Assembly (NCBI GenBank): GCA_964572275.1
Contig: CAZNED010000001.1
Coordinates: 87,188 to 151,187, forward strand
Source: an uncultured Candidatus Saccharibacteria bacterium
Lineage (GTDB): Bacteria > Patescibacteriota > Minisyncoccia > Minisyncoccales > UBA1441
Reading direction: 5' to 3'
Length of the DNA stretch: 64,000 nt
In this document: positions 1 through 64,000 of the stretch, piece after piece
Numbering within the stretch: position 1 is the first letter of the stretch
How the letters are laid out: each line of letters opens with the position of its first letter
Position numbers and translations under genes: made by a program
The notes under the pieces: model-generated
Database searches by the model: none
Seen by the model: only the letters and a program-made list of their open reading frames with translations
What the model was told of the DNA's origin: nothing

Positions 1-484
1 CTCCCGCTTCCTTAATCTCATCACTCAATGTCGCCAATACTTTATCCTTATCAATCACCTCAATATTTTCAGTTAAAGATCTAATATCTTCAATCATCTG
101 CTGTATTTCTAGGGCCTGTTTATTGTTCTCAACGCGCCTATCTCTCGTAACCGTCAATTGATCTTTAAGTTCAACAATTTGCTCTTTTAATCCGACCAGT
201 GGCTCCTGTAAAACGATCAATGGGCTTTTCTCAGCCACGAAATTTGGTTCTTCTTCAACCACAACTTGATCCTGTCCAAAATGGAGTAAGCCAAGTAGGC
301 CGCCGACTAAAGCTAACCCGAGTACCATACCCGTTAGGGCTGGTTGCCAATGGGCGACAAACCAACTAGATTTATTTTCTTTAACAACTCCAAATAAATT
401 GTCCCTAGTCAAAGAGACCCAATCTTGATTGGGCTGAACTATCTTCAACGATTTGATCATTTTGACTAATTCGCGATCTTCCAT
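1..484 (-). CDS. Putative anti-sigma factor / single-pass membrane protein (3' end runs off the window)
   Basis: Open minus-strand frame from ATG at 484 to the window edge (MEDRELVKMIKSLKIVQPNQDW...). It has one hydrophobic span, ALTGMVLGLALVGGLLGLL, then an E/K/Q-rich tail. It lies 48 nt downstream of the ECF sigma gene on the same strand. It is not in the ORF track because it is truncated. Confidence 0.45.
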   Translation of the reverse strand, partial: MEDRELVKMIKSLKIVQPNQDWVSLTRDNLFGVVKENKSSWFVAHWQPALTGMVLGLALVGGLLGLLHFGQDQVVVEEEPNFVAEKSPLIVLQEPLVGLKEQIVELKDQLTVTRDRRVENNKQALEIQQMIEDIRSLTENIEVIDKDKVLATLSDEIKEAG

Positions 485-532
485 ACTATATAATATGCCG
501 TTTTTCAGAGAAAAAGGTTACACTCTTTGCCG

Positions 533-1072
533 TCAATTATGGAGAAGATCCGTTTTTTCTCCTCCTAATTCGGATTTAAGCGCTTCTCTGGCGCGATATA
601 ATGCCGTTTTAACTGCTCCAATTGAACGATTAGAATCCTCAGCTATTTCCTCTAAAGACAGCCCGTTGAGATAATATTGGATAATCAGATCTTGATAATC
701 TAGATTAATTTTATTCAAAGCGATTAAAATTCTATTAGCTTCTTGTTTCCTGGCCTCTATCTCGGAAGGATGTCTATCTTCCGCAGGAAGATCATAATTG
801 CCTAAATGGACTATCTCTCGGCGTGATTCAACGCGATAATAATCAGCTATGGCGTGACGAGCCAATTGATAAAGAAATGCCTTTACATTTTTAATCTCAG
901 ACTGTTGATGATCTGGGTCTAGGCTTTCTCTATAAACTATCCAGCCTCGTTCAAAAACTTGGGCTGTTAAATCTTCGGCTGTCTCTCGAGAACTGACCTT
1001 TAGGCGGATATATCGATATATTTTTGTGACTTGCGCACTGTATATGCGACTAAATTTCTTCCCCGGGTCCAT
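533..1072 (-). CDS. ECF-type RNA polymerase sigma-70 family factor
   Basis: 179 aa. Region 2-like segment FLYQLARHAIADYYR and region 4 HTH LSLEEIAEDSNRSIGAVKTALYRAREAL. Confidence 0.85.
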   Translation of the reverse strand: MDPGKKFSRIYSAQVTKIYRYIRLKVSSRETAEDLTAQVFERGWIVYRESLDPDHQQSEIKNVKAFLYQLARHAIADYYRVESRREIVHLGNYDLPAEDRHPSEIEARKQEANRILIALNKINLDYQDLIIQYYLNGLSLEEIAEDSNRSIGAVKTALYRAREALKSELGGEKTDLLHN

Positions 1073-1101
1073 TTTGATATTTACAAATACAATTATTCTT
1101 T

Positions 1102-1225
1102 ATGTCCGTAATTTCTACACAAGTTGTCCACATGTTAGCTTGATAAATGATGATAATGTCCGTAGTGCTTGAATTAATTAAATTATGTCCGATTTAGGGA
1201 CATTATAAATGTCCGTTATGTCCTT
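1102..1225. promoter_or_regulatory. Array of five ATGTCCG(T/A)-type boxes, including the palindrome GGACAT-N5-ATGTCC
   Basis: Copies at 1102-1109, 1156-1163, 1185-1192, 1209-1216 and 1218-1225 (the last reads ATGTCCTT). The palindrome is at 1198-1214. All copies sit in the 159-nt gap between the HTH regulator gene and the ECF sigma gene. Confidence 0.6.
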
Positions 1226-1231
1226 ATTTAT

Positions 1232-1894
1232 TCAGGAGTTATCCACAAAACTTATTTGGTAAAAAGTTCCTGTTCCTCGACCAATACGTTTAACTTTCCT
1301 CTGTTGCACTAAATTCTCTAAATCTCTCCTCAAAGTACGAGCAGTAACTTCTGTCAACTGTTCTTGAATCTGTTTCATCTGAATTCTCGGATGCTGACGA
1401 ATCATCTTTAAGATTTGACCCTGCCTTGCTGAAGGCATAGATGACTCATTATTCTTTGTATCTTCCTTGAGATTATAAATTGTGTTTTCTTCCATTAGAA
1501 CAGATTCCTTTTTAGGCTTATCTAGATGATCATCAGCAATGATTATTGTTCTATTAATGCTTGTTTTATTTTTTTCTTGTCGATTAATCGTATCGCTTAA
1601 TTGCTCCTCTAAACGACTATATTCTTGATCTAATAAAAGAAGGTTAATTTCATTAACCCATTTTTGTCCTTGTGAAACTTCTAATAAAGAACGTAATATT
1701 TGAATATTTTTTAGATTATTTTTAGCAGTATCTGAATCTACATTGCTTTCATTTGAAAAATGATAAGGTGCCAAACTAGTTAAGATTTTCAAAGCCCAAT
1801 CACGCAAGCCAAGACGAAGAGGTTCTTGTTCGGGAAACATCTCTGTCACCCGATAAAGAGCAGAAGTTAATTTTATAAAATCTCTCTGATCCAT
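1232..1894 (-). CDS. Winged-helix (DeoR-like) HTH transcription regulator-like protein
   Basis: 220 aa. The C-terminus QGQILKMIRQHPRIQMKQIQEQLTEVTARTLRRDLENLVQQRKVKRIG resembles a DeoR-type HTH. The N-terminal helical domain is unassigned. Confidence 0.6.
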   Translation of the reverse strand: MDQRDFIKLTSALYRVTEMFPEQEPLRLGLRDWALKILTSLAPYHFSNESNVDSDTAKNNLKNIQILRSLLEVSQGQKWVNEINLLLLDQEYSRLEEQLSDTINRQEKNKTSINRTIIIADDHLDKPKKESVLMEENTIYNLKEDTKNNESSMPSARQGQILKMIRQHPRIQMKQIQEQLTEVTARTLRRDLENLVQQRKVKRIGRGTGTFYQISFVDNS

Positions 1895-1976
1895 ATTTCT
1901 TTAAAAACGGTCAATAGGTCATGACCGCAAGTGTAACTATAACAGAGAAAATATCTTTTGGCAATAAAAAGAAGGT

Positions 1977-2004
1977 GGCTCGAAGAATAATGCCTCTTCG
2001 AGCC
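1977..2004 (-). terminator. Intrinsic terminator of the minus-strand micro-ORF pair
   Basis: Perfect 10-bp stem GGCTCGAAGA/TCTTCGAGCC with an 8-nt loop, followed on the minus strand by TTCTTTTTATT. Confidence 0.7.
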
Positions 2005-2019
2005 CCCGGAGCCCCCCTG

Positions 2020-2112
2020 CTACTTGTCCAGCCCAGCCAACCACCTTCCAAGCGTAGATCCGCAGATCATTGCTAGGAAGAGAAGCAATACCTCCAACAC
2101 TTTTGTCGTCAC
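2020..2112 (-). CDS. 30-codon hydrophobic micro-ORF (VTTKVLEVLLLFLAMICGSTLGRWLAGLDK)
   Basis: GTG start overlaps the upstream stop (GTGA). GGGAGGG lies 5 nt upstream. The sequence is GC-rich. It corresponds to the C-terminal part of the implausible 95-aa track ORF 2020..2307. Confidence 0.45.
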   Translation of the reverse strand: MTTKVLEVLLLFLAMICGSTLGRWLAGLDK

Positions 2113-2267
2113 ACCATCCCTCCCAAGTTGTCCCAAGAGAGATAAACGATGGGGGCGACGATGATGCAAATCGCCACTCCGATTATCTGAGCGACCGAAC
2201 CCAAAAACAGAAACAGCAGAGTCGGTCCCAGACCAATCGTTGCGAATCCTTTTCCGATGCGATGCAT
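2109..2267 (-). CDS. 52-aa small membrane protein (MHRIGKGFATIGLGPTLLFLFLGSVAQIIGVAICIIVAPIVYLSWDNLGGMV)
   Basis: Hand translation. GGAGGG lies directly upstream of the ATG (spacer about 3-4 nt). Two hydrophobic spans and GC3-rich codons. Below the ORF-track length cut-off. Confidence 0.55.
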   Translation of the reverse strand: MHRIGKGFATIGLGPTLLFLFLGSVAQIIGVAICIIVAPIVYLSWDNLGGMV

Positions 2268-2348
2268 AGACCCTCCTTAACGTCGCAGGTAAATAAAACG
2301 ATCGCATGAAATAATAATTTTGTCAATTTATTAATATTCAAATCAATA

Positions 2349-2377
2349 TTGACATAAATAATATTTATGTCAGAATA
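2349..2377 (+). promoter_or_regulatory. Sigma-70-type promoter with an overlapping perfect palindromic operator
   Basis: TTGACA (2349-2354), a 17-nt spacer, then AGAATA (2372-2377). The palindrome TGACATAAATA-A-TATTTATGTCA spans 2350-2372. An additional TGTCAAT...ATTGACA inverted repeat lies upstream. Confidence 0.6.
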
Positions 2378-2403
2378 AATTATCTCATCGTGAGGGGGTT
2401 CGG

Positions 2404-2904
2404 ATGGTTCAAAAAGCTATTGATTTGGTACCGGAAGACTGGAGGTCTCGTTTTCCTGAGACCGTGTCAGAGTTGGGATTGCTGGGTGAACGTACCCTGC
2501 AAGTTCTTCTGGAGAGATGGTCGCAAGAGAGCGAAGAAGCAGCCATCATCCAGCGGATCATGGAGGGAAACACCTCTCCCACTCCACCCTTAATCTTTCT
2601 CCGGCCGAACGACTGGTTGGAGAAGGGGTGCAGCGTCCTATGGATCAAGGTGAATCCCAAAAACGGCTCCATGAGAATCCATGGACCGATCGACATCATA
2701 GAGTTGTACTACGGTAAGGAAGGAGAGGTGATAGCAGCCAGGATGAAAAGCGGAGAGACCGTCCTGGCTCATCGCGTATTCCACCTCTATGAAATAGAGG
2801 TACTGAAGAAACATCCCCTGCTTCTGAAAGTCTGGCTAAGGGGAGTCTCTCCCCAAGACAGGGATCGTGTAAAGGAGGCGATCGAAGGGTTCTGGCTCCC
2901 CTAA
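2404..2904 (+). CDS. Hypothetical soluble protein, 166 aa, GC-rich orphan
   Basis: ORF track. GAGGGGG lies 5 nt upstream of the ATG. It has its own promoter and terminator. I recognise no family. Confidence 0.6.
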   Translation: MVQKAIDLVPEDWRSRFPETVSELGLLGERTLQVLLERWSQESEEAAIIQRIMEGNTSPTPPLIFLRPNDWLEKGCSVLWIKVNPKNGSMRIHGPIDIIELYYGKEGEVIAARMKSGETVLAHRVFHLYEIEVLKKHPLLLKVWLRGVSPQDRDRVKEAIEGFWLP

Positions 2905-2921
2905 AACCAGAAGGACCGGGT

Positions 2922-2960
2922 GGGCTCGATGCGTGGTATGCGTCGGGCCCTTTCTCATTT
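2922..2960 (+). terminator. Intrinsic terminator of the 166-aa ORF
   Basis: Stem GGGCTCGA/TCGGGCCC (one G-U pair) at 2922-2950, followed by TTTCTCATTT. Confidence 0.6.
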
Positions 2961-2995
2961 AAATAAAAACGGGAGCTGAATGGTTCAGCCCCCCC
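2961..2995 (-). terminator. Intrinsic terminator of the 29-aa micro-ORF
   Basis: Hairpin GGGAGCTGAA-TGG-TTCAGCCCCC at 2971-2995. On the minus strand it is followed by GTTTTTATTT. Confidence 0.6.
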
Positions 2996-3018
2996 CTCCC
3001 CAACCCTCTTTGTCTTTG

Positions 3019-3108
3019 TCATGGATGATACCGCCGCCACATACCCGAGATCAGAGATACGAGAATCAGCGCTCCGATGGCTATTCCGAAAAACTCGGCC
3101 AAAGACAT
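3019..3108 (-). CDS. 29-aa hydrophobic peptide (MSLAEFFGIAIGALILVSLISGMWRRYHP)
   Basis: Hand translation. AAGGAGGG lies 4-5 nt upstream of the ATG. One TM-like span plus a basic tail, with a dedicated terminator. Below the ORF-track cut-off. Confidence 0.55.
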   Translation of the reverse strand: MSLAEFFGIAIGALILVSLISGMWRRYHP

Positions 3109-3211
3109 AACTCCCTCCTTTTCGCCTAAGGCAATAATGTAAATATAGCATATAAGTTCTATACTGTAGATTGTTTTTTAAAAGAAATTGTAGTAACCTG
3201 AATTGTTTCCT

Positions 3212-3283
3212 GTCCTCGTAGCTCAACGGATAGAGCACTGGCCTGCGGAGCCAGAGATGCAGGTTCGATTCCTGCCGAGGACG
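3212..3283 (+). tRNA. tRNA-Arg, anticodon GCG as read
   Basis: Hand-folded cloverleaf. Acceptor GTCCTCG/CGAGGAC, D stem GCTC/GAGC, anticodon stem CTGGC/GCCAG with loop CTGCGGA, T arm CAGGT-TCGATTC-CCTGC. CCA is not encoded. Confidence 0.9.
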
Positions 3284-3293
3284 CATATAAAAA

Positions 3294-3317
3294 ACTCGCT
3301 TTCCAGAAGAAGCGAGT
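3294..3317. terminator. Bidirectional terminator between tRNA-Arg and the serpin gene
   Basis: Stem ACTCGCTT/AAGCGAGT flanked by an A-run and a T-run. Confidence 0.65.
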
Positions 3318-3342
3318 TTTTGAATCTTACTAAGAGCCAGAT

Positions 3343-4608
3343 TTAAGACGGATTATTGACACGACCCATAAACAGGATTGCCCCCGTTTCTGAATGTTCA
3401 ATTAAGAAGAAGAATGGTCTATCGGCTCGGAAAACTGGTTTGTCTATCATCATAGCCGATTCTTTCATGATTACTGCCGTTGCGGCAGCTGCTTCGGTTC
3501 CTTCTTCATTTACTTCCACAAAAGCTTGATGAATAACTTCGCTGATAAAAAGATCTTTATTCCCTGTCATTCCTGAGAAATCAGCATCCATTGAGAAAGC
3601 AATTGGCATACCCATTTCCGCCAGATCTTCCTTCATGAAATATTTTGTTTCCAATTTAAAGCGAGGCAGAAATAAATCGATTTCTCGAGGTTGCAAAGAT
3701 TGACGATAAGTCTCTAATTTTTCCAATATCAAAGATTCTTCTAATTGCCCTATCTCATTTTGTTTAGGCAATAAGATCAACATAGCCAGTTCTTCTCCTT
3801 TATATGGAAGAGATAATATTTGCACATCATCTATTTCCGCATATCTTAACGGTTCTTCTCCGATACGTTGCATCATTGATACGGCTACCTTTTCACTCTC
3901 ATCTAAATAAAAATCGCTCTCTTGCGTTAAATCGGAATCGAACCCTTCCAACCAAGTACCTTTGAAATATATGGCATTAGTCAAAACTAGTCGCGTAATC
4001 GGATCAATAAATCCAGCCGGAATTAAATCCTTAATCTTTTCTTCTGTTTGATCTTCAACCCATTGATTAATCGTTAATCTGGAACCTTCGGGATCATCGC
4101 GGAAATTAAGCGATGTCGCCTTTCCTCGATAATATTTTTCAATAACAGAAAAATATTCTGTTAAGAAATTATAATCCTCCTGAGGCCACAATACATTGAC
4201 TGTCTTTAAGATATAATCAGATTTTGATTGATTGAAAATATTATAAAGGCCAGCGAAACCTTTTCCCCTTGTTTCTTCATCCGGCAGATGAAGTACCAGT
4301 TTCATTTCTTCAGCTGTTTGATTTTTCGCTCCTTCATAAGTCATGGCTAAAGCCGTAACAATGCTATAAGGCGAGAAAAATATATTGTCTTCTTGTTGAC
4401 GATATTGATTATAAAGGTCCAGGGCAAATTGATTACTACTGCGAACTATCTCTTGCGTGCTTTCAATATCTGTTTCTACATCAAGAATCGGACCATCTTC
4501 TGGTGTTATTGGAGCTTCGCCACGCCAATAACCAAACAGGAGAACGATCACAATCATAGTTAAGATCATTAAAACGATGTTTATGATTGTTTTTCCTTTT
4601 TGTTTCAT
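3343..4608 (-). CDS. Serpin family protease inhibitor, N-terminally membrane-anchored
   Basis: 421 aa. Serpin signatures FFSPYSIVTALAMTYEGA, NAIYFKGTW and hinge/RCL EEGTEAAAATAVIMKESAMM...FRADRPFFFLI. N-terminal TM span IINIVLMILTMIVIVLLFGYW. Confidence 0.9.
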   Translation of the reverse strand: MKQKGKTIINIVLMILTMIVIVLLFGYWRGEAPITPEDGPILDVETDIESTQEIVRSSNQFALDLYNQYRQQEDNIFFSPYSIVTALAMTYEGAKNQTAEEMKLVLHLPDEETRGKGFAGLYNIFNQSKSDYILKTVNVLWPQEDYNFLTEYFSVIEKYYRGKATSLNFRDDPEGSRLTINQWVEDQTEEKIKDLIPAGFIDPITRLVLTNAIYFKGTWLEGFDSDLTQESDFYLDESEKVAVSMMQRIGEEPLRYAEIDDVQILSLPYKGEELAMLILLPKQNEIGQLEESLILEKLETYRQSLQPREIDLFLPRFKLETKYFMKEDLAEMGMPIAFSMDADFSGMTGNKDLFISEVIHQAFVEVNEEGTEAAAATAVIMKESAMMIDKPVFRADRPFFFLIEHSETGAILFMGRVNNPS

Positions 4609-4675
4609 AAATGAAATATTAATAATACCTTTATTCTAATATATTAATTGCTTTCTGCCAATGAAAGTAATACTC

Positions 4676-4703
4676 TTGACAAAACATAAATATGTGTTAT
4701 CCT
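4676..4703 (+). promoter_or_regulatory. Promoter of the GC-rich membrane-protein cassette
   Basis: TTGACA (4676-4681), a 16-nt spacer, then an extended -10 TGtTATCCT (4695-4703). Confidence 0.5.
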
Positions 4704-4724
4704 CATAATTGTAAGGAGGTGCAC

Positions 4725-5039
4725 ATGAAACTCGGTATCTTCTGGGCCGCCGTCGGTGGTACTAGCGTCGCGGCTCTCGTCTACCAAGCAGGAGCAGGTG
4801 TGTGGTTACTACTAGCCGCACTCATCTTCAATGTCGTCGTCGGTGTGATTGCGTGGCGACATGGGCGAGAGCGCCGTGCGATTATGATCATCGCGACGGT
4901 CGTCACAGTGGTTATTGCGGCGACACTCTTCGCGGCATTGTTCGCCACCAATCCGGCGAACGGAGTCATGACCATCCTAGTGATGGTCATCGCAGCGGAC
5001 GTCGCCATCGTGTGGAGATGGCGATGGACAAACATCTAA
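4725..5039 (+). CDS. 104-aa Ala/Val/Gly-rich small membrane protein (about 4 TM), GC-rich orphan
   Basis: AAGGAGG lies 5 nt upstream of the ATG at 4725; the track start at 4692 has no SD. Begins MKLGIFWAAVGGTSVAALVYQAGAGVWLLLAALIF... GC3-rich codons. Confidence 0.65.
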   Translation: MKLGIFWAAVGGTSVAALVYQAGAGVWLLLAALIFNVVVGVIAWRHGRERRAIMIIATVVTVVIAATLFAALFATNPANGVMTILVMVIAADVAIVWRWRWTNI

Positions 5040-5043
5040 TAGG

Positions 5044-5100
5044 GCCTCCCTATCGGACGAGCTCGAGGGTTCGAGCAAAATCCGGCTAGGGAGGCGTTTT
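5044..5100 (+). terminator. Long composite hairpin terminator
   Basis: Outer stem GCCTCCCTA/TAGGGAGGC (5044-5095) with inner helices, followed by GTTTTCATT. Confidence 0.6.
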
Positions 5101-5122
5101 CATTCAATGCTATAATAAATTA

Positions 5123-7186
5123 ATGGATTTAGACTTAAACACAAAAACCTCTGATTTGCCAGGAATAGGCGCTGGATACAGCCGTAAGTTATTTGAAATA
5201 AATATTCAAACAGCTGAAGACTTATTACGATATTTCCCTTATCGTTATGACGATTTTTCAGATTTAAAAAAAATAAATCAAGTCAAAGTCGGAGAAAAAG
5301 TTTGTTTAAAAGGAGAAATCATCGAAATAAAAAACACTTTTACCTTTAGGAGAAGATTAATTATTACCGAAGCTTTTTTACGAGACCAAACCGGTCAAGT
5401 TAAAGTAGTTTGGTTTAACCAACCTTATCTATCTGAACAGCTCCAAGGTCAAACAGTTATTCTGGCGGGTAAAGCCACTGAAAAGAAAGGAGAAATTTAT
5501 TTAGCTAGTCCTATCGCGGAAAAAATAAAAGACTCTCCGACCCATGCCGGACGCATTGTTCCTATTTATCCGGAAACTAAAGGTCTAACTTCTCGGTGGT
5601 TGAGATATGTTATTAAACCACTATTAGAGCAGATGCAAGATATTGATGACCCCCTCCCCTCGTCTATCATCAAGCAACATCAACTAATGAATTTATCCGA
5701 AGCCCTGGCTCAAATTCATTTCCCCGATAATTTAAATCAAGCCGAAAAAGCTCGGAAAAGGTTTGCTTTCGAAGAGTTATTTTATATCCAATTAAGAACT
5801 CTCATCGCTAAAGCAGAGAATAAAAAGCAAGCCGCTATAAAAATACCAATCAATCTGCCATTAATCCAGAAATTCGTAAAATCATTACCGTTTGAATTAA
5901 CAGCTGGACAGAAAATAGCAATTTGGAGGATTTTAAAAGATATGGATCAAGAAGATCCTATGTCGCGTCTATTAGAAGGAGATGTCGGATCCGGCAAGAC
6001 AGCCGTTATGATGATACCTGCACTAAACACTATTTCATCAGGAGGACAAGTCGCCCTTATGGCCCCTACTGCTGTTTTAGCAAGACAACATTTTGATACA
6101 TTAAGACAGTTTTTCAAAGATTTCTCTATAAATATCGGCTTATTGACCAGCGATATACACTATTTAGGGCATCGTCAATGTTCTGCATCTAATATTATCG
6201 ATCAACTAAAATCAGGAAAAATAGATTTAATCATTGGCACCCATGCTTTAATTCAAGAAAGAATTAAATTTAAGAAATTAGCTTTTGTTGTTATCGATGA
6301 ACAACATCGTTTCGGCATTAGACAAAGAGCAAGATTGATGAAACCAGATCAGAAAGAAAAACCTCATTTACTGTCAATGACCGCCACCCCGATTCCTCGT
6401 ACTCTCGCTTTAACTGTTTATGGAGATTTAGATCTTTCTTTATTAAAAGAAAAGCCTCAAGAGAGAGGTGAAATCATTACTCAAATTATTAAACCCAATC
6501 AAAGGCGCGGAGCCTACAATCTTATTCGCCGAGAAATTAAGAAAGGGCACCAAGCTTTTATTATTTGTCCGCGCATAAAATCAGATTCAGAAGAAGATCA
6601 TATCAAAACTGTAAACAAAGAATATGAAAAATTATCAGAAGATATTTTTTCAGATTTGAAAGTGTCCCGTCTGCATGGGCAAATGAAGGCCACCGAAAAA
6701 GAGAGGGTTCTGAAAGGATTTCAGAAAAACAAAATAAATATATTAATTACTACCTCTGTTATCGAGGTAGGAATAGATATCCCTAACGCAACTATCATGA
6801 TTATCGAGGGCGCTGAAAGATTCGGCCTAGCCCAGCTTCATCAAATGAGAGGACGCATCGGTCGATCGAATCATGAATCTTATTGCCTACTATTTACTAG
6901 CTCTCCTGAGATAGAGAGCACTCGCCGACTATCGGCTTTAGTAAAATGCCACGATGGTTTTAAATTAGCTGAAAAAGATTTAGCCATCCGCGGACCTGGT
7001 TCTCTAACTGGACAAAATCAATGGGGAATCCCCGATTTAATAATGGCTAATTTGAAAGACTTAGATCTCGTAGAGAAAACCCGCCAAGCTGCGAAAGATT
7101 TACTTTCTGACGATCCAGAGCTAGAGAAACATATTCATCTAGCCGAAAAAGTTAAAAACATCGAAAGCATAGTCCATTTTGAATAA
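5123..7186 (+). CDS. recG: ATP-dependent DNA helicase RecG
   Basis: 687 aa. Wedge/OB N-terminal domain, Walker A GDVGSGKT, DEQHRFG, and helicase C-terminal motifs QLHQMRGRIGRS. Confidence 0.9.
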   Translation: MDLDLNTKTSDLPGIGAGYSRKLFEINIQTAEDLLRYFPYRYDDFSDLKKINQVKVGEKVCLKGEIIEIKNTFTFRRRLIITEAFLRDQTGQVKVVWFNQPYLSEQLQGQTVILAGKATEKKGEIYLASPIAEKIKDSPTHAGRIVPIYPETKGLTSRWLRYVIKPLLEQMQDIDDPLPSSIIKQHQLMNLSEALAQIHFPDNLNQAEKARKRFAFEELFYIQLRTLIAKAENKKQAAIKIPINLPLIQKFVKSLPFELTAGQKIAIWRILKDMDQEDPMSRLLEGDVGSGKTAVMMIPALNTISSGGQVALMAPTAVLARQHFDTLRQFFKDFSINIGLLTSDIHYLGHRQCSASNIIDQLKSGKIDLIIGTHALIQERIKFKKLAFVVIDEQHRFGIRQRARLMKPDQKEKPHLLSMTATPIPRTLALTVYGDLDLSLLKEKPQERGEIITQIIKPNQRRGAYNLIRREIKKGHQAFIICPRIKSDSEEDHIKTVNKEYEKLSEDIFSDLKVSRLHGQMKATEKERVLKGFQKNKINILITTSVIEVGIDIPNATIMIIEGAERFGLAQLHQMRGRIGRSNHESYCLLFTSSPEIESTRRLSALVKCHDGFKLAEKDLAIRGPGSLTGQNQWGIPDLIMANLKDLDLVEKTRQAAKDLLSDDPELEKHIHLAEKVKNIESIVHFE

Positions 7187-7207
7187 TAATCATCAGAAAA
7201 TCAAAAA

Positions 7208-7228
7208 CCCCTCTTGAAATAAGAGGGG
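7208..7228. terminator. Bidirectional terminator (recG / giant surface protein)
   Basis: CCCCTCTT-GAAAT-AAGAGGGG flanked by an A-run and a T-run. Confidence 0.7.
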
Positions 7229-7248
7229 CTTTGTTTTTTCTAATTTAA

Positions 7249-10200
7249 TCAAGGAGCTACTTCTTCGTAATCTGGCAACCCGAATATGCCTGTTGTTGGC
7301 ACTGCTTTTGTTAAGTCACAATAGAGGCCAGCACTATCCGTAACGATTAATTTAACCGATCGCTGAGAAGAAGTCCCCGTGAAAATAATTGATGGATTAC
7401 GGCTTGTTGAAGTCAATGGATCTTGAACGGCACCTCCTGCTATTTTAGCTTCAGGGAAAGTCCATAACCAACTATTCGTTCCACCACCATAAACTTTAGA
7501 ATTATCAGTAAATTGAGTTTCTTCTTCTAAGACTGGCGGCTCTGGTTCCCAAGAAAAGTCAGGTTCAGGATAAGGATTAGCTAACGTTGTATAGGTTCCA
7601 CTATAAATTGACCAAGCCGAAGCCATGCCTTGATCATCTTTAACTCTAATTCTCCACCAATATTGATAGCCATAATCAAGATAATCAATTGGAACAGCAT
7701 AAGCCTCGCTACTACTATTAATCCATCCATTAGTGACATTAATGTAATTGTTAAAACCACTGTTCGTTGCAAAATGAATCTCAAAACCACTCTGATTATT
7801 CCCTTCGTCGCTAACAAATTTCCAATAAAGAGTTGGGTTTAGAGGATAATCACAAGAACGGCAATCATTCGTACAATTGTCCGGATCCATATCAAGATTC
7901 TCAGCCCGAGGAGGTATTGTTTCGGCATCAGAAACTCTGAGATCCGCTACTTGCGCCTGTGCAGCCTCGGCCAAACCGCGTTCAACAATAACTTTTGGAG
8001 TATAACTTCCCGACACACCATAAGTACAAACGTTATCTGCAGTATAAGAATCAACATTCTGATCTGTCGCTCTATGAACCCAGGCTCCACATTGAGAAAT
8101 TGCTCCCTCAATGCTTGCGCCAGTATAACTGCAATCACACCAGAAAGTGAAGCTGGCCAGACCAGTAGCTGTACTATCGGGTGAAATTGAAGCTGTTAAG
8201 TCAACGGTTAATGGAGCAGTGCCGGAAGCGGGATCAGCCGACAAAGAAACAGATAATGTTTCTACTTCAGGAACTACACCGATAGCAGTAACTTGTGTGG
8301 CTTGAGGAAATCTTCCTTGCTCAAACCAAAGATTATCAATGGTAGCATAAATGAATGATTCCGGAATTTGCACTTGCACTTCTCCAATTCCGGGAGCTAT
8401 TGCCTCAATATAATAAGAACTTCCTTCACGATAAGCCCTAAGACTTTCAGTCGTTGATACCTGAATTTGGTCCATAGTCAATGGATTAGTTGCCGCCGCC
8501 CCGATTTGAGGGGTAAAGATATTATCGGCGATAACACCCAATGATCTGGCGTTCATCTGATAAGAGGTTAAATAATTACCATCAATTGGTTTTAATTGAT
8601 TGTAATCGTTTTGAGCATTAGCAACCCATGAAATTGGAGGAGTATCCCAGGCTCCACCGGTGAAATACCATTCCCCCGTTGGTTCTCCTAATTCAATTCT
8701 CAAGATATCCCCTAAATTGATGATATCTCCCCCCACAATCCTATCTCCTGTTTCAACATTAACTAAGTAAACCGGATAATTATTAGTAAAATTAATTTTA
8801 GCACTCAGTCCAATGTGTGATGCAAATACTCTTATGCCACTTCGGAATGTTGAGTCATAGATTGCATGGCAAGGATTATTTGGACCCTTTGAACGCCTAT
8901 TATTGCAAATAGCCGTCCGGCTATCCAATACTCCGATATTCTTCTGAGAAGCCGCACCTGTGCTGACTGTCACTGTTCCGCTTCTGACTGGACCGGCTTG
9001 GAATCTCGGAGTCGTTGATAGTCGCATAGTTTCGGCCCAACTGCCTAACTGCGAGAAGATACGATCAATATAGCTTTGTTGCGAACCAGCTTGCGTCATT
9101 AAAGGAATTAGCAATCCGATTCCCAGCACAAATGCCATACTTGCTACTTGCGATTTCTTACTCATGTTTCCACGACGCTTAAAAAGCAACCACATAATAA
9201 AAATCAATATAATTACTCCTAATAACCACAATCCTAACGTTGAACCAGTACGATGGATATATTCCACATCATACCAATTGCCTCCCGACAATATTCTAAT
9301 CTTATAGCTTTGGCCGGCAATAAAATTAACATCCCCTCTTAAATCACTGCCATAATAAGAAGGATTAAAATAAACCAATTGTTCGTCCTTATCTCGTACC
9401 TCAACAGTTAAGCGAGTATCCGTTAATCGCCCTGCCATATCGTAAGGATGAATGACCAATTGTCCGTCCTCGACGCGGACACTTAAATCTGCCATATCTG
9501 TAAAGAGATTGACATCATAGAAAAGATCTACTTGATCAATCAATTGATCATCCTGATAAAGTCGGCCCTTTAACCATACTTGATTATAATCGCGGCGGGT
9601 AGTAAATTCTGCCAATCCCGCCATGATGCCGGGAGTAATTTCTCCTTCATAATCCCATGTCTCGATTTCGTTTCCAATCTCATCTTCTAATATCACTTCT
9701 ATTCGTCCTTCATTCCCGTAAATATCATTAGTGCTATGGAAGCAAACGAAGAATGAATTGTCCTCATTCCCTTTGATCGGAAAACTATTCAAAGCTATAA
9801 AATTAAAGCGGGCCGGCGCATCCGATCCATCAACCACAAATCTTATCTTTAAAATAGATTGATCGGTGCGAGCCTCAAATAAATAGACTCCTGGTTTCAA
9901 ATCTGAGAGTTCGCGAGTCAATGGCAATAACTCTCCTGCTTTCAACGCTATTTCCTTCTCTTGGCTCAAAACTAACTGTTCTGGGCTGAGATTATCCCAT
10001 CGATATAGTTTTTCAGAAACGTTAATCGTTCGATCCTTGGCTGCCAAGCTTTTTAAATTGAAAGATAATTTAACTTGATCTTTTTCAATTACCGGAATGA
10101 ATCCTCGGGCTTGAAAAGATTGATCATCTACTTTGATATTCTCTTTGTCAAAGTATGCCTCATTAACTTCAAATTCTTCAAAAGTAAACTCACTTAATCC

Positions 10201-10731
10201 GCCATAAATACCTTCCGTAAAACTTAATCCCGACAGATTCATTTTGTCTGCGATTAAGAAATGACCAACCATGAGATAAGAACCTCCTGATAATCCAGCA
10301 GGAGCCTGCCAATCGAAACCTATTCTCTTTTCCCCTAAGGCATTAAGAGTTAGTGATTGAGCAGCCCAGAACTCATCAATCAAATAATTTCCCACATCAG
10401 TCGAACCATTTGTTTTTGTCCGGAATACTTGAATCAATAATCCTCCATTAACTAATGGGTAGTCGTTATGATTACGCAAAAGAGCGTCTACTACCATTGC
10501 TCGTCCTGGAATTAAGACACCCTGCTTCAAGCCAAGCTCAATCTCAACACTATTAAAATGATAATAATCAAAACAATTAATCCCGGACGAAGAATTCGCC
10601 TCTCCGATCGATATCTCCAACAACTCATCTCCTTCAGTAAGCGAATCTTCTGGCTGAGTTTCCGCCATAGTTAATGAGGGTGCAACCGTTAAAACCAAAA
10701 TAACGGCTAACCCGAAAATTTTTTTAAACAT
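7249..10731 (-). CDS. Giant secreted/surface protein with an internal anchor-plus-signal junction and a C-terminal FN3-like plus PKD-like module
   Basis: The track ORF is 7249..10740 (TTG start). The first ATG at 10731 gives the signal peptide MFKKIFGLAVILVLTVAPSLTMA. An in-frame junction lies at about aa 500-550 (see findings). The C-terminus resembles that of the 1915-aa protein. Confidence 0.75.
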   Translation of the reverse strand: MFKKIFGLAVILVLTVAPSLTMAETQPEDSLTEGDELLEISIGEANSSSGINCFDYYHFNSVEIELGLKQGVLIPGRAMVVDALLRNHNDYPLVNGGLLIQVFRTKTNGSTDVGNYLIDEFWAAQSLTLNALGEKRIGFDWQAPAGLSGGSYLMVGHFLIADKMNLSGLSFTEGIYGGLSEFTFEEFEVNEAYFDKENIKVDDQSFQARGFIPVIEKDQVKLSFNLKSLAAKDRTINVSEKLYRWDNLSPEQLVLSQEKEIALKAGELLPLTRELSDLKPGVYLFEARTDQSILKIRFVVDGSDAPARFNFIALNSFPIKGNEDNSFFVCFHSTNDIYGNEGRIEVILEDEIGNEIETWDYEGEITPGIMAGLAEFTTRRDYNQVWLKGRLYQDDQLIDQVDLFYDVNLFTDMADLSVRVEDGQLVIHPYDMAGRLTDTRLTVEVRDKDEQLVYFNPSYYGSDLRGDVNFIAGQSYKIRILSGGNWYDVEYIHRTGSTLGLWLLGVIILIFIMWLLFKRRGNMSKKSQVASMAFVLGIGLLIPLMTQAGSQQSYIDRIFSQLGSWAETMRLSTTPRFQAGPVRSGTVTVSTGAASQKNIGVLDSRTAICNNRRSKGPNNPCHAIYDSTFRSGIRVFASHIGLSAKINFTNNYPVYLVNVETGDRIVGGDIINLGDILRIELGEPTGEWYFTGGAWDTPPISWVANAQNDYNQLKPIDGNYLTSYQMNARSLGVIADNIFTPQIGAAATNPLTMDQIQVSTTESLRAYREGSSYYIEAIAPGIGEVQVQIPESFIYATIDNLWFEQGRFPQATQVTAIGVVPEVETLSVSLSADPASGTAPLTVDLTASISPDSTATGLASFTFWCDCSYTGASIEGAISQCGAWVHRATDQNVDSYTADNVCTYGVSGSYTPKVIVERGLAEAAQAQVADLRVSDAETIPPRAENLDMDPDNCTNDCRSCDYPLNPTLYWKFVSDEGNNQSGFEIHFATNSGFNNYINVTNGWINSSSEAYAVPIDYLDYGYQYWWRIRVKDDQGMASAWSIYSGTYTTLANPYPEPDFSWEPEPPVLEEETQFTDNSKVYGGGTNSWLWTFPEAKIAGGAVQDPLTSTSRNPSIIFTGTSSQRSVKLIVTDSAGLYCDLTKAVPTTGIFGLPDYEEVAP

Positions 10732-10817
10732 AATCAACAAAGATTATTAATAATACGCTTTAATTTTAACGTAAAAATGAAATAAAACAAGGAAAATAAA
10801 GATAAATCTGAGGTTAA

Positions 10818-11594
10818 CTATTTCGAATAATCAATTACAGAAAAAAGTTCATTACGCCTTAAAAACCCGAATAAGATGGAGCGCATTATGGGATTGATTA
10901 ACTGACTTTGATAAACTCTCAAAGCTTCTTCTTTCGTGCCCAAAGCTGTTGGAGATAGATAGAAGATGCGCCAATCTTCATGAAATACCAAATTTAAAGG
11001 AGGTAATAAATATTCATCTATTTTATTTTTACCTGAAGAATGCGGAAAACGATGAGCATGCACCAGATATTGGTAGAATCTTAATCGATATTTTCGAGCG
11101 GTCGTATCTGCTGTCTCCCCGATCACAGAATGATCTCTATGCGTATCTTGAATATGTGGAGCCATAATAATATGCGGCCTGATGCTCTGCACAATCTCTT
11201 CAAGATTATCTTGAATGTTTCCCGAACGACCGATACGTAATGACCCATCAGAATAATGCCAATATATCTGCTGTCTTTCGGGTATTCCTAGAATAGAACA
11301 GGCTTTACGAAATTCTCTAATGCGCCGGCGAACCAGACCCCTTTTATTTCCATCTGTCGCTAAAACCATCCAAACCTCCGCCCCTCGACGTAAAGCTGTA
11401 GAAATATAACCAGCCGCTGATATTGTTTCATCATCTGGATGAGGCGCTAAAAAAAGAATACGCTGACCATGTTCAGGATAATCTAATCTTCCGACTAAGC
11501 GGATGAAGGATTGAGGAATAATCTGATTATGCCAGAATAAAACTAATGCAAATAATATTAATGCCAAGAATAATAAACCAAACAGAAAAAGCAT
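10818..11594 (-). CDS. PIG-L/LmbE family deacetylase with an N-terminal TM anchor
   Basis: 258 aa with motif LAPHPDDETISAAG...TDG...H.DH. Confidence 0.8.
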   Translation of the reverse strand: MLFLFGLLFLALILFALVLFWHNQIIPQSFIRLVGRLDYPEHGQRILFLAPHPDDETISAAGYISTALRRGAEVWMVLATDGNKRGLVRRRIREFRKACSILGIPERQQIYWHYSDGSLRIGRSGNIQDNLEEIVQSIRPHIIMAPHIQDTHRDHSVIGETADTTARKYRLRFYQYLVHAHRFPHSSGKNKIDEYLLPPLNLVFHEDWRIFYLSPTALGTKEEALRVYQSQLINPIMRSILFGFLRRNELFSVIDYSK

Positions 11595-11650
11595 ATCTCT
11601 ATTATATCCGAAAAAATCAAATCTAAAAACACTTTTGTTGAATACAAAAA

Positions 11651-11673
11651 CCGGATGCTTTCGTGCTATCCGG
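11651..11673. terminator. Hairpin terminator
   Basis: CCGGAT/ATCCGG stem flanked by an A-run and a T-run. Confidence 0.55.
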
Positions 11674-11691
11674 TTTTTATTAATATTTAAT

Positions 11692-12315
11692 TTATTTTAC
11701 TCGGAAACTATCAACTACTCTTTCAAATAGTGCTTCTCCTCCCGCCCAATCTGCTGTTGGTAGATTTATGCCAACATTCCAAATATTGTCTTCTATTTCA
11801 ACAAAAATAGTAGCTGTAACTGATTGATATTCTCCCCAATTAACCTCCAATTCTATATATCGGGCTGGCAAATCTAATAAAGTCCTCTCTTCATCTTTTC
11901 TGATTGTTATACTCTCTTCACCCATTAGTTCTTTCTGTTCTTCTAAAAAAACCATTATCTCGTCTATGTACTCGTCTAATGATTGCCCATCGCGTGCATA
12001 TCTTTGAACTGTTAATTCAGTCCAAACGATCTGTTCAGACATTTCTTCCTCTGTCCCTGTGATCAAAGCGGCTGAAAAAATATCTCCCAAATCTTCATAG
12101 CCACGCCAGCCTTGCGGAAGCAAGACTTCGAAATCTCCACCATCAAAAATAGTGTCTTCAGCAACACCAACCCAAGCCTCTTCTGTTTCAACAGTTTCTT
12201 CTTCTTCTGACGGAACAATTTCTTCATCTATGTGGCTGCGATAGATAAACAAAACAGCAACCATAACAATAACTAATAAAGCGACAATACCGATAACGAT
12301 AATTTTTTTGTTCAT
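11692..12315 (-). CDS. Membrane-anchored acidic extracytoplasmic protein, unknown function
   Basis: 207 aa. N-terminal TM, an EEEE linker and an orphan domain. Confidence 0.6.
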   Translation of the reverse strand: MNKKIIVIGIVALLVIVMVAVLFIYRSHIDEEIVPSEEEETVETEEAWVGVAEDTIFDGGDFEVLLPQGWRGYEDLGDIFSAALITGTEEEMSEQIVWTELTVQRYARDGQSLDEYIDEIMVFLEEQKELMGEESITIRKDEERTLLDLPARYIELEVNWGEYQSVTATIFVEIEDNIWNVGINLPTADWAGGEALFERVVDSFRVK

Positions 12316-12418
12316 ACTAATTTAATTAAATTCTTGAATACGTTGCCAGTATAACCGATTCTTCTATGAATTCCAAGTATTATCTGAAACAAATATCAAT
12401 CCGAGTTATAATACAGAT

Positions 12419-13384
12419 ATGATTAAAACCTCTTCTGTGATTTTTTTAGTTGTTATCGGATTATTTGTCTTTCCTAATTCAACCGAATACATTCAACCGC
12501 CTATGATTGAAGAAAAGCCAGAATCGGAAATCATCCTATATTTCACTGGGGATATTATGCTTGATCGCGGGGTTGATTTTTATATACGAAAAAACGAAGA
12601 TTGGCACTGGCCATTTTTGCGAATATCTGATTTTTTGAACCAAGCTGATCTTGTTTTCGGCAATCTGGAAAGCATGATATCAGATAAAGGAGTCAATGTC
12701 GGCAGTATTTATTCTTTTCGAGCCAATCCTAATACCATAGATAGTTTGCGATTCGCTGGTTTCGATATTCTCTCAATCGCAAATAATCATAGTTTTGATT
12801 ATACTCGCATAGCCTTTGAAGATACTATGAACCGATTAAAGAATGCCGATATCGATTATATCGGAGGAGGATTCTCCGAGAATGAAGCTTATACACCTGT
12901 TATAAAAGATATTGGAGGAGCTGTTTTGGCTTTTTTAGGATACAGCAATATTGGATCTTCATTATGGAAAGCGCAGGAAGAAACTCCGGGAATTGCCTGG
13001 ATTGATATCGAATCTTTAGATAAATTCAAACAAGATATTCAATCAGCTAAAGAACAAGCTGACATTTTAATTATTTCCATTCATTTCGGAGAAGAGTATC
13101 AAGAAACTCCCAATGCCCAGCAAAGAAAATTAGCCGAATCGGCTATCGATTTCGGAGCTGATTTAGTCGTTGGTCATCATCCACATGTACTCCAACCATT
13201 AGAAAAATATAAACAAGGATGGATTGCCTATAGTTTGGGCAATTTCGTCTTTGACCAATATTTTTCCGAGAATACTATGAAATCGGCTATCTTGAAAATT
13301 ACTATTGAAGACAAAAAAATTAAAGACGTTAAGCTTATTCCCGTCGCCTTAACAGAAGAATATCAAGTCTATTTATCTGATTAA
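12419..13384 (+). CDS. CapA-family (poly-gamma-glutamate synthesis/metallophosphatase-like) protein
   Basis: 321 aa. Motifs GDIMLDRG, GNLES, SIANNHSFDY, SIHFGEEY, VGHHPHVLQP. Confidence 0.8.
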   Translation: MIKTSSVIFLVVIGLFVFPNSTEYIQPPMIEEKPESEIILYFTGDIMLDRGVDFYIRKNEDWHWPFLRISDFLNQADLVFGNLESMISDKGVNVGSIYSFRANPNTIDSLRFAGFDILSIANNHSFDYTRIAFEDTMNRLKNADIDYIGGGFSENEAYTPVIKDIGGAVLAFLGYSNIGSSLWKAQEETPGIAWIDIESLDKFKQDIQSAKEQADILIISIHFGEEYQETPNAQQRKLAESAIDFGADLVVGHHPHVLQPLEKYKQGWIAYSLGNFVFDQYFSENTMKSAILKITIEDKKIKDVKLIPVALTEEYQVYLSD

Positions 13385-13394
13385 AACTAACCCT

Positions 13395-14069
13395 TTAACT
13401 TAAAGGTAAAGTTGGCATTGAATTTTCAGATTTGCGACCCCAAGCTGCTATACCTAGAAAAACATAAAAAACTATTACACCGACTCCTGGAAGCAAAGAA
13501 GTCAAAGCCCACCATTCCGGACAACCTATTCGAGAGAATATCTTCAAGTGCCAAAAGAAGATAAAAACCGATAAAGTTGTCATCGCTAGAATATTAATTA
13601 TCGGGATCGGTAAAGTTAGGATCAGTAGCATGGGCCACCAATGCTTCTGGGCCGTTTTGCTTATCAAATAGAGATTTACGATCGGAATCCAGGCCAGCCA
13701 AGCAGGCTTTACTCCCAGTTTCTTCGCCAATTTCATGTAAACCAGGGAAGTATAGACATATACACCAATCAAAATGATTAATATTAAGGGTATCAGAAAT
13801 ACCATTAAGATGATTAAACCAGAGACAAATTCTTCTAATTTCTCAGAATCAATATAAATATTTTGTTCTCCATTTAAATCAGGCGAAGAAACATCAATTA
13901 TTCCCGACAAAGACTCTCCTTCTAAAATATTTTCATCGGAATTTGCTACCTCCGCCGCAGTATTAATATCATCATTCAATGGCAATTCCGCGGACACAGA
14001 CAGGGTCGCTATGATAATCCCAGATATGATTAAAGCGAGAGCCGTTAGTTTTAAAAAATATTTTTTCAT
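13395..14069 (-). CDS. Multi-pass membrane protein with signal peptide, unknown function
   Basis: 224 aa. Signal peptide followed by 4-5 hydrophobic spans. Confidence 0.6.
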   Translation of the reverse strand: MKKYFLKLTALALIISGIIIATLSVSAELPLNDDINTAAEVANSDENILEGESLSGIIDVSSPDLNGEQNIYIDSEKLEEFVSGLIILMVFLIPLILIILIGVYVYTSLVYMKLAKKLGVKPAWLAWIPIVNLYLISKTAQKHWWPMLLILTLPIPIINILAMTTLSVFIFFWHLKIFSRIGCPEWWALTSLLPGVGVIVFYVFLGIAAWGRKSENSMPTLPLS

Positions 14070-14135
14070 GAAACCAAAAAATAATTACGATTTGATTATA
14101 ACATAATCAGTTTTTATTTACATTAAACTATAGAC

Positions 14136-14164
14136 TTGTTGATTTTCGATAATTTATATATAAT
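14136..14164 (+). promoter_or_regulatory. Promoter of structured RNA R0
   Basis: TTGTTG (14136-14141), a 17-nt spacer, then TATAAT (14159-14164). Confidence 0.6.
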
Positions 14165-14170
14165 GAATAT

Positions 14171-14395
14171 TAGCAGTACCCGGAGGGAGCATTTCCCCTT
14201 CAAGTTTGTACGCTTCGGACGGGATGTCTTCTCGTTCGGCGTGTTCCCCCCTCCGGCAGGTATCCTGGAGAAAGGACGTGCGTTTCCTGACCGTAGAGAG
14301 GTCCGGTTTGGCACACACCCGTGCCTCGCACCTAAAGGGAGCGCACTCCTTCTCCATGATCATATGGTCCTCGCAAAGGGTAGCGAGGACTTTTG
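14171..14395 (+). ncRNA. GC-rich structured RNA of about 225 nt (R0), family unknown
   Basis: Helix CCGGAGGG (14180-14187) pairs with CCCTCCGG (14249-14256). A 15-bp helix pairs GGAGAAAGGACGTGCGT (14267-14283) with GCGCACTCCTTCTCC (14341-14355). Inner hairpin GGCAC/GTGCC (14310-14325). Terminator GTCCTCGC-AAAGGGTA-GCGAGGAC (14367-14390) followed by TTTT. No credible ORF. Confidence 0.6.
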
Positions 14396-14406
14396 CAATA
14401 TTTCTC

Positions 14407-14435
14407 TTGACATTCTGTCAATAATGCGCTAGATT
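14407..14435 (+). promoter_or_regulatory. Promoter of sRNA-1
   Basis: TTGACA (14407-14412), a 17-nt spacer containing TGACA-N3-TGTCA, then TAGATT (14430-14435). Confidence 0.6.
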
Positions 14436-14441
14436 ATGAGT

Positions 14442-14559
14442 GAGGAAGGGAGAGCGTGCTCAGTCGTTGGTTGCTAGGTGACGTGAAGTATCGTTGAGCA
14501 CGCTCTCTTCCTCCAGTGTATGGGACTCTCGCATGGTGTGTGCGAGAGTTTCTCTTTTT
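14442..14559 (+). ncRNA. Small RNA sRNA-1 (about 118 nt): long 5' hairpin plus terminator
   Basis: Stem of about 20 bp: GAGGAAGGGAGAGCGTGCTCA (14442-14462) with TGAGCACGCTCTCTTCCTC (14495-14513). The loop carries GGTGACGTG (14477-14485). Terminator ACTCTCGCA-TGGTGTG-TGCGAGAGT (14525-14549) plus a T-run. Confidence 0.7.
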
Positions 14560-14584
14560 ATAAACTATTCGGCCTTGAATGCCA

Positions 14585-14613
14585 TTGACTTTTGAGGTTA
14601 TTATGTCAGGATT
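14585..14613 (+). promoter_or_regulatory. Promoter of sRNA-2
   Basis: TTGACT (14585-14590), a 17-nt spacer, then AGGATT (14608-14613). The block TATGTCAGGATTAAT nearly matches the one at 2366-2380. Confidence 0.6.
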
Positions 14614-14619
14614 AATCAG

Positions 14620-14753
14620 AATGAGGCCGGGGAGGAGGAAGAGCATCACCTCCTATGTTCGGTGACGTCGCTGTTCCCGCTTGTGTACCTCCTCCCCCTG
14701 CCTCTTGCTCTGTGATCCCTTGCGCATGGTGTTTATGTGCAGGGGTTCTTTTT
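14620..14753 (+). ncRNA. Small RNA sRNA-2 (about 134 nt), paralog of sRNA-1
   Basis: Stem GGGGAGGAGG (14629-14638) with CCTCCTCCCC (14688-14697) plus 3 outer bp. The loop carries GGTGACGT (14661-14668) and ATCACCTCCT (14645-14654). Terminator CCCTTGCGCA/TGTGCAGGGG (14717-14745) plus a T-run. The tail TTTTTATAAAC is identical to that of sRNA-1. Confidence 0.7.
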
Positions 14754-14767
14754 ATAAACACAAAAAA

Positions 14768-14792
14768 AGACGGAATTGCACACCTTCCGTCT
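14768..14792. terminator. Bidirectional terminator (RRM gene / sRNA cluster)
   Basis: AGACGGAA/TTCCGTCT stem flanked by an A-run and a T-run. Confidence 0.7.
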
Positions 14793-14807
14793 TTTTGTTC
14801 TTACGAA

Positions 14808-15077
14808 TTAATAGCGACGATCGTCGCGGGGTTTGGGAGGCTTTGCTTCGCTGACAGCGATAGTGCGGCTACCCAATTGGTGACCATCCAGTTCAGCGAT
14901 TGCCTTTGCGGCATCTTCCTCATTCTTGTAGGTCACGAATCCGAAACCTTTGGAACGACCTGCGTGATCAGTAATGATGATTGCTTCTTCTACTTCACCT
15001 AATCCAGCGAAGAGAGATTTCAATTCATCTTCTGTCGTGTTCCAATCAAGGCTTCCGATAAAAAGCTTTTTTGGCAT
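14808..15077 (-). CDS. RRM-type RNA-binding protein (89 aa)
   Basis: RNP2 KLFIGSL and RNP1 KGFGFVTY. Single RRM domain. Confidence 0.9.
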   Translation of the reverse strand: MPKKLFIGSLDWNTTEDELKSLFAGLGEVEEAIIITDHAGRSKGFGFVTYKNEEDAAKAIAELDGHQLGSRTIAVSEAKPPKPRDDRRY

Positions 15078-15209
15078 ATATTTAATTAACTAATAGATTG
15101 TAACGCTAACCCCGTATTCCGATACGTCGTAGAACTAATTGTGCGCATTCTTTCTACTTTCTCTGAAAAACGAAGCTACCTGTCTAGTATGATATATCTC
15201 CTGGAAAAG

Positions 15210-15461
15210 TCAAGGCAGAATTTCTTCGCTCTCTTCGCTGATCACTTCTTCTGTTTCTTCTTCAACACAAGGTTCTTCCCATACTCTTAAACATTTCTGC
15301 TTTGGTTCACACCAGCTGTATCCTGCGGCAATCAAACAACCATGTTCATCTGTGTCACCACCGATGATCTGTTCTTCTTCTTGGTTATTATTAGCCAGGA
15401 TCAGCCATAACCCGACAATTACGATAACTATAACAATAATAGCTATTATTATTTTTTTCAT
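15210..15461 (-). CDS. Small membrane-anchored Cys-containing extracytoplasmic protein
   Basis: 83 aa. N-terminal TM, then DEHGCLIAAGYSWCEPKQKCLRVWEEPC and an acidic tail. Confidence 0.6.
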   Translation of the reverse strand: MKKIIIAIIVIVIVIVGLWLILANNNQEEEQIIGGDTDEHGCLIAAGYSWCEPKQKCLRVWEEPCVEEETEEVISEESEEILP

Positions 15462-15526
15462 ATTAATATTATAACTTACTCTCGCACTTTACTCCTGACT
15501 TTTAAAAAAATCAAGCAAATGTTCAA

Positions 15527-16171
15527 TTATGTTAATATACTCTGAAAATATTCTCTTATAGCTGGTTGAATATCTGTTGGGTACTCTACTATCTTAAAGA
15601 CATTACCCGCCTCTAATCGCTCTGGTTTATTAAATCCCCAGGCTACTCCAATTGAACCGACATTCAATTGCTGAGCCTCTCGAGCATCACCCAGAGTATC
15701 GGTTACAAAAACACAATGCATCGGACCAGTACCATATTCTGAAAAAACCATTCTGATTTTTTCAACCTTACTCACGTGAACATCATTCCCCATAATCTTC
15801 ATGAAGCAACTAATCAGCCCATGCTTTTGCATAAAATCCTTAATCGCCCGAGTAAGATTAGACGAGACAATGAATAATTCGTATTCTTGATGAAGTTTTT
15901 TAATAACTTCTTCCATCCCCTCGAATATCTTCACTTCCTTTTCTGCTCGGGGAAGATAATGTTCAAAAAAATCATAACTGCCACTGTGCCCTGCCTTCTC
16001 TAACCGAGCTCTCCAATTCCAATCATTAACATTCCTTTCAGTAATTTGCCGATAATCATCTTCTGTCATATCTGGGAAAACAGACTTATGAACTTCAAAT
16101 GCTGTTTTAAAAGAATCCGCAATTACACCGTCAAAGTCAAATAACACGAAATTCTTACGTTCGGGCAACAT
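15527..16171 (-). CDS. HAD-superfamily hydrolase
   Basis: 214 aa. Motif I FDFDGVIADS, plus the downstream SSN and GD motifs. Confidence 0.8.
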   Translation of the reverse strand: MLPERKNFVLFDFDGVIADSFKTAFEVHKSVFPDMTEDDYRQITERNVNDWNWRARLEKAGHSGSYDFFEHYLPRAEKEVKIFEGMEEVIKKLHQEYELFIVSSNLTRAIKDFMQKHGLISCFMKIMGNDVHVSKVEKIRMVFSEYGTGPMHCVFVTDTLGDAREAQQLNVGSIGVAWGFNKPERLEAGNVFKIVEYPTDIQPAIREYFQSILT

Positions 16172-16185
16172 AGTCCAAGAATATT

Positions 16186-16434
16186 TTATTCAGGCTTTTT
16201 GATCTCTGTTTTCGAAACAAGACTTTCTTCTTTTTTCTTGCTGAAAACAAAGATGTAAAGAATCTCTAATATACCAAGCGTATTTAATAAAAGCAAAACG
16301 ACAAACCATATTTTTTGACTGCGACGAGCTGCTCGCCAAAGTGCCCATCCTGTCCAAGCAATAATCCAGAGAAGTATCAATGAGAGTAATTCCGGATTAA
16401 TTGAGAATAATTGTTCAATACTGACTGGATCCAT
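16186..16434 (-). CDS. Small two-TM membrane protein
   Basis: 82 aa from the ORF track. Two hydrophobic spans. Confidence 0.55.
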   Translation of the reverse strand: MDPVSIEQLFSINPELLSLILLWIIAWTGWALWRAARRSQKIWFVVLLLLNTLGILEILYIFVFSKKKEESLVSKTEIKKPE

Positions 16435-16481
16435 AATAATATTTTTAATAATAAATTACATTATTATAATCTGGCTATTGA

Positions 16482-16509
16482 TTGATGGCAAATCAGATTA
16501 TGCTAAAAT
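16482..16509 (+). promoter_or_regulatory. Promoter of GC-rich element D
   Basis: TTGATG (16482-16487), a 16-nt spacer, then an extended -10 TGcTAAAAT (16501-16509). Confidence 0.55.
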
Positions 16510-16515
16510 TAGACA

Positions 16516-16730
16516 GAGCGAAGAGCATTCCTTGGTCTAGTAAGCACAAGAATTCTCTTCGAAATGAACAAAACGCGCCGAAAAAGGAGGAAAACAATGA
16601 AAAGGCGCCGAGGTATGAGTCTCGGGACTGGTGACGTGCCGTCGACCCGCTCCGAAGTCGAGGTGTCCTAGAACCGCGATCCGGTTCACAGGCACCATGG
16701 GGGTGCTTCCGTGAAGCGCCCCCTTTGCTT
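16516..16730 (+). ncRNA. GC-rich structured small transcript (element D), possibly dual-function
   Basis: Stems CGAAGAG/CTCTTCG, GAACCG/CGGTTC and GTGCC/GGCAC. Terminal hairpin GGGGGTGCTT-CCGTG-AAGCGCCCCC (16699-16723) followed by TTTGCTTTG. Shares ATGAGT (16615-16620) and GGTGACGTG (16630-16638) with sRNA-1. It is antisense to the flanking minus-strand genes. Confidence 0.5.
16597..16671 (+). CDS. Candidate 24-codon ORF (MKRRRGMSLGTGDVPSTRSEVEVS) inside element D
   Basis: AGGAGG (16585-16590) lies 6 nt upstream of the ATG. A coding role is unproven. Confidence 0.3.
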   Translation: MKRRRGMSLGTGDVPSTRSEVEVS

Positions 16731-16738
16731 TGCAAATA

Positions 16739-16954
16739 TTAAATTTTGATTTCTTCTTTAAAATAGGTTCGATAAAGCGGCCTAACCATCAGAATCACCA
16801 CTAGCACTATCAGCCACCAAATATTTATTGTTGTCAAAACCGGAAATATAATCACTAACAATACACCGAAAGCTATGCAGCTCCATTTGATTAGAGCCAT
16901 ATCCCACACATCCAACTTTTTAGTTTTAGATCTCATACATGATAATATTTTCAT
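16739..16954 (-). CDS. Small two-TM membrane protein
   Basis: 71 aa from the ORF track. Two hydrophobic spans. Confidence 0.55.
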   Translation of the reverse strand: MKILSCMRSKTKKLDVWDMALIKWSCIAFGVLLVIIFPVLTTINIWWLIVLVVILMVRPLYRTYFKEEIKI

Positions 16955-17185
16955 GTTTTTATAATAATTAATTACAGACTAGTTTAACATATCTTACCTT
17001 TATTCATAAAGTTTTAAAACACAAAAGGACTTGTTTAAAAGAAATATTAACTAATAGTAAGGCAAAATTATTAATACAATCCAAAAAAACACTCGATAAG
17101 AAAATATCGAGATTCTACTAATACTAATAACACTAAGTATTATTTGAATAAATAATACTTAAAAATCTAAACCACTGTCAGGCTA

Positions 17186-17248
17186 TTATTTTTTAGCCTT
17201 TTTTGGTTTTTTGGTTTCCTTTTTTCTGGAATTATTACCCTTAGCCAT
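17186..17248 (-). CDS. Candidate leaderless 20-aa Lys-rich peptide (MAKGNNSRKKETKKPKKAKK)
   Basis: Hand translation. An extended -10 TGaTAAAAT ends 6 nt before the ATG. A downstream hairpin CTCGATA/TATCGAG plus T-run lies near 17085-17110 on the minus strand. Confidence 0.35.
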   Translation of the reverse strand: MAKGNNSRKKETKKPKKAKK

Positions 17249-17369
17249 AATTCTATTTTATCATAAAAAAATTATAAATATATTTAGCTGTATTTAAATT
17301 GGTAATATTCAGATTAATTGACAAAATATCTTTTTGTTATAACATATATAAATTAGGAGGTGGTGGTGT

Positions 17370-17651
17370 ATGGCGAATTCTCATCCGGGAACTCTAGGAC
17401 CGTGGACTTGGGATCAGAGAGCGAAAGAAGCTCTCCTCCCTGTGCTCGGTCCAGCCGCAACGGAAAGAGCCATGAAGGAGGTGAAGGGGTGTCAATCGGC
17501 TCATTTCTACGTTCCTAAGGGACGTGCCTTCGAGGCGGCGCAAGCACTTAGCGCAACACAACCAGATCCAGGATATTGTGCCGCATACAGTGTTCGCGCT
17601 ATCAGCACAACCAGAATCGTCTTGAGCGCCGTCCCTAATACGGCCTCATAA
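17370..17651 (+). CDS. Hypothetical 93-aa GC-rich orphan protein
   Basis: AGGAGG (17355-17360) lies 9 nt upstream of the ATG. Upstream are TTGACA (17318-17323) and TGtTATAAC (17335-17343). It has its own terminator. I recognise no family. Confidence 0.55.
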   Translation: MANSHPGTLGPWTWDQRAKEALLPVLGPAATERAMKEVKGCQSAHFYVPKGRAFEAAQALSATQPDPGYCAAYSVRAISTTRIVLSAVPNTAS

Positions 17652-17670
17652 CATTCGAGATTTCCAGGGG

Positions 17671-17706
17671 AGGTCCGGTAGTGTTTACCGGGCCTTTTCC
17701 TCTTTT
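17671..17706. terminator. Terminator of the 93-aa ORF (convergent with the ASCH-like gene)
   Basis: AGGTCCGG-TAGTGTTTA-CCGGGCCT followed by TTTTCCTCTTTT. Confidence 0.65.
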
Positions 17707-17714
17707 GAATAAAA

Positions 17715-18056
17715 TTATCCCAATTCCCAGGCCATCAATTCGTATTTCGCTATTTTGCTCTTATAATCTGGAAAATTATGCCACACTCTCATCGCTTCAT
17801 CTTCAGTATTCAGATGAGGCATGATCTTCTTAAGATCCAAATGTTTTATCATTTCATCTATACTGCTAAACCAATATTTTTCTATAACTCTCTTTTCTAC
17901 TGTTGAATTACCGCAAGTAAATACCAAAATATCTGATTTTTCAATTTTCTTATATTTGGCGACAGCGGCTCTTGTTTCTATTGTTTTAATTCCATCTTTG
18001 ATTAAATCAAAAAACATCTTGTCCTCGCCTCTAATTCTTAATACATGTTTCTTCAT
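17715..18056 (-). CDS. ASCH/PUA-like domain protein (tentative)
   Basis: 113 aa. The pattern FDLIKDGIKTIETR...ILVF resembles ASCH-fold proteins. Confidence 0.45.
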   Translation of the reverse strand: MKKHVLRIRGEDKMFFDLIKDGIKTIETRAAVAKYKKIEKSDILVFTCGNSTVEKRVIEKYWFSSIDEMIKHLDLKKIMPHLNTEDEAMRVWHNFPDYKSKIAKYELMAWELG

Positions 18057-18072
18057 CTTGCAACTAATAATT

Positions 18073-18864
18073 TTATTGATTCCAATAAGCGATTATTTTG
18101 CGACGCCGATCTTCTAGAGAATCTTTATTAATTATTCCTGGACCATTAATGCACCCGCCTTCGCAATAAAGAATATCCAATAATTTTAATTCTTTCCTCT
18201 CTAGAAATTCTTCTAGAGTTTTATTGACTAAATTTGATCCCGAAATAACATCATACTCTAGATCGGTAAGTTTTCGGCTTATTCCAGATGATTGGGCTAA
18301 CCCCCCGGAGATAGGATACAATCTAGTTGTCGGCCCAATTACATCAAAAGAATATATTGGATCCCCTTCTTGATTATAAATGGCATATTCCTTAAATACT
18401 TGGTTTATTTCTGAATAAGTCAAGACCAAGATATCGAGCATTGGATTATCGCGAGCTTCTATCTTTTTGGCAAAACATGGACCAATATAAACCTTCCGGT
18501 AATTTGGATATTTTTTAGTTACCATCTTAGCCGTGGCAATCATAGGAGAATCAATCGGCGCAAGGTAAGGAATCAATTCTGGATATTTATTTTTAATTAA
18601 TTGGACAATGGTTGGACAAGGGTTAGTGATATACCGCTTGCCTGGATTAGATTCCAGAAGATTCATTAATTGCCTATTAGTTTCGGTTGCTCCGGCGCTA
18701 ACTTCGACCACATGCTCAAAACCTAGCTTTCTGAGCATATTGATTATCTCAGGATAGGAAAAATCAACTAAGAAAGATGGGGCTAACATTACCACCATGT
18801 GCTCTTTCTTATTAATCAAATCAATCAATGTTTCTGTTTCGAGTGTGTATTTTTTCATAAACAA
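18073..18864 (-). CDS. [FeFe]-hydrogenase large-subunit C-terminal (H-cluster) domain-like protein
   Basis: 263 aa. Motifs LRKLGFEHVVEVSAGA, TNPCP, DSPM, IGPCFAKKIEA, LVLTYSE, YCEGGCINGPG. No N-terminal ferredoxin-like domain. Confidence 0.55.
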   Translation of the reverse strand: MFMKKYTLETETLIDLINKKEHMVVMLAPSFLVDFSYPEIINMLRKLGFEHVVEVSAGATETNRQLMNLLESNPGKRYITNPCPTIVQLIKNKYPELIPYLAPIDSPMIATAKMVTKKYPNYRKVYIGPCFAKKIEARDNPMLDILVLTYSEINQVFKEYAIYNQEGDPIYSFDVIGPTTRLYPISGGLAQSSGISRKLTDLEYDVISGSNLVNKTLEEFLERKELKLLDILYCEGGCINGPGIINKDSLEDRRRKIIAYWNQ

Positions 18865-19369
18865 TCAACAAGTACCAGGTTATCAATCCCCCGGCTAAAG
18901 CTGTTAATAACTGCATAGTTCCCATTAACTGTAAGAACGCTGCTGGAACAAGATTAAATTGGATATAGATAAAAGCAATTATCGTTAAAAATAAAAATTT
19001 CGCCATTGAAGCAGTAAAAATAGACCAGATATTTTTGCGACAATCATACAATCTTTTGAAGATCAGGACCATAATTAAATTAGCCAGCCAAATAAATGGT
19101 AAAAAGTAAAGTAAAAACAGCGTTAATGGTCCAAAGATAAGGCCTCTGGCCAAGACCCCTATACTAGGCAGGATTACCATCGGAAAAATATATTTCTTCG
19201 GCAATAAAATTACCCCTAGATACAAACAGAAATTAACTATCGTTCCAATCAGCCATTGAGGCCCGCCCCAAAACAATGAAATGCTAAAAGGAAGCAATCC
19301 TAGTGCAAGCATTGATGCAGCAATTTTTTCATTATTAACTAATGATTTTATATAATTTATATTAAGCAT
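18821..19369 (-). CDS. Multi-pass membrane protein (5-6 TM), unknown function
   Basis: 182 aa. Its 3' end overlaps the downstream gene by about 40 nt. Confidence 0.55.
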   Translation of the reverse strand: MLNINYIKSLVNNEKIAASMLALGLLPFSISLFWGGPQWLIGTIVNFCLYLGVILLPKKYIFPMVILPSIGVLARGLIFGPLTLFLLYFLPFIWLANLIMVLIFKRLYDCRKNIWSIFTASMAKFLFLTIIAFIYIQFNLVPAAFLQLMGTMQLLTALAGGLITWYLLIVYEKIHTRNRNID

Positions 19370-19375
19370 TTGATG

Positions 19376-20206
19376 TCATTCCGTTGCCATTAAAATTTCT
19401 CCGCATTTGATTTCAGCAATCTCAACTATCTTCATTATGTCATCGATCTCCGGTTCTATAGCAATCAATTCATCGCCATTCTTAAGTTCCGCTCCGACTG
19501 TTTTATCATGAGTTTGCCAAACGCTCCTTACTTCGCAATTATCAATAGCCTGTCGGATCAATTCCCAGGATGAAATATTAGTATATGCTATTTTTTCTAC
19601 TCTTTCGATAATATTTTTCTTCTTGAAACCAAAAATCTTGGCGCGAATTTCTGTAGGAAATATTTGCTTAATATCTTCAGTATATTGCGATCCATCGCCA
19701 GGGACTTCATAAGAAAATTTACTTAGATCGTAAAACGATAATTCGTTCGGATAATCTATTTTAGCGGGACCAGAGAATCCACTTAATGTCTTTAATCCAT
19801 TGTCTTGGATTATATATTCTCCACAATAAACCCAGATATACAAGGGGAATAATTCATTTTCCGAATCAAGATTTTCTATTCCACAGAAATTATGGCTATT
19901 GTCTTCCGTTTCCCAGCTAAAGTATTCTTCCGTCAGAAGATAATTTATTATAGCCTTCTCAATCTGACTATTACTGAAACTGAACAGCTCTTCTTCTGGT
20001 GACGGACATTCCATAAATTCACAATTCGGTTTAATGCGACCGACATAAGAACCATCAGAACAGAGTTTTACATCATCGGGGCAAAGTGTTCCAGGAAATG
20101 GATTAAATGCTAGCCAAATCAAGTAAGAAATTCCAACCAGTAAGATTATGATAATGAAGAATAATACTTTTTTATCTCTTTGAGATTTGAAAATCATAAT
20201 AAACAT
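19376..20206 (-). CDS. Membrane-anchored extracytoplasmic protein with an N-proximal Cys motif
   Basis: 276 aa. TM anchor followed by LCPDDVKLCSDGSYVGRIKPNCEFMECP. Confidence 0.55.
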   Translation of the reverse strand: MFIMIFKSQRDKKVLFFIIIILLVGISYLIWLAFNPFPGTLCPDDVKLCSDGSYVGRIKPNCEFMECPSPEEELFSFSNSQIEKAIINYLLTEEYFSWETEDNSHNFCGIENLDSENELFPLYIWVYCGEYIIQDNGLKTLSGFSGPAKIDYPNELSFYDLSKFSYEVPGDGSQYTEDIKQIFPTEIRAKIFGFKKKNIIERVEKIAYTNISSWELIRQAIDNCEVRSVWQTHDKTVGAELKNGDELIAIEPEIDDIMKIVEIAEIKCGEILMATE

Positions 20207-20216
20207 AGGGATAGGA

Positions 20217-21056
20217 TCAATTATTTCCTATCTTTCTCGCCGGAATTCCCCCGACAAAACTATCGGCATCAATATCTTTATTAATCAAGCTACACATTGA
20301 AATTATTGCCCTCTCTCCGACAATAACCCCTGATCTTACCGTGGAAAACATTCCTATCAAGGATTTTTCCTTAATAATTATTCTCCCTAATTGAATTTTA
20401 TCAATAGTAAATTCATGGGCAAGTAATCTACATCCCCAGCCTAGGATAACGCCATCTTCAATGGTAATCAGTTCCGGGAAAAGAGGATCTAAAAAAACAT
20501 TCGGGGCAATTACCACATCTTTTCCGATATTAAAGCCCATTATCCTGTAAATAGAATTTTTGAAATTACATGGTGGCATTTTTTTAAAAACTTCACCCAG
20601 AATACTTCTAAAAATCATACCCCATGGATTTTTCCGAATCCCTGGCCAATCACAAGCTGCATTCATCCTATCGCCTTTATAAGTTAATATGATTTTTTTG
20701 ATTTTGAAATTATCAAGAAAATCATCTAATTGTCTCTTATCTATAAAAGATTGACTGAAGGATTTACCATTAAGGAAAAGGATGCCCAATATAATGCTTG
20801 GAATAGAAATTATCATTATTTCAGAATGAAGAATGATTAACAGAACGAACCCGCCGACAATAAAAATAAATCCTCCTATAAATTCATGCTTCCAGGCAAT
20901 AATCGTTATGGCCAGAAGAATAAAAGAGGGAATCAAATGAATAATGAGTGGTAAAAACCATTGCGATCCATCAAAAACATCTAATGCAAATGAGCTTATA
21001 AAGACAATATATAAAATTGCTAAAATTCGAGGAAGCCAATATGAGAAATTTTTCAT
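20217..21056 (-). CDS. Membrane-bound hexapeptide-repeat (left-handed beta-helix) acyltransferase
   Basis: 279 aa. About 4 N-terminal TM spans. The C-terminus has hexapeptide repeats ...ITIEDGVILGWGCRLLAHEF...VIVGERAIISMCSLI...GGIPARKIG. Confidence 0.7.
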   Translation of the reverse strand: MKNFSYWLPRILAILYIVFISSFALDVFDGSQWFLPLIIHLIPSFILLAITIIAWKHEFIGGFIFIVGGFVLLIILHSEIMIISIPSIILGILFLNGKSFSQSFIDKRQLDDFLDNFKIKKIILTYKGDRMNAACDWPGIRKNPWGMIFRSILGEVFKKMPPCNFKNSIYRIMGFNIGKDVVIAPNVFLDPLFPELITIEDGVILGWGCRLLAHEFTIDKIQLGRIIIKEKSLIGMFSTVRSGVIVGERAIISMCSLINKDIDADSFVGGIPARKIGNN

Positions 21057-21290
21057 ACTCTTATCTTATCAAGGATATTTAAATCTTCCATGTTTATCAT
21101 TCTTGATACCGTCCACATAAAACATCCAATAATACAATATTGGATGAAAAGACCAAATCATTAAAATCTAAACGAAAACATCATGGCTGCCATTCTATGA
21201 AAATATTTTTCTGACTTAAATGAATCAATTCTCTGATTGAGCGATCTCCATCTTATAGAAGATATTTCTTATTTTACCCATGCTCTTGTT

Positions 21291-22502
21291 TTACAATACA
21301 GTTAAAGAATGGCGAATTTTATCAAATTGTTCGATAAGATTGGTTCGATCAAATTCTTTCACAGCATTTTCGGGATAATGGCCAATATTAGTAGAATGAA
21401 TAAGATAGCGCACAGCTATGCAGGGATTAGTGCCAGGCACAGCCCAAATCATCTCTTCATAAAAATTGCCAGCCGCACCTTCAGCTGTAGAAACAAAGGA
21501 ATATTGAATATCATTGTCAATAATAGTTTGAATATCGATAGGATTCGACAAGAAAAGACCGGCATGACAATCACGAACAGCGGGAATAATCTCTATTGAA
21601 ACTCCCGTATCGAAACTAGATAAATTAATTCCGTCTACAAAGTCGGATGGGATGGTAAATTTTACCCCACTAATTTCTTGTCCCGCACCCAACCCTTGAT
21701 ATTGATATGAAACATCCTTTAAATAATCAGTTGGATAACGAACTGAGAAGCCAGCAGTGCTATCTAAATAAGCTTCGGGCAATCCTCCTGGATCTCTAGC
21801 CAATGCTATGCATCCTATATAACTTTTCTCAACATTATTCTCTAAGACAAGCGCTCCATTCCCCTTGCTCCAGAAAATAAAAGATTCATCGCTATTAGCA
21901 TAACGCACTCCGGAGGCAGAGATAGTTTGAGACAGATTAAAATCACGTCCATCGCTTAAAGATATTTTTACGCTCCCACTCGGCATCGGTATTCCCTCCG
22001 GCTCCGATATCTCCTTTTCTCCTCTGTAAAAAGCAGCATCTATCGTTTTATCTTCTTTGCAGATATAAGCTACTTGAGCTGTAGAGAATTCAATAATTTT
22101 GAAAACAGCATCGCTTTCGTCAGATATAACATCAATTATTGGCGTGGACTCATAGCTATTTATTTCTATTATATAATCCCCTTCGGGATACATATCTGAA
22201 ATTACCCAATCTATATTACCGGTGTTTTCTAAATCAATAAAGATAATCGGATCAAATTCCTGACCATCGATAGGTAGAGATGTCGAAGCTATCCTTCTAA
22301 TATTGATTGATATCTTATTTTCCGCAGGAATATTATGCGTTTCCCATTTTATAGTATAGACAGAGTCTTTTTGCAGAATTTCTCCTCCATTCGGAGAAAT
22401 AAGGGATATAGATGGCTGGATATTTTCATATAACCAATATGCAAAAACTCCCAGCATCCCAATAATAACAAGAATTAATATTACAGTTTTAAGATTTCTC
22501 AT
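21291..22502 (-). CDS. Membrane-anchored protein containing an MliC-like (C-type lysozyme inhibitor) domain
   Basis: 403 aa. The segment VAYICKEDKTIDAAFY...VKISLSDGRDFNLSQTISASGVRYANSDESFIFWSKGNGALVL matches the MliC pattern. Confidence 0.6.
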   Translation of the reverse strand: MRNLKTVILILVIIGMLGVFAYWLYENIQPSISLISPNGGEILQKDSVYTIKWETHNIPAENKISINIRRIASTSLPIDGQEFDPIIFIDLENTGNIDWVISDMYPEGDYIIEINSYESTPIIDVISDESDAVFKIIEFSTAQVAYICKEDKTIDAAFYRGEKEISEPEGIPMPSGSVKISLSDGRDFNLSQTISASGVRYANSDESFIFWSKGNGALVLENNVEKSYIGCIALARDPGGLPEAYLDSTAGFSVRYPTDYLKDVSYQYQGLGAGQEISGVKFTIPSDFVDGINLSSFDTGVSIEIIPAVRDCHAGLFLSNPIDIQTIIDNDIQYSFVSTAEGAAGNFYEEMIWAVPGTNPCIAVRYLIHSTNIGHYPENAVKEFDRTNLIEQFDKIRHSLTVL

Positions 22503-22567
22503 AGATTTAAATAAATATTCACCATCATCTTAACAGAAATTTCTTTAAAAGTATTAAAATAAAAAAA

Positions 22568-22585
22568 CTGCTTCTTAAGAAGCAG
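22568..22585. terminator. Hairpin terminator
   Basis: CTGCTTC-TTAA-GAAGCAG flanked by an A-run and a T-run. Confidence 0.6.
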
Positions 22586-22605
22586 TTTTCTTGAAAGGAA
22601 TTATC

Positions 22606-23289
22606 TCAGAATAATTTTTTTAACCAACCAAATAAACTGAATTTACCTTCTTGTGTTTCTATAAATTCTTCTATTTTTGTTTGCTCTTGTTCTAATGTTT
22701 GAATTTGATTTTGAAGCACCACCTCATCTTCTTCACTTTGAATATCATCCATCAAATTATTTAATTGTTGTAACCTGCTCTGAGTTTGAACCATTTCATG
22801 CCTCAAAACTCCAAGATTTTTATAATCTGATCCAAATAAAAATGTCCTTACTTTACTTCTGGTTTGAACCTTTTCCGCAGCTTGAAGCGTTGTATCCGCA
22901 GATTCATTCTGCTGTTGAGCTATAGTCCTTATTTGTTCTCCCAATTCCCCCTGTTTATCAGCTACATCCAAGAGAGTTTGGACAAAATTAGCAACGGTAT
23001 TCTGATGTTGTTCGGCATTGATTGGTAATTGCTGAATTTCATCTTGATTCTGAATGCCTTCTTGAACCTGTTCCTGAACTTGAGCTTGCTCTTCTACTCC
23101 ATTCTCATTTTGCAATTGTTGTTGTGTTTGAACTTGAATCTGACTATTTCCTCCTTGATTAATGGCTTGTGTCTGTTCTTGGTTCTGATTGCTAATTCCG
23201 GCATTATCACTCTGGTTAGCGGCATATACATTGGCAACGAGAACAAAGGCAAATGTTAGAATGATGACCGCTAAAATATTATTTTTCAT
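22606..23289 (-). CDS. Secreted Gln/Glu-rich coiled-coil protein
   Basis: 227 aa. Signal peptide followed by low-complexity Q/E-rich repeats. Confidence 0.55.
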   Translation of the reverse strand: MKNNILAVIILTFAFVLVANVYAANQSDNAGISNQNQEQTQAINQGGNSQIQVQTQQQLQNENGVEEQAQVQEQVQEGIQNQDEIQQLPINAEQHQNTVANFVQTLLDVADKQGELGEQIRTIAQQQNESADTTLQAAEKVQTRSKVRTFLFGSDYKNLGVLRHEMVQTQSRLQQLNNLMDDIQSEEDEVVLQNQIQTLEQEQTKIEEFIETQEGKFSLFGWLKKLF

Positions 23290-23321
23290 ATTTCATTGAT
23301 TAATAATTACGTAAATTTATT

Positions 23322-24089
23322 TTATTCCTTTTCTTTCTCTTGTAATGAATTTTTACCAAATCCCTCAAATGCTCTCAAGATTTCCAAGGGGATTGCAAAA
23401 ACAATCGTATTGGATTGATCAGAGCTTATATCATTAATTGATTGAAGTGTCCTTAAATGGAGAGCCCCTTTAGCCCCTGATAGAACCTGAGCAGCTTTAG
23501 CCATATTATTAGCTGAAATTACTTCTCCTTCGGCCTTAATGATCATAGCTCTTTTTTCTCTCTCCGCCTCGGCTTGTCTGCCAATAACCCTCTTCATCTC
23601 TTCAGGAAGAGCGATATCTTTCAGTTCAACATTCAAAACTTTTATGCCCCAAGGATCGGTAGCATCATCAACAATCTTTCTAATATTCTCGGAAACTCTG
23701 TCTCTTTGAGAAAGTAATTCGTCTAGATCAACTTGGCCGACTACATTTCTCATCGTTGTCTGTGCTAACTGAGAAATAGCATAATAGAAATTCTCCACTT
23801 CTAGCACTGCTTTATCTGCTTCAGTAACCTTATAATAAATCACGGCATTAACCCCGACCGAGATATTATCTTTAGTAATTGCTTCTTGGTTTGGAACATC
23901 AACTGCTTTCACTCTCAAATCTACCTTTTGATAAGATTGAATAATCGGGAAAACTAATTGCCAACCTGGACTCATCAGACCAATATATTTACCGAACATT
24001 AGTTTGACCCCTTTTTCATATTGATTGATCTGCCTGATTGAAATCAGAATGATAAATAATATTATTCCTAAAATTGTATAGATTATCAT
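23322..24089 (-). CDS. SPFH/band-7 (stomatin-like) family protein
   Basis: 255 aa. N-terminal TM and SPFH-domain motifs, including ...RQAEAEREKRAMIIKAEGE. Confidence 0.85.
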   Translation of the reverse strand: MIIYTILGIILFIILISIRQINQYEKGVKLMFGKYIGLMSPGWQLVFPIIQSYQKVDLRVKAVDVPNQEAITKDNISVGVNAVIYYKVTEADKAVLEVENFYYAISQLAQTTMRNVVGQVDLDELLSQRDRVSENIRKIVDDATDPWGIKVLNVELKDIALPEEMKRVIGRQAEAEREKRAMIIKAEGEVISANNMAKAAQVLSGAKGALHLRTLQSINDISSDQSNTIVFAIPLEILRAFEGFGKNSLQEKEKE

Positions 24090-24178
24090 GATTGTATTTT
24101 AATTATTTAATAGCTTTACGTGTCTTTATTATATATAACACATTTAGAATTTGTCTATCAAAATAGAAAGAAACATCG

Positions 24179-24388
24179 CTAAGATTTATCGCTTAAGTAC
24201 TTATTAGCAACGCTTAATGCAAACGAAGGTAATATGAGGAATATTGTCGCAAGTAGAAGTTTTTCTAATATTATATTTAACCTCGAGCTTGTTTCACCTA
24301 TCCCAGGAGATGTTAAAACCATTAAAATTCCTACAATGCCAAAGATAATTGAAGAATAGATAAATAGGTATTTAGCTATTTTTTGCAT
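24179..24388 (-). CDS. Small two-TM membrane protein
   Basis: 69 aa from the ORF track. Confidence 0.5.
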   Translation of the reverse strand: MQKIAKYLFIYSSIIFGIVGILMVLTSPGIGETSSRLNIILEKLLLATIFLILPSFALSVANKYLSDKS

Positions 24389-24419
24389 AATTTTTTTATT
24401 TTATTCTTTAATAAAATTC

Positions 24420-24890
24420 TTAAATTTCCTTGAAAACATCAAGAGGATATATTATTCCACTCACCCAATCCATAAGCACCCTTGCTGAATATTCTGGGCG
24501 ATAAAGTTTTTGGGAAATGATAAGATCTGATATTTCATCTCTGTCAAACCATCTAATTTCTGCAATCTCTTGAGGCCGAGGATTTTCTTGTCCACCCACA
24601 ATACAGGCAGTAAAAACAAAGGCCAATCTAGTTCCTCCTTCCTTGGAGCGATTATATATTCCCACCAGGCCAAAAAGAGAAATATCATAACCCGTCTCTT
24701 CCTTAATTTCTCTTTTCACTCCATCAAGGATCATCTCGCCGGATTTAAGATGTCCGGCAGGAATGCTCCATTTCTGATCTTTCGTACTTTTCTGACGGAC
24801 ACAAAGTAAGCTACCATTCTTTTCAATAATTGCGGCCACTGAAACTCCTGTTGGGTTTATCCGTTTAGGTTCAATTCGTTGATTGGCCAT
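24420..24890 (-). CDS. NUDIX hydrolase
   Basis: 156 aa with Nudix box GHLKSGEMILDGVKREIKEETGYD. Confidence 0.85.
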   Translation of the reverse strand: MANQRIEPKRINPTGVSVAAIIEKNGSLLCVRQKSTKDQKWSIPAGHLKSGEMILDGVKREIKEETGYDISLFGLVGIYNRSKEGGTRLAFVFTACIVGGQENPRPQEIAEIRWFDRDEISDLIISQKLYRPEYSARVLMDWVSGIIYPLDVFKEI

Positions 24891-24986
24891 AAATCTATCT
24901 TATAATTTCGCTCTCAATTACCAATACTTGATAAATAATAGTTCTAGAAATTTGGGAAAAATTTCTCATCAAACAATAAAGGATCG

Positions 24987-26246
24987 CTAAGTTGGATCAA
25001 CCACTTTACCCAAGAACAGAATACTGCCGTTTTCTTTCTCTTGAATTACAAAGATGAAAGGGTGATCTGCATTGAAAATATTGTCAGGCATCACAGCAGT
25101 AAGTTTCATGCCTACGGCAGTTGCAGCCGCTGCTTCCGTTCCTTTTTCATCAACTTTGATATAGGCCTGATGAATGACGAAATCAATAAATAAATCTTGC
25201 ATACCTGTCATCCCCGAAAAATCAGCATTTCTCGAGAAAGCCGTCGGCATTCCCATGGCGGCAAGAGTATCTTTCATAAAATATTTAGTATCGAATTCGA
25301 ATTTAGGAAGAAATATCGAATCTAGCTTTGTCTCTTTCATTTGAGACTTGTATTCATTCAGTTTTTCCGCTGAAAGAGTTGATTCTATCATATCAAGATT
25401 ATCTTTCGGTAATAATATTAACATTGAAATTTTATCTCCTTTATATGGTAATTCCAGAATTTGCAGTTCCTCAGTATCAACATAATTAAACTCTGTTTTA
25501 TCGGGCTCCATATTCATCATTTCGGTTTTAACAATATTGTTATCAGTTATTCTAAAATCACCCTCAAAAGTATCGGATTTATCGAATTGCCACTGCCAAT
25601 CACCCTTGAAATAGATGGCATTAGTCAAAACAAGCCTAGTTGTCACGTCGATAAAACCATCCGGGATTAAGTTCTTAATTTTCTTGTTTGTCTGTTCTTC
25701 TATAAAACTATTGATCGTCAGCCTAGACGCTTCAGTTTCTTTAATAAAATCAATGTTTGCTGCTTTCCCACCATAATATTTTTCAATTTTAGTAAGATAA
25801 TCTTCCAAGAAAGGATAGTCTTGCTGGACCCACAGGGCATTGCCTGTTTTCAATTCATAATCTTTAATTGCTTTATTAATACTATTATAAATCTTAGCAA
25901 AGTTTGGCCTTAAAATATTACTCTCTGGAAAATGGAAAACTGATTTTATCTCGTCGGCCGTTTGTCCTTCAGCACCTTCATAAGTCATAGATATCGCCGC
26001 AAAAATACTGTAAGGGGAATAAAAAAGATTTTCGTTTTCAGATTCATTCAATTGATGGTATAAGTCGAAAGCAAATTCATTATTTGCATTAATCACCTCT
26101 TGCACCCCTTGTTGAGTTGAATCAGTATCGTCAGCTTTCGGAGGATCATTAGGCTGATATGGAAAAATAAAAAATGCCGCAGCCACAATGATTCCTATAG
26201 ACAAAATAATTATTATTGATCCGATTAATAAAATGTTTTTATTCAT
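24987..26246 (-). CDS. Serpin family protease inhibitor, second paralog, membrane-anchored
   Basis: The track ORF runs to 26297. The likely start is ATG 26246 (MNKNILLIGSIIIILSIGIIVAAAFF). Serpin motifs FYSPYSIFAAISMTYEGA, NAIYFKGDW and hinge EKGTEAAAATAVGMKLTAVM...FNADHPFIFVI. Confidence 0.9.
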   Translation of the reverse strand: MNKNILLIGSIIIILSIGIIVAAAFFIFPYQPNDPPKADDTDSTQQGVQEVINANNEFAFDLYHQLNESENENLFYSPYSIFAAISMTYEGAEGQTADEIKSVFHFPESNILRPNFAKIYNSINKAIKDYELKTGNALWVQQDYPFLEDYLTKIEKYYGGKAANIDFIKETEASRLTINSFIEEQTNKKIKNLIPDGFIDVTTRLVLTNAIYFKGDWQWQFDKSDTFEGDFRITDNNIVKTEMMNMEPDKTEFNYVDTEELQILELPYKGDKISMLILLPKDNLDMIESTLSAEKLNEYKSQMKETKLDSIFLPKFEFDTKYFMKDTLAAMGMPTAFSRNADFSGMTGMQDLFIDFVIHQAYIKVDEKGTEAAAATAVGMKLTAVMPDNIFNADHPFIFVIQEKENGSILFLGKVVDPT

Positions 26247-26447
26247 ATTGGTAATTATATCAAAAATTAGAGAAAAAACCTCCGAACTAAGAATCAAGAA
26301 ATTAAATATTTTAAGAAAATTTTAAGAAAATTTACATTTGCCATAAAATGTTATCCGATTGAGCGAGACTAGCCTAACATTACTTGACGAAGCAATGATT
26401 TAAACTAGAATTAAAAGAGGAATAATCTATTAAAATAAATTAATACT

Positions 26448-26960
26448 ATGGCAAATTTTTGCCCAAAATGTGGAAAAAAAGTTGATTCAGATGATAAGTT
26501 TTGCAAAAACTGCGGAGCCAATACACTAGAATCATCTGACATCCCAAAGGAACAATCTATTCCTGAGAAAACGACAATTCCGACAAAAACTCCTTCAAAA
26601 TACATTATCAGAGATGCTATCAAAGCATGCATCCAAATAGCACTTTTGATATTATTCCTATACTGGGCCTGGTACGCCTATAACTGCGCGGTTGGTAATC
26701 ATCTAGATAACGGAGATCAGATGTGCCAGAATATCTACCAATTTTTTAGCAGTGAAAATGATGGGAACAATGACGGTGGAGGAGGAAATCAGATAAGCAT
26801 AGCTTGCCAGCATTGTTCACCCGGTTACTGCTGGACAGAAGGAGCTTGTTGTCCTCAATCTGCACAATATTATTGTAACGGTTATTGCTATCAATCGAGC
26901 AATGCGGCATATAATGCAGGTTGTCATCAAAGCAATTGGACGCGATGGTGTTGCCAATGA
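26448..26960 (+). CDS. Zinc-ribbon / TM / Cys-rich ectodomain protein
   Basis: 170 aa. N-terminal CPKCG...CKNCG zinc ribbon, one TM span, and a C-terminal 60 aa with about 14 Cys (ACQHCSPGYCWTEGACCPQSAQYYCNGYCYQ...WTRWCCQ). Confidence 0.6.
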   Translation: MANFCPKCGKKVDSDDKFCKNCGANTLESSDIPKEQSIPEKTTIPTKTPSKYIIRDAIKACIQIALLILFLYWAWYAYNCAVGNHLDNGDQMCQNIYQFFSSENDGNNDGGGGNQISIACQHCSPGYCWTEGACCPQSAQYYCNGYCYQSSNAAYNAGCHQSNWTRWCCQ

Positions 26961-27072
26961 TAGTTAATCTCTAAGGAATATTGTTTTTATATCGAAAAAC
27001 AAAATAATTTCCGTAATCTCTCCAGAAAATGCTTTTTAGATAATTTTTATCTAATATACTCTATTAAGTAAA

Positions 27073-27525
27073 TCACCACCCTATTTGACAAGCGTCATTA
27101 ACCACTTGTTGCAATCCCTTATCATTTCCAAATATCTGATCAAGCGTATCCATATTCAAGGTTCCTTCTGGGAAATAGCAGTTCATATCCAAAACATCGT
27201 TTAGTTTTCTTTGGAAATGACATTTTCCATCTTCCACTCCCAGAATCGTTATCTCTATGGACGTTTCCCCATCTGATCCAATCATTTTAGCTGTTACTGG
27301 CAAACATCCATTCATTCTGCCTATAAAACACATTGGGTCATCGGCCTGACCACAATCAACCATTGCCTCATCTTGCGTTTCAATCAACGACGAATCATCT
27401 GCTTGCTGATTATCGCCAGTTTCTTCTTGAGCTTCCTGATTATTGAAAAAGAAGAATATTCCACCCCCAATAATTACTAAGACTAAAACAATTACTACGA
27501 TAGATAGGATCTTTTTGTCTGCCAT
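27073..27525 (-). CDS. Membrane-anchored Cys-containing extracytoplasmic protein
   Basis: 150 aa. TM anchor, acidic linker, and a domain with 6 Cys. Confidence 0.55.
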   Translation of the reverse strand: MADKKILSIVVIVLVLVIIGGGIFFFFNNQEAQEETGDNQQADDSSLIETQDEAMVDCGQADDPMCFIGRMNGCLPVTAKMIGSDGETSIEITILGVEDGKCHFQRKLNDVLDMNCYFPEGTLNMDTLDQIFGNDKGLQQVVNDACQIGW

Positions 27526-27739
27526 ATTTATAAGATATTATTAATTATTCGACTTATTTAATCTATCATACCAAACCTTACTTCATTATGCTATTTACCA
27601 TCATAGAGAATAATAATTTAGAATTTACCTCATCTTCGTTTTATCTTCAAGGCTTGGATAGAAATAGATTAATTTTGTGAAAACTTTCGGCGTAAATTAG
27701 AGCAAATATTGTAGCGCGCAAACTGTGCTTAATAAAAAA

Positions 27740-27760
27740 CCCTCGGAAAGATACCGAGGG
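27740..27760. terminator. Bidirectional terminator downstream of the RRM gene
   Basis: CCCTCGG-AAAGATA-CCGAGGG flanked by an A-run and a T-run. Confidence 0.7.
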
Positions 27761-27802
27761 TTTTCCAAAGCCTCCTATTAAGAAGACTTTTAGATAAAAC
27801 AT

Positions 27803-28129
27803 TTACCAGCGATCCTTGTTGCCTCCACCGAATCCTCCCCTGTTATCGCGGCCATATCCGCCTGTTCGAGGAGTCCTTGGCTCCATAGGACGAGCTTCGT
27901 TTACCGTGAGGGTTCTGCCATCGAGCTCTTTACCGTCTAATGTTTCAATAGCTTTTTGAGCTTCTTCATCAGTTGCCATTTCGACGAAGCCGAAACCTTT
28001 TGAGCGGTTAGTCATCCTATCCATGATGATTGTAGCCGTTTCAACTGTTCCTGCTACTGCGAAAGCTTCTTTTAAAGCAGCTTCAGATGTGTTGTAGGAT
28101 AATCCTCCAACATATAATTTCTTTGCCAT
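27803..28129 (-). CDS. RRM-type RNA-binding protein with a Gly/Arg-rich tail (108 aa)
   Basis: RNP2 KLYVGGL, RNP1 KGFGFVEM, C-terminus GGYGRDNRGGFGGGNKDRW. Confidence 0.9.
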   Translation of the reverse strand: MAKKLYVGGLSYNTSEAALKEAFAVAGTVETATIIMDRMTNRSKGFGFVEMATDEEAQKAIETLDGKELDGRTLTVNEARPMEPRTPRTGGYGRDNRGGFGGGNKDRW

Positions 28130-28286
28130 TTGATTTTATTTTATTTGAATAAAAGTAAGCCGACCTGCTATCTTTAGTTCTCTTCTCGTAGCTTACTTTT
28201 AACAGAAACTCAAGAAAGAAACCTGATAGAAACTTACTATCATATAATGACACCATTCTAGATATACGCAAGAGCTATTCCCCCTG

Positions 28287-29255
28287 TTAGATGCTTTTCT
28301 CTGGAATTAAACTATTAAGTATATTTTTAACACCTTCTATTGTTTTATCTTCAATTATGGAAATCGCTACAACCTTTTTGCCTATTTTCTTAAATTGCTT
28401 TTTTATCTCCGCGATAACATCAGGAGTCACTGTATCACTTTTACTTATAAAAATATATTCTGGCTTGGCCAGAAGTAATATGTTATATGCTTCTAATTCT
28501 GCTTTTACAGTTTTATAGTCTTGGATGGGATCATCAGAATCGGCTGAGATAAAGTGGAATAGAGTTTTTGTGCGCTCTATGTGGCGCAAAAATTTAATCC
28601 CCAATCCTTTACCAGCTGAAGCCCCTTCTATGAGTCCTGGAATGTCAGCTAAAATTAAATCGTAATATACTCCTAGGTTTGGTTCTAAAGTTGTAAAAGG
28701 ATAATTTGCAACTTTACTGTTTGCATTTGTTAATTCATTGAGCAAGCTTGATTTTCCTACATTTGGTAGCCCTATAAATCCAACGTCAGCAATTAACTTT
28801 AATTCCAAATGTATTTCAAAACTCTCTCCGGGCTCTCCTTCCTGAAATTCCATTGGGCTGGTATTAGTTGCCGATCTAAATAAATAGTTTCCTTTTCCTC
28901 CTCGCCCGCCCTTAGCGATTATTTCTCTTTGACCAATTTTAGTAATTTCAATATCTTTTTTATTCGTAAGATCGTGACAAATCGTACCAACTGGAACGAA
29001 TAGAATTAAATCATCTGCATCATGGCCATCATTAAGATGAGATTTACCATGTTGCCCACTCTCTGCTTCAAACTCTTTTTTAAAACGAAATTTCCTTAAG
29101 GCACCTAAATCGGCCACCCCTTCGATAAAAATGCTTCCACCTTTTCCTCCGCTACCGCCAGTGGGGCCCAGAGTCATTTTTGTTTTACTAAAAGTTACTA
29201 AACCTCGCCCACCGTGGCCAGCTATAACTGTTATTTTGATATCATCTACAATCAT
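28287..29255 (-). CDS. obg: GTPase Obg
   Basis: 322 aa. The N-terminal Obg fold has GGxG repeats (AGHGGRG, GGSGGKGG, GGRGGKGN). G domain motifs GLPNVGKSS, DIPGLIEGA. Confidence 0.9.
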   Translation of the reverse strand: MIVDDIKITVIAGHGGRGLVTFSKTKMTLGPTGGSGGKGGSIFIEGVADLGALRKFRFKKEFEAESGQHGKSHLNDGHDADDLILFVPVGTICHDLTNKKDIEITKIGQREIIAKGGRGGKGNYLFRSATNTSPMEFQEGEPGESFEIHLELKLIADVGFIGLPNVGKSSLLNELTNANSKVANYPFTTLEPNLGVYYDLILADIPGLIEGASAGKGLGIKFLRHIERTKTLFHFISADSDDPIQDYKTVKAELEAYNILLLAKPEYIFISKSDTVTPDVIAEIKKQFKKIGKKVVAISIIEDKTIEGVKNILNSLIPEKSI

Positions 29256-29395
29256 ATTTTCTGTATAATCATCGAGACAATGTCTGTCTCCATCACTTCC
29301 GTCTTTTTACTATAGACAAAGACGTATCTTTTCGGATCTTCACTTGTATCTCCCGGAGCTCTATATAAATTATAATTTGATCATAACACAAAAAC

Positions 29396-29414
29396 CCGAG
29401 AAGGTTGTTCTCGG
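29396..29414 (-). terminator. Intrinsic terminator of the hydrolase gene
   Basis: CCGAGAA-GGTTG-TTCTCGG, followed by a T-run on the minus strand. Confidence 0.65.
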
Positions 29415-29521
29415 ACAACAATGGCCCCGAGCTGTGCTAGAACTTAGAATTATCATTTTAAGCGGTTGAAAGTTCTTACGGGCTGGACGCAGCCGTGGAT
29501 ATGCTGGATGACAAGATGCCG

Positions 29522-30628
29522 TTAGACTTTTAATTCTTCCAAATATTCACTTACCACCTTGATGAATATTTTCGGTTTTACTAAATGAACATCATGAATG
29601 GCATTTACTTTTATCACTTTAATATCTTTTACAATTGAACGGATTTTCTCAATATCATTATCGTCCAATGCGCCGAGCAACCCCCAAGTTTTATGTCTAG
29701 ACCAATAGGCATGTATCAATAAAACAGGACATTTAATTTTTTTCAGCGTTTCTTCCGGGTCAAAGTCTTTAACTAATCTTCCATCAATTGTTGCTCTTGA
29801 AAAATCAACATCATATTCGCTTATAAATTTTAAACCAGCTCTTTCGTCAAATCGGGCATTAAGTAAATCGTATTTTTTTGTCGGACGAATTTTTTTATTA
29901 AATTCAAGACTCATTGCTCTATAGCTTGCTATAAAAGAAGGCATCAGCAAGAGTTTTTCTTTGCTTGCTATCGGAATTCCTTGTTTAGCGAAAAAACCTT
30001 TTATGTCTCTCTTTGGTTTTCCAAGGGTTTCTATCGCAGTTTCAAAAAGGCGATACATGAATTTTTCTTCTTTGATTCTTGGATACATCGAAGAAAAAAA
30101 GGGAGGGTCTTCGCTAATTGCTATAGAAACATTTTCAGGAGCATTGGCTGCCAGCCAAAGCGAAAGAATGGCTCCCGAAGAAAGTCCTGATACAATCGCA
30201 GGTTTTTTAACAACTTTTCTAAGAAATTCCTTCAGATCTTCCCCGATTATATTATAAGAATAATACCCCGGAGTTCTTGTGGATTTTCCATGGCCCCTAA
30301 TATCAACAACAAAAACGTGATAATTTCTTGAAAAATAAGGCATCACGAGTTCATATCCCTGCCAGAATTCCATTTGACCTGGAATAAATAATAACGAAGG
30401 ACCATTATCTGGACCCTCAACATAATTTAAAGTTACCTTTCCGGTATTAAATTTCTTTTCAGCAAATCCATTAGGGATAGTTTCAACGGAAAGCCTAAAT
30501 GGATTAAAAGTTTTTACAACTAAAAAAACCATTACTCCCAGAAATATCCAAAATCCGGGCACATGATAAACTACCATGGCTAAAATTGCTAATATTCCTA
30601 AAGCACTGTAAATAATTATTTTACTCAT
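29522..30628 (-). CDS. Alpha/beta hydrolase with N-terminal TM segments
   Basis: 368 aa. Motifs RGHGKS and nucleophile elbow GLSSGA. Confidence 0.75.
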   Translation of the reverse strand: MSKIIIYSALGILAILAMVVYHVPGFWIFLGVMVFLVVKTFNPFRLSVETIPNGFAEKKFNTGKVTLNYVEGPDNGPSLLFIPGQMEFWQGYELVMPYFSRNYHVFVVDIRGHGKSTRTPGYYSYNIIGEDLKEFLRKVVKKPAIVSGLSSGAILSLWLAANAPENVSIAISEDPPFFSSMYPRIKEEKFMYRLFETAIETLGKPKRDIKGFFAKQGIPIASKEKLLLMPSFIASYRAMSLEFNKKIRPTKKYDLLNARFDERAGLKFISEYDVDFSRATIDGRLVKDFDPEETLKKIKCPVLLIHAYWSRHKTWGLLGALDDNDIEKIRSIVKDIKVIKVNAIHDVHLVKPKIFIKVVSEYLEELKV

Positions 30629-30716
30629 TTTGTTTATTATATATATGAATCTAATTTGATTATATCAAAAAATCGCCTGATTAGCGTTTTTTTCTTTAAT
30701 TCTGTAAACGTAAACT

Positions 30717-30791
30717 TGGCTCCGAGGGTCGGACTCGAACCGACAGCCAACGCGTTAACAGCGCGTCGCTCTACCATTGAGCTACCTCGGA
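30717..30791 (-). tRNA. tRNA-Asn (GUU), CCA encoded
   Basis: Cloverleaf TCCGAGG...CCTCGGA-G-CCA. Anticodon loop CTGTTAA. Confidence 0.9.
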
Positions 30792-30871
30792 ATGTATCTA
30801 ATTTATAGGACAATAGGGAATTTTTCAAGAGCCCCAAAGATCCATTAGCCCTATAATAGATAAATACAGAA

Positions 30872-31945
30872 TTAATAATCTTCCAATTTCTTTAACGATT
30901 GTTCAGAACGCATTCTCTCAAGCGCCTTCACTTGAATTTGCCGAATTCTTTCACGAGTTACATTAAATTTTTCTCCCACCTCCTCTAACGTCTTCGGTCG
31001 TCCATCTTCTAATCCGAATCTCATAGCTAGAATCTCTCTCTCTCGAGAAGTCAAATCAATTAACATATTATCGATCCTTTCTCTTAGCAAATTCCTTGCG
31101 GCTGGATCTGATGGAGGAGCCGTATCTTTGTTCTCGATAAAGTCAATAAGAGAACTGGATTCATCATCTTGCCCCACGGGTTTCTCTAGCGAAACTACTT
31201 CCCGAGAAATTTCCATAATCTGATGGGCTTTCTCGACCGGAATATTCATTTCGGCAGCCACCTCTTCAGCCAAAGGCTCTCGTCCTAAAGTTCTCTGTAG
31301 TCCCCGACTTACTTTCGTGTATTTCGTTATCTTTTCAATCATATGAACCGGAATCCGGATTGTCCGAGCATGATTGGCCAATGCACGTGTAATGGCCTGT
31401 CGGATCCACCAAGTAGCATATGTTGAAAATTTATAGCCACGACGCCAATCAAATTTCTCGGCCGCTCGGAATAAACCTAAATTTCCTTCTTGAATTAGAT
31501 CAAGCAAACTCAGTTTCGTTGTCCGATTAGCATATTTCTTAGCGATTGAAACTACCAAGCGTAAATTTGCCCGAATCAATTTTTGCTTGGCCTCCTTATC
31601 GCCCTTTTTAATCTTCTTTGATAGTTCTTTCTCTTCATCGGCATCGATTAATTCCGTTCGTCCGATTTCTTGCAAATAAGCTTGGACTGGGTCTATTTTA
31701 GTCGCCAATCCTTTCTCTGATTCAATTTCTGCCGACAAATAAGAAATCTTTGGTTTAATCTTAATTCCCTCGTTTTCCAAAAATCTATAAGTGGCTGTCA
31801 TCTTCTTGACATCACTCTTCAATCTGGGAAAAGCATACCCAATTTCATCCTCGGTTATAAACCCACGATCTTTAACTTTATCAACTAGGATTATTAATTT
31901 TTTTTCATAGGCTGTCTTCACCTTTTTGATCTTCTTTTGAGGCAT
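30872..31945 (-). CDS. rpoD: RNA polymerase primary sigma factor RpoD
   Basis: 357 aa. Regions 2-4 are conserved ([13 protein letters not shown]; [20 protein letters not shown]). Confidence 0.9.
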
Positions 31946-33677
31946 GATTATTAAATAAATCCTGACTTAATTGGTGTAATTCTTTCATCAATTGCTGGAT
32001 TTTACGCGGTTTCTGATCCCGCTCAGCCTGAGCAATTTGTTCGGTCAATTTTCTCATTTCTTCTTGGATGATCATTTGGCGTAATTCCGTCAGACAAATT
32101 ACCATCTCTTCATCAATGTTTATTTCGTCAGCTTCAACTTCTACGGCCAGTACATTCAATAGATTATCCACATCTCTTGAGAGATTGCGCCTTTCATCAA
32201 GTTTATCATCGAATAAACAATTGATTATATCACGGGCCCATTGCGAAAAAAGCTTTAAATCTTTTTTATTTACCAAACAATGATATTTCTTGTCTTGAAG
32301 CATCATGCCAATCACCCGTCTTTCTAAGCGATCTTTGCGAGAAAGATGATCTTTCGTCAATATTTTATCAGTTTCTTTATAAGAATCATCTTCTGTTTTT
32401 TCAGATTCTATTTTTTCAAGCTCCTTCCAAATATTCTGTTCATCAACTTTTAAACGGCCAGCTAATTCTTGAACCCAATGAGACCTCTCTATTTGATCAG
32501 AAATACTAGCTAATAATGGCAAAATCATTCTTCCAATTTTTCGACGCCCCTCTGGAGTCTTATGATCACTCTGGCGAAATGCCAATTCAAAGTAAAAATC
32601 AAAAACAGATTGTGCATTCTCGGCTAATTTTAACCAATTTTCGGAATCTTTAAGGATAATATCTGCCGGATCAAGACCCGCGTCCATAGTAACCACTCTT
32701 ACCATGAAGCCGTCTTTTTGCGCTAAACCAATTCCTCTTTGAGTCGCTAGATTTCCTGCACTATCCATGTCAAAAGCCATTAACAGATTCTCGGTATAAC
32801 GCTTTAGAATGGAAAGCTGATCATGCGTTAAAGCCGTACCACTGGCAGCAACAGTTTGGCTCAAGCCTGCCTGATGGCTCATAATGACATCTGTATATCC
32901 TTCCGTTAGAATGGCTTGATCTTTTTCGCGAATAGCCAATTTGGCTTTATGGATACCATACAATACTCGGCTTTTATCATAAATTAACGTTTGCGGAGTA
33001 TTGATATATTTCGCAGAATCATCTTCTCCATCGAACACTCGTCCTCCGAATCCGATAATTTGACCTTGTAAATTAGCGATCGGAAACATAATACGTCCGC
33101 GAAACCGATCGTAAACTGTACCTTTTTCCGGGTGTTTCACGATTAAACCTGCTGCTAATATTTCTTCTTTCCGAAAATTATTTCTTTGAAGGAAATCCAA
33201 TAATCCGGACCAGCTTTGGGGCGCATACCCTAATCTCCACTCTTTAATACTCTCTTCGGTTAATCCTCGGCCCATTAAATATTCTTTCGCGCGGAGGCCA
33301 CTTTCGCTATCAATTAACTGCTTTATGAAGAAATTAGTGGCTCTCTCGCAAATATCGTACAATGCCTTCTGTTCACTCCGAAGCTGATTATCAATAGGAT
33401 TAATCTCAATTCCTGCCCGGCGAGCCAATAAATGTAGGGCCTCTCTAAATTCAATACCTTCCATTTCCATAACAAAAGAGAAAATATCTCCATACGCCCC
33501 ACATCCGAAACATTTATAAGTTTGCCTTTCTGGCGAGACATAGAAGGATGGCGTTTTCTCGCTATGAAAAGGGCATAGTGCCTGATAGCCGGCACCTACT
33601 TTTTTTAATTTCAAATATTCGCCGATAATATCGAGAATATCCAGGCGACTTTTTATTTCCTGAACCGGAGATGTCAT
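31905..33677 (-). CDS. dnaG: DNA primase DnaG
   Basis: 590 aa. Zinc finger [11 protein letters not shown]...CFGCG and a TOPRIM domain (EGYTDV, DMDSAG). The 3' end overlaps rpoD by 41 nt. Confidence 0.9.
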
Positions 33678-33794
33678 TTACGCTAATCTTAGCTCAAATC
33701 CCCGGTCTTGACAATAAACCATTATGGGTATATATTCATTATAGGTAATTTCTATAAAGGTCGATTACCTATATAAATCAAATATATTATTAAA

Positions 33795-34001
33795 ATGCCT
33801 AGATTTGATGGAACTGGTCCTTATGGTTACGGCCCTATGACTGGCCGAGGTTTCGGTTTTTGCAGAGGTGGGTTTGGTTACCCAATGCGCCGATGGCTCC
33901 CCCAGGATGAATTGGCTGAATTGGAAGCTGAAGAAAAATTCTTAGCTGACGAGTTGGAAGCAATTCGTAAACGCAGAGCCGAATTAAAGGACCAAAAATG
34001 A
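33795..34001 (+). CDS. DUF5320-like small protein
   Basis: 68 aa. MPRFDGTGPYGYGPMTGRGFGFC followed by a C-terminal coiled coil. Confidence 0.65.
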   Translation: MPRFDGTGPYGYGPMTGRGFGFCRGGFGYPMRRWLPQDELAELEAEEKFLADELEAIRKRRAELKDQK

Positions 34002-34011
34002 GAAGGAGAAG

Positions 34012-34041
34012 CCTCAGCTTCTCTATCACGAGAAGCTGAGG
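34012..34041 (+). other. Perfect 12-bp hairpin between the DUF5320-like and DUF134-like genes (no T-run)
   Basis: CCTCAGCTTCTC-TATCAC-GAGAAGCTGAGG. Confidence 0.6.
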
Positions 34042-34073
34042 ATGCCTTCGTAAAGCAATCTTAACATATAACT

Positions 34074-34349
34074 ATGCCCCGCCCAAGACTTTGTCGCAGA
34101 ATTAGATTTCAACCAAATATTTACTATTTTAAACCGCAGGGAATTCCCATGCGGCTACTTTCTGTTGTGGAATTATCGCTTGAAGAAGTTGAGGCTCTAA
34201 GATTAAAAAATATACAAGGCCTGGACCAAATAGCATGCGCCCAGAAAATGAAAACTTCTCAAAGTACTTTTCAAAGAATTCTTGCTTCAGCTTACCGCAA
34301 GATCAGCGATGCTATTATTAATGGCAAAGCCATTAAAATAATCACCTGA
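34074..34349 (+). CDS. DUF134 (UPF0251) family putative DNA-binding protein
   Basis: 91 aa. MPRPRLCRRI...FKPQGIP...LSLEEVEALRL...GLDQIACAQKM.TSQSTFQRIL. Confidence 0.75.
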   Translation: MPRPRLCRRIRFQPNIYYFKPQGIPMRLLSVVELSLEEVEALRLKNIQGLDQIACAQKMKTSQSTFQRILASAYRKISDAIINGKAIKIIT

Positions 34350-34483
34350 TTTTTATTTTAATCAAAATAATTTAAAAACTTACGATAAAAAAATAAGCCA
34401 TTCCAGATCATTATCAGTATGCAATAATTCCAATGTGGAAAATTATATTTGCTTAAATCGCTCGAATTGGCATAATAGAAAAT

Positions 34484-34546
34484 AAGAGGGATTTTAGGAG
34501 GGTTATCATGTGAAGGAGGACTTGTTAAGGAGGATTATGCAGGAGG
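34484..34546 (+). promoter_or_regulatory. Array of five SD-like purine motifs in the leader of the 34576/35228 operon
   Basis: AAGAGGG (34484-34490), AGGAGGG (34496-34502), AAGGAGGA (34513-34520), AAGGAGGA (34527-34534), AGGAGG (34541-34546). An extended -10 TGgCATAAT (34468-34476) lies just upstream. Confidence 0.55.
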
Positions 34547-34575
34547 TTTTTCGTCCCTTATTTTGTATTTCAAAC

Positions 34576-35220
34576 ATGAATAAAAAATTAAAAATTGAAA
34601 TTGTTATCCTTGGTTTCTTCTTACTCATTCTTCTATCGGTAATTTTCCTAATATATCGATTACAGCCGAGAGATGTAGATCTCTCAGAGATTTCTGAAGG
34701 AAACTTATTAGATCAGATAGAGTGGGATGGGGTTAATAATTATCAGTTATCATTAATCCCTACTGGAACCGAAATTAAGCATTATCCTTCAAATTTCACT
34801 ATGTCTATATCCGATGATTGGATTGTAGAAACAACTGAAGTAGAAGAAGGATTGGATCAAGCTATTGTTCATGCTAGATTAAGAAATAGTTCTTTTGACG
34901 CCAATCAGATTATCATAAAAGGCTGCTCATTCGATCTGGGATTTACGCAGTCACCGCTTAGGTGGCAATCGACTCAAGAAACTATTGATATTCTGAAAAA
35001 TAAAAGTAATGATTCTCAATCTTTGCAAGTCATAGCAAATGAATCAATAAATGGATTACACCAAGAATATCATGCTCAAAATGAACATCTCTTCACTGAT
35101 CTTATTATCCTTTCGGATAATTATTATTTGTTAGAGATATCTGCTATTTTTTCCAAGGATTATCAGGGGCGTTGTACTGAGCTGTTATATCAATCTCTTG
35201 ATTCAATAGAAATAAATTAA
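34576..35220 (+). CDS. Membrane-anchored protein, unknown function (start ambiguous)
   Basis: The track ORF starts at GTG 34510. ATG 34537 and ATG 34576 (MNKKLKIEIVILGFFLLILLSVIFLIY) are alternatives. Confidence 0.55.
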   Translation: MNKKLKIEIVILGFFLLILLSVIFLIYRLQPRDVDLSEISEGNLLDQIEWDGVNNYQLSLIPTGTEIKHYPSNFTMSISDDWIVETTEVEEGLDQAIVHARLRNSSFDANQIIIKGCSFDLGFTQSPLRWQSTQETIDILKNKSNDSQSLQVIANESINGLHQEYHAQNEHLFTDLIILSDNYYLLEISAIFSKDYQGRCTELLYQSLDSIEIN

Positions 35221-35227
35221 TTTACTT

Positions 35228-38200
35228 ATGTCACTAATTAAAAACATAGGTCGGTTTTTTGTTGTTTTCTTCGCTGCATATCTTATATCTGCTACATCCG
35301 CTTATGCCAATAATCTGTCAGTTGATTTGACTCGCACAGGAACAATTAGGCACTTAGAAAATATTCAAAGAATCATTCGCTCATCTTTGATAGATAATTT
35401 TGTTGATGCGCATTATTCTCTTGATGAAGCTGGAGCAATGGCAATTATTAGTCATTGCATTAATTCTGAGACTGTTACTTACTGGTTGCAAGATATTCCG
35501 CTTCAAACCACAAAGAATATGGCTTTAAGGGTTATATCTCTCGCTTATTCTAGTATCACCGATGGCATTGCTAGTTCTATTATTGGTTCTCTGGAACAAT
35601 TATCCGTTGAGCAGGCTAGCCAAATTGCTTCTGATTTGTTACAGAAAAATAATATACAAATAGCTGGTGGAAGCTTAAAGAGCTCTTATCAAGATCAAAA
35701 TAAAAAGATACAAAATCCTGATATCCAATACCTCTTGACTTATCATCCAGAAGGAACAGATTGGGGAAAAATTGTTGCAGAATTTCGCTCTCCTTATCCT
35801 GTATTTCCCCCACCAACTACATCTCGCACGGTTTGGGATTATTACAGTTGGCGAACATCGGGCCAAGAAACTATTCCTCCATTTATTATAAATATAAATG
35901 GTTATGCACAAGAAAAATATGGGTTATTTGAATGGATAGATAAACCTGCAATTGAAATTAGTTTTCCTGCCACAGTTCTAGATCTTTACATTCCCACTAA
36001 CCAAAGTATTTGGGAACACATTATTGATGGAGCTATTAATTGGGGGCAGCAAAAAATAAATAGCTTGGGAGCATGGCTAAGTACTCTTATGGTCGGCCCT
36101 CATTCTGTATCCAGCGATGAATTAGATCAGTTGAAAAAGACGGTAAATGCGCTAGAGGAGACTGTTGAAGAAAGCCAGATATCAAATGAATTATCATTAG
36201 ATCAATACTTTTCAGATTTCATTGAAGAATTGATGATTGTTGCAACTAACCTCGCGGATCTTTCCGAAGAAAACAAAAATATCAGTCAAGAAATAACTGC
36301 TATTGTGCAATATAGTTCTGAAATTATGAAATGGCAGGCTGAAAATTCAATACCACCAGTAATTGAAGAATCAACAGAATCTACCCAAGAAGAAGAAAAA
36401 GATATCTCTGAAAACAATGATACGATTTGCTCAATCAATTCCCTATCTCCTAGTCTCAATTCAATCATTATTAATGAAATAGCTTGGATGGGGCGAACAT
36501 CTTCTACCAACCATGAATGGATTGAATTAAAAAACATTTCTAGCGAGAAAATATCTCTTTCTGGTTGGCAGTTATATAATCAATCCCAAGATTTAATGAT
36601 TAATTTTGAGGAAAATCAATTCATTGATCCTTTCAGTTTTTTCTTGTTAGTGCGCGCAGATAGTAGTTATGTCCCTGAAGCAGTTGCCGATCATATTTAT
36701 TCTGGAGCAATCAAAAATCTTAATGAAGGCATCTATCTATTCAATGATAAATGCCAACTCCAAGATTTTGCACAAGCTAATCCGGCATGGGAAAGCGGCG
36801 ATAATACAACTAAAAGAACCATGGAAAGAAATTCTTCTTTAGCATGGCACACAAGTACTTTTATTCATGGTACGCCACGTTCTACTAATAGCTCTGGATA
36901 TCAAATTAATTCTTCTTATGGCAATGGATCGTCATCTTCAAATACGAATCCTATCGTTGATAATCAGGTACCTATTGCTAATGCTGGACCAGATCAAATT
37001 GTTGATTTTAATCAATCAATTATTTTAGATGCCAGTCTTTCAAGCGATAATATCGGCATTGTGTCATATAAATGGGATATAGATGGTGATGATCCATTTG
37101 ACTATCAATCAACAGAAAATATCCTTGAATTACCTGGTGGAATTCTTGTACCTGGAGAACATCTTCTCGCCTTGCAAGTCTCTGATGCTGCTGGCAATAA
37201 TGGTCAGGATGAATTAATCATAATTGTGAATGAAATTCCTGAGATTTTAATCAACGAAATTCAATTCCACGGCGAAACTAATCATGATGAATTCATAGAA
37301 CTTTATAATCCTCACGATTATGCTATCAATCTCGAAGCATGGTCTCTACGCAAGAAAACATCTGGCGGAGATGAAAGTAATTTAGTCTCGTCAAGTAATT
37401 TTTCGGGCGTCATCAATGGCCAGGATTATTTTCTTATAGCGAATCCTCAGCTTCGCGAGGATGGAGAGCCTCATTACCAAAGTGAAATCATCCCCGATCT
37501 TTATTATTCTGGACAAACATACTATATTTCTTCTGACAACACTATCCTGCTGTATGCCCCCGATGGTTCATTATCTGATAAAGTTGGCTGTGGAAATGTT
37601 TCAGATTATGATAGTAATCCATTTCCAGATAATCCTCCTCCGGAAATCAGTTTGGGGCGTCGATGGTTAGGAGAGCAATATGCTGATACTAATAACAATA
37701 ATTTAGATTTTGAGTGGCAATTTCCTACTCCTCGATCGCAGAATTTATCATGGGAGAATGAAGAAGAGCAAGAAGATTCTGGTTCTGAAGATATTGAAGA
37801 TACTCTGCAAGATGGTTCTGAAGAATTTCCTTTTCTTCTTTCAACTTGCCCTGATTTATTAGGCATGAATGATCATCTGGGCGCCTATTATCAGCTAACA
37901 AAAGATATCGATTGCCAAGAAACAGCAACATGGCATGAGGGCCATGGATTTGAACCCATCGGTTTATTCGAATCATCCCCTTTTGTTGGTAAACTCGATG
38001 GCCAGGGATTTAGTATTTCTAATCTGTATATAGGCAATCATGAAAATTACGGCGGATTCTTTGCCAGACTTTCTTATCCAGCCCATGTTATAAATCTGAA
38101 ATTAGAAAAAATAACTATTGAAACAGAGGGTTATTATATTGGTTTATTGGCTGGGAATGCTAGAGGAAGCGATGATGATCATCCTGTAATCATTTCTAAT

Positions 38201-38905
38201 GTATCAGTTGAAGGATCATTAAATACTCATCATTATTCGACGAATGCCCCTCAAGATGTTGGGGGATTGATTGGTTTGGGCCAATATATCATCATTGATG
38301 AAGCACATTCTCAGATTTTCATTGAGGCTGATCATAAGGATGGACACAATGTCTCTAGTATTGGAGGCCTATTTGGGCAAATCAACCATGCAAAGATTTA
38401 CAATTGCTCATCCCAAGGAAGTATTGCTGGTTGGAGAAATATTGGTGGTTTGATTGGTCAAACTGGAACTGATATTGATGTACAGAAAAATTATGCATCT
38501 GTTGATATCATCGGTGAGCAGATATTAGGTGGATTTGTCGGTATTACTCACAATACATCTGGTATCTTGCAAAACAATTATGCCACAGGAAATGTTACGG
38601 GTTGCTCAGAGAATGGCCAAAGCATTGGGGGATTTGCAGGACAGTCCAATGAATGGATAAAATATTCTTATGCACGTGGAGCTGTTGATGGGAAGCAAAG
38701 TTATGGATTCATCGGAAGCAAACCTATTAATCGATCAGATCCTGTGTGTGATTCTTACTACGACATAAATACATCTGGTCGATCTGGGAAAAATCTTGGA
38801 GCGATCGGGATGATTACCACTGACATGTTCAACCAAAATAATTTCCCTGACTGGGATTTTGAAGAAATCTGGCAAATTAATGATAATTACCCTACTTTGC
38901 GTTAA
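35228..38905 (+). CDS. Giant secreted protein with two lamin-tail-like (LTD) domains, a PKD-like domain and C-terminal GLUG-type repeats
   Basis: 1225 aa. Signal peptide ...ATSAYA. LTD-like segments INEIAWMG...EWIELKN...LSGWQL and INEIQFHGE...EFIELYNP...LEAWSL. PKD-like segment PIANAGPDQIV...YKWDIDGD. Repeats GGLIGLG, IGGLFGQ, IGGLIGQ, LGGFVGI, IGGFAGQ. Confidence 0.75.
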   Translation: MSLIKNIGRFFVVFFAAYLISATSAYANNLSVDLTRTGTIRHLENIQRIIRSSLIDNFVDAHYSLDEAGAMAIISHCINSETVTYWLQDIPLQTTKNMALRVISLAYSSITDGIASSIIGSLEQLSVEQASQIASDLLQKNNIQIAGGSLKSSYQDQNKKIQNPDIQYLLTYHPEGTDWGKIVAEFRSPYPVFPPPTTSRTVWDYYSWRTSGQETIPPFIININGYAQEKYGLFEWIDKPAIEISFPATVLDLYIPTNQSIWEHIIDGAINWGQQKINSLGAWLSTLMVGPHSVSSDELDQLKKTVNALEETVEESQISNELSLDQYFSDFIEELMIVATNLADLSEENKNISQEITAIVQYSSEIMKWQAENSIPPVIEESTESTQEEEKDISENNDTICSINSLSPSLNSIIINEIAWMGRTSSTNHEWIELKNISSEKISLSGWQLYNQSQDLMINFEENQFIDPFSFFLLVRADSSYVPEAVADHIYSGAIKNLNEGIYLFNDKCQLQDFAQANPAWESGDNTTKRTMERNSSLAWHTSTFIHGTPRSTNSSGYQINSSYGNGSSSSNTNPIVDNQVPIANAGPDQIVDFNQSIILDASLSSDNIGIVSYKWDIDGDDPFDYQSTENILELPGGILVPGEHLLALQVSDAAGNNGQDELIIIVNEIPEILINEIQFHGETNHDEFIELYNPHDYAINLEAWSLRKKTSGGDESNLVSSSNFSGVINGQDYFLIANPQLREDGEPHYQSEIIPDLYYSGQTYYISSDNTILLYAPDGSLSDKVGCGNVSDYDSNPFPDNPPPEISLGRRWLGEQYADTNNNNLDFEWQFPTPRSQNLSWENEEEQEDSGSEDIEDTLQDGSEEFPFLLSTCPDLLGMNDHLGAYYQLTKDIDCQETATWHEGHGFEPIGLFESSPFVGKLDGQGFSISNLYIGNHENYGGFFARLSYPAHVINLKLEKITIETEGYYIGLLAGNARGSDDDHPVIISNVSVEGSLNTHHYSTNAPQDVGGLIGLGQYIIIDEAHSQIFIEADHKDGHNVSSIGGLFGQINHAKIYNCSSQGSIAGWRNIGGLIGQTGTDIDVQKNYASVDIIGEQILGGFVGITHNTSGILQNNYATGNVTGCSENGQSIGGFAGQSNEWIKYSYARGAVDGKQSYGFIGSKPINRSDPVCDSYYDINTSGRSGKNLGAIGMITTDMFNQNNFPDWDFEEIWQINDNYPTLR

Positions 38906-38929
38906 TTAACACCACGAAGATTAAAAGCG

Positions 38930-38951
38930 CCCCTCTCTTTGAGTAGAGGGG
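38930..38951 (+). terminator. Hairpin terminator of the giant gene
   Basis: CCCCTCT/AGAGGGG stem followed by AGCTTTT. Confidence 0.5.
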
Positions 38952-38990
38952 AGCTTTTAGCATCATCCTTCAAAGAATGTTAATATGATG

Positions 38991-39062
38991 TAGCCCCGAG
39001 GAGAATCGAACTCCCGTTACCAGGATGAAAACCTGATGTCCTAACCACTAGACGACGGGGCC
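38991..39062 (-). tRNA. tRNA-Glu (UUC)
   Basis: Cloverleaf GGCCCCG...CGGGGCT. Anticodon loop TTTTCAT. Confidence 0.85.
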
Positions 39063-39087
39063 ATGACTCATATTCTACAAAAGGATT

Positions 39088-40293
39088 ATGAAAAATCAAG
39101 AAAAAATAAAGATTTTAGGGATAGAGACATCTTGTGATGATACGGGAATTGCCGTATTATCTTCCAATAAAGGCGCTGTTGATTTGAAAAATATACGGAT
39201 ATTAAGCAACCTTATTTCTTCTCAAGTATCGATTCATAAACGCTGGGGTGGCGTCGTTCCAAATCTCGCACGAAGAGAACATCAAAAAAATATTATACCT
39301 CTTTTGCAAAAAGCTCTTAAAGAATCTCAATCTTTAAAATCTCAGTGGCGATGGCAGATTGACTTGCGTGAAAAGATGGTCATCCAAGAAATTTTGGTAC
39401 GCGAGAAATATCTTGCGCGTAAATTAAAATATTTTCTGAAAAAATGGAAACGGCCAGATATTGATTTAATAGCCATCACTATTGGCCCGGGGCTAGAACC
39501 GGCTCTTTGGGTTGGAGCAAATTTCGCTTTAGCATTATCCAAGATTTGGAAAGTATCACTAATAGGAGTTGACCATCTAGAAGCGCATATTGTTGCCAAT
39601 TGGCTGAACGAAGGAAAACTGCTAGACAATTGGCCGAATATAGCATTAATTGTTTCCGGTGGTCACACAGAATTAGTTTTAATGAAAGAGCTTAACTTGT
39701 ATGAAATAATTGGGCAGACCCGAGATGATGCTGCCGGAGAATGTTTCGACAAAGCTGCTAGAGTTTTAGCGTTGGAATATCCCGGCGGTCCGGCCATTTC
39801 AAGATTAGCAGAAGAATGGAGAAATATTGATCAATCTAAAGTTCCTCAAGAAATATTAGAAATCGCTTTGCCTCGCCCCATGCTACATAGCCCAGATTAT
39901 GATTTTAGCTTTTCAGGCTTGAAAACTGCCATTATCCATCAGCATCGCAATCAGTCTCCCGACATAATCAAATCTGCTTATTATAACCAAAAAATGGCTG
40001 CTGAAATTGAAGACGCCATTAATGATGTTCTTATCTCAAAAACTATCAAAGCAGCTAAAGAATATCGCGTTCACAATATATTTGTTGGTGGCGGAGTCTC
40101 AGCTAACAAATCATTACGGCGACGGTTTGAACAAAAAGCCATAGAGTATGGTCTAAAAATCTCTATTCCTCCCCTTCAGCTATGCACCGATAACGCTGTC
40201 GTCATCGCCTTAGCTGGTCTTATTCACTCAAAAAAAGCCACTTTATCTGATACAATTAAAGTCAACGCTAATCTTAATTTAGATAATGGATAA
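39088..40293 (+). CDS. tsaD: tRNA N6-adenosine threonylcarbamoyltransferase TsaD
   Basis: 401 aa. Motifs ILGIETSCDDTGIAV, VDHLEAHI, SGGHTEL and GGVSAN. Carries an extra segment of about 50 aa after residue 75. Confidence 0.85.
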   Translation: MKNQEKIKILGIETSCDDTGIAVLSSNKGAVDLKNIRILSNLISSQVSIHKRWGGVVPNLARREHQKNIIPLLQKALKESQSLKSQWRWQIDLREKMVIQEILVREKYLARKLKYFLKKWKRPDIDLIAITIGPGLEPALWVGANFALALSKIWKVSLIGVDHLEAHIVANWLNEGKLLDNWPNIALIVSGGHTELVLMKELNLYEIIGQTRDDAAGECFDKAARVLALEYPGGPAISRLAEEWRNIDQSKVPQEILEIALPRPMLHSPDYDFSFSGLKTAIIHQHRNQSPDIIKSAYYNQKMAAEIEDAINDVLISKTIKAAKEYRVHNIFVGGGVSANKSLRRRFEQKAIEYGLKISIPPLQLCTDNAVVIALAGLIHSKKATLSDTIKVNANLNLDNG

Positions 40294-42343
40294 ACGTTTT
40301 GATTTCCAAAAAATTGAACCGGAGATATACAAGAAATGGGAAGATTGTGAATATTTTAATCCCGATAAATTGCCAGGGCAAAGATCGAAAACTTTCACCA
40401 TCGTTATGCCTCCGCCTAATATTACCGGGTCACTCCATATCGGACATGCTCTAAATAGCAGTGTTCAAGATGTAATCATTAGACGAAAAAGGATGCAGGG
40501 CTATCGAGCGCTTTGGCTGCCCGGCTTTGATCATGCCGGAATCGCCACGCAAAGTGTTATTGAAAAGAAATTAATAAAAGAAAAAGGCATCTCGCGACAT
40601 GATTTAGGCCGAGAGAAATTTATAGAAAACATCTGGAAATGGAAAGATGAATATCAAACAATCATCACAAATCAATTGAAGAAAATCGGGGCTTCTTGTG
40701 ATTGGTCTCGGGTCCGCTTTACATTAGATGAAGACTATAGTCGATCTGTTAAAGAAGCTTTTGATTATTATTATAAAAAGGGATGGATTTATCGAAAAGA
40801 AAGAATTATTAATTGGTGCCCTCGTTGTGGAACTGCCTTATCCGAACTAGAACTTGAATATCGTTCTGAGAAAACATATCTTTGGCATATTCGTTATCCT
40901 CTGAGCGGGAAAAACGGTTATGTTACCATCGCTACCACTCGTCCCGAAACTATGTTTGGAGATTTAGCTATCGCTGTAAACCCAAAGGATGCACGTTATA
41001 AAGAACTCATTGGGCAGAAAGTCATTATTCCTATCGCAGGCAATATTATTCCTATTATTGGTGATTCAGTAATTGATCAAGATTTTGGCACCGGAGCATT
41101 AAAAGTAACTCCTTCTCATGATTTAGTTGATGCTGAGATTGGTGAAAGACATCAATTGGGGACTAAAATTATCATTGGTTTCCAAGGAAAATTAAACGAT
41201 CAGGTTCCCGATGAATATAAAGGATTATCGTTAACAAAAGCTCGAGAAAAAATCGTTGAAACTCTAACAGCCGAAGGATTGCTTGATAAAATTGAAGAAT
41301 ATCAACACGATATTCCTGTTTGCGAAAGATGCCAGAGCAAAATAGAGAGCATCCCATCAGAACAATGGTTCTTAAAAATGGATCATCTGGCCAAAATAGC
41401 CTCAGAACCTATAAAATCTGGGGAGATTAAATTTTACCCTACTCGTTGGAAAAAAGTTTATTTAGATTGGTTGGATAATATCAAAGATTGGTGTCTATCT
41501 CGACAAATTTGGTGGGGGCATCCTGTCCCCCTAGACGGAGAAAAAGATGTGCTTGATACTTGGTTCAGTTCTGCCCTTTGGCCATTTGCTGTATTCGGAT
41601 GGCCAAAAAAAACTTCTGATTTATCAGAATTTTATCCCACTAACTTTTTAGCAACAGCTACGGATATTATAAATCTATGGGTTGCTCGCATGATATTTTC
41701 TGGCATTGAGTTTATGGATGAAGTACCATTTTCTGAAGTTTATTTTCATCCAACCGTATTCAATAAGAAAGGTCAAAGAATGAGTAAATCTTTAGGAACG
41801 GGAATCGATCCCCTGGATTTGATCAAGAGATATGGAGCTGACGCCACTCGCTTCGGGCTACTTTGGCAAACTGGATCTAATCGCCAAGATATTCGCTTTG
41901 GCGAAGAAGATATCATTATGGGTCAAAAATTTGTGACTAAGCTTTGGAATGCCGCCAGATTTGTTATCAGCCAAACTGAGAAATATGATCTAACAGATAT
42001 CAACCTTCAAGATATTGATAAAGAAAAAGAGATTATCAAAAAAACCAATGATTTAATTCGAAAAGTCGATCAATTACTTGATCAATATAGATTTGATCAA
42101 GCATCTCAAGCGATTTATCATTTCTTTTGGCACGATTTTTGTGATCAATATTTAGAAGGGATAAAAGATGATTTAAATGATGAGAAAAAGCGGCTTGAAA
42201 CAATAAATAATTTATTTTATATCCTCACGATTATTACCAAGTTACTTCATCCTTTCATACCTTTTGTAACCGAAGAAATATATCAGAAGCTTCCTTTGAT
42301 GAATAAAAAAGATTCCCTAATCATTGAAAATTGGCCTGAATAA
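40286..42343 (+). CDS. valS: Valine--tRNA ligase (short form, 685 aa)
   Basis: Motifs PPPNITGSLHIGHALN and RMSKSLGT, with a ValRS-type editing region. The long C-terminal coiled coil of typical ValRS is missing. Confidence 0.8.
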   Translation: MDKRFDFQKIEPEIYKKWEDCEYFNPDKLPGQRSKTFTIVMPPPNITGSLHIGHALNSSVQDVIIRRKRMQGYRALWLPGFDHAGIATQSVIEKKLIKEKGISRHDLGREKFIENIWKWKDEYQTIITNQLKKIGASCDWSRVRFTLDEDYSRSVKEAFDYYYKKGWIYRKERIINWCPRCGTALSELELEYRSEKTYLWHIRYPLSGKNGYVTIATTRPETMFGDLAIAVNPKDARYKELIGQKVIIPIAGNIIPIIGDSVIDQDFGTGALKVTPSHDLVDAEIGERHQLGTKIIIGFQGKLNDQVPDEYKGLSLTKAREKIVETLTAEGLLDKIEEYQHDIPVCERCQSKIESIPSEQWFLKMDHLAKIASEPIKSGEIKFYPTRWKKVYLDWLDNIKDWCLSRQIWWGHPVPLDGEKDVLDTWFSSALWPFAVFGWPKKTSDLSEFYPTNFLATATDIINLWVARMIFSGIEFMDEVPFSEVYFHPTVFNKKGQRMSKSLGTGIDPLDLIKRYGADATRFGLLWQTGSNRQDIRFGEEDIIMGQKFVTKLWNAARFVISQTEKYDLTDINLQDIDKEKEIIKKTNDLIRKVDQLLDQYRFDQASQAIYHFFWHDFCDQYLEGIKDDLNDEKKRLETINNLFYILTIITKLLHPFIPFVTEEIYQKLPLMNKKDSLIIENWPE

Positions 42344-42344
42344 T

Positions 42345-43037
42345 ATGCATTTTTCCTTACTCATTATCTTTGCTTTCCTACCGTCGTTTGTTTGGTTATG
42401 GTTCTTTTTAAAAAGAGATCAAAACCCCGAACCGCGATTAATGATTGCGAAAGCTTTTCTATTCGGAGCATTGATGGTTGCCCCTGCTATTATTACTCAA
42501 TTTATTTTGGAATCTATCTGGCCGGGATTCATTATTTCTTTAATATTGGCATCATTTATCGAAGAGTTGGTCAAATATGGTGCCGCTCACTGGAGTACAT
42601 TAAAATCTTTTGCGCTTGACGAGCCTGTTGACGTTATGATTTATATGATCACCGCCGGATTGGGTTTTGCAGCTGTGGAAAACCTCATTGTTCTTATCGA
42701 CCCATCTATTATTAATATTTCTATCGTCATTAGTGCTAGCGCTATGCGATTTTTAACAGCTACTTTCATTCATGCCCTAACTTCCGGACTTTGGGGCTAT
42801 TTCATTGCTTTGCAAAAAATCCATAAAAAGAAATCATTACTTTGGCTAGGATTATTTCTCGCCACAGGTATTCACGCTCTCTATAATCTAGGCATTGTTG
42901 GTCTGAGTGAACAGATGGACAATCGTGCTTACTTGGCTTATACTTTACTACTGATAATACCATTGGGAGCGGCTATTCTTGATACTATTGCTTTTGCCCA
43001 TTTGAAAAAAATAAATTTTCCCAAAAATGACTACTGA
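42345..43037 (+). CDS. PrsW-family intramembrane protease-like protein
   Basis: Multi-pass membrane protein with FIEELVKY and HALYN motifs. The track start 42324 overlaps valS; ATG 42345 follows the valS stop. Confidence 0.65.
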   Translation: MHFSLLIIFAFLPSFVWLWFFLKRDQNPEPRLMIAKAFLFGALMVAPAIITQFILESIWPGFIISLILASFIEELVKYGAAHWSTLKSFALDEPVDVMIYMITAGLGFAAVENLIVLIDPSIINISIVISASAMRFLTATFIHALTSGLWGYFIALQKIHKKKSLLWLGLFLATGIHALYNLGIVGLSEQMDNRAYLAYTLLLIIPLGAAILDTIAFAHLKKINFPKNDY

Positions 43038-43398
43038 AAACTCATCTTCTGTAAAAAATAAGAATTGGCTCGAGGAAGAAGGAAAGCTTGTAGTTGATGT
43101 GATCGAGAATAAAGATTTTTATTTAATTCAATCAGCTATCGCCGGAATTGACATTAAGAAATTAGAAATTGTCTTTAAAAGCAATATGCTTTCGATTTCT
43201 GGCTATCGCCCACGCCCTGATGATGAATATGGAAACTATCTCTTGCAAGAGTGTTATTGGGGTAAATTTTCACGCCAAATATCTTTAGATGAGAACATTG
43301 ACCCTAGCCACATTAAAGCTTCCATTAAAGATGGCATATTAACTATCAGAATTCCCAGAATTTCTAAGAAACAAAGAAAAGTTGAGATAAAAGAATAA
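43027..43398 (+). CDS. Hsp20/alpha-crystallin small heat-shock protein
   Basis: 123 aa. ACD with GILTIRIPR near the C-terminus. Confidence 0.8.
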   Translation: MTTENSSSVKNKNWLEEEGKLVVDVIENKDFYLIQSAIAGIDIKKLEIVFKSNMLSISGYRPRPDDEYGNYLLQECYWGKFSRQISLDENIDPSHIKASIKDGILTIRIPRISKKQRKVEIKE

Positions 43399-43400
43399 AA

Positions 43401-43435
43401 AAATCCTCCTAGGAATTTCTCTCTAAGGAGGATTT
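43401..43435. terminator. Bidirectional terminator (hsp20 / pilin-like gene)
   Basis: 10-bp stem AAATCCTCCT/AAGGAGGATT flanked by an A-run and a T-run. Confidence 0.65.
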
Positions 43436-43442
43436 TTATTTT

Positions 43443-43871
43443 TTAATTAATGCCAGTGATATAGCGCACTGCCGATGGAACTGCCCGTGCTAAAAGAGCA
43501 ATTATTAAACCTATTACCGCAAAAGTAATGGTTTTTGTTGCTTTACTTGTTTTCGTTGGATCTCCGGATGAGGTTAAGAAAGTAAAAGCCCCGTAAAGAA
43601 TCATAACCATTACCACAATCATTATTAAATAGAAGATCCAATTTGTGACGTAATGAACCGTTGCAATAAAACAAATTAATCCCCAATCGTCATACTCTTC
43701 AGAATCAATCCTTTGACCCGGTTCAAATTCATTATCACCAATAGTAAAACGAGCCCTAATTGTACAACCAGTCGGCTCCTCATCAGCCAACAAATTGGTA
43801 TCAGCTGATGCCATTAAGCCAGAAAACAAAAGAATGCTAGTTATTGTTAATAAAAGTATTTTTTTGAGCAT
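43443..43871 (-). CDS. T4SS-pilin-like (TrbC/VirB2-type) small membrane protein, paralog 1
   Basis: Start reassigned to ATG 43871 (MLKKILLLTITSILLFSGLMASA); the track extension to 43943 runs through tRNA-Leu. C-terminus NWIFYLIMIVVMVMILYGAFTFLTSSGDPTKTSKATKTITFAVIGLIIALLARAV. Confidence 0.7.
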   Translation of the reverse strand: MLKKILLLTITSILLFSGLMASADTNLLADEEPTGCTIRARFTIGDNEFEPGQRIDSEEYDDWGLICFIATVHYVTNWIFYLIMIVVMVMILYGAFTFLTSSGDPTKTSKATKTITFAVIGLIIALLARAVPSAVRYITGIN

Positions 43872-43916
43872 ATAAATTAAAATATTATCTAAGAAAAATT
43901 TATATTCCCACCGCGG

Positions 43917-43999
43917 TGCGGGTGGAGAGACTCGAACTCTCACGGACGAAGTCCACAGGATCCTAAGTCCTGCGCCTATACCAATTCGGCTACACCCGC
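43917..43999 (-). tRNA. tRNA-Leu (UAG), long variable arm
   Basis: GCGGGTG...CACCCGC acceptor stem, anticodon loop CTTAGGA, variable arm TGGACTTCGTCCGT. Confidence 0.9.
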
Positions 44000-44007
44000 T
44001 CGCAGTT

Positions 44008-44481
44008 TTAGCCCATACCTGTGATGTACTTGACCGCCTGAGGAACAGCTCTTGCCAATAATGCGATGATCATACCTATTACAGCAAAGGTGATTACCTT
44101 AGTTGCTTTGCCTGTTTTTGTCGGATCACCAGAAGACGTCAAGAATGTGAAAGCACCATAGAGAACCATAATCATAACCACAATCATGATTAGGTAAAAA
44201 ATCCAGTTTGTGATGTAATGAACAGTTCCTATCATGCAAACCAAACCCCAATCATCACGCGTTCCAGGAATTTCCTGACCTGGAGTAAATGACTCTTCGC
44301 CGATAGAGAATTTAACTCGAATTCGGCATCCGGCTGTAACATCTCCAGGACTTACCCCTTCCGCACTACTTCCTGAACCGGTTTCGCCTGTGTCTTCCCA
44401 GTCTGCTTCACCGATTGCAGGAAAAACGCTGATAATCAAAGTTAGCGCTAAGGCGCTCAACACTATAAAAATCTTTTTCAT
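44008..44481 (-). CDS. T4SS-pilin-like small membrane protein, paralog 2
   Basis: 157 aa. Signal peptide. The C-terminal 90 aa are nearly identical to paralog 1. Confidence 0.7.
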   Translation of the reverse strand: MKKIFIVLSALALTLIISVFPAIGEADWEDTGETGSGSSAEGVSPGDVTAGCRIRVKFSIGEESFTPGQEIPGTRDDWGLVCMIGTVHYITNWIFYLIMIVVMIMVLYGAFTFLTSSGDPTKTGKATKVITFAVIGMIIALLARAVPQAVKYITGMG

Positions 44482-44493
44482 ATGGATATAAAA

Positions 44494-44949
44494 TTAACTG
44501 GCTGACAGAACCGACCTTATTATAGCAACTATAGCCCAACTAAGCAATATTAAAATCAAGCCCAATACGGCATAAGTTATCGCTTTTTGCCCCTTAGCAA
44601 ATTTCGTCGGGTCTCCACCTGAAGTGATCATTAGATATGCCCCATATAAAACAACTAATGTCATGCCTGTAATTCCTAGCCAAAATAATAACCTCACTAG
44701 GTGTTCCATTAATTTCATCAAGGTTGGATGTTTGATAGGCGAAACAAAGCCAACATCAAAAGATGCGTCATCTTCTACCGATGCATTTCCGTCTTCGTCA
44801 GAATCCTCGCCTAATACCATCGGCACAAGCGAAGCTTTTTGAGACGATTCCATATTCAACGACATCTCATCTGCTTTCGCAACATTACATGAAAAAATAC
44901 TCAATCCAATTAATCCTATTAATATAAATAATGATTTATAGTTTTTCAT
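44494..44949 (-). CDS. T4SS-pilin-like small membrane protein, paralog 3 (divergent)
   Basis: 151 aa. ...LYGAYLMITSGGDPTKFAKGQKAITYAVLGLILILLSWAI. Confidence 0.65.
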   Translation of the reverse strand: MKNYKSLFILIGLIGLSIFSCNVAKADEMSLNMESSQKASLVPMVLGEDSDEDGNASVEDDASFDVGFVSPIKHPTLMKLMEHLVRLLFWLGITGMTLVVLYGAYLMITSGGDPTKFAKGQKAITYAVLGLILILLSWAIVAIIRSVLSAS

Positions 44950-44950
44950 A

Positions 44951-45475
44951 TTAAGATTTTTTTAAAATAAGACCAAAATGATATTCTCCCAAATCTAATT
45001 CTTCGGCTAAATGGAGATTATACCTTTCCGCCCAATCCTCTATTTCATCGAGAGAGACTGGTTTCTGATTGCGAATGACCGGTGATTCTGGTCGCCAATC
45101 AATAATAAGCAATTTTCCTCGCCTTTTTAAAACGCGTGAAGCTTCCATGATAACCGGTTTCTTGTCTTCAATCTGAAAAAGCATATTAGCGATAATAACC
45201 AAATCCAAAGAACTGTCCGGCAGGCCTGACCCTTCAATCTCAGTAAGATCTCTCTGTAGAAATCTAATATTATCTAAATAATTATACTTGGCTTTACCTG
45301 CCGTCGCCGAAAGATATCCTTCTTGAATATCAATCGCATAAACCAATCCTTTTCTCAAGCGACGAGCCAACTCCATTGCCCAATTTCCAGGGCCAGTACC
45401 AAAATCAGCACCTGACATATTCTGAGATAATCTCAGTTTATCAAGTATGCTATTAATGTCTAAAGAATTATTCAT
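44951..45475 (-). CDS. Class I SAM-dependent methyltransferase
   Basis: 174 aa. Motif I DFGTGPGNWA. Confidence 0.75.
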   Translation of the reverse strand: MNNSLDINSILDKLRLSQNMSGADFGTGPGNWAMELARRLRKGLVYAIDIQEGYLSATAGKAKYNYLDNIRFLQRDLTEIEGSGLPDSSLDLVIIANMLFQIEDKKPVIMEASRVLKRRGKLLIIDWRPESPVIRNQKPVSLDEIEDWAERYNLHLAEELDLGEYHFGLILKKS

Positions 45476-47950
45476 TTAGCTTTTGGTTTCTTCTTCTAAT
45501 AAACAAGCTGCTGATGCTATCTTATCGCCCGTTCCTAATCTCATAATTCTAACGCCAGAAGTTGCCCGTCCTAAAATTGAGACATCTTTAACTTTAGTTC
45601 TAATAATATTGCCCTTCATGGAAATAACAATCAAATCCTGCTCATTATTATCAATTAATTTTGAAAAAACCAAATCTCCTGTTTTAGCGCCTATTTTGGC
45701 AGCAATAATACCTTTTCCTCCTCGACCTTGTTGGCGATAATTTGCTAAGTACGTTCTCTTCCCGTAACCTTTTTCGCTTAAAGTAAGAATCTGAAGCTTT
45801 TTAAAATCGGATTTGGAAGCAATTACCATCAGCCCGATTACTTCATCATCCTTACTAACGCTAATGCCCTTAACTCCAGCCGTAACTCGACCAGTAGATC
45901 GAATATTTTTTTCAATAAAAAGTATCGATTTGCCTTTTTCTGTAATAAGCATCAAGTGGTCGTTTCCGCTTGTTTCGACTACCGATCTTAATAAATCTCC
46001 CTTCTTTAAACTGATGGCTTGTAATCCATTTTTCCGAATATTCTGATATTCTCCTTTGCTTGTTTTCTTAATCATTCCCTTTTTGGTAGCCATGACTAAA
46101 TAATTTTGGCCCGTTTCAGCTTTTTGATTGATAACAGCCAAAACTCTTTCATCGGCACTAATTGGTAAATAATTAGCCAATCCGCGGCCGCGACTAACTC
46201 TGCTCCCTTCTTCAATCTCATAGGCTGGCAATTGATAAACCTTTCCTGTATCGGTAAAGAAAAGCAGTTCATCGTGCGTGGAAACCGAGATGAAATGCTC
46301 CACAATATCTCCTTCCATCGTTTTCATGCCTACTATACCCCTGCCACCTCTTTTCTGAATCTTATAAACCTCAGGTTGATTTCTCTTAATATACCCCTTC
46401 TGAGTGATGATGATGAAGTTTTCTTGATCCGGAATTAAATCCTTCTTAGAGATTTGCTTGACCTGCCCAGAGACAATCTCTGTCTTCCTAGCATCTCCAT
46501 ATTTTTTCTTAATAACATTCAATTCGTCTTGGATCAATTTTTCCACCTTTTTAGGGCTAGCTAATAATATCTTCCATTCCTTAATTTTCTTTTCAATATC
46601 TTTTAATTCTTTTTCAATTTCAATTCTTTCTAATTTAGCTAAGCGATGCAATTTAACCTCCAAAATAGCCTCAGCTTGCACCTCGCTAAGCTTGAATTTT
46701 TTGATTAAATTCTGAGCAGCATCACTCCTATCTTCTGATTTTTTAATGACAGCAATAACCTCATCAATATGGGCTAAAGCAATCATCAGACCTTCCAGAA
46801 TATGCTGGCGTTTCAATACTCTGTCTAAATCAAACTTTGTGCGACGTACGACCACTTCTCGACGATGGCTTAAATAATGATTCAATATATCCGCCAAGGA
46901 AAGAGTCCTGGGCTGTAAACCATCGACCAAAGCAACCATGTTAATATAATGCTTTTTCTCCAAATCGGTGTATCGATAGAGTTGATTAAGTATTCTTTGA
47001 GGAAATCCCTGCGGTGATATCTCCAATACTATCCTTAGGCCTTGCCGATCTGATTCGTCCCGCACGCTTCTAATGCCCTTAATCTTATCTTCGGCTGCCA
47101 GATGAGCAATCTTAGCTACCAAGGCCGCCTTATTAACTCGATAAGGAATTTCCGTGATGACAATCTGGGCACCCTTTCCTTTCTCGACAATTTCAGCTTT
47201 GCCTCGATTAAGTACTGCCCCGCGTCCTTGAGAATAAGTAGAAACTAACTCTCCTTGGCCGTAAATAATTCCCCCCGTTGGCAAATCAGGGCCTTTGATA
47301 AATTGGAATAAGTCCTCAGTTGTCGCCTCAGGATGATCAATAAGATAAACCAAAGCATCGCAAAGCTCCGACAAATTATGAGGCAAAATACTTGTAGCCA
47401 TACCAACAGCAATCCCTATCGTTCCATTCAATAATATTTGCGGCACTGGCGATGGTAAAACAGTTGGTTCTTGAAAAGTTCCGTCGTAATTATCAACAAA
47501 ATCAACTGTCTCTTTCTCAATATCTGAAAGCATGTCTTCACCTAGCACTGAAAGCTTCGCCTCGGTATAACGAGAAGCAGCCGGAGGATCGTCATCAATT
47601 GATCCGAAGTTTCCTTGACCGATAACTAATGGATAGCGGCGTGCGAAATCTTGAGCCAACCCGACCATGGCATAATAAACTGCTGTATCGCTATGCGGAT
47701 GATATCGCCCTAAGCAATAACCGACTATGGCTGAAGATTTTTTAGTTGCTGCCGAAGACTTTAATCCCATTTCATAAAGAGAATAGAGAATACGACGATG
47801 CACTGGCTTGAGCCCATCTCGAACATCTGGCAAAGCTCGAGAAACGATGACCGACATTGCATAATCCAAATAAGATTCGCGCATTTCGTCGCTTATCTCT
47901 CTTGAGATTATTTCTCTGGCAATTGTAATTTTATCTTCTGTTTTACTCAT
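45476..47950 (-). CDS. gyrA: DNA gyrase subunit A
   Basis: 824 aa. Motifs DGLKPVHRRILY and YHPHSDTAVY, plus a C-terminal beta-pinwheel. Confidence 0.95.
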   Translation of the reverse strand: MSKTEDKITIAREIISREISDEMRESYLDYAMSVIVSRALPDVRDGLKPVHRRILYSLYEMGLKSSAATKKSSAIVGYCLGRYHPHSDTAVYYAMVGLAQDFARRYPLVIGQGNFGSIDDDPPAASRYTEAKLSVLGEDMLSDIEKETVDFVDNYDGTFQEPTVLPSPVPQILLNGTIGIAVGMATSILPHNLSELCDALVYLIDHPEATTEDLFQFIKGPDLPTGGIIYGQGELVSTYSQGRGAVLNRGKAEIVEKGKGAQIVITEIPYRVNKAALVAKIAHLAAEDKIKGIRSVRDESDRQGLRIVLEISPQGFPQRILNQLYRYTDLEKKHYINMVALVDGLQPRTLSLADILNHYLSHRREVVVRRTKFDLDRVLKRQHILEGLMIALAHIDEVIAVIKKSEDRSDAAQNLIKKFKLSEVQAEAILEVKLHRLAKLERIEIEKELKDIEKKIKEWKILLASPKKVEKLIQDELNVIKKKYGDARKTEIVSGQVKQISKKDLIPDQENFIIITQKGYIKRNQPEVYKIQKRGGRGIVGMKTMEGDIVEHFISVSTHDELLFFTDTGKVYQLPAYEIEEGSRVSRGRGLANYLPISADERVLAVINQKAETGQNYLVMATKKGMIKKTSKGEYQNIRKNGLQAISLKKGDLLRSVVETSGNDHLMLITEKGKSILFIEKNIRSTGRVTAGVKGISVSKDDEVIGLMVIASKSDFKKLQILTLSEKGYGKRTYLANYRQQGRGGKGIIAAKIGAKTGDLVFSKLIDNNEQDLIVISMKGNIIRTKVKDVSILGRATSGVRIMRLGTGDKIASAACLLEEETKS

Positions 47951-48251
47951 TTGATTCCTGTTGAATATCTTCTTTCAATTCTTCGCCTGAAGAATTCTCT
48001 TTATCAATTGAAAAAAGTTCTTCTATAGTTATATCTGGCACTAGATCAGATATGTTGGTCCATTCTTCGCTTTGTTTCGGTGGATTAAGATTATTTTTAG
48101 CTGCCGACCAATCTATTTGTTTGAATCTTGTAGTTATTGATGAAACCCACCAAATAATCAAGATGAGACCAATAACGCCAACAATGGACCAAACGACATA
48201 TTTTTTCTTTGCCTCCGGTAACTTTTTTAAATCATCGAGCCATTTCTTCAT
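47943..48251 (-). CDS. Small membrane-anchored acidic protein
   Basis: 102 aa. One TM span. Overlaps both neighbouring genes by a few nt. Confidence 0.5.
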   Translation of the reverse strand: MKKWLDDLKKLPEAKKKYVVWSIVGVIGLILIIWWVSSITTRFKQIDWSAAKNNLNPPKQSEEWTNISDLVPDITIEELFSIDKENSSGEELKEDIQQESNE

Positions 48252-48832
48252 GAGATTTTCAACGCCTTAACTGATAGGCTGTCTTCAGATAAACTATCTG
48301 ATTGAATTTGTATTGATTCTTCTTCAACCTGATGATCAACACCCAGAATCTTCAAAAATTGAACTAACTCTTCTTCTTGATAATTCATAGGAATTACTAA
48401 TCTTGGCTCGATCCGGTTAATAATTTTAGCCGCTGATTTAACATCAATATCATCTTTACTGATAGAGATGATTAAAACATGAGCTTCTCCTAACTGCTCA
48501 AGTTTTTGATCATCAATATTAATATTATCCAGTCCTTCAAGATAAACTATTTTCTCGCCAAAAATGTCCAATTTATAGATAATATGTTTACCATCCTGGA
48601 TTCCTTTAATCATCACATCTTTAACGTCATATTCTCCAGGATAGTTAACTAAAAAGACATCATTAGATAATTCCGGGACTGATTCGCCCAAACCAAATAG
48701 ACAAACATGGACATCTTTCAATAAAGAATTGTTTAATTCTTTATTATCCCGACCTACCATAATGCTGACTTTTGGTTGCTTAACTTTATCCTTAATCAAA
48801 AATTGACTCTGTCCTAATCTAGTAATAAACAT
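48248..48832 (-). CDS. Hypothetical protein (weak metallo-beta-lactamase-fold-like resemblance)
   Basis: 194 aa. The N-terminus MFITRLGQSQFLIK resembles UPF0173-like proteins, but I see no His motif. Confidence 0.4.
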   Translation of the reverse strand: MFITRLGQSQFLIKDKVKQPKVSIMVGRDNKELNNSLLKDVHVCLFGLGESVPELSNDVFLVNYPGEYDVKDVMIKGIQDGKHIIYKLDIFGEKIVYLEGLDNINIDDQKLEQLGEAHVLIISISKDDIDVKSAAKIINRIEPRLVIPMNYQEEELVQFLKILGVDHQVEEESIQIQSDSLSEDSLSVKALKIS

Positions 48833-48924
48833 ATTAAAACTCCTTTATTTTAGCACTTTAAAGCCATAAAAACAAAAGCCAGCCATTGAAGATAATTACA
48901 GGCCGGCTTTCATTTAACGACTAT

Positions 48925-51900
48925 TTAATTTCCGCTACAAGATGAACCACTGCAAGAGGAACCGCTACCAGAGGAAGAACACTGAGCATATGTTTTCGCC
49001 GAAACTTCACCTAATAATGTTGCACTCGTCATTTTACCATTACGTAATTGATAAGTATAACTAGTGTCTGGCAAAACATCCCAATCAATATAAGGAAGAT
49101 TCGACGAATTACCACTGCCCGAACCGAAGGTATGGATTAAAGCCCCATTACGGAATAAAGAAACATCTGTTCCATTGCTGTAGCTATAATTTAGTAATAC
49201 ATTTTCGTCTCCTACTCCATAAACCGAGAGGGTTCCGCTAGCTTGGCCTGTAACTGCTCCTGTTCCATCTGATGTCCCACCTGATGTTCCACCTGATGTT
49301 CCATCCTGAGTTTGGTCTCCCGAACCTTGATCGGGTGTTTGTTCGGATCCTGGCTCGACGGGCGTAACATGAGGTTTGCCCGATCGGCTCCAGGTTCCCG
49401 TACCACCAACCATACAAAGGCTTATCTCTGCTGGAAACTCCAATCCTAATTCTATCTGAAATGTCCCCACGTTCTCAATATCTAGCGAAAGCGTCATATC
49501 AGCCACATGAACATAATATGCAGCATATAATCTGGATATGCTCGGGAATGCACGTAACTTGATTCCAGCTGATCCAGCCGACACGTCTCCTGGTCCGGCA
49601 ATGCCACCATCTGGCGTCAAGCTGACACCTTTATCTTTGAAACAATTGGTTCCCACCTGACAAACCATCCCCCATGTCCATGGCAAGAGATCAGGCTTTG
49701 CCCAGACAGATCCAATTGGACCAAAATCTTCAGGACAAGCTGGTAATACCGAGAAATCATCATGTGTTGTAGTGCATAAATCGATAGCGCTTGCCTGAAC
49801 CAATGGAAGCCATAATGCCACCACTTTTGGATATTTTTCGTCTTGACCACTGGTATAACCAGAGTGAATCCATAAGAAATCTATTCCCAACAGACCGCAA
49901 CCGGCTTGTTCATATCCGCCAACCTCTACGCGCTTATCCCATGGACAACGCTTATGTTTAGCCCAAACAGCTGGAGCACCTTCAAACGGACAAAGCGGTA
50001 GCTGTACTTTCGCATCTGTCGGAATGGACTCCATATCGTCATCCGCAATCTTGGTGAAACAAGTCACTGAAGCAATCACTGCTTTATCATTATTAGCCGG
50101 TCGCAAAGTGTACATATAAGGAGTCGTTGCCTCAAGACCGCTATCGCTAATGCTTCCTATATTCGTTCCACTTCCTAAATTAGCAATCGTCGTATTATCG
50201 CGATATATCCTCACTGCCTCATCATAAGTAAAAGTATAATCTACGATAATCGTACCTAACTGTTCACTACGGCAACTCAAACTTCCCGAAGAATCCTCTG
50301 GAACTTCTGGACCGGTGCAACTTCCTCCACTTCCTCCATCATCCGAACTTGTAGATCCTGGAGTGCCTGTAGCTGCAACTTCCGTGCGACAAGTTACAGA
50401 AGCCATTAATTTACTGGAAGTCGTTTTTCCATCTCGCATTTCATAACTGTATTGACGATTAGGCTGAAGATTTCTATCGATAGCTCCACTGGTCTTACTC
50501 CCTTGTCCAATTCCGCCCCAAATACTTCCATCTCTGAAAAGATAAACATCTGTTCCATTTTCAAAAGAATAATTGATCTCTATTGAATCAGATGCCAACC
50601 GACCGCAAGACAGGCTTCCTTGCGCCGCACTTTCTGCGCTAGACCCGGATGTTCCGCCAACCACACAAATACTGGCTATTGCTGGATTGTCTTTCTTCAA
50701 ATCTATTTCTCTCTTTCCTATGCCTGGAATATCTATTTCTACGGACGTATCGGCCACCTCCGTATATATTGATGAAAAGACTTTAGCTACGTTGGTGAAT
50801 GTGCGCACTTTAGCACTCACATTCAACGATCCTATGCTAACTCCTTTATTCTTTTCACAATCTTTTCCAACCTGACAAACGTTATCGTTCGACCATGGCA
50901 ATAGATAAGATTTAACCCAAACTGTCCCTTTTGTGCCGAAGGCCTGAGGACAATTCGGTACCGTCGAGAAATCATTCGAAGCCGTAGTGCATAAATTGAA
51001 AGAATTAGCGAAAAGTCCCGTAGTCAAAAGAGATTCTATGCCTGCATAAGGCAATGAATCAGATACTTTGAGACTTCTTACCTGTAATGGCGTAACTCCT
51101 ACCAAGCCACAAGCAGCTTGTCCATCCGTTCCGAATCTCACCCTCTTAGTCCAGGGACAATTATTATTTTTTGCCCATACTCCTGCCGTATCCTGGAATT
51201 CACAAACCGGTAATTGAATCTGTCCCGCACTCGGCAAGGTATCTAAGTCACTAGTACTCGGCTTAGTGAAACAAGCTGTTGAAGCGACAATGACATCTTT
51301 ATTATTAGCGGCATAAACTGTATACGTATAAGAAGTGTTTGATTGCAAACTAGAATCCGTAAGTTCTCCTTTATTTTCCCCAGCACTGAAGGTACGCATT
51401 AAATCGTCATTGCGATAAAGCTGGGCTTGCTCATTGTGAGAAAAATCATAAGTGAGTTTAATGGAACTTGTCTGTTCATTGGAACAAGTCAACCCTCGTG
51501 AACTGCTTTCTGCTGATGATCCTTCCGCACTTAATGTCGAGCAAATAACCGTAGCCAATAAAGGAGAATTAACACTGATTCCATTTCTTAGATAATAAGT
51601 GTACTCCTGTCCCGGTTGAAGATTTACGCTTTTGCCCGATCCCGTTTTATCACCGGATCCGAGGGTGGCAATCCGACTACTTCCTAGATAGATACTGACA
51701 TCCGTTCCGTTTTCAAATTGATATCGGACGGATATCGAGTTAGTCGTAGCCGTTCCGCAGGTCAGACCACCCGTAGCATCATCTTCTTCAGGTGTAGTTT
51801 CTTCTGATCCTTGAGTTGAACAAACAACTGAATCCAATGTTGGAGAATCAACCGTCGTTCCATTGACTAAGCGATACTGATATGTTTTTCCAGGCTCTAA

Positions 51901-52755
51901 ATCTTTATCGCGCCCTTGATCGGTTTTGTTTCCCGATCCAAGATTAACTAAGTTAGTATCTCCTCGGAAAATTGAAACATTGGTTCCGTTAGTAAATCCA
52001 TATCTGAGAGTGATATAAGTATCCGTCGTCTCTCCGCAAGTTAAAGAACCCTTCGCAATCCCAGTATCAGCAGAAGAAGATTCCTCATATCCTTGCGTTC
52101 CGCAAATAACTGAATTAATTACCTGTGCCGTCGAACTATTCCCATTGCGCAAGTAATAAGTATATTGTCCTGGTTGCACATTTGTATTCCGCCCCTGACC
52201 ACTACGCGATCCTGATCCGAGCTGAGCGACTATTTGATTGTCGCGCCAAACTGTAACATCCGTACCATTTTCAAATTGATAATTTAAGGAAATTGAGTCA
52301 GTGGTTGATCCAGCACATGTGATCGATCCCGTGACTGTTGTTGATGCACTGCTGCCCTCCCAATACGGTTCACCGGCTCCCAAAGTCGAACAAGTAACCG
52401 AAGCTAAAAGAGTTGATCCGGCAGTCGATCCATTACGTAAATAATAAGTGTATGTATCACCGCGACTAAGGCGACTATTGGTTCTCACTCCTGATCCAGA
52501 ACCAGAACCCAACAATAATCCTTGGGAAGAATCTCCTCTAAAGATGGTGACATTTGTTCCACTCTGGAAAGAAAATTCTAATGAAATAGAATTTTCTGAA
52601 GTCATGGCGCATTGTAATGTTCCGCTGGCCGATTGAGCCATGGCACGATTATCCACGACTCCGTAGTGGGATAACAGTATCGAAATAAAAACTGTTGATG
52701 CCGTTACTCCTAGAATCGCCAAAATAAGAAAGATAGGTTTAAGTGGGCGTATCAT
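48925..52755 (-). CDS. Giant secreted repeat protein (1276 aa): eight Cys-bounded FN3-like modules plus two copies of a Cys-rich domain of about 190 aa
   Basis: N-terminal anchor. Module consensus G.L.C......SI...Y.F.NGT.V.......LGSG.......L.PG..Y.Y.L.NG......L.SV.C.T. The larger domains begin LPVCEF...VWAK..CPW.KRV. The C-terminus is SSGSGSSCSGSSCSGN. Confidence 0.75.
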   Translation of the reverse strand: MIRPLKPIFLILAILGVTASTVFISILLSHYGVVDNRAMAQSASGTLQCAMTSENSISLEFSFQSGTNVTIFRGDSSQGLLLGSGSGSGVRTNSRLSRGDTYTYYLRNGSTAGSTLLASVTCSTLGAGEPYWEGSSASTTVTGSITCAGSTTDSISLNYQFENGTDVTVWRDNQIVAQLGSGSRSGQGRNTNVQPGQYTYYLRNGNSSTAQVINSVICGTQGYEESSSADTGIAKGSLTCGETTDTYITLRYGFTNGTNVSIFRGDTNLVNLGSGNKTDQGRDKDLEPGKTYQYRLVNGTTVDSPTLDSVVCSTQGSEETTPEEDDATGGLTCGTATTNSISVRYQFENGTDVSIYLGSSRIATLGSGDKTGSGKSVNLQPGQEYTYYLRNGISVNSPLLATVICSTLSAEGSSAESSSRGLTCSNEQTSSIKLTYDFSHNEQAQLYRNDDLMRTFSAGENKGELTDSSLQSNTSYTYTVYAANNKDVIVASTACFTKPSTSDLDTLPSAGQIQLPVCEFQDTAGVWAKNNNCPWTKRVRFGTDGQAACGLVGVTPLQVRSLKVSDSLPYAGIESLLTTGLFANSFNLCTTASNDFSTVPNCPQAFGTKGTVWVKSYLLPWSNDNVCQVGKDCEKNKGVSIGSLNVSAKVRTFTNVAKVFSSIYTEVADTSVEIDIPGIGKREIDLKKDNPAIASICVVGGTSGSSAESAAQGSLSCGRLASDSIEINYSFENGTDVYLFRDGSIWGGIGQGSKTSGAIDRNLQPNRQYSYEMRDGKTTSSKLMASVTCRTEVAATGTPGSTSSDDGGSGGSCTGPEVPEDSSGSLSCRSEQLGTIIVDYTFTYDEAVRIYRDNTTIANLGSGTNIGSISDSGLEATTPYMYTLRPANNDKAVIASVTCFTKIADDDMESIPTDAKVQLPLCPFEGAPAVWAKHKRCPWDKRVEVGGYEQAGCGLLGIDFLWIHSGYTSGQDEKYPKVVALWLPLVQASAIDLCTTTHDDFSVLPACPEDFGPIGSVWAKPDLLPWTWGMVCQVGTNCFKDKGVSLTPDGGIAGPGDVSAGSAGIKLRAFPSISRLYAAYYVHVADMTLSLDIENVGTFQIELGLEFPAEISLCMVGGTGTWSRSGKPHVTPVEPGSEQTPDQGSGDQTQDGTSGGTSGGTSDGTGAVTGQASGTLSVYGVGDENVLLNYSYSNGTDVSLFRNGALIHTFGSGSGNSSNLPYIDWDVLPDTSYTYQLRNGKMTSATLLGEVSAKTYAQCSSSGSGSSCSGSSCSGN

Positions 52756-52781
52756 ATTTATATAAATTAATTTTATATTTA

Positions 52782-55700
52782 TTAATTAGCTGGCGACACT
52801 TCTCGCCATTCTATATCTGATGCTTCGTCAACCGAGACCGGTTGCGTCATCCGGCAAGGACCATAACCCGAAGAATCCCAGACATCCAGTGAAATTGAAT
52901 AATCGTCTTTTGTCTGGAAAATGATATCAGGATTTTGACTTGTGTCACTCGTTTCGTTGACATAATTATAATCTATTCCCTCGCTGCCGGAAAGAGTCCA
53001 TAACCAATTACCTAAAATAGAACCACCATATGAAGTGCTTTCATCGATGAAATTTGTTTCTATCTCAATTCGAGCCGGATCGGGGGAGAAACTAAACCCT
53101 GACTCAGGCCAATGATGATCATTTTCTACCGTGAAGTGTCCAGTCGTTGACCAGCCACCCCATTGGCCTTCAACATCTTTCACTTTTACTTGCCACCAAT
53201 ATTCCGTATCTCCATACTCCAGATCGCAGATTCCAGTATTTTGATAACCATTTAAGCCGACATGACAAACTCCCGCATCATAATCAGGATGATGAGAAGA
53301 GGCGCTGCTATCATTTGCTTCATATTGATAGACTATACTAGTTAGTCCGGCATCATTATAAATTTCAACACTGTATCCATAAGTGGTATCATCCGTCTCC
53401 CAAGATAAAGTCGGATGAAGAGTATCAATGCAATAATTCCATTCCACCCCTAATCCTGAAGCGTCTAATCCGAAATCCATTGTGGTGTAAACATAATATT
53501 CAGGCGGATTAGAAACTTCATTCAAGCTATTAAAACTAATCCATCCCAAAATTTCGCCGCCATAGGCCCATCCTTCAAAACGCTTAGTGGTGGTGTTTAA
53601 AGAAACTCCATAAGGGGAATCGTCTAGCGCCGTCCCTCTTAAACTAATCCAACCATCCCAACTATCGTCATGATTAATGGCGCGAGCCCAACCATAGAAA
53701 GCAGACTCGTCAGGGTCAAAAATGGCAATACAATCATTTTCCTGTGCACAGGGATCGTTCTCTGGAGGAACGCCAGCCCCCAAAGGTCCATCTCTATTGA
53801 AAGTTATCCAACCTAAATTATCAGACCAAATATGCCCTCCTAATTTGAAACTTTCAGTATTTATATTAAGGCCATAATTGTATGCGCCAATTCCTATTAC
53901 TCCAATCCAACCAACCACATCCGATCCCCATATCCAACCATCCAAACGATTATCTTCTCTAACGAATAATCCTCCGGTGGCACTATTTTCATTAACCCAA
54001 TCATCACATTCGTCACCATAGCACCTAAGCTTAACCCAGCCATCCCAATCACCCTCTGGAGCAGCAGTAAATCTAGCCCAACCACTAAATCTCCTCGTGT
54101 TGCTGTCATATCGAGCGATCGCTCCATCGCTTTGATAAGGTTCTCCGGGCGGATTGCCGGTTATATCTCGATCAAAAGAAAGCCACCCTAAATTATCGGA
54201 CCAAGCCCAACCGCTTAAATTGCCTCCGCTAACAGAAACTTTATAATCTTCCGTCGCCGGATTACAGGTCGAGTCAGTTGCGCAATTCCAGCTTATCCAG
54301 CCGATATTTTCAGACCAAGCCCAGCCCTCAATCTCTCCTGAACTAGAATCATAGGATGCTAAATAATCAGCAACATCATCGTTATTAAACGACACCCAGC
54401 CGATATTTTCAGACCAAGCCCAGCCTCCAACATTAGCTCCGTGTTCATCGTAAAGTTCATAATAGAGGAATATTTTTAAAATAGATTCCTCTAATAATGG
54501 AGTAACCGACGCATGATTAGTTGTTAAGGTTTGACGAATCTGCACGCGCCCATTACTTATATCAGTCCCACGTTCCAATCCCAAAACCGATCCGCCATCA
54601 CTGGCTGATTGCCACCCCTGCCAACTGTTACCACCGTCTAATGAAACATTAGTTTCAACCCCTACTGAAGTTTGGATTCCGCTACTCCACGTCGCACCGG
54701 TGATAGATCCATCGTTGCTATTATTAGAACTATCGTATGCGACTGAACCGCCCACTTCGTTAAATTTCCAATAACCAACTAAACCAGATTCATTCCCTGA
54801 TACCTCTCTATACATATTGTCCTCAATTTGTTGACTCGTGCGCGCTATGCTCCAAAGACGCACCTCGTCAATAAGACCATCATAAGCATTAGTATATCCT
54901 TTACCTATTAACAATGACGCGCTCGATGCGACAGCCGAATTATAGGAAACTGTTGTTCGGTTTGTCTCTACTCCATTAATATACCAACGCAAAAGACCAT
55001 CTCCTGTAATGTTACGCACAATGACCACATGATTCCACTCACCTAGATTTAAAGCTTGATTGCTATTAAAACCTTGATAAGGAGATCCATCTCCTCCATT
55101 TGTTCCCCAATAATAATTCAATGTTCCATTTATTTCTTGAGTAATAGTCCCTTCTCCGCCATAGGCCTTATTCCATGGATTTCGCCTGACTGTAAAATTA
55201 TCTGGCTTCAACCACATCTCTATCGTTTGATTGCCCAATACTTGGATACTTTCGTCATTACCTGCATTAACATAGTAATCTCCATCACTAAATTCTAACG
55301 CTCCGCCAAAACTAGGAATATCGCCAGACCAACTTATTTCTGATCCCCCGGAAGTGCCAATTGAAGAGAGATCATAGGCGGTAGAAGTGCGGGTTCCGCT
55401 GATTCCGCTACTTAAAATCAATCCTCCGGATGTAACATCCACATTATCTTCTGTTCCCAACCACCCATCATCATGTTCTTCAATCATTAATGAAACCTCC
55501 TCTTCTGATCCTGGCGCAGGATCATAGTAAGTGGTAAACATCATTTCTTGACCATAGGTCCACCCTTCAGAATCTTGTGCTTTTGCTCGAAAATAATAAA
55601 TGGTGTTATGGATCAAGCCATCTATTGAATAATAAAATTCATCTGCCGTAAAATCGCCTTCTTCCGTCCACGAATAAAGATATGGTCCGCTAGCCATACC

Positions 55701-58529
55701 ACCCCATTCAAAACCTCTTTCGGTTACATTTCTCAGAGTGCTGATCTGATCGATGCTTCCCGTCAAATCAACTCTTTGCCCCGTTATAATCTGAGATCCG
55801 GTAGTCGAAACCTGTAAACTATCGTCTAATGTTTGAAAACTCATTTCTTCACCGTAAGCCCATTCTTCAGCATCTCGAGCCTTAGCTCTATAATAATAAG
55901 TATTATCATCATTTAAATCAGAAATTTGATGCGAAAAAGAGCCTACGGCAAAAATACCTTCTTCTGTCCAAGAATCATCATATGGTCCACCCTCTATTTC
56001 TCCCCATTCAAAGCCTCTTTCAAGTGCCGAGTTTTCCCCGTTTAATTCTATTATCGCTCCCTGCAGAGTCGCCGAATAAGGATTGATACTTATCGCTTCT
56101 TGGGTCTCTGTGATTATCCCTCCATATGTAATTGTTTCTGTAATACTGGAAATAGTTGGAGTAATGGATGAAATATTTTCATAATGCTTAAATTCATCAA
56201 TCCAAATATTGCTCCCCTCGGCACTAAAAGAAAGAACATTCATCGGACTGCCTGTGTCATATCTGGCTTCGGGCCGATAATAAACTCCATTGACCCAAAC
56301 ATGATAAAACTTCTCGCCAGGTAGACCGTTAGTTATTTTAATATGATTCCAATTGTCTTGGTTATAAGAAGCGAATGTTACATAACTACTCCCATTATAA
56401 CTTTGCAAAGATCCGCTTGAATAACGCCAAACTCCGTTGGTTAAATAACTCCGTCGGCTTAAGCCAGATGGAAGATAGATCCAATAATCGAATGTCGCTT
56501 GATTCCCTTCAATTGCCGAGGAGCCGATACTATATGCTGCACTAGCCGTACTTGGAATTAAAATTGATTTATTGCCGTATTTAGCCCTAGTTGTTGAAAT
56601 TGAATTACTACTATCCCAATAATTTTTAACATCATCTTCGAAAGTTTGATGAATATCTGGTCTTTTTGTCTGGCTCAAGGCTTGCCTAACCCAGAGATAT
56701 TTATTGCTCAAATCATCATTTTCATTAATGCCAGGGATAGGATTGCCACTCGTAGCTTCTTGCCATAAACCACTGTTTATTGTCCAAGAAGCTCCTTGGA
56801 CTGATCCTTGATTGTTATTCTCAGAATTATCTGCCGCAACTACCCCCTCTCCTTCATTTAATTTCCAATAAGCAGCTAGATCGGCAACGCTATCTGGTTG
56901 TTGATACATATTATCTTGAATCTGCTGTTGAGTGCGGGCAGTATCCCAAATACGGATTTCATCCATTATGCCATCCAACGGTCTGTAATCATCAAGCGCA
57001 TAATTCCCTATAATCAATGATCTGTTGGTTGTTATATTGCCACTACTACTATTAATAAGCACAGATGCCTCTACCTCGCCGTCAACATATATCGTCCCAT
57101 AACCATCTCTATCGTATGTGACAGCAATATGATGCCATTGACCTGGCATGATCACACTATCATCTGTTTGTATAACAGTTCTGTAGATACCATCGGATAT
57201 CGTTGTCCAAATGGATCCATCGTTATAGATAGCCGTTCGCCATCCATCAGTTGCATCAGCCGTTCCCCCGCGTGTCATTAAAGAATTTTGAACACTCAAG
57301 GAATTCCATTCATTTACATAAACCCAAGATTCCCAAGAAAAATCACCTCCTCCAAAAGTTAGACTCGCGCCCGTTCCTGCATTTATATAATCCCCATCAT
57401 CTTCAAATTCTAAGGCATATTTCTTATCTTCATCAGTGATAGCAGTATAAATATCTACATTTGTATATTCAGAAGTTGTAGCGCTCCATTCGATTGAACT
57501 TTCTTTCACTTTTGTAGCTTCGTTCAATGAAAGGGGTTGCGAAATGCGATATCCTGTTTCTTCTTTAAGATCGGGCCAACTATTCAGGAGCTCCTGAATA
57601 GAGGGTTCGTTCCCATCTATTATATCAACCCTGGGATACGCCCAACGCTGCCTAGTAGATGTATCAGTGGAGTAATAAAGATATGACCGATGGTTGGAAG
57701 TAGTTGTCTCCGGTCGCCAAACAAAATCTGTCAAGTCTGCAGTATAAATAATGCTACCACTAGTATTATAAATCCCACTCTCTGCTTTATTGCTTCCAGT
57801 GCCTGAGCCAACCGGCCAAATATGCCCTACGGCTAAATACCAAGAGCTAGTATCCCCCCACTCCGTCCAATTACTGTTGACAGTAAAATAATAATTGGTG
57901 GTATTCGCGCCACTACTTCGTATCAAGAGTCCGTTGACTGAACCATACCCTCGTGTTCCGAAATAAAAATGACCATTCCCTTTTACCGGTCGTTGCACCC
58001 AAACCGAAAATCGATACATTTTTGTCGTATCAACACTAAATGACGATGTATTCCAGCCACCATCGGCATCTGAAACCGAATCCGGCCTTGCCTCCCATAT
58101 TACTGATTCTTCTCCAAACGGATTATTAGCTAATATTCTATAGTTTTCTGCGGTAGTACCATTTTGATTAAAATCTGGGGCACTTCCCGTGCCAACAGTC
58201 CAAACGCTTGGATCTATAACGAGATCAGCAGTTTCAAGTTCAATATTATCTCCATCCGATTCAATGCCATCCATCCCCCAGGCATCGTTCCATTCAATCT
58301 GTGAGTCAATAACTCTTGTTAATTCATTTTCCGAGGCATAAACAATATTTTCATCGGTTAGAAATAATGGAGCAAAAGAGGTAAAAATCAAAGCGAATAT
58401 TAAAATAAAACTTAGTAAACAAAAAATCGGCGATTTTCTTATGGAACCAACCTTAGGTTGATTCAAAGAAAAATCATCCGAGGGCATAATAGTTTTTATG
58501 AATGACAATTTAGATCGGAATAAAATCAT
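52782..58529 (-). CDS. Giant surface protein (1915 aa) with two LamG-like domains, FN3-like modules, a GW-repeat region and a C-terminal FN3-like plus PKD-like module
   Basis: LamG-like signatures LDGIMDEIRIWDTARTQQQIQDNMY and YDGLIDEVRLWSIARTSQQIEDNMY. At least 8 repeats of the GWAWSENIGWISFN type. N-terminal signal anchor. Confidence 0.8.
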   Translation of the reverse strand: MILFRSKLSFIKTIMPSDDFSLNQPKVGSIRKSPIFCLLSFILIFALIFTSFAPLFLTDENIVYASENELTRVIDSQIEWNDAWGMDGIESDGDNIELETADLVIDPSVWTVGTGSAPDFNQNGTTAENYRILANNPFGEESVIWEARPDSVSDADGGWNTSSFSVDTTKMYRFSVWVQRPVKGNGHFYFGTRGYGSVNGLLIRSSGANTTNYYFTVNSNWTEWGDTSSWYLAVGHIWPVGSGTGSNKAESGIYNTSGSIIYTADLTDFVWRPETTTSNHRSYLYYSTDTSTRQRWAYPRVDIIDGNEPSIQELLNSWPDLKEETGYRISQPLSLNEATKVKESSIEWSATTSEYTNVDIYTAITDEDKKYALEFEDDGDYINAGTGASLTFGGGDFSWESWVYVNEWNSLSVQNSLMTRGGTADATDGWRTAIYNDGSIWTTISDGIYRTVIQTDDSVIMPGQWHHIAVTYDRDGYGTIYVDGEVEASVLINSSSGNITTNRSLIIGNYALDDYRPLDGIMDEIRIWDTARTQQQIQDNMYQQPDSVADLAAYWKLNEGEGVVAADNSENNNQGSVQGASWTINSGLWQEATSGNPIPGINENDDLSNKYLWVRQALSQTKRPDIHQTFEDDVKNYWDSSNSISTTRAKYGNKSILIPSTASAAYSIGSSAIEGNQATFDYWIYLPSGLSRRSYLTNGVWRYSSGSLQSYNGSSYVTFASYNQDNWNHIKITNGLPGEKFYHVWVNGVYYRPEARYDTGSPMNVLSFSAEGSNIWIDEFKHYENISSITPTISSITETITYGGIITETQEAISINPYSATLQGAIIELNGENSALERGFEWGEIEGGPYDDSWTEEGIFAVGSFSHQISDLNDDNTYYYRAKARDAEEWAYGEEMSFQTLDDSLQVSTTGSQIITGQRVDLTGSIDQISTLRNVTERGFEWGGMASGPYLYSWTEEGDFTADEFYYSIDGLIHNTIYYFRAKAQDSEGWTYGQEMMFTTYYDPAPGSEEEVSLMIEEHDDGWLGTEDNVDVTSGGLILSSGISGTRTSTAYDLSSIGTSGGSEISWSGDIPSFGGALEFSDGDYYVNAGNDESIQVLGNQTIEMWLKPDNFTVRRNPWNKAYGGEGTITQEINGTLNYYWGTNGGDGSPYQGFNSNQALNLGEWNHVVIVRNITGDGLLRWYINGVETNRTTVSYNSAVASSASLLIGKGYTNAYDGLIDEVRLWSIARTSQQIEDNMYREVSGNESGLVGYWKFNEVGGSVAYDSSNNSNDGSITGATWSSGIQTSVGVETNVSLDGGNSWQGWQSASDGGSVLGLERGTDISNGRVQIRQTLTTNHASVTPLLEESILKIFLYYELYDEHGANVGGWAWSENIGWVSFNNDDVADYLASYDSSSGEIEGWAWSENIGWISWNCATDSTCNPATEDYKVSVSGGNLSGWAWSDNLGWLSFDRDITGNPPGEPYQSDGAIARYDSNTRRFSGWARFTAAPEGDWDGWVKLRCYGDECDDWVNENSATGGLFVREDNRLDGWIWGSDVVGWIGVIGIGAYNYGLNINTESFKLGGHIWSDNLGWITFNRDGPLGAGVPPENDPCAQENDCIAIFDPDESAFYGWARAINHDDSWDGWISLRGTALDDSPYGVSLNTTTKRFEGWAYGGEILGWISFNSLNEVSNPPEYYVYTTMDFGLDASGLGVEWNYCIDTLHPTLSWETDDTTYGYSVEIYNDAGLTSIVYQYEANDSSASSHHPDYDAGVCHVGLNGYQNTGICDLEYGDTEYWWQVKVKDVEGQWGGWSTTGHFTVENDHHWPESGFSFSPDPARIEIETNFIDESTSYGGSILGNWLWTLSGSEGIDYNYVNETSDTSQNPDIIFQTKDDYSISLDVWDSSGYGPCRMTQPVSVDEASDIEWREVSPAN

Positions 58530-58746
58530 TAGATTGTCTTATTATATAAGTACATGATAACAAAACATTATTCTCAAAACAAGGGATCCGTAAATTATCA
58601 GAAATATATTTTAAGTATTATTACCTTAATATTAAATTAATTTTCCGATCTTCATTTGAAAATATTTCTTGAGTTGATATTCACGCATCTCTGTAAATAT
58701 TTTGAACTTGCAATATGACTGTTTTTCCTATATATTAAGAGGCATT

Positions 58747-59694
58747 ATGAGTAAAATTTTGAAAGATAAAACTGATTTGATTCCTCCTTTAACTGAAGGC
58801 GAATTGGTTGAAGGACGAATAATAGGCTTCGGGCGATCAGCTATCTATATCGATCTTAGCCCTCGAGGTGCGGCTGTTGTTTATGGCCGAGAATTTTATG
58901 ATGTTAAGAATGCCTTAAAAGGATTAAATATCGGAGATACTTTGTCTGGAGAAATAATCGGCATTGAAAATGATGAAGGTTACTCGGAAATGTCCATTAA
59001 AAGAGCATTCCGCCAAAGAATTTGGCATGATCTGCATCAAAAGAAAGAAAGCGGAGATACCATTGAAGTAAGGGTATCGGGAGCAAACAAGGGTGGTTTG
59101 ATTGTCAAAATAGAAGATATTCAGGCATTTCTGCCCGCTTCTCAACTTTCTTTTGAACATTTCCCGCGCGTTGAAGACGCGGATAAGAATAAGATCTTGG
59201 ATAAACTGGAAGATTTGGTTGGCCGAACATTAAAAGTGAAGGTTTTAGATTTAGATCAAAAAGAAGAAAAACTGATTCTTTCTGAAAAACTTGAAGAAAT
59301 AGAAAAGACCAAAGAAACTCTAAATAAATATCAGAAAGGAGATTTGGTTGAAGGAGAAATAACTGGCTTAGCTGATTTTGGTGCCTTTATCAGATTCGGC
59401 GAGAGTAACCTAGAAGGACTGATCCATATTTCTGAGTTGGATTGGGGATTAGTGAAACACCCATCTGATATTGTCAAAGTCGGTCAAAAAGTTAAGGCTC
59501 GCATTGTTGATATTGGCAGAGACAGCCGTGTTTCTTTATCTTTAAAGGCGACTAAAGCTCCTGAAAAAGAGATTGAAGACATTAAAGAAGAAAAGCCCGA
59601 GAAGAAAGTTGCTAAGCTTGAGAAGAAAGTTGCTAAAAAGGAAGTAATTAAAAAAATTAAAACTATCAAGAAAAAAGATGAGCCAGTTGCTTAA
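58747..59694 (+). CDS. rpsA: Ribosomal protein S1-like protein (three S1 domains, Lys-rich tail)
   Basis: Start reassigned to ATG 58747, with AAGAGG 5 nt upstream. S1-domain signatures GELVEGRIIG, GDTIEVRVSG and GDLVEGEITGLADFGAFIRF. Confidence 0.7.
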   Translation: MSKILKDKTDLIPPLTEGELVEGRIIGFGRSAIYIDLSPRGAAVVYGREFYDVKNALKGLNIGDTLSGEIIGIENDEGYSEMSIKRAFRQRIWHDLHQKKESGDTIEVRVSGANKGGLIVKIEDIQAFLPASQLSFEHFPRVEDADKNKILDKLEDLVGRTLKVKVLDLDQKEEKLILSEKLEEIEKTKETLNKYQKGDLVEGEITGLADFGAFIRFGESNLEGLIHISELDWGLVKHPSDIVKVGQKVKARIVDIGRDSRVSLSLKATKAPEKEIEDIKEEKPEKKVAKLEKKVAKKEVIKKIKTIKKKDEPVA

Positions 59695-61504
59695 AAAAAT
59701 CGGCCTGATCGTAATTATTCTCCTGGCCGTTTCAGCTGTTTTTTCGCTGTTCGTACCCGAGAAATCTTCAGACGAGCAGACTGTCACTTTCAATCAGCTA
59801 ACCCAGCAAATTAAAGAAGGGATTGTCGCTCGCATTATCGTTGTCGAAGATTATCTAGAGATATTCTACCAAGATGATTCCAAAGCGATCTCCCAAAAAG
59901 AACCCTCTGTTTCTCTGACGCAATCACTTCTCAATTACGGAGTTTCTTCAGAACAATTGCAGGATATTGAATTGTCGTTCCAGGAACCGCCCATCAGCAT
60001 GGGCACTGCCCTACTGCCAATTCTAATATTTGTCTTACCAATTTTATTGATCTTTATTTTCTTTTGGATGATTTTTAGACAAACCAAGGGAAGCGTCAAC
60101 CAAACAATGTCATTCTTGAAATCACCAGATCAAAAATTTGTCGCTACAAATAAAAAAGAAAATACCAGTTTTAAAGATGTCGGCGGATTAGAAGAAGTTA
60201 AAAATGAACTTGAAGAAATCGTTGATTTTTTAAAAAAACCCGACAAATATATCAGCATGGGGGCGAAGATTCCTCGAGGCGTTTTATTGGTCGGAGCTCC
60301 CGGATCAGGAAAAACTCTTTTAGCTCGAGCTATTGCCTCAGAAGCTGATGTTCCTTTTTATTCCATTTCTGGATCAGAATTCGTAGAGATGTTTGTTGGA
60401 GTCGGATCTCGTCGCGTTAAAGATTTATTCGAGAAAGCGAAACGAAATCAACCTAGCATTGTTTTTATCGATGAACTGGATGCCATCGGACGAACTCGCG
60501 GCTTTGGCTGGGGTGGTGGTAATGACGAGAGAGAACAAACCTTGAATCAAATTCTTGTTGAGATGGATGGTTTTCGCCGCGAAGAAAAAGTGATTGTAGT
60601 TGCCAGTACCAATCGGCCGGATATCCTTGACCCTGCTCTTTTAAGACCAGGGCGATTTGATCGTCGAGTCGTTACCGATCTTCCTGATATTAAAAATAGA
60701 GTTGAAATATTAAAAATCCATTGTCGCAACAAACCTCTTGCTGGCGATGTTAAATTAGAAGAAATTGCCGAAAGAACTCCAGGATTCTCCGGAGCTGATT
60801 TAGAGAATTTAGCCAATGAAGCTGCAATTTTAGCCGCTCGGAAAAATAAAAAATCTGTCTGCCAAGATGATTTTTTGGAATCAATTATTAAAGTAATTCT
60901 CGGACCAGAGAGAAAGAGTCATTTATTAGATGAATCTGAAAAGGAAATCGCGGCTTATCACGAAGGCGGGCATGCTCTTATCTCTACTCTTTCGCCTGGA
61001 TCAGAAATAATTCGTAAGGTTTCTATTATTGCCCGTGGTGTCAGTGCCGGTTATACATTTTCTAGCCCGGCTAAAGAAAAGAAAATTATCAATCAGGAAC
61101 AATTGAAAGCTACTTTGGCTTCCATGCTTGGAGGATATGCGGCTGAAAAGATAAAGTATGGACAGGTTTCCACGGGAGCGTCAAATGATCTGCAAAGAGT
61201 TACTGGCTTGGCTCGAAAGATGGTTACCGAATATGGCATGTCAAATCTGGGACCAATTAGTCTCCGTGAAGAAGGTGAATGGTGGCAAGGTGGATTCGGC
61301 CGTAAAACCATTTCCGAAGATTGGTTGACCAAAGCCGATCAAGAAGTTAGCAGGCTTATTAAAGAAGCTGAAATTGAAGCATTAAAGATACTAAAGAAAC
61401 ATCGAGCAACTCTTAATGAAATTGTAAAAGCACTATTGAAAAAAGAAACTTTGGAAAGAGAAGAATTTGAAGAGATCGTTGCCAAGAGCAGAAAACAGAA
61501 TTAA
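59678..61504 (+). CDS. ftsH: ATP-dependent zinc metalloprotease FtsH
   Basis: 608 aa. Walker A GAPGSGKT, second region of homology, and zinc motif HEGGHA. Confidence 0.95.
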
Positions 61505-61544
61505 TCTTTTCAGGGTTGGAAATCTTTGTTAGAATATAGCAAGT

Positions 61545-61617
61545 GGGCCAGTAGCTCAGCGGTCAGAGCAATCGGCTTATATCCGATTGGTCGGGGGTTC
61601 GATTCCCTCCTGGCCCA
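61545..61617 (+). tRNA. tRNA-Ile, anticodon UAU as read
   Basis: Acceptor GGGCCAG/CTGGCCC. Anticodon stem ATCGG/CCGAT with loop CTTATAT (anticodon at 61578-61580). Confidence 0.85.
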
Positions 61618-61629
61618 CTTAAAAGAAAA

Positions 61630-61703
61630 GGGCGGTTGGCTCAGTTGGTTAGAGCGTCACAGTGACATTGTGAAGGTCGCAGGTTCGAATCCTGCACCGC
61701 CCA
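61630..61703 (+). tRNA. tRNA-Val (GAC)
   Basis: Acceptor GGGCGGT/ACCGCCC. Anticodon loop GTGACAT. Confidence 0.9.
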
Positions 61704-61739
61704 CATCCAAATAATTGAGTTGAATCAATAACTTTGTGG

Positions 61740-62498
61740 CTAACGATTTATTCTTGGATGAATTTGAGAATTCGGAAGAGATGGTCGTTTTAATTGAGAA
61801 TCAAATCGATTATCAAATCGCCCCATGCCAAAAGCTCGGATAGAACCATTATCCCTTCTGCCCCAAATTATTACCTGATCTCCTACTTGAAATCCCATTC
61901 CTCGCGGAAAACGCGTCTCTGAAGAAACAGAGACCGATATTTTTTCATTTAGATCATTAATTATTGTTATCTCTTCCTCTGTCATGCCTTCGATCAAACC
62001 AATATGAACATTCTCCGGATGTGGCATGGCGCTACGATAAAGAAATTCCATGGGCCCTTTATTGATTCTTTGCCAAACATTTTGATGGAAACCAAATTCT
62101 AAGGAGATTAATCCTCCTATCGTAATCAAAATCAAAATAGCTAATAGAGAATATATTAATGGCTTGCGATAGGATATGGGATGATGCCTAACCAATAACC
62201 CCAATACTCCAATGAAAATAATTATTCCTGCGAGAATAAACCACGGCAAGGAAGACAACAATATCATTAATCCTGGCCATCCAAAGGCGGGAAGAAATGT
62301 TAATCCGCTTTGGTGCAAAACAAATCCTATTAAACTGATTAAGTAGATGAGTGTGAGTAGTATAATCAAAGCTCCTCCCACCATCAAAATGGTTTTGAGA
62401 ATAAAATGCCACCGTGGTTTCATCTTTAGGCGCTGATTCTTTATGCGTTCTAAAACCTTTTCTTTAATCGGATTTAATTCAAAATTATTCTTGTTCAT
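61740..62498 (-). CDS. Multi-pass membrane protein downstream of an ECF sigma gene (possible anti-sigma factor)
   Basis: 252 aa. About 4 TM spans. Overlaps the sigma gene by 14 nt. Confidence 0.5.
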   Translation of the reverse strand: MNKNNFELNPIKEKVLERIKNQRLKMKPRWHFILKTILMVGGALIILLTLIYLISLIGFVLHQSGLTFLPAFGWPGLMILLSSLPWFILAGIIIFIGVLGLLVRHHPISYRKPLIYSLLAILILITIGGLISLEFGFHQNVWQRINKGPMEFLYRSAMPHPENVHIGLIEGMTEEEITIINDLNEKISVSVSSETRFPRGMGFQVGDQVIIWGRRDNGSIRAFGMGRFDNRFDSQLKRPSLPNSQIHPRINR

Positions 62499-63042
62499 AG
62501 ATTGTTTTTAATTTTTCGCGACCTCTTTTAAGCCTTGTCCCTATTGTAGCGGTTGGTATATGTAAAATATCAGCTATATCCTGATAGCTTAATTCTTCAA
62601 AATAATAAAGAATTATAGGTTCTCGATATTTCATATCTAATCGATTCAAGCATTTATCCAATTTATTCTTTAATTCTGTGCGATCAAATGAATCATCGGG
62701 CATTTCAATTAAAGTTTTTGGCAAAAAAACATCTGTTGCGAAAAGTGGCAATGGTTCTTTTTTCCTTCTTTTAATAGCATTAATGAATTCATTATGGGCA
62801 ATACGATAAAGCCATGGGGAAAATTTCCGATGGACATCAAAACCTTGTATATTAATATATGCTTTGATAAATACTTCTTGAGTCAAATCAGCTATATCGC
62901 TTTCCTCCTGCAAAAAACGTCGGGCATACCTGTAAATTTTGCCTTCATAACGCTCAATTAAATCACCGAATGCCTGCGTCTCACCGTTTTGGACACGCTG
63001 AGCAATCTGTTCATCTTTTTCAGACATGAGACATCTATTCAT
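62485..63042 (-). CDS. ECF-type RNA polymerase sigma-70 family factor
   Basis: 185 aa. Region 2 FSPWLYRIAHNEFINAIKRR and region 4 LSYQDIADILHIPTATIGTRLKRGREKL. Confidence 0.85.
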   Translation of the reverse strand: MNRCLMSEKDEQIAQRVQNGETQAFGDLIERYEGKIYRYARRFLQEESDIADLTQEVFIKAYINIQGFDVHRKFSPWLYRIAHNEFINAIKRRKKEPLPLFATDVFLPKTLIEMPDDSFDRTELKNKLDKCLNRLDMKYREPIILYYFEELSYQDIADILHIPTATIGTRLKRGREKLKTIYEQE

Positions 63043-63093
63043 TAATACATTATTTTCTCATTTTAAATTTCAAAAACCAGATATAATAAAACC

Positions 63094-63774
63094 ATGAAAA
63101 TAATATTTCAGGATAAAGATCTTATTGTTGTCGATAAACCCGCTAAACTAAAAGTTTACGGAAAAGATTCCGAGGATTCTTTAATGAAGCAACTGATCAA
63201 TGATTTTCCGGATTTAATATCTGTCGGGATCTCTCCCAGATACGGTTTGATTCATCGCCTTGATAAAGAAACTTCTGGGGTTATTTTAGTAGCCAGAAAC
63301 CAATCATCTTTGTCTTTTTTCCAAAAACAATTCCTAAATCGACAAGTTAATAAAACATATATGGGATTAATCCATGGTCACATTAATCCCAAAAATGGAA
63401 TTCTTAAAAGTTTTCTCACGAGATCTCCTAAGGATTTTCGCAAACAAAAAGCTATACCCATCCCGCTGAGTGGTCAAGAAAGAGTAGCTGAAACCATTTA
63501 TAAAACAAAAGAAGAATTCTCTAAATATACTTTGCTTGAAATTAAGCCAAAAACTGGTAGAATGCATCAGATTCGAGCTCAAATGGCTTGGAAAGGATGC
63601 CCGATAGTCGGGGATCAGCTTTATCAGTTTAAAGGTCAAACAGAGCCAGCATGCCTTAAGAGAATGTTTCTTCACAGCATGTCTATTAAAATCGCCATGC
63701 CGAATCAACAAGAAAGGCTTTTTCAAGCCGAGTTACCAGAAGAATTAAAAGAAGTTATTAACTGTTTATCATAA
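63094..63774 (+). CDS. RluA-family pseudouridine synthase
   Basis: 226 aa. Catalytic motif HRLDKETSGV and downstream GRMHQIRAQ. Confidence 0.85.
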   Translation: MKIIFQDKDLIVVDKPAKLKVYGKDSEDSLMKQLINDFPDLISVGISPRYGLIHRLDKETSGVILVARNQSSLSFFQKQFLNRQVNKTYMGLIHGHINPKNGILKSFLTRSPKDFRKQKAIPIPLSGQERVAETIYKTKEEFSKYTLLEIKPKTGRMHQIRAQMAWKGCPIVGDQLYQFKGQTEPACLKRMFLHSMSIKIAMPNQQERLFQAELPEELKEVINCLS

Positions 63775-63775
63775 C

Positions 63776-64000
63776 ATGTCATTGCTAGAGATTTTCAACC
63801 AAAAAAATTTATCATCTCGACCGAAAGTTCGTCCAGGTGATATTGTACGCGTTTATCAGAAAGACCCCACAAAAGAAGGTGGTAAGCTTCAAATTTTTGA
63901 AGGTGTTATTATCGCTCAAAAACATGGTTTTGGACGAACAGCTACTATAACCGTTCGGCGTGAAACCGGTGATGTAGCTGTTGAAAAAATATATCCCCTT
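63776..64000 (+). CDS. rplS: 50S ribosomal protein L19 (3' end runs off the window)
   Basis: Hand translation MSLLEIFNQKNLSSRPKVRPGDIVRVYQKDPTKEGGKLQIFEGVIIAQKHGFGRTATITVRRETGDVAVEKIYPL matches the L19 pattern. Confidence 0.85.
   Translation, partial: MSLLEIFNQKNLSSRPKVRPGDIVRVYQKDPTKEGGKLQIFEGVIIAQKHGFGRTATITVRRETGDVAVEKIYPL

Follow-up and report, generated by a model that had tools for sequence, protein, structure and literature searches.

R0, a putative stand-alone structured small RNA gene at the head of a tandem array next to an RRM gene in Patescibacteria (CPR)

Background

Tandem multi-copy small RNA (sRNA) families include LhrC1-5 of Listeria, PrrF1/PrrF2 of Pseudomonas, OmrA/OmrB of E. 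coli and Qrr1-5 of Vibrio. The LhrC RNAs carry CU-rich motifs, and LhrC blocks the Shine-Dalgarno (SD) sequence. CsrB, RsmY and RsmZ are protein-sequestering sRNAs, and the bacterial Rsr-Y RNA/YrlA is a non-coding RNA located beside the gene of its binding protein. In AT-rich genomes, GC-rich islands serve to detect structured non-coding RNA genes.

The locus described here lies within a stretch of 64,000 nucleotides, called the window below, and comprises three tandem units of the plus strand, R0, R1 and R2, placed between a DUF5684-like gene and an RRM_1 gene. These units resemble the LhrC, PrrF, Omr and Qrr families in their head-to-tail arrangement, in the sigma-70 promoter and intrinsic terminator that each possesses, and in an origin that is thought to be duplication. 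On the other hand, R0 has neither sequence nor covariance-model similarity to those families, and with ~223 nt in two domains it is much longer. In R0-R2 the CU-rich motifs are found in helices, while those of LhrC are in loops; no conserved seed was found, and the paralogy of R0, R1 and R2 is not demonstrable by sequence. Blocking of SD sequences in the manner of LhrC is unlikely here, since the host hardly uses them.

With 6S RNA, R0 shares a stand-alone gene, a high degree of structure, a length of ~200 nt, a housekeeping-type promoter and a poorly conserved sequence. It differs in that the 6S model (RF00013) gave no match at E<=10, in that neither its minimum free energy (MFE) fold nor its centroid fold presents a single extended helix with a large central bubble, and in that the copy number and length of R0-type units vary among close relatives. 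Like CsrB/RsmY/RsmZ and the Y RNA/YrlA, the units are structured and stand-alone, carry short repeated motifs (GGA, CCUCC) and adjoin the gene of an RNA-binding protein; unlike them, they have no match in Rfam, their motifs are mostly paired, and the gene next to them codes for an RRM protein in place of CsrA or Ro. R0-R2 also form a GC-rich island (51-57% GC, against 38% in the genome) of the kind used for the detection of non-coding RNA, a property that is not diagnostic by itself in this genome.

We propose, with a probability of about 0.65, that R0 represents a genuine small RNA gene, non-coding and ~223 nt long, which heads a tandem array of independently transcribed hairpin RNAs.

Promoter, predicted fold and terminator of R0

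The promoter TTGTTG-17-TATAAT, pointed out in a preliminary description of this DNA, stands as it was placed; it matches the sigma-70 consensus at 9 of 12 positions, and its -10 box is perfect (Table 1). The transcription start is predicted at ~14171-14173. With a GC content of 57% (38% in the window), the R0 RNA has an MFE of -98.2 kcal/mol, against a mean of -74.9 +/- 4.7 for 200 dinucleotide shuffles (z = -4.9). None of the 200 shuffles reached this stability, and a repeat run gave z = -5.3. The earlier characterization of a highly structured, GC-rich RNA of ~225 nt is thus borne out, with ~223 nt as the length.

The predicted fold comprises two hairpin domains followed by the terminator hairpin. 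Inside domain 1, a hairpin of 10 bp (14215-14239) is accompanied by a C/U-rich stretch that is predicted to be unpaired. The helix of domain 2 is built of 3+7+3+11 bp (14262-14288 / 14336-14360) and includes GGAGAAAGGACGUGCGU/GCGCACUCCUUCUCC. The junction hairpins are GACC/GGUC and GGU/ACC+GGCAC/GUGCC, and the GGCAC/GUGCC hairpin enclosed by the helix pairs 14310-14314 with 14321-14325. The two long helices and the enclosed GGCAC/GTGCC hairpin had been described before and are confirmed. The two domains have similar starts, GUACCCGGAGGGAG and GUAUCCUGGAGAAAGG, which in our opinion suggests the internal duplication of a hairpin.

The terminator stem has 9 bp (14366-14374 / 14383-14391), and its tail is only UUUU-G, with one U within the stem. 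Of the "clean terminator" noted earlier, the good hairpin stands, but the tail is short and its T-run is under the threshold of the terminator scanner, which called the terminators of R1 and R2 and left that of R0 uncalled. As the U-tail is short, read-through into R1 is plausible. In the model that we favour, the sigma-70-type promoter would drive R0 from ~14171, and transcription would end at the 14366-14394 hairpin, probably with some read-through.

Table 1. Features of the R0-R2 locus (window coordinates)
Feature	Position	Strand	Description
DUF5684-like membrane protein gene	13395-14069	-	Divergent from R0; Pfam 23.6 bits, cut-off 27.4
R0 promoter	14136-14164	+	-35 TTGTTG 14136-14141, 17-nt spacer, -10 TATAAT 14159-14164
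R0 transcript (predicted), ~223 nt, non-coding	14171-14394	+	Based on fold z, no Rfam match, no conserved ORF
R0 domain 1	14180-14256	+	Closing helix CCGGAGGG 14180-14187 / CCCUCCGG 14249-14256
R0 domain 2	14262-14360	+	Interrupted 24-bp helix closing a three-way junction; part conserved with L011-A
R0 terminator hairpin	14366-14395	+	GGUCCUCGC-AAAGGGUA-GCGAGGACU, short U-tail
R1	14407-14561	+	Promoter TTGACA-17-TAGATT 14407-14435; hairpin 14442-14513; strong terminator 14522-14552
R2	14575-14756	+	Promoter TTGAAT-18-TATTAT 14575-14604; hairpin 14617-14712; terminator 14717-14745
Bidirectional terminator hairpin after the RRM stop codon	14765-14796	.	Separates the RRM gene from R2
RRM_1 RNA-binding protein gene, 89 aa	14808-15077	-	Convergent with the array; Pfam RRM_1 82.9 bits

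Organization of the array

Two features go beyond the preliminary description: R0 heads a row of three tandem units, within a module conserved in a small Patescibacteria clade, and its domain 1 is lineage-specific. R1 (fold z = -5.4; promoter 10/12) and R2 (fold z = -4.8; hairpin arms GGGGAGGAGG/CCUCCUCCCC) follow on the same strand, and a spacer of only ~12-20 nt separates each terminator from the next -35 box. The neighbour families at the locus are DUF5652, DUF5671 and DUF5684. Together with the labels that submitters gave to related MAGs (Patescibacteria group bacterium UBA1441 or Candidatus Saccharibacteria), they indicate an uncultivated Patescibacteria (CPR) bacterium.

The 3' hairpin of the RRM gene has a 21-nt core, ACGGAATTGCACACCTTCCGT (14770-14790), that is invariant in the clade, apart from one loop change in L056. 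In mRNA sense, the hairpin including its 9-nt loop (GGUGUGCAA) is invariant in the lineages whose RRM protein is at least 83% identical. It occurs once within the window and was located at 5348-5380 in L011, 5660-5688 in L014, 3272-3304 in L046, 4117-4149 in L050, 945-977 in L054 and 2779-2811 in L058. Since the neighbour proteins are only 45-70% identical, this invariance points to a functional 3'-UTR element beyond the terminator.

The loops of the unit terminators are ~90% G/U (UGGUGUG, GUGUU, UGUAU, UUGUUG, GUGU), and those of protein genes at the same loci are mixed. Terminators with G/U loops are located at 14522-14552 and 14717-14745 in the window; 5772-5797, 5643-5669 and 5400-5421 in L011; 3322-3351 in L046; and 998-1025 in L054. 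Common descent of the units could explain such loops, as could a recognition feature that they share.

Comparison of R0 with its positional orthologue

Alignment of the whole intergenic regions of the window and of the comparison locus L011, from the nearest distinct species, showed R0, R1 and R2 to correspond to L011-A, L011-B and L011-C, in the same order. The flanking proteins of the two loci are 54-72% identical, and the RRM protein 98%. L011-A, with 145 nt, is 80 nt shorter than R0, and domain 1 is reduced in it to a mini-hairpin of 4-5 bp. As this domain, a third of R0, is missing from L011-A, it may be dispensable. In domain 2, the core UGGAG/CUCCA is invariant between the two RNAs, and the main helix, counted inward from it, has 21 bp in R0 and 19 bp in L011-A. 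The helix arms are 65-73% identical and the enclosed three-way junction 47%; in the terminator stem, three pairs are kept through two-sided changes. The promoter of L011-A is weak (7/12), with a TGn extended -10 recognized by eye.

The search with nhmmer detected no relative of R0, L011-A included, and matched R1 with L011-B at E = 0.005. Because R0 has no sequence-detectable homologue, its covariation amounts to one pairwise comparison with an ambiguous 5' half; in the RNAalifold analysis of R0 and L011-A, MAFFT misaligned this half, and only the terminator counts are usable. In the comparisons, an approach that the preliminary description had suggested, the framing of the transcription units and the long helices are conserved.

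Conservation in related lineages

Relatives of the locus were gathered via the flanking proteins and the invariant 21-mer of the RRM terminator. Units were found in the lineages of the window, L011/L016, L056, L014/L013-L019, L017/L046, L018/L050/L062-65, L058-61 and L054. The order RRM - intergenic region - DUF5684, with one to three units, is present in 8/8 lineages with an RRM protein identity of 81% or more: three units in the window and in L011/L016; two in L056; and one in each of the other five. No units were found in the relatives with an RRM protein at most 75% identical (L057 and the Peregrinibacteria L020 and L021), nor in L012, which has a DUF5684 homologue and no neighbouring RRM gene. 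A metagenome scan with the invariant 21-mer recovered only five contigs and no new lineage, and a scan of a genome collection with the RRM protein returned four close relatives, the other 26 matches being distant and without the array. Two members of the RRM protein cluster, P0086 and P0089, share at least 90% identity with the RRM protein of the window.

Every unit folds better than its shuffles, with z from -2.4 to -7.8. A promoter of at least 9/12 is found at the equivalent position in 12 of the 13 units, L011-A being the exception, and the pairing of promoter and terminator was seen for every unit in every lineage.

Within the sampled population, which SRR13427971, SRR8437217 and JGI 3300028299 are among the samples to contain, ten contigs from several samples are 99.9-100% identical, and the 739-nt intergenic region has only two SNPs, too few for covariation analysis. 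With the first, A>G at 14313, an A-U pair in the GGCAC/GUGCC hairpin of R0 becomes G.U, and pairing is preserved; the second, T>C at 14727, creates a C.A mismatch beside the loop, at the top of the R2 terminator stem. Judged by these comparisons, R0-type units appear to be fast-evolving, lineage-specific tandem small RNA genes in a narrow clade of Patescibacteria (CPR).

Relation of the array to the RRM gene

The array is directly downstream of the RRM gene and convergent with it in all eight array-bearing lineages, and it is missing where the RRM protein is at most 75% identical and the conserved 3' hairpin is lost. In addition, the RRM protein (81-98% identical) and its invariant 3' hairpin are far more conserved than the neighbour proteins, and G/U-rich terminator loops occur in the units and in the RRM mRNA, unlike ordinary gene terminators. 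These features speak for a reading in which the adjacent RRM protein would have R0 and the other units as its RNA partners (sponge, reservoir or chaperone clients). Gene and RNAs would then form a self-contained riboregulatory module, with an autoregulatory site in the invariant 3' hairpin of the RRM mRNA. However, the co-location may be mere inherited synteny, as it concerns one narrow clade in which no lineage separates the two; the terminator loop of R0, AAAGGGUA, is not G/U-rich; and the window shows no enrichment of the loop motif GGUGUGCAA. We consider such a partnership unlikely, if worth keeping in mind. More doubtful still is the idea that the RRM gene, its invariant 3' hairpin and R0-R2 are a dedicated riboregulatory module with the hairpin RNAs as cognate ligands or sponges; the same holds for the role that the RRM protein would have in it, that of an RNA chaperone or partner in a leaderless, nearly SD-less Patescibacteria lineage.

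Independent transcription or processing of a precursor

R0 could also be the 5' part of a long R0-R1-R2 precursor, leaky at 14394 and subsequently processed, in which the internal promoter-like sites would be secondary. The short U-tail of R0, uncalled as a terminator, is in agreement with this, and so are the common strand and the ~12-20 nt spacers; long perfect helices would moreover suit RNase III. Against it, R1 and R2 have their own promoters of at least 9/12 (10/12 for R1) and strong terminators, and the promoter-terminator pairing recurs in every lineage, which would be unexpected if the promoters were irrelevant. A precursor of this type is quite improbable in our judgement.

Coding potential and known RNA families

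The ORFs spanning R0 have 43-98 aa, lie on both strands and run through the terminator. None of them matched Pfam, and none was conserved in the orthologous L011 region by tblastn (best E = 0.22), where all frames are broken by stop codons; automated gene callers placed conflicting R0 ORFs on opposite strands of sister contigs. These results agree with the preliminary description, which saw no plausible ORF and took a riboswitch to be unlikely. R0 is not a riboswitch or 5' leader, since no same-strand coding gene follows it: between it and a convergent gene lie R1 and R2, which have promoters and terminators of their own.

It is very improbable that R0 is a small-protein gene or a non-functional GC-rich hairpin DNA, for example the relic of a mobile element. 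Some annotation of the ORFs by gene callers exists, and other GC-rich islands in the window look protein-coding, but the ORFs cross the terminator, have neither Pfam matches nor conservation in L011, and are called on conflicting strands. As for a relic, nhmmer found no second copy of R0 in the window or the comparison loci, and no phage or plasmid relatives were found. The promoter-terminator framing and the helices, maintained across lineages, speak for a function.

In Rfam 15, no family overlaps 14136-14395 at the gathering score, nor at E<=10 with permissive filters; the search, which the preliminary description had also suggested, gave no assignment, and R0 is absent from this release. 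The models of SRP, RNase P and 6S RNA did not match R0 even at E<=10, and ARAGORN, which found only 6 tRNAs, reported no tmRNA at R0, in agreement with the preliminary description, which could not match R0 to any of these four RNAs. The least probable reading is that R0 is a housekeeping RNA (6S, SRP, RNase P or tmRNA) too diverged for the Rfam models to recognize. This reading can appeal to the divergent RNAs of CPR genomes and to an R0 that is about 6S-sized, stand-alone and strongly structured, but it is opposed by the lack of model matches with lax filters and of an ARAGORN tmRNA, by two domains with a three-way junction in place of the single long 6S helix with its central bubble, by the loss of a third of the length and nearly all identity between loci whose flanking proteins are 54-72% identical, and by a copy number of 0 to 3 per locus. 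R0 is a predicted independent transcription unit, defined in sequence by promoter and terminator and without coding potential. On these sequence criteria, it is supported as a putative stand-alone, structured, non-coding small RNA gene that matches none of the known RNA families.

Shared design and descent of the units

A common design recurs in the units, with a purine-rich 5' arm that pairs with a pyrimidine-rich 3' arm bearing CCUCC, a short linker and a terminator stem of the GGaCUCUCGC type. CCUCC and GAGAG are each present in 9 of 12 independent units, R0 having both, and the maximum in 200 shuffles was 8. The 3' modules (pyrimidine arm, linker and terminator stem), that of R0 included, align on this design, which suggests the duplication of one ancestral hairpin-RNA gene. 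After such a duplication, the interiors would have diverged quickly while the helices were maintained.

A covariance model was built from the alignable single-unit sub-family, which covers few lineages (effective number of sequences 1.8). In 89 kb, its best match was L011-A (E ~0.05), among terminator-driven noise, and R0 was unreported at E<=10. Considering this outcome and that of nhmmer, the common descent of the units is plausible and unproven; we infer that R0, R1 and R2 are paralogues.

Possible mode of action

As a small RNA gene, R0 would presumably act in trans, as a regulatory or protein-binding RNA. The search for an unpaired motif or seed conserved between R0 and L011-A found none, and a search for trans-target complementarity in the 64-kb window gave nothing above chance. 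Seed-based pairing with mRNAs is less likely, since the helices are conserved and the single-stranded sequence is not. Our best guess is a structure-dependent interaction, in which a protein would recognize the long helix together with the terminator module; the adjacent RRM protein would be the obvious candidate partner.

Mimicry of SD or anti-SD sequences was considered as well, on account of arms resembling GGAGG and CCUCC and of AUCACCUCCU in R2, a string like the 3' tail of 16S rRNA. This was rejected as unlikely, because no more than 6 of 45 genes have an SD-like motif and many starts appear to be leaderless. A -10-like box lies 3-15 nt before the ATG in 21 of 47 genes, as against 10.7% of random positions. 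The spacing is exactly 6-7 nt in nine of the 21, and leaderless mRNAs therefore appear to be common in this Patescibacteria lineage.

Other elements in the window

Two further GC-rich elements of the plus strand have no match in Rfam. The first (17318-17705) has ~350 nt, a promoter TTGACA-17-TATAAC, a strong terminator at 17667-17699 and z = -3.5. It contains a 93-aa ORF (17370-17651) with a perfect SD (AGGAGG, 9 nt, ATG), which is odd for this genome; the ORF matched no Pfam family and, among 5.8 billion proteins, had no homologue except an identical copy from the same population. The element represents an orphan gene or else a further structured RNA. The second (16490-16735) has ~220 nt, a promoter, a terminator GGGGGUGCUUC/GAAGCGCCCCC at 16699-16723 and z = -3.8, and includes GUGACGUGCC; its equivalent in L011 differs and may be transcribed from the other strand.

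The GC-rich regions 2404-2904 and 4692-5039, both on the plus strand, contain plausible ORFs for a soluble protein of 166 aa and a membrane protein of 115 aa, respectively, so GC-richness alone is no marker of RNA genes here. These two genes may be horizontally acquired. An ORF of 196 aa on the minus strand (2696-3286) overlaps a tRNA-Arg and is probably spurious.

The string GACGTGC, which the preliminary description reported as shared between R0 and another element (D), is present, but not beyond chance: the window has 3 copies, all on the plus strand and inside GC-rich elements, where 1.5 are expected, and at least 3 were found in 21 of 100 shuffles. It was rejected as a shared functional motif, as was GTGACGT, also at chance level.

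Implications

A search of the full-text literature returned nothing relevant on sRNAs of Patescibacteria (CPR) or on their link to RRM proteins, and the small-RNA biology of this group is largely uncharted. Taken alone, R0 is an orphan sRNA candidate of narrow distribution, and findings of this kind are common. The databases have no counterpart of it, but its type, that of lineage-specific, stand-alone bacterial small RNAs, is an ordinary one. R0-R2 offer clean candidate sRNA genes, with consensus promoters and terminators, beside the gene of an RRM protein, which counts among the few RNA-binding proteins that such small genomes conserve. If this protein proved to be the partner of R0-R2, the locus would represent an RRM-based sRNA system in bacteria.

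Follow-up and report, generated by a model that had tools for sequence, protein, structure and literature searches.

A clade-specific array of promoter-hairpin-terminator units, predicted to be small RNA genes, beside an RRM protein gene in a Candidatus Saccharibacteria genome

What is encoded in the gap of 738 nt that separates two minus-strand genes in the genome of an uncultured Candidatus Saccharibacteria bacterium? The window in which this gap is located, a contiguous stretch of 64,000 nucleotides analysed here as a whole, is AT-rich with approximately 38% GC and contains scattered GC-rich islands. The gap itself is filled by an array of units, each consisting of a promoter, at least one long hairpin and a terminator, and the present analysis addresses whether these units represent genes for small RNAs (sRNAs), whether they are conserved in related bacteria and what such RNAs might do.

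Organization of the array and its three units

The initial annotation of the locus had described two adjacent sRNA units. Both are present, but a third unit directly upstream of them had been overlooked. The array is composed of three predicted tandem sRNA genes on the plus strand, designated W0 (~225 nt), W1 (~118 nt) and W2 (~140 nt), and the promoters and U-tracts of all units are oriented in this direction throughout. The features of the array and of its neighbours are as follows:

13395-14069, minus strand: gene for a DUF5684-like membrane protein of 224 aa, the upstream neighbour of the array
14136-14164, plus strand: putative W0 promoter-like site TTGTTG-17 nt-TATAAT, read from the sequence, with a weak -35 and a consensus -10 box
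~14171-14395, plus strand: W0 unit, GC-rich, with a predicted fold of -100.2 kcal/mol (z -4.73)
14180-14256, plus strand: W0 hairpin 1 (CCGGAGGG/CCCUCCGG)
14262-14360, plus strand: W0 hairpin 2, with a GA-rich 5' arm and a CU-rich 3' arm
14366-14394, plus strand: W0 terminator, then U-rich sequence
14407-14412 and 14430-14435, plus strand: W1 promoter, TTGACA and TAGATT with a 17-nt spacer, from a promoter scan with 10 of 12 consensus matches
14442-14513, plus strand: W1 main hairpin, with 21 long-range pairs and a 5' arm of 76% purine; the body alone has a z value of -4.9
14477-14484, plus strand: GGTGACGT in the apical region of W1
14522-14552, with the U-tract to 14559, plus strand: W1 intrinsic terminator GGGACUCUCGC-AUGGUGUGU-GCGAGAGUUUC, its stem conserved family-wide
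14575-14613, plus strand: W2 promoter region with two overlapping candidates
14575-14604, plus strand: W2 promoter candidate TTGAAT-18-TATTAT, with the better -10 box
14585-14613, plus strand: W2 promoter candidate TTGACT-17-AGGATT, the choice of the initial annotation
14617-14712, plus strand: W2 main hairpin, with core stem 14629-14638/14688-14697, outer stem 14623-14627/14700-14704 and a 5' arm of 89% purine
14645-14654, plus strand: ATCACCTCCT within the W2 hairpin
14661-14668, plus strand: GGTGACGT in the apical region of W2
14714-14748, with the U-tract to 14753, plus strand: W2 intrinsic terminator, with loop UGGUGUUUAU
14766-14794, both strands: bidirectional terminator hairpin common to the array and the convergent RRM gene, nearly identical in all lineages
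14808-15077, minus strand: gene for a single-domain RRM protein of 89 aa (Pfam RRM_1, E=1.5e-23), convergent with the array and used as syntenic anchor

All strings listed in the initial annotation were recovered at their positions in both W1 and W2, and a palindrome, TTGACA-TTC-TGTCAA, overlaps the W1 promoter. With respect to W2, the core stem of the hairpin had been paired correctly, whereas the outer stem comprises five base pairs and not three. The promoter candidate TTGACT-17-AGGATT of this unit resembles that of a gene in a GC-rich island, which starts at 2404 (TTGACW-N13-TGTCAGRATWAAT). The proposal that ATGAG marks a shared 5' end of both RNAs had to be abandoned: this string abuts the -10 box directly in W1, where transcription probably begins downstream of it, and follows the -10 box after 7 nt in W2, so that the two occurrences are not equivalent. 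Folding of the whole units yielded z values of -5.67 for W1 and -5.00 for W2, and none of 200 dinucleotide shuffles folded as well in either case.

Conservation of the units in related lineages

The loci of relatives were fetched from genome and metagenome collections by using the RRM protein as anchor. The contigs derive from the runs SRR13427971, SRR13427969 and SRR8437217 and the assemblies ERZ27248937 and ERZ27248920. In total, 12 distinct units were identified in six lineages, this genome included; L001 contributed three units and L125 two, and one unit each was found in the locus groups L002/L031, L003/L117-120, L121-124 and L004/L126-128. The RRM proteins of the sRNA-bearing lineages are 81-100% identical, with 81-98% for the five lineages other than this genome, and the site of the units is constant: they are flanked by a DUF5684-like gene on one side and by the 3' end of the RRM gene on the other, with an unchanged orientation towards the latter, and the distance from the last unit to the bidirectional terminator varies from 13 to 60 nt. 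All 12 units contain a TTGAC(A/T)-like -35 box, a spacer of 16-18 nt and a TAnnnT -10 box along with a long hairpin and a terminator. The hairpin bodies of ten of the 12 units were scored (W0 and A3 were left out) and revealed z values of -1.8 to -6.1, with 74% purines among the paired bases of the 5' arms. The plus strand folds more stably than the minus strand in eight units, about equally in two and less stably in two.

A comparison of the window with L001 sets the scale for the conservation of these features. The RRM protein is 98% identical between the two, whereas the flanking DNA is only 66-73% identical, and unalignable hairpin sequences are therefore to be expected; for the same reason, hypervariability of the hairpins was considered and rejected. 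At this level of divergence, the retained architecture and terminator sequence have to be regarded as conserved and not merely as young. The hairpin sequences are not conserved among the units, but the architecture and the purine/pyrimidine asymmetry of the arms are, and the terminator stem GACUCUCGC/GCGAGAGUC with its G/U-rich loop is conserved in sequence across the family. By this comparison, constraint acts on the terminator stem as well as on the architecture and the asymmetry of the arms.

The initial annotation had also pointed to compensatory changes in the stem of the main hairpin and to a conserved apical motif. Strict covariation cannot be derived from two stems that are unalignable, and the stems of different units are of this kind. 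The orthologues of lineages B, C and D provided too few sequences, with one arm misregistered by MAFFT, and yielded a single compensatory pair, and the claim was dropped for the main hairpin. Compensatory change was detected in the terminator helix only, where 7 of 11 pairs are altered on both sides in the model-fitted alignment, a value reached by 6 of 500 shuffles. The apical motif GGUGACGU is exact in W1 and W2 only and is no feature of the family: GUGACG is found in lineages C and D, and GGUAACGU in a single unit of L001. The motif is most reasonably seen as a relic of the two paralogues or as a weak motif. Within the window, GGTGACGT occurs three times (at 14477, 14661 and 16630) compared with 0.43 expected occurrences, and none of 100 shuffles reached three. 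Exact matches to GCATGGTGT are confined to 14531 and 14724, and those to TTTTTATAAAC to 14555 and 14749, all of them in the terminators of W1 and W2.

A covariance model, R1, was built from the 3' arm and the terminator. With filters switched off, R1 retrieved only the three units of the array from the 64-kb window, followed by a next match of 14.8 bits; the 3' arm and terminator of W0 scored 31.2 bits (E 1.9e-5), W0 itself being part of the training set. A scan of 136 RRM-anchored loci returned the known units only. The homologue search by covariance model suggested in the initial annotation recovered the units of the array and those of the relatives, but no copy elsewhere in the window or in 162 fetched loci. 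Searches with exact motifs likewise revealed no further unit in the window. Relatives of the RRM protein with at most 79% identity have other gene neighbours and no such units. When 110 RRM loci at greater distance were screened for a promoter along with CCTCC, L106 was the only comparable arrangement; at this distant locus, with 51% identity of the RRM protein, a convergent promoter precedes a hairpin RNA (z -8.1), and the 10-nt loop CCCCCUCCUU of this RNA is exposed over its full length with a probability of 1.0. A phage origin was rejected, as 26 viral contigs matched the pattern of the terminator stem but none of them matched R1; the former matches are chance palindromes. Among the loci covered, the family is restricted to a narrow clade with RRM identities of at least 81%, to which the records give the label Patescibacteria or 'Saccharibacteria'.

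Known RNA families do not account for the array. When the whole window was searched with Rfam 15 at the gathering score, six tRNAs and no sRNA family were obtained. Between 13900 and 18000, matches with E up to 10 attained at best 18-26 bits, where gathering scores of 40-105 are required, and are meaningless; they include plant miRNA precursors and BTnc201, whose 20.7 bits fall far short of its threshold of 105. None of the Rfam families, including FopS, RsaE, 6S, SRP, tmRNA, RNase P, Y RNA and the HEARO/omega RNAs, was reached, and an ARAGORN scan for tmRNA delivered unrelated tRNAs only. The view that the RNA family is unclassified has thus been borne out by the lack of an Rfam match at the gathering score, and homologous units are present at the same site in five more lineages.

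Two general properties by which sRNA genes are recognized are found at this locus. Each unit is intergenic and has its own putative promoter and terminator, both recognized as matches to consensus patterns; moreover, structure and position are conserved in relatives, and no ORF is. The locus is a clade-specific array of promoter-hairpin-terminator units that lack a coding signal and membership in a known family, and these units very probably constitute a real, conserved sRNA gene family.

Possible targets and partners of the RNAs

The genomic setting bears on the function that such RNAs may have. Shine-Dalgarno (SD) sites are nearly absent from this genome. An SD-like 4-mer is absent upstream of 40 of the 46 ORFs with at least 120 codons. 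In 11 of these 46 long ORFs a -10 box ends 4-10 nt before the ATG, compared with 2.7% in the background, which points to leaderless mRNAs and suggests that many genes of this genome are leaderless. Strong AGGAGG(UG/G) sites at proper distance from a start codon mostly belong to genes of the GC-rich islands:

2404; 2267 (minus strand); 3108 (minus strand); 4725; 16594; 17370: starts of SD-led genes in GC-rich islands

Similar SD-led and GC-richer genes are located near the locus in four related lineages (L001, L002, L117/L119/L121 and L125). No homology was detected between the island gene at 2404 and the SD-led genes of 160 aa near the locus in other lineages, the identity being 16-20%.

W2 contains ATCACCTCCT at the position reported earlier, and this string is identical to the canonical anti-SD string of the 16S rRNA 3' end. 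In the minimum-free-energy fold of W2, CACCUCCU forms an 8-nt loop, and in 48% of 1000 sampled structures no base of CCUCC is paired. Along with its flanks, and after extension by hand, the loop is a 12-bp complement, including one G-U pair, of UAGGAGGUGGUG at 17354-17365, the ribosome-binding site of the 93-aa island gene starting at 17370. This match carries little specificity, since any anti-SD-like 8-mer complements any strong SD sequence. Across the six lineages, CCUCC is present in all, ACCUC and GGAGG in five, and ACCUCC and AUCACC in four, and ACCUCCUAUG is common to W2 and unit 1 of L001. In the sampled ensembles, CACC-containing strings are unpaired with a probability of 0.4-0.98 in five of the six lineages. 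CCUCC is mostly locked in stems, with a probability of approximately 0 of being unpaired in W0, W1, A3, E1 and others, and W1 and A2 expose no anti-SD-like string.

Local alignment to the canonical 16S 3' end, which may not be that of the organism itself, exceeded shuffles in three units only, with p values of 0.02 for W2, 0.03 for C1 and 0.06 for B1. AUCACCUCCU of W2 matches this end in ten of ten positions; further matches are GAUCACCUUCUCUC in B1 and AUCAC--CCUUUCU in C1. Mimicry of the 16S 3' end as a family-wide property was rejected, since nine of the 12 units lack significant similarity. The resemblance is recurrent but statistically modest, a marginal signal that is in part a by-product of the pyrimidine-rich arms.

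In the reading that we favour, each sRNA would be transcribed separately from its own sigma-70-type promoter and would consist of a long hairpin with GA-rich and CU-rich arms, a short linker and the sequence-conserved terminator with its G/U-rich loop. The RNAs would act in trans: exposed C/U-rich segments resembling the anti-SD tail of the 16S rRNA, the clearest of which would be the CACCUCCU loop of W2, would pair with purine-rich SD regions and block the initiation of translation. The likely targets would be the rare strong SD sites, which mostly belong to the genes of the GC-rich islands. The neighbouring RRM protein would be the most plausible protein partner and, by analogy with known systems, is likely to serve as such; the adjacency of its gene is in itself no evidence of binding. 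We adopt this reading as a whole, that is, clade-restricted and trans-acting sRNAs directed against SD-led genes, perhaps together with the RRM protein, tentatively and as a nearly balanced proposition. Its mechanistic part, the anti-SD pairing deduced from exposed strings, is plausible in a genome so poor in SD sites but, with short complementarity as its basis, somewhat doubtful when taken alone. An improbable but more far-reaching version is that mimics of the 16S anti-SD tail, probably with the RRM protein, selectively shut off strongly SD-led and possibly acquired genes of the GC-rich islands. If true, the mimics would represent a dedicated riboregulatory filter on SD-dependent translation in an organism whose core genes are mostly leaderless or devoid of an SD sequence. 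The 16S 3' end of the organism bears directly on this version: AUCACCUCCUUUCU would keep the idea of a mimic, and a divergent tail would weaken it.

The main rival of the favoured reading assigns the RNAs to the adjacent RRM protein: as ligands, sponges or co-factors they would tune its availability instead of pairing with mRNAs, and the protein would recognize the G/U-rich terminator loops or single-stranded CACC motifs. In each of the six lineages the units are strictly syntenic with the RRM gene, and their terminators do have G/U-rich loops (UGGUGUGU, UGGUGUUUAU, GUGUGGGU, UGUUGUUG, UGUGCUGUG). The terminator of the RRM mRNA at 14766-14794 has, on the RRM sense strand, the loop GGUGUGCAA in every lineage, GUGUGC recurs even in L106, whose RRM protein is 51% identical, and a conserved hairpin in the RRM 5' UTR has the loop AUGCGCACAAUU. 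A precedent is provided by RbpB, which binds the FopS and GibS sRNAs (PMC11697453). Set against this, the candidate loop motif is short, degenerate and defined post hoc, and most relatives of the RRM protein have no such sRNAs alongside. We regard a purely protein-binding role as rather unlikely. Pairing of the sRNAs with the RRM 5' UTR was also considered; the duplex energies are no better than those of shuffles (z -0.9 to +0.9). A related but highly improbable role is that of a decoy, in which mimics of the AUCACCUCC tail titrate a factor acting on this tail, for example a maturation RNase, Era or a toxin directed at ribosomes. Era contacts this segment of the 16S rRNA through its KH domain, W2 has the exact string AUCACCUCCU, and AUCACC is kept in the orthologous units B1, C1 and D1, being unpaired in B1 and also in A3; however, the similarity beyond 6-10 nt is not significant, the motif is missing from half of the units and no candidate partner is encoded nearby.

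The remaining alternatives do not require a trans-acting RNA. If the array were a device of convergent or antisense control, polymerases leaving it, or antisense RNA produced by read-through, would enter the RRM gene at its 3' end, and the array does face this gene in all lineages at the short distance given above. The strong terminator of each unit (-17 to -25 kcal/mol) and the bidirectional terminator let little read-through be expected, though, and the long hairpins and the asymmetry of their arms are left unexplained. We consider this explanation very unlikely. That the units are non-functional debris, either decayed 5' and 3' ends of the GC-rich island cassettes or duplicated terminators, whether or not they are transcribed, is quite unlikely as well. 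The close similarity of the W2 promoter to that of island gene 2404, the resemblance of the GA-rich 5' arms to SD leaders, the GA/CU hairpin with which the island at 16518-16740 likewise begins and the variation in unit number from one to three are in line with debris. In contrast, architecture, arm asymmetry, near-consensus promoters and terminator sequence have been kept although the flanking genes are only ~70% identical, ORF remnants are absent and every unit folds significantly better than shuffles. It is hardly credible that the units are genes for small proteins, with the GA-rich arm as SD sequence and a tiny ORF inside the hairpin. A 13-codon GTG ORF does lie within the W1 hairpin, and ORFs of 69 and 97 aa are called over W0 in some assemblies, but the latter have neither a Pfam family in precomputed gene tables nor a counterpart in other lineages. 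Moreover, no ORF position or frame is common to the units, the sole in-frame ATG ORF of W2 continues past the terminator as far as the RRM gene, and several units lack a start codon ahead of their terminator. Peptide matches across lineages are scattered over several frames and both strands, which indicates conserved nucleotides.

Irrespective of these alternatives, the conserved sRNA locus beside a conserved RRM gene provides a concrete candidate pair for post-transcriptional control in Patescibacteria, and its description is of value for genome annotation, as gene callers currently put spurious ORFs on the locus. If the anti-SD reading is true, the array would show how a mostly SD-less organism singles out its SD-dependent genes; if it is false, the array would be one more lineage-specific sRNA family.

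Comparison with known RNA systems

The literature on regulatory RNAs in Patescibacteria/CPR bacteria yielded no described sRNA family, and that on anti-SD mimic sRNAs and CPR leaderless translation yielded nothing specific. To our knowledge, no RNA chaperone has been characterized in Patescibacteria/CPR. An antitoxin RNA of a type I toxin-antitoxin system was considered and rejected; the neighbours of the array are the gene for the 224-aa membrane protein and the RRM gene, and no complementarity of at least 9 nt to a nearby small ORF was found except for the generic SD match. Likewise, the locus is no TIGR array (PMC12045711), as its units of 120-230 nt have their own promoters and terminators, short direct repeats are absent and no Nop-domain protein is encoded in the neighbourhood.

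Similarities to the 3' end of the 16S rRNA (...GAUCACCUCCUUUCU-3') are found in W2 by virtue of the exact string AUCACCUCCU. The matches are short and marginal, however, and the units are free-standing genes without an equivalent of helix 45.

A system of comparable composition has been described in Bacteroides thetaiotaomicron, where the multicopy FopS sRNAs are bound by the single-RRM protein RbpB and repress translation through base pairing close to start codons (PMC11697453). As in the array, the FopS/GibS and RbpB system combines paralogous sRNAs that have their own promoters and Rho-independent terminators with a small RRM protein encoded in the same organism. FopS differs in that it consists of a single-stranded 5' seed and a terminator without a long GA/CU hairpin, and neither a sequence nor an Rfam match connects it with the array. 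The FopS genes are dispersed, whereas the units described here are arranged in tandem beside the RRM gene, and binding by the RRM protein, demonstrated for FopS, is a guess for the array.

The RsaE/RoxS and UCCC-motif Rsa RNAs of Firmicutes target G-rich SD regions by means of exposed C-rich loops, which are followed by an intrinsic terminator. This order of an exposed C-rich loop and a terminator is clear in W2 (and in L106) only; in the array, the C/U-rich sequence is mostly locked in stems, the sequences of the units are not conserved and no Rfam match to these RNAs exists. The tandem Hfq-dependent sRNAs PrrF1/PrrF2, OmrA/OmrB and AbcR1/AbcR2 of proteobacteria, which have defined seeds, resemble the array in that neighbouring paralogues have separate promoters and terminators and combine a variable 5' part with a conserved 3' part. 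The array differs from them in that the conserved part of its units is the terminator and in belonging to a different phylum. Judged by its sequence features, the array very probably represents a previously unclassified sRNA family that is familiar in kind and whose function we infer.

The sRNA array and the convergent RRM gene

A third structured unit, W0, comprising two hairpins and a terminator, is located immediately 5' of the two reported sRNA units; in some assemblies, gene callers placed spurious ORFs of 69 and 97 aa on it. The convergent gene encoding the RRM protein is flanked by conserved signals as well, and the following features were assigned to this region and to the distant RRM locus L106:

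14171-14395 (+): W0, third structured sRNA unit
15078-15213 (-): promoter and 5' UTR of the RRM gene, with equivalent regions in the related loci L001, L031, L117, L121, L125 and L126
14766-14794: bidirectional terminator of the RRM gene; L106 3285-3315
L106 3330-3470 (-): hairpin-terminator RNA with promoter, convergent on the RRM gene of a distant Patescibacteria-like contig (fold z -8.1)

The highly conserved RRM gene promoter (TTGACTTT...CATACT) is followed by a 5' UTR, roughly 110 nt long, that lacks an SD and contains the hairpin GUAGAA-loop(AGAAUGCGCACAAUUAG)-UUCUAC. This 5' UTR has no match in Rfam and may represent an autoregulatory leader. The sequence of the bidirectional terminator is near-invariant among the lineages; the window copy shows a single compensatory shortening of the stem, by 1 bp. 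The sense-strand loop GGUGUGC of this terminator was found again in L106 despite a protein identity of only 51%. The predicted fold of the L106 hairpin RNA exposes CCCCCUCCUU in the apical loop.

GC-rich islands and a further structured transcript

The GC-rich islands (50-58% GC versus 38% overall) and the second syntenic site were mapped as follows:

2000-3110, 4700-5100, 16480-16740 and 17340-17710: GC-rich islands
16518-16740 (+): further structured GC-rich transcript (fold z -3.6)
L001 3607-3860 (-): counterpart of the second syntenic site

The islands contain small genes, several of which encode membrane proteins, and each gene is equipped with a promoter and terminator of its own and with a strong SD, AGGAGG(UG). 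Pfam gave no match for the one island product searched, the 93-aa protein encoded at 17370. Four related lineages encode, within a few kb of the sRNA locus, a conserved SD-led protein that is roughly 160 aa long and carries CxxC...CxxC motifs (L117 4752-5243; L121 4818-5309; L002 7932-8450; L001 10249-10725); this protein is not homologous to the product of island gene 2404.

The transcript at 16518-16740 lies between the DUF5652 gene and a gene for a small membrane protein. It opens with a GA-rich/CU-rich hairpin, carries the third copy of GGTGACGT at 16630 and includes an SD-led 24-codon ORF without conservation in L001. This transcript is possibly a further sRNA.

Promoter and translation signals

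SD sites are almost absent from core genes, with 6 of the 46 long ORFs of the window having one (e.g. 5123, 11594 (-), 12419, 26246 (-), 30628 (-) and 63094 for this pattern and the following one). About a quarter of the core genes window-wide possess a TATAAT-like box ending 4-10 nt 5' of the ATG, which suggests that leaderless mRNAs are widespread among them. A tRNA-Ile with UAU anticodon (61545-61618) adjoins tRNA-Val(GAC).

The promoters of island gene 2404 (2349-2380) and sRNA unit W2 (14585-14616) have TTGACW-N13-TGTCAGRATWAAT in common, and TTGACW-N13-TGTCA with at most one mismatch occurs seven times versus 1.7 expected. Since the site at 2349-2380 is a perfect palindrome (TGACATAAATA/TATTTATGTCA), the sequences suggest a common operator at both promoters.

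Follow-up and report, generated by a model that had tools for sequence, protein, structure and literature searches.

A candidate small RNA gene back-to-back with a DUF5652-HAD operon in an uncultured Candidatus Saccharibacteria bacterium

In a 64,000-nucleotide stretch of DNA from an uncultured Candidatus Saccharibacteria bacterium (hereafter the window; AT-rich, 38.2% GC, with a gene content and nearest relatives that point to Patescibacteria), the 304-nt gap between two minus-strand genes is filled by a GC-rich unit, element D. Our leading, still tentative reading is that D is the gene of a lineage-restricted, fast-evolving small RNA, probably a cis-acting antisense or insulating transcript. 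As things stand, D is an ordinary candidate for an orphan sRNA, outside every known family, and does not amount to a new kind of system. To our knowledge, regulatory RNAs are almost unexplored in Patescibacteria (Candidate Phyla Radiation). With genomes as tiny as theirs, these bacteria are unlikely to keep 300 nt of GC-rich spacer for no purpose; if transcribed, D would be an unannotated sRNA gene, and its promoter and that of the DUF5652-HAD operon, conserved back-to-back, would form a simple regulatory arrangement.

A GC-rich unit between two membrane-protein genes

Element D is bordered by a DUF5652 membrane-protein gene (16434..16186, minus strand; Pfam E 5e-24), which heads an operon together with a HAD hydrolase gene, and by a 71-aa two-helix membrane-protein gene (16954..16739, minus strand) that converges on it. 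The neighbourhood is ordinary chromosomal DNA, and no Cas, reverse transcriptase, CsrA or Hfq genes were found among D's neighbours. The intergenic region itself is an outlier in both length and composition (45% GC versus 20-30% in most intergenic regions of the window), and the predicted transcript reaches 54.5% GC against 38.2% for the window. The GC-IGR pipeline treats long GC-rich intergenic regions of AT-rich genomes as ncRNA candidates (PMC11109978), and D's region, being such an outlier, is of the kind that it selects. The same pipeline names a motif only if sequence and structure are similar across genomes, so that D, with one positional homolog whose body cannot be aligned, would remain an unnamed GC-IGR candidate (PMC11109978).

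The signals that the first-pass annotation had picked out at the two ends of D are largely as it described them. The sigma-70-type promoter TTGATG-16-TGcTAAAAT lies at 16482-16509 on the plus strand, with a -35 box TTGATG at 16482-16487, a 16-nt spacer and an extended -10 box TGcTAAAAT at 16501-16509; it scores 9 of 12 in a promoter scan, with the TG present. Transcription is predicted to start at about 16515-16517, and the 5'-terminal GAGCGAAGAGC (16516..16528, plus strand) is shared with a relative from Mono Lake (GAG-AAGAGC). The divergent promoter of the DUF5652-HAD operon, TTGCCA-17-TATAAT (16463..16491, minus strand), scores 11 of 12, and its -35 box (16491..16486) shares 2 nt with that of D. 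Promoter-like sites are frequent in the window, where the scan returned 17 against 11.5 expected. At the other end stands a predicted intrinsic terminator (16699..16733, plus strand) with the loop CGT and the tail TTTGCTTTGC; its hairpin, at 16699-16723, is where the annotation saw one, with a stem of 11 bp (eight G-C pairs, one U-G) and not 10. Read from the opposite strand, this U-G pair is an A-C mismatch. The predicted RNA, from ~16516 to ~16730, would thus be about 215 nt long, GC-rich and multi-hairpin.

Beyond the D terminator, whose end is followed after 6 nt by the stop codon of the 71-aa gene, the plus strand is antisense to that gene, and the next plus-strand ORF, at 17370, has a promoter of its own. 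A terminator scan found no canonical minus-strand terminator between 16738 and 16435, so read-through from the 71-aa gene would be antisense to most of D.

Folding predictions place five hairpins ahead of the terminator. The leader stem proposed earlier, CGAAGAG/CTCTTCG, pairs 16519-16525 with 16555-16561 and is lengthened by inner pairs into the 5' hairpin P1 (16519..16561, plus strand). The stem suspected around the Shine-Dalgarno sequence (SD) and start codon is likewise there as helix P2 (16575..16608, plus strand), in which GCGCC 16575-16579 pairs with GGCGC 16604-16608 around a 24-nt A-rich loop holding both AGGAGG (16585-16590) and ATG 16597; read on the minus strand, this loop is a U-rich run after a hairpin. 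Three further GC-rich plus-strand hairpins, P3 (16609-16624), P4 (16625-16653, containing GGTGACGTG) and P5 (16662-16696), appear in minimum-free-energy and centroid structures alike. The fold z-score is -3.6 against shuffles for D and -3.4 for the opposite strand; predicted folding energy does not tell the two strands apart.

A counterpart in a relative from Mono Lake

Seven contigs from other samples belong to the same strain, and D is identical in them wherever the region is present. The nearest different species, reached by a DUF5652 search, is a Mono Lake Patescibacteria represented by contigs L009-L014 (L010 is GCA_964477715.1). Its DUF5652 protein is 75% identical to that of the window, and its homolog of the 71-aa gene, coding for 67 aa, is 52% identical in L009. 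The two genomes share the gene order 67-aa gene (71-aa in the window), gap, DUF5652, HAD, 85-aa gene, RRM protein, sRNA gap, DUF5684 and PGA_cap. The first of these gaps measures 285 nt in the relative and contains a unit at the same place and on the same relative strand as D.

The promoter of the Mono Lake unit, TTGAGA-16-TGtTAGAAT, aligns in position with that of D. In L009 the DUF5652 promoter comprises TTGCTC at 5947-5952, a 16-nt spacer and TATAAT at 5969-5974, and its -35 box is overlapped by 2 nt by that of the unit (5956..5951). With the same 2-nt overlap of -35 boxes in both species, the back-to-back promoter geometry is conserved. The GC-rich stretch of the relative is about 195 nt long (50.5% GC versus 36.8% for the locus) and folds with z = -3.35; the GC excess over the genome is about 14-16 points in both units. 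Its terminator has a 12-bp stem, again with one U-G pair that turns into an A-C mismatch on the other strand.

Between these two ends the sequences cannot be aligned. Aligned with each other, D and its counterpart give a z of 5.1 for the promoter region and 4.2 for the terminator but 0.5 for the ~140-nt body, and blastn and tblastx comparisons of the two bodies found nothing. The first ~12 transcribed bases are common to both, with the 7-mer GAAGAGC at an equal distance from the -10 box; this 5' GAAGAGC and a following AAGGAGG, exposed or able to pair, come in the same order in both species and are the only elements that the predicted transcripts share. No conserved helices emerged: the RNAalifold consensus is essentially the fold of the Mono Lake unit, which the window sequence does not maintain, although with two species only this is a weak test. 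The Mono Lake contigs differ from one another by three micro-variants, which affect the terminator loop, a G-run and an A-run and are uninformative. Of the reading frame and the helices, between which the first-pass annotation expected homologs to discriminate, neither is conserved, an outcome that largely refutes a micro-protein or a specific fold and does not refute a transcribed small RNA. Its view of D as a plus-strand unit in its own right between minus-strand genes fares better, since promoter, 5' bases, raised GC and terminator are all kept in the relative. With a predicted promoter and terminator of its own, and with position and orientation retained, D would qualify as an independent sRNA gene in the generic sense.

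The relative also bears on the strand and on the possible antisense role of D. In L009 the convergent gene ends in a canonical terminator (5777-5789 plus T8) that sits within the 3' part of the unit, and the terminator positions predict an overlap of about 60 nt between the convergent transcripts. The U-tail of this convergent terminator is complementary to an A8 run in the Mono Lake unit. Because of where that terminator lies, some 130-140 GC-rich nt of L009, between it and the DUF5652 promoter, would be transcribed only from the D promoter. For D we therefore favour the plus strand, judging from three comparative features: the extended -10 box lies outside the DUF5652 promoter and is conserved nonetheless; each species has in its terminator a U-G pair that would be an A-C mismatch on the other strand; and the GC-rich nucleotides of L009 beyond the convergent terminator would be transcribed from no promoter other than that of D.

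Farther afield nothing comparable was found. No D-like unit is present at six homologs of the 71-aa gene (contigs including L017-L022) or at one more DUF5652 homolog, and the gaps at the flanking genes of these distant relatives are short and AT-rich (40-145 nt). When genome and metagenome contigs were scanned with the HAD protein, all matches were either the same strain or relatives with 43-45% identity and no synteny. Only two species are known to have the unit.

The 24-codon reading frame and the proposed family link

The open reading frame noted earlier is present, with AGGAGG (16585-16590) placed 6 nt before ATG 16597: it encodes MKRRRGMSLGTGDVPSTRSEVEVS in 24 codons (16597-16668) and ends at a TAG stop, 16669-16671 (whole frame 16597..16671, plus strand). 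An in-frame ATG at 16564, which has no SD, would yield 35 aa. The SD and ATG of D are predicted to be unpaired. GC by codon position (0.56/0.56/0.72) is uninformative over 24 codons. Counting both strands (128 kb), the window has 42 AGGAGG sites, nine of them with an ATG 4-10 nt downstream; the chance of such an ATG after a given AGGAGG is about 10%, for an expectation of ~4.4 among the 42. With nine seen against ~4.4 expected by chance, the arrangement in D is suggestive and not decisive. At least four of the nine cases are plausible starts of GC-rich small genes (at 4725 and 17370 and, on the minus strand, at 3108 and 2267), and since AGGAGG-6-ATG matches the real starts of the window's GC-rich small genes, translation of D is possible.

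Comparisons gave the peptide no relatives. The 35-aa version found no match among 1.84 billion representative proteins, and a six-frame translation of D found none in 5.8 billion proteins, a negative that we take as weak because a 49-aa frame called on contig L001 by gene callers was missed by the same search. Pfam, PHROGs and PADLOC held no match for D's reading frames. The L009 unit has no counterpart of the ORF, and its peptides are dissimilar; neither of the AGGAGG sites in the Mono Lake unit has a start codon at a usable distance, and its only long frames pass through the terminator, beyond the U-tract. Between the window and the Mono Lake relative we found no conserved ORF on either strand of D. 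A protein gene on the minus strand was considered and rejected, as the ~80-aa frames of the two species share no similarity.

The likeliest origin of the 24-codon ORF is as a side effect of the A/G-rich loop, which complements the U-rich run of the other strand. The purine-rich SD loop has a non-coding rationale in its complementarity to that run, as has the A8 run of the relative in its complementarity to the U-tail of the convergent terminator. A species-specific micro-peptide translated from D is possible, judging from the start region, but the ORF is not the conserved feature. The proposal that D is a dual-function sRNA/micro-protein gene is not supported, the ORF having no counterpart in the relative and no homolog among the 1.84 billion proteins. 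Homologs of the dual-function sRNAs SgrS/SgrT, RNAIII/hld and SR1/SR1P keep either the ORF or the base-pairing region. D resembles them in having a short ORF with a good SD in what is predicted to be a hairpin-rich, terminated small transcript. Unlike theirs, its ORF is missing from the only homologous unit, and no pairing target stands out.

The first-pass annotation also tied D to two nearby small RNA candidates, sRNA-1 and sRNA-2 (14436-14757), on the strength of a shared motif. The motif GGTGACGTG does occur exactly in D and sRNA-1, and with one mismatch in sRNA-2, and the recurrence of the tripeptide GDV in the corresponding frames follows trivially from this shared 9-mer, as the annotation had said. 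The family link does not follow. Were D a diverged member of this family with the same mode of action, it would account for GGTGACGTG and ATGAGT in common with sRNA-1, for a different 9-mer, GAAGAGCAT, in common with sRNA-2, and for the plus-strand orientation, GC-richness and own promoter and terminator of all three. But shuffling alone yields a 9-mer in common in 7% of cases for sRNA-1 and 8% for sRNA-2, and GGTGACGTG with one mismatch allowed has four matches in the window against 2.7 expected. MAFFT found no common register between D and either RNA. Architecture differs as well: sRNA-1 and sRNA-2 are both built as a single long hairpin plus a terminator, with the loop GCATGGTGT and the tail TCTTTTTATAAAC in common, whereas D lacks this loop and tail and has five or six separate hairpins instead. 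Finally, GGTGACGTG is missing from the L009 counterparts of D and of sRNA-1. With 9-mers at chance level and not conserved in the relative, membership of D in the family is unsupported; we hold it to be very improbable, and the reading is close to refuted.

What element D may be

Searches for a known identity were negative. Rfam 15 has no family that reaches its gathering score in the window or in L009; the best match overlapping D, to ASdes (RF01781), lies on the minus strand and scores 18 bits (E = 1.8), where the family's gathering score is 40. A tRNA/tmRNA scan returned nothing at D, blastn against phage and plasmid records gave only noise for D, and no tandem, dispersed or terminal inverted repeats occur at or around it. 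Several specific identities were tried and rejected: a CsrA sponge (GGA motifs are not enriched in D, and neither CsrA nor Hfq is encoded in the window), a TIGR or CRISPR-like array (tandem and interspersed repeats are absent, as are Cas-like neighbours) and a riboswitch or other cis-regulatory leader (D is not in the 5' UTR of any same-strand gene). As for targets in trans, RNAduplex comparisons of D with 60 start regions of the window were no better than those of shuffled D.

If D is an sRNA gene, RNA polymerase would start at about 16516 from the extended -10 promoter, back-to-back with the DUF5652-HAD promoter, and stop at the strong hairpin at 16699-16723, releasing a GC-rich multi-hairpin RNA of ~215 nt. 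What selection acts on would then be transcription and stable folding as such, and no specific fold or peptide. An orphan sRNA that needs only to be produced and to be stable fits the conserved signals and 5' end, the retained GC-rich folding and the free drift of the body. Action in cis is most likely, since D converges on the 71-aa gene and the relative's convergent terminator lies inside the 3' part of its unit; the RNA may pair with the 3' end or the read-through of the 71-aa mRNA, which would be its one assured partner. Converging polymerases and the hairpins of D might in addition keep read-through out of the DUF5652-HAD operon, and with overlapping -35 boxes the promoters of D and of the operon could compete. 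The cis-antisense role suggested in the first-pass annotation is accordingly plausible as far as the predicted ~60-nt terminator overlap in L009 goes; in the window, overlap would come about through read-through only.

Cis-encoded antisense sRNAs that are transcribed towards a small membrane-protein gene and overlap its mRNA at the 3' end are known from the type I toxin-antitoxin pairs RatA/txpA and SR4/bsrG of Bacillus subtilis. Like these, D is predicted to be structured, with its own promoter and terminator, and converges on a small membrane-protein gene; an overlap is predicted in the Mono Lake relative. The differences are considerable: homologs of the 71-aa gene (L017-L022) occur without a D-like unit, there is no sign that the 71-aa protein is toxic, and overlap in the window would require the 71-aa mRNA to read through past 16738. 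D is also longer than the RatA and SR4 antitoxins, and its antisense segment shows no sequence conservation.

Two readings that deny D a regulatory RNA product, or give it another one, each seem unlikely to us. D might be a small mRNA in which AGGAGG-6-ATG drives synthesis of a species-specific, basic and hydrophilic 24-aa peptide, perhaps with a dual function, as one of a class of GC-rich mini-genes with a perfect SD. The rarity of AGGAGG followed by ATG at 4-10 nt (nine cases in 128 kb, at least four of them at plausible small-gene starts) and the predicted accessibility of SD and ATG argue for translation, and so do other GC-rich mini-units at 4265-4500 of L009, with AGGAGG and a 22-codon ORF. 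Yet the Mono Lake unit offers no usable start codon and its long frames cross the terminator, the peptide resembles nothing among the 1.84 billion representatives or in the six-frame search, codon-position GC is uninformative, and an ATG follows AGGAGG in about a tenth of cases by chance. Alternatively, and at a similarly low probability, there may be no gene product at all: D would be regulatory scaffolding between operons, its plus-strand promoter firing incidentally or serving only to compete, and the RNA without function. That an unalignable body would also fit a non-functional by-product transcript, or independent replacement of sequence, counts against the sRNA-gene reading, as do the commonness of promoter-like hexamers, the equally good folding of both strands, the breakdown of the consensus fold in the window and the target scan that did not surpass shuffled D. 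The scaffolding would account for the position of the hairpins, which would stop the 71-aa transcript, in a region that holds the DUF5652 promoter; for the fact that promoter region and terminator alone can be aligned; for the overlap of -35 elements in both species; and for the SD loop and the A8 run of L009 as complements of the minus-strand U-rich run and the convergent terminator's tail. It leaves unaccounted for the ~140 nt of raised GC kept in both genomes, which in L009 include the stretch transcribed only from the D promoter; distant relatives need only gaps of 40-145 nt with no such element, and the U-G pairs favour the plus strand.

Less probable again is a foreign origin of the GC-rich body, as what is left of a horizontally acquired and decaying mini-gene, or of a mobile-element fragment, that came to lie behind a resident promoter. 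Several small genes in the window have a GC3 of 0.61-0.66 versus 0.31-0.42 in their neighbours, the bodies of the two species are unrelated in sequence, and the positions of GC-rich mini-units differ between the two genomes, all of which such an origin would explain. However, D has no similarity to phage or plasmid records, to PHROGs or to proteins in the six-frame search, no repeats or terminal inverted repeats surround it, and both species keep a similar length, 5' end and terminator place. The sRNA-gene reading stays our preferred one. A further reading, as improbable as the foreign remnant, would make D one of a set of fast-turnover GC-rich mini-genes, each with its own promoter, a perfect AGGAGG, a very short ORF or structured RNA and a strong terminator, kept by certain Patescibacteria against their AT mutational bias and reshuffled between closely related genomes; if real, they could be a source of quickly evolving micro-proteins or RNAs for an episymbiotic lifestyle. 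As a hint of such a class, at least eight GC-rich mini-units of this build lie in the window, and several occur in the Mono Lake relative, partly at different places.

GC-rich units beside an RRM gene, and unit E

Three GC-rich units on the plus strand, all of which have a promoter and a terminator of their own, lie within 14136-14760 and adjoin the gene of an RRM RNA-binding protein (14808-15077, minus strand): unit A (14136-14400), sRNA-1 (14436-14560) and sRNA-2 (14605-14757). Promoter/terminator units are also present in the equivalent gap of the nearest syntenic relative, a Mono Lake Patescibacteria (contig L009, 8362-9025, minus strand), and the only part of 14136-14760 that aligns with this gap is the 3' hairpin of sRNA-1 (blastn E 2e-6).

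Unit E (17346-17700, plus strand) runs from a TTGACA-16-TAACAT promoter to a terminator at 17667-17699 and encloses a GC-rich ORF of 93 codons, which begins at ATG 17370 with a perfect Shine-Dalgarno motif (AGGAGG) 8 nt upstream. The unit has no match in Pfam, PHROG or PADLOC and no syntenic counterpart in the relative. Its GC content by codon position (0.60/0.57/0.48) is unusual for a coding region, and unit E could therefore be an RNA.

A conserved mini-ORF and mini-units private to the relative

The tiny, very basic ORF MAKGNNSRKKETKKPKKAKK (17248..17186, minus strand) has no Pfam match; its version in the relative, MAKGNNSRKKETKKPKKAPKK, occupies the syntenic position (L009 4941-5004, plus strand). 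Two GC-rich plus-strand mini-units of the relative are without counterpart in the window. One (L009 4265-4500) combines a promoter, a terminator and an AGGAGG with a 22-codon ORF, MKKQLGVVTIVGYIDENGRVRK, that JGI called as a gene; the other (L009 4700-4870) also has a promoter and may have a terminator.

Compositionally foreign small genes

Four small genes are compositionally foreign. Three encode hydrophobic peptides and carry a perfect AGGAGG: 104 aa (4725-5039, plus strand), 52 aa (2267..2112, minus strand) and 29 aa (3108..3022, minus strand). The fourth encodes a soluble protein of 166 aa (2404-2904, plus strand). GC at the third codon position is 0.61-0.66 for the 104-aa and 166-aa genes, the two measured, versus 0.31-0.42 in their neighbours. 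None of the four gave a significant family match.

Other features of the window

A full-length serpin gene, here in a Patescibacteria genome, lies at 3343-4608 (minus strand; 421 aa, Pfam Serpin E 2e-121). The 266-nt intergenic region at 29256-29521 has a GC content of 41%, against the usual 20-30%, and four AGGAGG motifs crowd into about 50 nt (34496-34546, plus strand) at the start of a gene beginning near 34510. ARAGORN called a tRNA-Ile with anticodon UAU at 61545-61618 (plus strand); such tRNAs are uncommon in bacteria, where AUA is usually read by a lysidine-modified CAU tRNA.
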